A DNA stretch of 16,211 bases, taken from an uncultured Chloroflexia bacterium (GTDB taxonomy: Bacteria > Chloroflexota > Dehalococcoidia > DSTF01 > JALHUB01). This document shows positions 1-16,211 of this stretch, piece after piece. Made by a program: the position numbers and the translations under genes. Numbering within the stretch: position 1 is the first letter of the stretch; every line of letters begins with the position of its first letter. The notes beneath the pieces are model-generated. The model made no database searches. It worked only from the letters and a program-made list of their open reading frames with translations, and was not told the DNA's origin. The stretch spans positions 1-16,211 of the forward strand of contig CAVSBT010000024.1 of the NCBI GenBank assembly GCA_963726245.1. Reading direction: 5' to 3'.

Positions 1-263
1 ACCCGCTCTTCATCACGTCTTCCAAGTAGTCGATCTCCGCCCCCTTCCAGGAGTGGCGCGCTCTCGGGGTCCACGAGGAGCTTCACGCCGCGTTCCTCGA
101 GGACCACGTCGCCGTCCTCCTCCGTCTGGGCCAGGGCCATGCCGTACTGGTAGCCGGAGCAACCACCGCCCACTACAAAGACCCGCAGAGCGCCCTGAGC
201 CAGCCCCTTCTCTTCGAGGAGGCCCACGAGCTGCTCCGCAGCCTTCTCGCTTATGCTCAACAT
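1..263 (-). CDS. HesB/IscA/ErpA family (A-type) Fe-S cluster carrier protein, 3' end runs off the window; one apparent indel in the homopolymer at ~40-44
   Basis: Not in the ORF track. Manual translation from ATG 263: MLSISEKAAEQLVGLLEEKGLAQGALRVFVVGGGCSGYQYGMALAQTEEDGDVVLEERGVKLLVDPESAPLLEG, then after removing one G, AEIDYLEDVMKSG. LRVxVxGGGCSG.QY and GAEIDY are A-type carrier motifs. RBS GAGGAGG at 274-280 (-). Confidence 0.9.
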   Translation of the reverse strand, partial: MLSISEKAAEQLVGLLEEKGLAQGALRVFVVGGGCSGYQYGMALAQTEEDGDVVLEERGVKLLVDPESAPLLEGGGDRLLGRRDEER

Positions 264-341
264 CTCGCCCGTTCCTCCTCCTGGCGCTCCGGCGGCCCGT
301 CGCGGCTTCGAAAACGTTTGGCTTTTAGGAATTCAACACTT

Positions 342-371
342 ATTATAACTGCCTTACGCCGGCCGTGTCCA
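342..371 (-). promoter_or_regulatory. Putative sigma70-type promoter for the Fe-S carrier gene
   Basis: Minus strand TGGACA (371-366), N18, TATAAT (347-342), in an AT-rich patch of a GC-rich genome. Confidence 0.55.
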
Positions 372-461
372 ACAACCGAGGGAGATGAAGCTCAAGACTT
401 TCGGTAACAGCCCGGTTAGCCGCTTTGGAGAAGACAGGGCGATGATCGGTCGCCGAGCGCC

Positions 462-491
462 TTGCACGCCCCGGCGGCCGCCCTCTATAAT
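462..491 (+). promoter_or_regulatory. Putative sigma70-type promoter for the structured RNA / zinc-ribbon operon
   Basis: TTGCAC (462-467), N18, TATAAT (486-491). Predicted start ~498 coincides with the 5' end of a long stem. Confidence 0.6.
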
Positions 492-497
492 CCGCCC

Positions 498-654
498 AGG
501 GTCGGGGGGCGCACGCCCCAAGGCCTCTGGGCCGCGGCCCGATGCACGTGGGCGACCGAATCTTCCCCTGCCCGGTCTCTCCTTTCGCTTCGGGTTCCAA
601 CGGTTCCGGTCCCTCGTTGTTCGACTCCGGGTTGGTGAATCTGCGCCCGGCCTG
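498..654 (+). ncRNA. Candidate rod-shaped structured RNA (6S RNA-like, or structured 5' leader)
   Basis: By-eye pairing: 498-513 with 642-653 (bulged), 546-562 with 602-617, 571-575 with 590-594. Starts right after a promoter. No covariance model run. Confidence 0.35.
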
Positions 655-684
655 AGTGCCCGCGCTTGTCCCATTCACAAGAGT

Positions 685-1386
685 ATGACCACAGTGGCCG
701 ACCTCTACCTCCTCCAGGAGATGGACCTCGAAATCCAGGCGAAGCAGACCGCCCTGGAGGACGTGGAGGCGCGCCTGGGCGAGAGCGAGGAGCTGGAGGA
801 AGCGCGCCAGGAGGTGGAGGAGCAGCGCCGCCGCCTTCGCGAAGCGCAGAAGAAGCAACGTGAGGCGGAGTGGGCGGTGGAGGAGGTGCGCACGAAGATT
901 CAGCCCGTGGAGGCGAAGCTGTACGGCGGCACCGTCAAGATTCCCAAGGAGCTGGTTGGCCTCCAGCAGGACGTCGACGGCCTCAAGGCCCGCCAGCGCG
1001 AGATGGAGGACCGCGCGCTGGAGGCCATGTCGGCGGCGGAGGAGGTGGAAAGAGCGCTGGCGGACGCAGAGAAGCGTCGCGTGGAGCTGGAGGCTCAGTG
1101 GCAGGCGGAGCAGGAGAGCCTGCGCCGGCAGCGGGACGCTCTCCAGCTCGAGATTCAGGAGGTGGAGGAGAGCCGATCGGAGCAGGGGTCTGCCATCGAT
1201 GCCGAGATGATGCGGCAGTATGAATCCCTTCGGGCGCAGCACCAGGGGCGGGCCGTGGCCAAGGTCGAGCGCGGCATCTGCCAGGGCTGTCGCATCACGT
1301 TGCCCATGCACGTGCTCCAGAGGGCGCGGCGGGCCAATCACACGGTGCAGTGCACAAGCTGTGAGCGCATTCTCTACTTGAGCTGA
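685..1386 (+). CDS. C4-type zinc ribbon domain protein with long N-terminal coiled coil (DUF164 / CT398 / HP0958 / Rv2229c-like), 233 aa
   Basis: Starts MTTVADLYLLQEMDLEI; long Glu/Gln/Arg-rich coiled coil; C-terminal AVAKVERGICQGCRITLP...VQCTSCERILY with two CxxC pairs. ATG 685 preferred over 385. Confidence 0.9.
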   Translation: MTTVADLYLLQEMDLEIQAKQTALEDVEARLGESEELEEARQEVEEQRRRLREAQKKQREAEWAVEEVRTKIQPVEAKLYGGTVKIPKELVGLQQDVDGLKARQREMEDRALEAMSAAEEVERALADAEKRRVELEAQWQAEQESLRRQRDALQLEIQEVEESRSEQGSAIDAEMMRQYESLRAQHQGRAVAKVERGICQGCRITLPMHVLQRARRANHTVQCTSCERILYLS

Positions 1387-2803
1387 ATGAAAGCGGTCGG
1401 CTACTTTCGAGATGCTCCGGCGGGCAAGGGCCAGCCACTAGCGGCCCAGAGCGCCGCCTTCCTCGACTTCTGTGAGCAGCAGGGCTACGAGGCCATCGCC
1501 ACCTTCGTCGACTCCGTCGCGGCCGACGACCGGGGGCCCACGGGCTTCCGGCAACTGGCGGAGTTCCTTCGAGAGCCGGACAAGGGCTTTGTCGTCGTTG
1601 TCGTGCCCTGCCTGGAGGGCCTGGGCGAGACCCTGCGCGACGTGGCCCGCCGCTACTTCCAGATCGAGAGCCTGGGGGCCCAGGTTGCCTTCACGGACGG
1701 CACGAAGGACGCCGCCGAGCAACTCCTGGCTGCCTGGTCCAAGCACGCCGACGGCAAGCGCCTCAGCGATCGCGTCCGCGCCGCCATGCGCCGCAAGGCC
1801 GTCAGGGGCGAGGTGCTGGGACGCCCCCCCTACGGCTACAAGGTGGGCGTCCGTCGCCGCCTGGAGCTGGTGCCGGAGGAGGCCGTAGTCGTCCGCTACA
1901 TCTTCCGCCTCTACCTCCAGGAGGGCCTGGGCATACGCCTCATCGCCCGCCGTCTCAACGAGGAAGGGCTGAAGACGCGGCGAAACGGCAACTGGAGCAT
2001 GGTGACCATCCGGGACATCCTGCGCAACCGCGCCTATTTGGGCACCTACACCCGATTCGGCGTGCGCGTGCCGGGCAGCCACCCGGCCCTCGTCTCCGCC
2101 GAGGACTTCCGTCTGGTGCAAGAACGTCTCAGCGCCCGCCGCACCAGCTACTCGCCGCGAAGGGTCTCGCCCTTCCTCCTTTCCGGACTCCTGCCACTGC
2201 GGCTACTGCCAGAACAAGATGATCGGCGTCAGCCGCCGTCAGAGCTGGCGGCGCAAGGACGCGGAAGAGGAGAGCCAGGCCTCCTATCGCTACTACCAGT
2301 GCGAGTCCCGGACCAACCAGAGCGTGTGCGACTACCACACGCGGCGGGCCGAGGAGCTGGAGGAGGCCGTGCGGGAGGCGCTGAGGGACGCCGAATCAGC
2401 CGGTCCCGCCCTGCCGGAGGCCGGCGACGAGGCGGGGGTGCTCGCCGAGTGGCAGCGTCAGGCGCAGCGCCTGCATCGACGGCTGGCGCAGGTCGACAAG
2501 CGGCTGGAGGGCTACCTGGACGCGGCGGCCCGTGGGCGCCTGGCCCGCGATAAGCTGCGAAGCCTCAGCATGGCGGCCGCCACAGACCGCCTCGCCCTGG
2601 AGGAGGACCTGGAGGCGACCGAGGTCCGCGCCCGCCAGCACGCCAACGTCGCCGAGCGCCGGCGGCAGCGGGAATGGGCGCGCCAGCGCCTCTGTGACGA
2701 GTGGGACAGTCTCCTTTTTGCCGAGCGGCAAGAGCTCTTGAGGCAGGTGGTGGAGCGAATCGTGGTCACCGACGACGATATCCGCACCCTGCTCCGTCCC
2801 TGA
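1387..2803 (+). CDS. Large serine recombinase family protein (~471 aa after correcting one extra base at ~2191-2195) with a degenerate catalytic site
   Basis: Resolvase-like N-domain; recombinase domain (GRPPYGY, PEEAVVVRYIF, IARRLN, WSMVTIRDILRNRAYLG, HPALVS..DF..VQ); zinc ribbon (FLLSGL..CGYC...YRYYQC......C); coiled coil; LSR-type C-terminus (RQELLRQVVERIVV). Split between ORFs 1387..2553 and 2219..2803. Confidence 0.9.
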
Positions 2804-2810
2804 GAGCGCC

Positions 2811-3227
2811 TTGCCTGCCGCACCTCTCTACCACCTGGCTTACTCGGACGGCGCATCCAAGGGCAACCCCGGGCCCGCCGCCATCGGCGCCGTCATATTC
2901 GACCCGGAGGGCCACGAGCTCTATCGCCTTGGCAAGCGCCTGGGCACAGCCACCAACAACGAGGCCGAGTACCGTGCCGCCATCGCCGCCCTGGAGGCTG
3001 CGCTGGCCCTGGGGGCGCGCCGCCTCGAGTTGCGGATGGACTCGGAGCTCGTGGCGCGACAGATGTCCGGGCGCTACCGGGTGCGGAACCCGCGTCTGGC
3101 CCGTCTTCACGCTCGAATGCTGGCCCTTCGCCAGCGCTTCGAGGAGGTGGTCGTGCGGCACGTGCCCCGCACAGAGAACAAACTGGCCGACGCGATGGCC
3201 AACCAGGCCCTCCTGGAGGGGCCGTAG
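2811..3227 (+). CDS. rnhA: Ribonuclease HI family protein (short, archaeal/actinobacterial-like type)
   Basis: Motifs SDGASKGNPG, TNNEAEY, MDSELV, HVPRTENKLAD supply the D-E-D-D acidic tetrad. TTG start 7 nt after the recombinase stop. Confidence 0.92.
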   Translation: MPAAPLYHLAYSDGASKGNPGPAAIGAVIFDPEGHELYRLGKRLGTATNNEAEYRAAIAALEAALALGARRLELRMDSELVARQMSGRYRVRNPRLARLHARMLALRQRFEEVVVRHVPRTENKLADAMANQALLEGP

Positions 3228-3229
3228 GC

Positions 3230-3285
3230 GTAGGGGCAGGCCCCCGTGCCTGCCCTATTCGGCGACCGCAGGGGGTCGCCCCTAC
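3230..3285. repeat. GTAG-family REP doublet (REPIN-like inverted pair)
   Basis: GTAGGGGCAGGCCCCCGTGCCTGCCC (3230-3255, +) and GTAGGGGCGACCCCCTGCGGTCGCC (3285-3261, -). Each is GTAG plus a GC hairpin, arranged as an inverted pair. Confidence 0.7.
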
Positions 3286-3293
3286 TATATCGT

Positions 3294-3322
3294 TTGACTA
3301 CGCTTGGGCCCCATTGTAGACT
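3294..3322 (+). promoter_or_regulatory. sigma70-type promoter of rnpB
   Basis: TTGACT (3294-3299), N17, TAGACT (3317-3322), 7 nt before the P1 helix. Confidence 0.8.
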
Positions 3323-3329
3323 GAATATC

Positions 3330-3692
3330 GCCAGTAGGCCGGGTGGCCGCTCCTCCGGCTCGCCGGAGGGGAGGAAAGTCCGAGCTCCGCCGGGCAGGGT
3401 GCTGGGTAACACCCAGGAGGGGCGACCCTACGGACAGTGCCACAGAAACATACCGCCCGGGGCCGGAACATCGGCCTCGGGCAAGGGTGAAATGGTGCGG
3501 TAAGAGCGCACCAGCGGTCGGGTGACCGACCGGCTGGGCAAACCCCACCCGGAGCAAGACCAAATAGGAGGACTTGAGGTGCCCGGCCTGTCCTCGGGTT
3601 GGTCGCTAGAGGCGGTGGGTAACCGCCGTCCCAGACAGATGGCCACCATCCGCCTTGTGCGGATACAGAACTCGGCTTACAGGCCTACTGGC
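3330..3692 (+). ncRNA. rnpB: RNase P RNA, bacterial type A
   Basis: P1 GCCAGTAGGCC (3330-3340) pairs with GGCCTACTGGC (3682-3692). Universal motifs GAGGAAAGTCC, AGTGCCACAGAAA, GGTAAGAGC, GGCAAACCCC, ACAGAACTCGGCTTA. P13/14-, P18- and P19-like hairpins present. Confidence 0.98.
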
Positions 3693-3702
3693 ATTGCAGT
3701 TT

Positions 3703-3741
3703 GAGCCTTTCCGCCCCATAGGCGGGGGCTCTCTCTCTTTC
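3703..3741 (+). terminator. Intrinsic terminator after rnpB
   Basis: GAGCCTTTCCGCC-loop-GGCGGGGGCTC hairpin followed by TCTCTCTTT. Confidence 0.65.
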
Positions 3742-3806
3742 TAGTTTCCTATCGGTCCGTACCGGTCCCATCGGTTGGCAGAAGCTATCGGCAAAGGAGG
3801 GCTCTG

Positions 3807-4160
3807 ATGGTGAAACGCTGGTTATGGCTTCCTGGACTCGTGGCGGCGATCGTCCTTCTGGCGGCAGTCGTCGCGCCGCGCGTGGCGAGCGCGCGCACCG
3901 TGAATATGGTGGTGGGGTGCAACCCCGTGGCCCTGACTTACAACAACGGCACCGCCACCACGACGGTAGCCGACGGCGTCGCGCCGACGGGCTCTCTCGA
4001 CACCATCTGGAAGTATCTGCCGGCGGAGAGTCGCTGGCTGGGGTACCAGGCTGGTGCGCCTGTCGAGGTCAGCGACCTGCAGACCGTCCAGCGTCTGGAC
4101 GCCGTCTTCGTCTGCGTTAATGCTGTCGCTACCATAACCATGCCGGACATTGGAGGCTGA
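3807..4160 (+). CDS. Small secreted hypothetical protein (signal peptide, two Cys in the mature part)
   Basis: RBS AAGGAGG just upstream; MVKR then a hydrophobic stretch then an ASA cleavage-like motif; 117 aa. Confidence 0.8.
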   Translation: MVKRWLWLPGLVAAIVLLAAVVAPRVASARTVNMVVGCNPVALTYNNGTATTTVADGVAPTGSLDTIWKYLPAESRWLGYQAGAPVEVSDLQTVQRLDAVFVCVNAVATITMPDIGG

Positions 4161-4231
4161 TGCGGCGCAAGCAAGCCTCCCGGTGGGTAGGTAGGAGCTC
4201 GCTTCTCTATTGAAGCCCGCTCTGGTAGGGC

Positions 4232-5786
4232 ATGTCTCGTGAGCCCGCCTGGCTGAGGGACGTTGGCGAAGCGGAGGTCCTCGGCGACCTGCCTGCTTCG
4301 CTGACCGCTGTCTGCTACGACTCCCGTCGCGTCGAACCCGGCTGTCTTTTCGTGGCCGTCCCGGGGGCTACTCCACGCTCCCGCGACGGCCACGAGTTCA
4401 TCGACCAGGCGCTGGCGCAGGGCGCGGCGGCTCTCGTCGTGCAGCCGGACCATCGAGCCGCCTGGGAACGGCTGGCCGACAGCGGCCGCGTGCCGCTGGT
4501 CGTGGTCCCGGACAGCCGGCGGGCCCTGGCGTCGCTGGCGGCGGCCTTCCACGGCTGGCCGGCGCGTCGACTGCGCACGGTAGGTGTTACCGGCACCGAC
4601 GGCAAGACGACCACCGCCCATCTCGTCGCTGCCGTGCTGGAGGCGGCCGGCCGGCGCTGCGCCCTCCTCAGCAGCGCCGAGCTTCGCGCCGGCGGCCGGG
4701 CCCAGGTCAACGCCACCCACATGACGACCCTCGAGGCGCCCGAAGTGCAGGCCTTCCTGGCCGGGGCGCTGGAGGCCGGCGACCAGTGGGCCGTCGTCGA
4801 GGCGTCCTCCCATGGGCTGGCCCTTCACCGCGTCGACGCGTGCGAGTTCGACGTAGCCGTATTCACTACCCTCGGAAGCGACCACCTGGACTTCCACGGC
4901 AGCCTGGAGGAGTACCGGGCGGCCAAGGGACGCCTCTTCCTCATGCTTGACCAGGCTGTGGACAAGGGCGTGCCCAAGACGGCCGTCCTCAACGCCGACG
5001 ACCCGGCGTCGGACTACTTCCGGCGTTTGACGGCGGCGTCCGTCGTCACCTACGGCCTGGACGACGCCAACGTGGCCGCCCGCGCGGTCCGCACCGAAGG
5101 CCTGTCGACGTCCTTCGAGCTGGCAGGGGCCTTCGGCGCTGTGCCTGTGAAGACGCGACTGGCGGGGCGGTACAACGTATACAACTGCCTGGCGGCCGCC
5201 GCCGTGGGCCTCTCGCAGGGGCTATCGGCCGAGGAGGTGAAGAGGGGGCTGGAGGGCGTGTCCGGCGTGCCGGGTCGAATGGAGCTCATCGATGCCGGGC
5301 AGCCGTTCTCGGTGGTAGTGGACATCGCCTCCACGCCGCAGGCCCTGGCGAACGTTCTCGGGGTCCTGCGGGCCGCGTGCCTGCCTGCCGGACAGGCGGG
5401 TCCGGGACGGCTCTGGGCCGTCTTCGGCTGCGCCGGGGAGAGGGACCCCGGCCGGCGCGACGGCATGGGACGAGCCGCCGGGCGCCTGGCCGACTTCGTG
5501 GTGCTCACGAACGAGGACCCGCGCTCCGAAGACCCGGACGCCATCATCGAGGCCATCGCCGTCGGCCTGCGGGAGGCCGGGCGCCGGGAAGGGCGACGAC
5601 TTCGTGCGCATCCCGGACCGGCGTCAGGCCATCGCCTACGCCTTCGAGAGGGCGGGCGAGGGCGACGTGGTCCTCCTGGCCGGCAAGGGCAGCGAGCAGA
5701 CCATGGTCTTCGGCGACCAGCACCTCCCCTGGGACGAGCGGTCGGTGGCGCGGGAGCTGCTGCAGGAGCTGGGAGCCAGGCACTAG
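4232..5786 (+). CDS. murE: MurE-family UDP-MurNAc-tripeptide ligase (one extra base at ~5589-5593)
   Basis: YDSRRV..G.LFVA, DGH.FI, P-loop GVTGTDGKTTT, EASSHGL, DHLDFH, VPGRME, FGCAGERD, EDPRSE. After the shift: DRRQAIAYAF...GDVVLLAGKGSE to TAG 5786. Confidence 0.9.
5380..5400. repeat. Mini palindrome CCTGCCTG-CCGGA-CAGGCGGG inside murE
   Basis: 8-bp stem with one G-T pair. Shares both ends with the element at 9923-9960. Confidence 0.5.
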
Positions 5787-5807
5787 GAACCGGGAGGGTA
5801 TTGCCAA

Positions 5808-6282
5808 ATGCTAAGAATCACCCCATTTCTATGGTTTGATGACAATGCTGAAGAGGCAATTGATTTCTACACCTCTGTTTTCAAGAACTCAAAGATCGTG
5901 AGCATCACGCGCTACGGGGAAGCAGGGCCTGGACCGAAGGGAGCGGTGATGTCGGCGACATTTCAGCTCCAGGACCAGGAATTGATGGCGTTGAACGGTG
6001 GTCCGCAATTCAAATTCACCGAGGCCATATCGTTTTTCGTCAATTGCGAGACTCAGCAGGAAGTAGACGAGTTGTGGGAGAAGCTCTCCGAGGGCGGAGA
6101 AAAAGGCAGATGCGGCTGGCTCAAAGACAAGTTTGGTTTGTCGTGGCAAATCGTACCCGCTGCTTTAGGCGAGATGTTGAGCGACAAGGACGCTGAGAAA
6201 TCCAAGAGGGTCATGGAAGCAATGCTCCGAATGGATAAGAATTGACATTAAGACTTTAAGGCAGGCATACGAGCAAGAATGA
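5808..6282 (+). CDS. VOC family protein, PhnB / 3-demethylubiquinone-9 3-methyltransferase-like (one extra A at ~6240)
   Basis: [55 protein letters not shown]. Removing one A gives the family-typical end [16 protein letters not shown] (TGA 6280-6282). Confidence 0.92.
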
Positions 6283-6418
6283 AACAAGCCCCGTCAGGCT
6301 GACGGGTATGGCGAAAGGGGAGCTCTGCGCCTGTTGTTTCTTGTCACAACAGCGGTCACGGTAGGCCGCGGCTCTCCGGCTCACGGACCGCTGAGTCTCA
6401 CCTCCGGGTGGCGCTCCG

Positions 6419-6447
6419 TTGACGAGGCGATGCGCCTGTGATAGTAT
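6419..6447 (+). promoter_or_regulatory. Strong sigma70-type promoter with extended -10
   Basis: TTGACG (6419-6424), N17, TAGTAT (6442-6447), preceded by TGn. Confidence 0.75.
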
Positions 6448-6473
6448 CGCGTTTAGGAAAGGAGGTGATGTGG

Positions 6474-6551
6474 ATGGATGATTATCATAGTTGCTGCGCC
6501 TTAGGGCCTGTCCACCCACACCGCGCCTCCTTGGGGGTAGCTGCCCCCTAG
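6474..6551 (+). CDS. Candidate small peptide MDDYHSCCALGPVHPHRASLGVAAP (alternative frame 6478-6504, MIIIVAAP)
   Basis: Near-perfect SD AAAGGAGGTGAT (6458-6469) upstream, and its own promoter. No recognised homology. Confidence 0.4.
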   Translation: MDDYHSCCALGPVHPHRASLGVAAP

Positions 6552-6629
6552 ACGCGCGGCCTGCCTCTTCCGTCAGGGGACGCGCCTCTGGCGGCGGCAG
6601 GAGAGGCTAGGCCCTGGGCCTAGCAACAC

Positions 6630-6660
6630 GGGGCCACCTCGAGACCGGGGTGGCCCCTTA
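6630..6660 (+). terminator. GC hairpin closing the small transcript (terminator-like, weak U tract)
   Basis: GGGGCCACCTCG-AGAC-CGGGGTGGCCCC followed by TTACTAT. Confidence 0.5.
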
Positions 6661-6680
6661 CTATGCCGGCGGACGGCGCT

Positions 6681-7460
6681 ATGACCGACGAGTTCTCTCT
6701 CGAAGCCTTCCAGGCCCGTCTGGCCACCCGCTTCGTGGGGCGGCGCCTCCTCTACTACCCGTCCCTCCCATCGACGCAGGACGCCGCCAGGCAGGAGGCC
6801 GAGCGCGGCGCCCCTGAGGGCACCACCGTCCTCGCCGACCAGCAGACGGCCGGTCGCGGGCGCCTGGGCCGGAGCTGGGTCTCGCCTCCGGGCGCCAACC
6901 TCTACTTCTCGGTGGTCCTGCGGCCCGCCGCCGAGCACCTGCGGACGCTGGGGATGATCTGGCCCCTGGCTATCTGCCAGGCAGTGGAGGAGGTGACGGG
7001 CCTCCAGGCACGGGTCAAGTGGCCCAACGACGTGCTGGTGGGGCCGCGCAAGCTCGCCGGCGTCCTCATCGACTCCGGGCTCAGCGGCGACCGGGTGGAC
7101 TACGCCATCGCCGGCATCGGCCTCAACGTCAACTTCGACGTCGCGGCCCACGAGGAGATCCGGGACATAGCGACCAGCATCTCGGCTGAGCTCGGGCGCG
7201 AGGTGGCGCGGGAAGAGCTGCTGGCCACAGTCCTGGGCCGCTTCGAGGAGCTGTACGAGGCGGCGCGTCGGGGCGAGCCGGTACACCTCGCCTGGAAGGA
7301 GCGCCTCGATACCCTCGGCCGCCGCGTCCGTGTCGGCTTCGGCGAGAGGGTGGAAGAAGGCATCGCCGAGGACGTCGAGCCCGACGGCACACTGGTCCTG
7401 CGCCGGCCCGACGGCTCGCTGGTGCGCATCGAGGCCGGCGAGGTCACCCTGAAGGGATAG
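6681..7460 (+). CDS. birA: Biotin--[acetyl-CoA carboxylase] ligase, class I (no N-terminal HTH)
   Basis: STQD, QTAGRGRLGRSW.SP, KWPNDV, KLAGVL, GIGLNV and C-terminal AGEVTL. Alternative start 6663. Confidence 0.95.
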   Translation: MTDEFSLEAFQARLATRFVGRRLLYYPSLPSTQDAARQEAERGAPEGTTVLADQQTAGRGRLGRSWVSPPGANLYFSVVLRPAAEHLRTLGMIWPLAICQAVEEVTGLQARVKWPNDVLVGPRKLAGVLIDSGLSGDRVDYAIAGIGLNVNFDVAAHEEIRDIATSISAELGREVAREELLATVLGRFEELYEAARRGEPVHLAWKERLDTLGRRVRVGFGERVEEGIAEDVEPDGTLVLRRPDGSLVRIEAGEVTLKG

Positions 7461-7467
7461 CGGCGGG

Positions 7468-8364
7468 CTAAGACTCCTCGGGCTCCTTCTCCTCGCTCTC
7501 TTCGGCGCTCTCCAATCCTGGCAGCGGGATGCTGGCGGGGGGCTCGGTCACCCCCGGGGTCGCGCCCCCGGCGGGGGCAACTAGCGCCGCCCCGCCCCGG
7601 CTCATGAAGGCCTGGATGATGTCGATGGGCACCGGGAAGATGATGGTGCTGTTGCGCTCGGAGGCCACCTCGGTCAGGGTCTGGAGAAACCGAAGCTGGA
7701 GCGTGTTGGGCGCCGAGGACATGATTCGCGCGGCGTCGGCAAGCTTCTGGGCCGCCTGGAACTCGCCCTCGGCGTGGATGACCTTGGCCCGCCGCTCGCG
7801 CTCGGCCTCCGCCTGGCGGGCGATGGCCCGCTGCATTGTCTGGGGCAGCTCCACGTCCTTCACCTCGACGGTACTTACCTTCACGCCCCAGGGCTCCGTC
7901 TGCTCGTCGATGATCTTCTGGAGGCGCTGGTTGATCCGCTCCCTCTCCGAGAGCAGCTCGTCCAGGTCCGACTGGCCGAGCACGCTGCGCAGCGTCGTCT
8001 GGGCGATCTGGGAGGTGGCCCGGAAGTGGTCCAGCACCTTGACCACGGCCGCCTCAGGGTCCACCACCCGGAAGTAGATGACGGCGTTCACCTTCACCGT
8101 GACGTTGTCGCGGGTGATGCACTCCTGGCTCGGCACGTCCATGGTCACGATGCGCAGGTCTATCTTCACCATCCGCTCCACGACGGGGATGATGAAGAAC
8201 AGGCCCGGCCCCCGGGCGCCCACCAGCCGGCCGAGACGGAAGATGACGCCTCGCTCGTACTCCTGGACGATGCGTATGGCGTACGGGTAGGCGAAGAACC
8301 CCCACGGGGGTATGAGGAGGAAGAAGCCGAGGGCGATCAACATCGCCTTCACAAACCGTTCCAT
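7468..8364 (-). CDS. SPFH/stomatin-like (slipin) membrane protein
   Basis: [77 protein letters not shown] upstream. Confidence 0.95.
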
Positions 8365-8419
8365 GGCTAGCTCCTTTGCTTGTGCCTCTTCGAAAGGTCC
8401 ACGGGCCAGCCGGGCGCGG

Positions 8420-9827
8420 TCATGCCGTGCCTGCCTGCCCCTCTTCTGACCGCGGTGCCTCCGGCCGGTTGTTTCCTGCCGGCGGCTCCGGTTCTCCTTC
8501 GGCGGGCGCCCTCCTCACGGTCAGGCGAAAACCGCGCACGCCGGTTACTATAACCTTCTCGCCCACTCGGACGGGCCCCTCGTCCGAGGTGGCTTGCCAG
8601 CGCTCGCCCTGCACGAACACCTGGCCGCTCGGCTCCAGGGGCGAGCGGGCCACGGCGACGCGCCCAACGAGCGCCGGTGCGCCGGTCCTAGCGGGCGCCA
8701 TGCGCCGCATCCGGATGATGGTGCTCATGATCATCAGGAAGAATACGCCGATCACGGCGGCCCAGCCATAGATAAGCCACCTCGATACCTGGAACTCGGG
8801 GTTGCTGGTGCTGGTGAGGAGCAATCCGCCCAGGATCAGCGAGACAATGCCGCCGACGCCCAGGGCGCCGAAACTTTGCACAAAGAGCTCGGCGACAAAG
8901 AGGGCGAAGGCCAGAAGGATGAGGAGGACGCCCACCCAGTTGACGGGCAGGGTGTCCAGCGAGAAGAAGCCCAGCAGCAGGGAGATGCTCCCGACAACGC
9001 CGGGCAGGATGAACCCCGGGTGTAGCATCTCGATGGCGATGGCCGCGAGCCCCAGGCTGATCAGTATGAAAGCGATGTTGGGGTCGCTGAGGAGGAGGAG
9101 GAAGCGCTGCACCAGGCTCATGTTGTTCTCGACGATGGGGGCGTTGGCTACCTGCAAGGTGGCCGGGCCCGACAGTAGCTGCACAGAGCGGCCGTTGACA
9201 GCGGCCAGGAGGGAGGGCAGGTCGGGCTCTACCAGGTCGACAACGTTGAGCTGGAGGGCCTGCTGCTCATCGGCGGAGATGCTCTGCCGCACGGCGCTCT
9301 CGGCCCAGGTGGCGTTGCGGCCTCGGAGCTTGGCGATGCCGGTGATGTAGGCGGCGGCGTCGTTGGTGACCTTGTCGCCCTCCGTGCCCGTGATGTCCTC
9401 GCCGCCGGCGCCCACGGGGTGGGCGGCGCCGATGGCGGTGTTGGGGGCCATGGCCGCCACGTTTCCGGCCAGGGTGATGAAGGTGCCGGCGGAGGCGGCG
9501 CGGGCCCCGGGCGGCCAGACGTAAGTGATGACCGGCACCCTGGATGACTCTATGCGCTGCACGATGTCGCGCATGGAGCTGTCCAGCCCGCCGGGGGTGT
9601 CCAGGCGCAGGACGACGGCCGCCGCCTGGCTGTCCTCGGCGGCGCCGATGGCGCCTCCACGTAGCGGGCCATGACGGGTTAATCGTCCCGTCGATGGTGA
9701 CCACGTGGACGGCGTTCTTCTCCTGGGCGGAGGAGGCGCAAGCCGCCAGGCCCAGCGCCAGGAGCACGGCGCCAGGAGAAGACAGGGCGTTCCTCCTGGC
9801 CGCTCTGCCGGATGGTCTCTTGAACAT
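8420..9827 (-). CDS. nfeD: NfeD family membrane-bound serine protease, long form (two apparent single-base deletions at ~9653 and ~9676)
   Basis: ATG 9827 with AGGAG RBS; signal peptide ending in LAAC; [43 protein letters not shown]; TM segment; C-terminal OB-like V.V.GE.WQA. Adjacent to a stomatin gene, the known nfeD-SPFH pairing. Confidence 0.9.
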
Positions 9828-9890
9828 GCTGACTCCTGTCAAGAATTATATCCTTTTCGATGAGGGCGCTCCCAGGGGCTCTCCCTTCAG

Positions 9891-9919
9891 TTGAAGCCGC
9901 TAGGGGCTCATTGTAGAAT
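9891..9919 (+). promoter_or_regulatory. Putative sigma70-type promoter of the his operon
   Basis: TTGAAG (9891-9896), N17, TAGAAT (9914-9919). RBS GAGGAGG before hisG. Confidence 0.6.
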
Positions 9920-9922
9920 GAC

Positions 9923-9960
9923 CCTGCCTGCCGATCCCGACGGCGTGTCGGGCAGGCGGG
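9923..9960. repeat. Palindromic element CCTGCCTGCC...GGCAGGCGGG in the hisG 5' UTR
   Basis: Outer stem CCTGCCTG/CAGGCGGG with an inner CCCGAC/GTCGGG stem. Confidence 0.5.
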
Positions 9961-9992
9961 CTCGCTTGTTCTAAGAGGAGGAGCAGGAACCC

Positions 9993-10871
9993 ATGAGTCC
10001 CAGGGTCCTGAGGATTGGCCTGCCGGCCGGCAGTCTCCAGGAGGCTGCTCTGGCCCTGTTCCGCAAGGCGGGCTACAACGTGACGTTTCATGCCCGCTCC
10101 TATTACCCCTCTGTGGATGACCCGGAGATGGAGTGCATGCTTATCCGGGCCCAGGAGATCCCCCGCTACGTGGAGGACGGGGTGATGGACGCCGGGCTGA
10201 CCGGCTACGACTGGGTGCAGGAGAACAGGGCCGACGTGGTTGAGGTGGCCGATCTGGTGTTCTCCAAGGAGACGCGCGGGCCGGTGCGCTGGGTGCTGGC
10301 GGTACCCCTTGACTCACCCATCAAGAAGGTCGAGCACCTGGAGGGGAAGCGCATCGCCACCGAGCTCGTGAACGTGACCGGCGACTTCCTGCGCCGGGCG
10401 GGCGTCAAGGCGCACGTGGAGTTCTCGTGGGGCGCCACCGAGGCCAAGCCGCCCCTCCTCGCCGACGCCATCGTCGAGCTGACCGAGACGGGCAGCTCGC
10501 TGGCAGCCAACAACCTGCGGGATCTAGAGACGGTCCTCGAGAGCACGCCGCGCCTCATCGCCAGCAAGGAAGCCTGGGCCGATCCCTGGCGACGCAAGAA
10601 GATCGAGGACGTTGCGCTGATGCTGAAGGGCGCCATGGCCGCCGAGGGCAAGGTGGGGCTGATGTTGAACGTGAAGGTGGCAGATCTCGATACGGTCATC
10701 GCCGTCCTCCCGGCCCTGGAGAAGCCCACCGTCTCCTCCCTTTCCGACAAGGCGTGGGTCGCCGTGAACACCATCGTCGACGAGTCCGTGGTGCGGGAGA
10801 TCGTGCCCAAGCTGAAGGATGCCGGAGCGCGGGGTATCGTGGAATACCCCATCAACAAGATCATCGAGTAG
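9993..10871 (+). CDS. hisG: ATP phosphoribosyltransferase, long form
   Basis: [47 protein letters not shown]-terminal regulatory domain (PTVS.L...W.AV). 292 aa. Confidence 0.96.
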
Positions 10872-10873
10872 TC

Positions 10874-11628
10874 ATGCCACCCCTGGCCCTGCACATGGGC
10901 ATCGCCAAGGAGCTGGCCGACGGCCTGCGTCACGCGGCGCTGGAGGCGGACCTGGGCGCCTACTACCTGGGATCGACCACGCCCGACATCCGCGTGCTCA
11001 CGCGCTGGGAGCGGGAACGCACCCACTTCTTCGACCTGAACGAGTTCGGCCACCAGGACGGCGTGGCGGCCCTCTTCAGCGAGCATCCGGAGCTGGCCGA
11101 CCCTGGCCGCCTGAACCCTTCGACGCGCTGCTTTCGTGGCCGGCTACGTCTCACATCTGGTCATGGACGAGGTGTGGATTGAGGATATCTACCGCCCGTT
11201 CTTCGGCCAGCAGTCCGCGTTGGGCGGCGACGCGCGCGCCAACGTCCTGGACCGCGTCCTCCAGTACGAGCTGGACCGCCAGGAGCGCGCCAAGCGGGAG
11301 ATCATGGAGCACGTGCGCCAGGAGCTGGCCGCCAGCGCCCTGGAGATATACGTGGGCTTCATCGACGCCGAGACCCTGAGGCGCTGGCGCGACATCTCGG
11401 TGGAGGTGGCGGCCCACGCCCCCGACTGGGCGAGCTTCCGCTACCTGGCCGGCCGCCACCTGAGGGCGTACGGCAGTCGGCACGCCCGAGGCCGTGGAGG
11501 AGTTCATCGAGGGCGTGCCGGAGATGCTGTCGGAGACCGTCCGGCACGTCGGCCGGGACCGCATCCAGGCCTTCCTGGACAGGAGCCGCAGCGAGACCCT
11601 GCGGGCGATCAAGGACTACCTTTCGTGA
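10874..11628 (+). CDS. Zinc-dependent phospholipase C family (PLC/P1 nuclease fold) protein; two apparent extra bases (~11129-11134, ~11475)
   Basis: Reconstructed: MPPLALH...AYYLGSTTPDI...RERTHFF...FVAGYVSHLVMDEVW...RAIKDYLS*. The N-terminal His, GxxxPD, THF and GYxxHLxxD pattern fits the Zn_dep_PLPC family. TGA overlaps the hisD GTG. Confidence 0.75.
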
Positions 11629-12951
11629 GGATCATCTACGGGGCTGAGGAGGCACGGCGGACGGTGCTCCGCCGTCAGCCCATGGGCGAGACAGAGCTGC
11701 CGCCGGCCGTCCGCGAGCGCATCCGCGAGGTCTTCGGCGCTGAGCTGTCGGCCCAGGAGGTGGTGGAGCGCATCGTGGCCGACGTGCGCGCCGAGGGCGA
11801 CGCCGCCGTCCGCCGCTACAGCCGCGCCTTCGACGGGGTCGAGTACGCCTCGCTGGAGGTGCCCCGCGCCGACGTGGAGGCCGCCTACCGAGCAGGTGGA
11901 CCCGCCCCTGGTAGAGGCCCTGCGCTTCGCCGCCGACCGCATCCGCGCCTTCCACGAGGCCCAGCGCCGGCACGGCCCGTCCGACTTCTTCGAGGACGGC
12001 CTGGGGATGCAGGTCCGGCCCCTGGAGCGGGTGGGCGTCTACGTGCCGGGGACGGTCGCCGTCTATCCCTCGTCGGTGCTGATGACGGCGATACCGGCGC
12101 GGGTGGCCGGCGTCGAGCAGGTGTACATGGCGAGCCCGGCCTCGGCCGACGGCCGCGTGTCGCCGCTCAAGCTGGTGGCGGCCGACATCGCCGGCGTCGA
12201 CCGGGTGTTCCGGGCCAGCGGCGCCCAGGCCATCGCCGCCCTCGCCTACGGCACGGAGACCGTCCCGCGGGTGGACAAGGTCTGCGGCCCCGGCAACATC
12301 TTCGTCACCCTGGCCAAGAGGGTGGTCTACGGCGACGTGGGCATCGACTCCCTCTACGGGCCCACGGAGACGGTGGTGGTGGCCGACGACACGGCCGACC
12401 CCGCGTCCTGCGCCGCCGACCTCCTGGCCCAGGCCGAGCACGATGAGCTGGCGACGCCGCTTCTCCTGACGCCGTCGGAGGCGCTGGCGCGGGCCGTCGC
12501 CGCGGAGGTGGAGCGGCAGCTCGAGGGCCTGGAGCGGGCCGAGATCGCCCGGTCGGCCCTGGAGGCGCGCGGCGGCATCGTGGTGACGGCGGGGCTGGAG
12601 GAGGCGCTGGAGCTGGCCAACGAGTTCGGGCCGGAGCACCTCTGCCTGCTGGTGCGCGACGCCGCCTCCTGGGCGCCGCGGGTGCGGCACGCCGGCGGCC
12701 TCTTCCTGGGCGAGACCTCGCCCGAGGCGGTGGGCGACTACACGGCCGGCCCCAGCCACGTCATGCCCGCCGGGGGCAGCGCCCGCTTCTCGTCGCCCCT
12801 GAGCGTCTTCGACTTCCTGAAGTTCACCAGCGTGGTCGACATGGACGCCGCCGCCCTGCGCCGGCTCGGGCCGCCGGCGGCGGCCATCGCCCGCGCCGAG
12901 GGGCTGACGGCCCACGCCCGCGCCATCGAGCAGCGCCTGGAGCGCGACTAG
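11625..12951 (+). CDS. hisD: Histidinol dehydrogenase (one extra base at ~11888)
   Basis: VERIVADVRAEGDAAVRRYS..FD, RPLERVGVYVPG, GAQAIAALAYGTE, GPGNIFV, GPTE, QAEHD, PEHL, GDY.AGPSHV.P, EGLTAHA. Confidence 0.95.
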
Positions 12952-12967
12952 CGACGGGAGATTCGAC

Positions 12968-14084
12968 ATGCGCCGGACATCCGCCGCCGACCTGACCCGC
13001 CTGCTGCGCCCCGACCTGCTGGCCATGGAGGGCTACGAGCCCATCGAGCCCACCGACGTGCTGGCCGAGGCGCTGGGCATCCCGCCCGAGCGGGTGGTCA
13101 AGCTGGACGGCAACGAGAACCCCTACGGCCCGTCGCCCAGGGCCCTCGCCGCCCTGGCCGACGCCCGCTCCTACCACATCTACCCCGACCCCCAGCAGCG
13201 CAAGGTGCGGCGGGCCCTCGCCGCCTACCTGGGCGTCGACGAGGAGCTGGTGGTGGCGGGCACCGGCAGCGACGAGCTCATCGACCTCGTCCTCCGCGCT
13301 ACCCTGTCGCCGGGCGAGGGCGTCATCAACTGCCCGCCCACCTTCGGCATGTACTCCTTCAGCACGTCGGTCTGCGGCGGGCGGGTGGTGGAGGTGCCGC
13401 GGCGGGAGGACTTCTCCCTGGACCTGCCCGGCATCGAAGAGGCGGCCGGCCGGGGAGCCAAGGTCATCTTCGTGGCCTCGCCCAACAACCCCACCGGCAA
13501 CGCCGCCTCCCTTCGAGAGGTGGAGGCGCTGCTGGGCCTGGGGCTGCTGGTGGTCGTGGACGAGGCCTACGTGGAGTTCGGCGGCGAGAGCCTGGTCTCG
13601 CGGGTGCCGGAGGCCGAGCGGCTGGTGGTCCTGCGCACCTTCAGCAAGTGGGCGGGACTGGCCGGGCTGCGCGCCGGCTACGGCGTCTTTCCGCCTGCCC
13701 TGGCCTCGCTGCTGCTGCGCATCAAGCCGCCCTACAACCTGAACGTGGCGGCCCAGGTGGCCGTCCTGGCCTCCCTGGAGGACGTGGGCGTCCTCCGCGA
13801 GCGGGTCGCCTCCCTGGTGGCCGAGCGGGAGCGGCTGTATCGAAGAGCTGGCGCGCGTGCCCTTCCTGCGGCCGTATCCCTCGCAGGCCAACTTCCTGCT
13901 CTGCCGGGTCGAGGGGCTGGAGGCGCGCTGGGTCCGCGACCGCCTGGCGGAGCGGGGCATCTTCGTGCGCCACTTCGATACGCCCCTGCTGAGGGGCTAC
14001 CTGCGCATCAGCGTCGGCCTGCCGGAGCACACGGACGCGCTCCTGCGGGCCCTGAAGGAGCTGGTTTCCGAAGGCCGGGCTTGA
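12968..14084 (+). CDS. hisC: Histidinol-phosphate aminotransferase (one extra base at ~13841-13845)
   Basis: KLDGNENPY, GSDELI, SPNNPTG, DEAY.EF, RTFSK.AGLAGLR.GY (PLP lysine). After the shift: PSQANFLL...YLRISVG.PE to TGA 14084. Confidence 0.95.
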
Positions 14085-14182
14085 AGCCAGATGCTAGGCG
14101 ACGCGAGCCTGACAGGCTGGCCTGTCCGCAAGGCTGGACGAGCTGAAGCTCTGTCCCTGCGATGGCAGGGAAGGAGCGAAGC

Positions 14183-14853
14183 GTGGTTAGCGAGCGAAGG
14201 CGTGGACGAACGCGACCGGCGGCCTCGCGGGCGGGCCGTCGGCCGGCGGCCGTCAGGGCAGCGTCGAGCGGGAGACGAAGGAGACGCGCGTCTCGGTGCG
14301 GGTGGGCCTTGATGGCAGCGGCCGGGCCCAGGTGGACACGGGCATCGGCATGCTGGACCATCTGCTGGAGCAGGTGGCGCAGCACGGGCTTATTGACATA
14401 ACCATCAAGGCCAAGGGCGACCTCCACCGCGACGCCCACCACACGGCGGAGGACGTGGCCCTCTGCCTGGGACGCGCCTTGAACGACGCCCTGGGCGACC
14501 GGCAGGGCATCGTGCGCATGGCCGACGCGCTGGTGCCCATGGACGAGGCGCTGGCCCTGGTGGCCCTGGACCTGAGCGGGCGCGGCTACTCCTCGCTGGA
14601 CCTGTCGTGGGCGGGGGAGCACCTGGGCGACCCCGCGGGCGTCTCACTGCCGACGGACATGGTGGGCCACATCCTGGCGACGCTGGCGTCGGAGGGCCGC
14701 TTCACGCTCCACGCGCGCATCCTGTCGGGGGGCAACGACCACCACAAGGCGGAGGCGCTCTTCAAGGCGCTGGGGCGCGCGCTCGGCGCCGCCAGCCGCC
14801 TCGACCCGCGCCGCGCCGGCCAGACGCCCAGCACGAAGGGGACGGTGGTGTAG
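14183..14853 (+). CDS. hisB: Imidazoleglycerol-phosphate dehydratase, monofunctional; start uncertain (probable indel near the 5' end)
   Basis: In-frame [12 protein letters not shown] from 14251, [47 protein letters not shown]. No in-frame start between TAG 14188-14190 and 14296. GTG 14183 has an AAGGAG RBS but is out of frame. No HAD phosphatase domain. Confidence 0.9.
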
Positions 14854-14856
14854 GGG

Positions 14857-14951
14857 GAGCACAGGGCACATAGGGCATAGGGCAAAGAACCGAGAAGCGG
14901 AGCCAGCGGCGTTGTGTTCTTGTCCTGTGTCCTTTGTTCTTTGCCCTTTGT
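14857..14951. repeat. Degenerate heptamer tandem repeats forming an inverted repeat between convergent hisB and purS
   Basis: AGGGCAC/AGGGCAT/AGGGCAA units on the left and TGTCCTG/TGTCCTT/TGTTCTT/TGCCCTT units on the right. AGGGCAAAGAAC (14879-14890) is exactly complementary to GTTCTTTGCCCT (14936-14947). Confidence 0.6.
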
Positions 14952-14981
14952 TTAGGGTGGTGAGGGGGTGGTGGGGCTCCG

Positions 14982-15230
14982 CTACGCTTCCTCCAGCTCA
15001 AACCGGTAGTTCTCGATGATGGGGTTGGCCAGGAGCTGCTTGCACATCTCGTTGAGCAGCCGCTCCGCCTCCTGGCGGCTGCCGCCGTCGAGCCGGATCT
15101 CCATGTACTTGCCGGCCCGCACGCTCTCCACGCTGGCGAAGCCCAGGGAGTGCAGGCCGCCCTTGATGGTGAGCCCCTGCGGGTCGTTCACCGTGGGCTT
15201 GAGGGTGACGTAGACCTTCGCCAGGAACAC
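14982..15230 (-). CDS. purS: Phosphoribosylformylglycinamidine synthase subunit PurS
   Basis: VYVTLKPTVNDPQG..I, VRAGKY.E, MC.QLLANP.IENY. 82 aa, GTG start with GGGAGG RBS. Confidence 0.95.
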   Translation of the reverse strand: MFLAKVYVTLKPTVNDPQGLTIKGGLHSLGFASVESVRAGKYMEIRLDGGSRQEAERLLNEMCKQLLANPIIENYRFELEEA

Positions 15231-15232
15231 AG

Positions 15233-16152
15233 CTAGCCCTCCCTCGGAGCTGCGATAGCTCCCGCCCCGTCAGTCTGCGGTACGCCTCCCGGTAGCGCTC
15301 CGACGTGCTGGCCACCACCTCCGGCGGCAGCTCGGGCGCCGGCGGCTGCTTGTTCCACCCCGAGGCCGTGAGCCAGTCGCGCACCGGCTGCTTGTCGAAG
15401 CTGGGCTGCGGGCCGCCGGGCTGGTAGCTCTCGGCGGGCCAGAAGCGGCTGGAGTCGGGCGTCAGCACCTCGTCGATGACGATGAGCGCCTCCTGGCCGT
15501 CCGCCTCCACCCAGCCGAACTCGAACTTCGTGTCGGCGATGATGATGCCGCGCTGGCGGGCGTACTGGGCGGCATGCTTGTACAGGGCCAGGCTGCGCTG
15601 GCGGAGCGCGCTGGCCGCCTCGGCCCCCACCATCTCCACCACCTGCTCGTAGCTGATGTTGAGGTCGTGGCCGCTCTCCGCCTTGGTGGAGGGCGTGAAG
15701 ATCGGCTCCGGCAGCTCGTCGCTCTCGCGCAGGCCGGGCGGCAGCCGGATGCCGCAGACGCTCTGCGACTCCCGGTACTCGGCCCAGCCGGAGCCCGACA
15801 GGTAGCCGCGCGCCACGCACTCGATGTCCACCCGGCGCGCCTTGCGCACGATCATGGACCGGCCGACGAACTCCGGCGGCAGCTCGAAGGGCAGGCCGTC
15901 GGCGGCGGTGCCGTCGGCCAGGCGGAGGAAGTGGTTGGGCACCACCGAGGCCGTCTGCTCGAACCAGAAGGCGGAGAGCTGGGTGAGCACCGCGCCCTTG
16001 TCCGGGATGCCGTTGGGCAGGACGACGTCGAAGGCGGAGATGCGGTCGGTGGCCACCATGAGGAGGCGGTCGCCGAGGTCGTAGGTGTCGCGCACCTTGC
16101 CCCGGGCGTAGAGGTTGGGGAGGTGAGTCTCAATCATGACCGGCGATGTCAC
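15233..16152 (-). CDS. purC: SAICAR synthase; stop at 15233 needs one missing base near 15257
   Basis: [81 protein letters not shown] start with AAAGGGAGG RBS. Confidence 0.95.
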
Positions 16153-16211
16153 CTACGCACCCTCCCTTTCAGCTTCCCTACTTTGCCAACCCCTACGTCG
16201 CCAATCCCACG

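Follow-up and report, generated by a model that had tools for sequence, protein, structure and literature searches.

An integrase-like gene with degenerate catalytic motifs and a putative DNA-binding role in a housekeeping cluster of Dehalococcoidia

The window analysed here (the whole stretch of 16,211 nt from an uncultured bacterium of the class Dehalococcoidia) carries, between a zinc-ribbon protein gene and rnhA, a region on the + strand (1387–2803, 1417 nt) that resembles the gene of a phage-type large serine integrase and lacks the residues with which such enzymes cut DNA. This raises the question of what a protein of this kind is retained for within a housekeeping cluster. The features of the locus are collected in Table 1.

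Table 1. Features of the recombinase-like gene and its surroundings (positions of the window)
Feature	Position	Strand	Basis
Predicted sigma-70-type promoter of the cluster (TTGCxCG, 17-nt spacer, CTATAATCC)	467..495	+	Upstream-region alignment
CT398/CdsZ-like coiled-coil hairpin and C4 zinc-ribbon gene (COG1579-like)	685..1386	+	Pfam; homology from 685
Degenerate resolvase-fold N-terminal domain, residues 1–127	1387..1767	+	Pfam, alignment, model, Foldseek
C-terminal part of helix E, linker and recombinase domain, residues 128–262	1768..2172	+	Pfam Recombinase; most conserved part
Zinc-ribbon domain, residues 263–335, C-x2-C ... C-x9-C	2173..2392	+	Pfam; next frame from 2195
Extra C	2194..2194	+	No counterpart in contig C6 or in contigs of four other metagenome runs
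Long antiparallel coiled coil (348–381, 387–437), C-terminal helix and beta-hairpin, stop TGA 2801–2803	2393..2803	+	AlphaFold2, alignment
rnhA (RNase HI)	2811..3227	+	Pfam RVT_3 E 3e-25, RNase_H E 2e-11
Promoter-like site 5' of rnpB	3294..3322	+	Consensus scan, 9/12 matches, pattern match only
rnpB, RNase P RNA class A	3331..3695	+	Rfam RF00010, 317.6 bits, E 9.5e-104, full-length model match

No single open frame spans the region in the window copy: the first frame runs from 1387 to 2553 and the true C-terminal part lies in the next one, the split resulting from one extra C at position 2194 (CTGCCAC here, CTGCAC elsewhere). A second contig of the same bin (C6, locus L013) lacks this base and encodes an intact 471-aa protein, as does every contig covering the site in four other metagenome runs, from four studies. 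With the extra C removed, the window copy encodes the C6 protein save for D27E, the one amino acid change among the seven substitutions, all at third codon positions, that separate the two alleles. Since two more housekeeping genes on the same contig, erpA-like and hisD, are also frameshifted (near positions 40 and 11895), which points to consensus errors, the break at 2194 is likely an assembly or consensus error. Because of the extra C, this contig does not carry a structurally intact gene; the earlier note had described the gene as intact and overlooked the frameshift. Programmed +1 frameshifting at 2194 was ruled out, given that the extra base is absent from all other alleles. Reading through the break with a four-letter code word was also considered, and none there is unique in the frame; the sole word with a single hit, 42 nt before the break, would scramble about 14 residues. 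The intact C6 allele was taken in place of the broken copy for the analysis. Its GC3 (0.877) lies among those of the neighbouring genes (0.856–0.894), in agreement with the host-like composition proposed earlier.

The match to Pfam Resolvase is weak (residues 3–142, E about 2e-10 to 3e-10) and is followed by matches to Recombinase (E 1e-23) and Zn_ribbon_recom (E 2e-9 in the second frame, 1e-13 in the intact allele). Among 88 family members the last two are found in every protein (88/88 each) and Resolvase in 44/88 at E 1e-3. The recombinase domain, nearly invariant across 120 orthologues, and the zinc-ribbon domain match by sequence the A118 (4kis) and SPbeta (9dxh) integrases in the PDB; no PDB match by sequence was obtained for the N-terminal domain, for which a fold search alone gives matches. 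In the zinc ribbon Cys271 is invariant and Cys274 and Cys305 are at least 90% conserved. Three of the four cysteines are replaced in one lineage (loci L022–L024 and L029), so zinc binding is not required throughout the family. NCBIfam yielded only matches far below cut-off (CcrA/B/C and XisF, the latter being the best with 72.7 bits against a cut-off of 375), and thus there is no curated family for this protein. The nearest clusters in the ESM Atlas are generic recombinase ones, mostly from Chloroflexota, and give no functional lead.

The AlphaFold2 model (mean pLDDT 90.8) is predicted to adopt the fold of a full-length large serine integrase, the best Foldseek matches in the PDB being the complete SPbeta, Bxb1, A118 and PhiC31 integrases (E 4e-19 to 1e-12). 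The order of strands and helices modelled for the N-terminal domain is that of the resolvase fold; this domain matches the TP901-1 catalytic domain (3bvp, target TM-score 0.70) and also those of gamma-delta, Sin and Tn3. Helix E, thought to be shortened when the sequence was first read, spans residues 109–139 as a single helix in the model, only the preceding loop and the following linker being shorter than in a paralogue of the same genome (contig C11). The coiled-coil and C-terminal blocks are modelled with pLDDT mostly above 90 and are aligned across 31 orthologues. The protein therefore combines the structural hallmarks of a large serine recombinase, namely the resolvase fold with helix E, and PF07508 and PF13408 with an inserted coiled coil.

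A closer look at the catalytic positions confirmed the motif losses that had been read from the letters. Codon 10, at the nucleophile position, is GCT (1414–1416) and encodes Ala, and codons 77–81 (1615–1629), at the position of D-R-L-x-R, encode E-G-L-G-E. The C11 paralogue, a 507-aa frame with the same three Pfam-type domains by alignment and about 34% identity in the N-terminal and recombinase domains, keeps Y-A-R-V-S-S and V-D-R-L-S-R and is not conserved across relatives; when aligned, its R-V-S falls on R8-D9-A10 and its D-R-L-S-R on E77-G78-L79-G80-E81. Neither a Ser nucleophile in R-x-S nor the D-R-L-x-R arginines (R68/R71 in resolvase numbering) are therefore present. In 120 orthologues position 10 is occupied by Ser (45), Pro (31), Ala (23) or others (21), position 78 by Ala (34), Ser (31) or Gly (24), and position 81 by Gly (33), Arg (20) or Ala (18). 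At class level the motifs were counted in 99 rows, namely the copy of this genome and the 98 cluster representatives that reach 400 aa (the other 51 of 149 being shorter). Position 10 holds 17 different residues there, Ser in 12 rows, and Arg stands at position 8 in 45/99. Y-A-R-V-S-T together with L-D-R-F-G-R is kept in just 2 of the 98 representatives, the weakest-scoring ones. The RP motif, reported as gone, is indeed replaced in this protein (P51-T52); across the family that statement fails, with Arg in 57/120 and Pro in 72/120 orthologues. With the nucleophile Ser and both D-R-L-x-R arginines gone and their positions drifting, the alignments demonstrate, as far as sequence can, that the DNA cleavage chemistry has been lost. 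In Tn3 resolvase, according to the available part of one study (PMC2794168), mutants at Y6, R8, S10, D36, R68 or R71 are greatly reduced in cleavage and recombination, and no mutation strongly inhibited site binding.

The gene is carried by all 41 relatives (23 genera), with best matches at E ≤1e-87 and next-best ones at 8e-18 or weaker. Within the class, 168 of 301 Dehalococcoidia genomes, about half of the sample, contain a match (E ≤1e-25), a tally that includes one unpublished genome (G273) and nine matches with best E of 1e-29 to 1e-26 that are probably ordinary integrase paralogues. The remaining 133/301 genomes give no match, with whole families at 0/12 and 0/5, so the class does not depend on this gene. 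In a sample of the phylum 8/301 genomes match at E ≤1e-35, all of them inside Dehalococcoidia and none outside, and 176 clusters at 50% identity reach E ≤1e-30. The tree, a quick search without bootstrap, recovers as single clades 6 of the 7 taxonomic families with at least two rows (SH-aLRT 98–100), the family of the window's own genome not forming one, and thus the gene tree largely tracks taxonomic families. Nei-Gojobori dN/dS in 12 pairs is 0.07–0.39 overall, with 0.02–0.04 in the recombinase domain (close relatives) and 0.12–0.56 in the N-terminal domain, that is, well below 1 in every domain. One copy cut by a contig end (L004) did not enter the alignment, the dN/dS pairs or the tree. 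The gene is under purifying selection, its N-terminal domain included, essentially single-copy and largely vertically inherited. The outcomes that the earlier note had listed as counting against a domesticated protein did not appear: orthologues at the same locus lack the catalytic motifs (RVS and DRLxR are not kept and the old nucleophile position drifts freely), relatives show no decay of the gene, and no conserved Ser has taken over.

The surroundings of the gene are as compact as had been proposed. The zinc-ribbon gene ends with a TGA (1384–1386) that abuts the ATG at 1387 (0 nt gap), and rnhA starts with a TTG at 2811, 7 nt past the stop. The upstream frame, listed as 385–1386, is over-extended, homology to relatives beginning at 685; its product matches Pfam CT398_CC (E 9e-14) and Zn_ribbon_9 (E 3e-7), and CdsZ in NCBIfam far below cut-off. 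The best NCBIfam matches of rnhA are RNase H models, below cut-off. When the upstream regions of the window and of 11 relatives are aligned (12 in all), the predicted cluster promoter shows an invariant −10 block and a conserved −35 block; about 190 nt of leader come after it. A non-exhaustive search for binding sites gave, apart from these hexamers, no conserved inverted repeat or operator-like element upstream of the cluster, and 5' of rnpB in 20 loci it returned promoter-like hexamers only. At order level the recombinase-like gene is directly preceded by the zinc-ribbon gene in 11/11 loci and followed by rnhA in 9 of the 10 that no contig end interrupts. At class level (n=20) the zinc-ribbon gene is adjacent in 18/20 and rnhA in 12/20, and rnpB lies within 3 kb in 15/20, on the same strand in 14 of those 15. 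In five genomes without the recombinase-like gene, the zinc-ribbon gene is beside rnpB in 4/5 and beside rnhA in 2/5. The cluster thus predates the gene, and the linkage need not mean shared function. Nothing here marks an integrase of a mobile element (an element edge, att sites, cargo, patchy spread): the gaps are 0 and 7 nt, the neighbours are the same in 18/20 loci, each of the 41 relatives has one clear orthologue and GC3 is host-like. Purifying selection, vertical inheritance and a fixed locus, by which an exapted mobile-element gene is recognised, are all found.

Taken together, the shared loss of the catalytic residues, the tree, the dN/dS values and the modelled fold support the proposal of the earlier note that a large serine recombinase has been domesticated without catalysis and with its binding domains kept. 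We consider it probable that the protein is an anciently exapted, non-catalytic, integrase-derived host protein that binds DNA. Because the cutting residues are gone and the gene occupies the same housekeeping cluster in about half of the genomes, it probably serves the cell as a DNA-binding protein and not as a recombinase. In this scenario the gene of a phage-type integrase would, long ago and in an ancestor within Dehalococcoidia, have entered an older zinc-ribbon/rnhA/rnpB cluster between its zinc-ribbon gene and its rnhA. The protein would still fold as a full integrase, from the resolvase-fold N-terminal domain and helix E to the recombinase domain, zinc ribbon and coiled coil, and would probably dimerise through helix E as its enzymatic relatives do. 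Homology and conservation suggest non-cleaving, sequence-specific DNA binding as its most likely role, in which the near-invariant recombinase and zinc-ribbon domains may recognise a conserved chromosomal site; the gene is probably co-transcribed with those of the zinc-ribbon protein and RNase HI. More tentatively, this could be the first bacterial case of a whole large-serine-integrase scaffold long kept as a non-cutting, site-specific DNA reader, one that might bind, and through the coiled coil perhaps pair, a conserved site, either organising or regulating DNA or blocking an ancestral attB against related elements, and whose deeper branch may have acquired a new D-x-x-H site at the former D-R-L-x-R position.

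A different role for the same scaffold would be to assist or regulate an active serine integrase without itself being catalytic, acting as a second subunit, as a coiled-coil regulator of the directionality type, as a dominant-negative inhibitor or as a guard of attB. CcrA/CcrB offer a precedent for the second-subunit mode of action. The coiled coil and helix E, elements used by integrases for subunit contacts, are kept, the very high conservation of the DNA-reading domains would suit the guarding of a conserved attB, and canonical paralogues exist in this genome (contig C11) and in 23/41 relatives. However, these paralogues are only 25–38% identical and differ between genomes, and 18/41 relatives, some of them incomplete genomes, yield nothing further that matches the N-terminal and recombinase domains (E ≤1e-3). 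The lack of a second recombinase-like match in the latter indicates that there is no constant active partner and weakens the dominant-negative idea, and we regard a partnership of this type as unlikely.

The tight linkage to the zinc-ribbon gene, rnhA and rnpB, with stop and start codons that abut, could also be taken to mean that the protein acts with these neighbours on RNA or RNA–DNA hybrids and not on duplex DNA. Yet the same linkage is seen in genomes without the gene, and the domains that are conserved are those with which integrases bind duplex DNA, which makes such a role improbable. Complex prediction for the recombinase-like and zinc-ribbon proteins (score 0.00) gave no call for or against binding, and nothing relevant was found in the literature on rnpB/COG1579.

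That the protein still recombines DNA, with a relocated nucleophile or a different active site, is very unlikely. Some catalytic residues do persist, such as Tyr6 (Tyr in 111 and Phe in 9 of 120 orthologues), Arg8 (119/120 within the order) and Asp/Glu42 (the counterpart of D36), and in a deeper subfamily a P-D-[SA]-x-H-L motif recurs at the old D-R-L-x-R site, with His in 44/99 rows. Against this, Arg8 is variable at class level, and the sole N-terminal-domain residue conserved in at least 90% of 88 diverse members is Cys29, placed towards the C-terminus of the first helix (residues 18–32), with no conserved Ser, Thr or Tyr in that domain; in addition, no repeats or att-like sites were found at the locus, which is fixed and syntenic. 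The remaining idea, a decaying prophage integrase, draws on the insertion that splits the window copy and has a very small probability, being already contradicted for the family as a whole. Against it stand the intact frames of about 470 aa without internal stops in 41/41 relatives, the dN/dS values far below 1, the absence of the extra base from the sister contig and the four other runs, and the frameshifted erpA-like and hisD genes that point to consensus errors.

No description of a catalytically dead family of bacterial large serine recombinases was found in the literature searched. Serine integrases have been studied almost solely as enzymes and as tools for genome engineering. A non-catalytic, DNA-binding family that is large and old and has kept the whole DNA-recognition and synapsis apparatus while dropping the chemistry would represent a natural "binding-only" integrase, which could reveal the functions that the recombinase, zinc-ribbon and coiled-coil domains have by themselves and would offer a naturally inactive scaffold for structural work. 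It would also add a prokaryotic dead serine recombinase to the exapted mobile-element genes. Public records label these proteins "recombinase family protein" or "site-specific DNA recombinase", and the family would be counted as integrases in surveys of mobile elements in Dehalococcoidia.

With the phage serine integrases (A118/LI, SPbeta SprA-YokA, Bxb1, PhiC31) the family shares the domain order and the fold, including the zinc ribbon with its inserted coiled coil. Unlike them, it lacks the Ser nucleophile and the equivalents of R68 and R71, at positions that are not conserved, and the gene has no att sites, cargo or directionality factor and resides, largely vertically inherited, at a fixed housekeeping locus. 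Hin-type invertases and developmental excisases such as XisF and SpoIVCA are likewise serine recombinases retained for a host function; they still recombine DNA and keep their catalytic residues, whereas the Dehalococcoidia family has lost them. The kinds of recruitment described in the available part of a review (PMC8987985), Hin-type inversion and integration/excision, involve active recombinases only, and the words "inactivated" and "catalytically inactive" have 0 occurrences in that review. A precedent is F16, presented in PMC4304020, with reference to Senkevich, Koonin and Moss 2011, as an inactivated serine recombinase retained for another role. F16 is a protein of a eukaryotic virus, whereas the present gene is bacterial and chromosomal and retains the complete C-terminal architecture of a large integrase.

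The AlphaFold2 model of the recombinase-like protein, calculated from 88 family members (mean pLDDT 90.8), revealed in succession the alternating strands and helices of a resolvase-type domain, helix E, the recombinase domain, the zinc ribbon, a long coiled coil of two helices and a C-terminal hairpin. Helix E, which the earlier note had described as shortened, is modeled as one long helix (residues 109–139). The best Foldseek matches in the PDB are the full-length SPbeta, Bxb1, A118 and PhiC31 integrases, and the N-terminal domain by itself matches the TP901-1 catalytic domain (target TM-score 0.70). By sequence, the relatives of known structure cover the recombinase and zinc-ribbon domains only; the Pfam Resolvase family is reached by only 44 of the 88 members and the two C-terminal families by all 88. 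In four loci from one family of the class (L022, L023, L024 and L029) three of the four zinc-ribbon cysteines are replaced (C-G-x-x-G, with Gly or Ser for the later Cys), and, as the surrounding motifs are conserved, this ribbon looks zinc-free.

Contig C11 of this genome encodes a canonical integrase paralogue with the motifs Y-A-R-V-S-S and V-D-R-L-S-R, of which R-V-S aligns to Arg8-Asp9-Ala10 and D-R-L-S-R to Glu77-Gly78-Leu79-Gly80-Glu81 of the recombinase-like protein, which places the losses at the Ser nucleophile and at D-R-L-x-R where they had been proposed from the sequence alone. In the data on Tn3 resolvase mutants presented by Olorunniji and Stark (2009, PMC2794168), changes at Tyr6, Arg8, Ser10, Asp36, Arg68 or Arg71 greatly reduce cleavage and recombination, and none of them strongly inhibits site binding. 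Among 120 orthologues the equivalents of Ser10, Arg68 and Arg71 are lost, the equivalent of Asp36 stays Asp or Glu, Tyr6 is retained (Tyr in 111, Phe in 9) and Arg8 is retained only within the order (119/120). Position 10 is Ser in 45 of these orthologues, Pro in 31, Ala in 23 and another residue in 21. In a wider alignment of 99 rows (the copy of this genome and 98 cluster representatives with a length of 400 residues or more) 17 different residues are seen at position 10, and Arg stands at position 8 in only 45 rows; canonical motifs are confined to two of the 98 representatives, which are the most remote (E ~1e-37) and are ordinary integrases. Cys29 is the only residue of the N-terminal domain conserved in at least 90% of 88 diverse members. 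Since the lost positions are not fixed to a new residue and Cys29 alone is conserved, there is no sign of a relocated nucleophile. In a deeper subfamily (e.g. representative proteins P0219–P0269 and loci L030/L031) P-D-[SA]-x-H-L-[AG]-x-D-L-E recurs as a motif at the former D-R-L-x-R site, its His being present in 44 of the 99 rows; the old catalytic domain may here have gained a new functional site.

One strong orthologue match was found in each of the 41 relatives searched (five families and 23 genera of one order; E ≤1e-87, 60–96% identity), all with open frames of ~470 residues without internal stops, and the next-best matches in those genomes begin at E 8e-18. Of 301 genomes sampled across the class, 168 gave a match at E ≤1e-25, a count that includes nine probable paralogues and one genome flagged as unpublished; in some families every or nearly every genome matches (17/17, 17/17, 16/17) and in others none does (0/12, 0/5). 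A phylum-wide sample of 301 genomes gave only eight matches at E ≤1e-35, all from the same class, and the names on database matches are Dehalococcoidia and those on ESM Atlas clusters Chloroflexota. The all-against-library search returned 176 clusters (50% identity) at E ≤1e-30, ahead of a great many ordinary recombinases (27,391 at 1e-3). Pairwise dN/dS in 12 pairs is 0.07–0.39 overall, with 0.02–0.04 for the recombinase domain of close relatives and 0.12–0.56 for the degenerate N-terminal domain. In a maximum-likelihood tree of 31 orthologues from a quick search, six of seven multi-member families form single clades (support 98–100) and the order of the window is a clade (support 94), inside which the family of the window is not a single clade. 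The catalytic residues have been lost and the DNA-reading domains, as found in integrases, kept under strong constraint, in a real, selected and old gene that stays at one place in the chromosome and has descended mostly vertically. In one genus of the taxonomic family f10 (~16 genomes, locus L033 among them) the match begins only at residues ~50–90 of the query, the N-terminal domain having diverged beyond recognition, and the recombinase and zinc-ribbon domains are still ~50% identical.

The gene had been called structurally intact, which does not hold for its frame in the window, where its 1417 nt are split over two frames (Pfam Resolvase, weak, E 3e-10; Recombinase, 1e-23; Zn_ribbon_recom, 2e-9). 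The meaningful part of the first frame ends F-L-L-S-G-L-L and the second resumes H-C-G-Y-C-Q-N-K-M, which places one extra base at ~2191–2195, between the recombinase domain and the zinc ribbon. The window (contig C24) belongs to a bin of 46 contigs (completeness 83%, contamination 6.3%), and its positions 1–5810 overlap the end of another contig of that bin, C6 (17526–23332). The two are 97.8% identical over this overlap, with 17 indel columns in the alignment, so that two strains or haplotypes of the locus are present in the bin, which fits its contamination. Within the gene, seven substitutions separate C6 from the window, every one at a third codon position, and C6 lacks the C of 2194, leaving an intact frame of 471 residues; the window protein with this base deleted is the C6 protein save for D27E. 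Contigs from four further metagenome runs, each belonging to a different study, have one base fewer at 2193/2194 wherever the site is covered and keep the Ala codon, in which only position 1416 differs, by a synonymous change of T to C. In the erpA/iscA-like gene the window has a run of five C's against four in C6, a 1-nt insertion private to C24, and in hisD profile positions 10–60 lie in one frame and 63–411 in another. With three housekeeping genes frame-broken within 16 kb, consensus errors in the window contig are quite probably the source of its frameshifts.

Features of the window discussed in the text
Feature	Position	Strand	Remarks
erpA/iscA-like Fe-S assembly gene (Pfam Fe-S_biosyn)	3–263	-	frame broken at ~36–40
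Predicted promoter and leader	467–684	+	TTGCxCG, 17 nt, CTATAATCC, then GC-rich leader of ~190 nt before the zinc-ribbon gene
CT398-like coiled-coil and C4 zinc-ribbon gene	true start 685	+	TGA abuts ATG 1387
Recombinase-like gene	1387–2803	+	
Recombinase-like gene, frame 1	ATG 1387 to stop 2553	+	388 aa
Recombinase-like gene, homologous C-terminal part	end 2803	+	next frame
rnhA		+	7 nt downstream of the recombinase-like gene
rnpB, RNase P RNA gene	3331–3695	+	neighbour missing from the earlier note
hisD (Histidinol_dh)	~11748–12951	+	broken near 11895

The housekeeping-operon context and the host-like composition proposed for the gene were both borne out. In each of the 11 order-level loci the gene immediately upstream is the zinc-ribbon gene, and rnhA lies downstream in nine of the ten not cut by a contig end. 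Across 20 diverse class-level loci the zinc-ribbon gene adjoins in 18, rnhA follows in 12, and rnpB is found no more than 3 kb away in 15, of which 14 have it on the same strand. In five Dehalococcoidia genomes without the recombinase-like gene, the zinc-ribbon gene is beside rnpB in four and beside rnhA in two; the cluster thus predates the gene, which either entered it by insertion or has disappeared from it in some lineages. This COG1579-like zinc-ribbon/rnhA/rnpB linkage, which spans Dehalococcoidia whether or not the recombinase-like gene is present (loci L034, L036, L037 and L038; window 685–3695), merits study of its own. The predicted promoter is of the sigma-70 type, with an invariant TATAAT block conserved in 12 of 12 aligned upstream regions. 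The leader, into which the listed ORF (385–1386) over-extends, is conserved among the closest relatives only and gave no match in an Rfam search.

Taken together, motif drift, constraint, the fixed locus and mostly vertical descent support the core of the earlier reading, a domesticated protein with catalysis lost and DNA-binding domains kept; of the observation as a whole, the motifs and the context stand, unlike the short helix E and the intact frame in the window. From its domains, the protein would most likely bind a specific DNA site without cutting it, probably as a helix-E dimer, and could pair such sites through its coiled coil; the zinc-ribbon protein and RNase HI would be produced along with it. 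No binding site was found in the 12 aligned upstream regions or in the regions before rnpB of 20 loci. That it serves active integrases as a partner or inhibitor is made less likely by the 18 of the 41 relatives in which no other recombinase-like match exists, and an RNA-linked role shared with its neighbours is weakened because that neighbourhood predates the gene. A still active enzyme and a pseudogene are both contradicted by the conservation pattern.

In structure the protein belongs to the large serine recombinases, and by the tests that define these as enzymes or mobile-element integrases it falls outside them. The serine recombinases known to be retained by hosts, Hin and the developmental excisases among them, have kept their activity, whereas this family is without the catalytic residues. 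The host-retained cases treated in the sections of one review concerned with them are active ones only (PMC8987985), and vaccinia F16 is documented as one inactive precedent in the account given in PMC4304020. Public records label the family members simply as recombinase, and a literature search found no description of this bacterial non-catalytic family.
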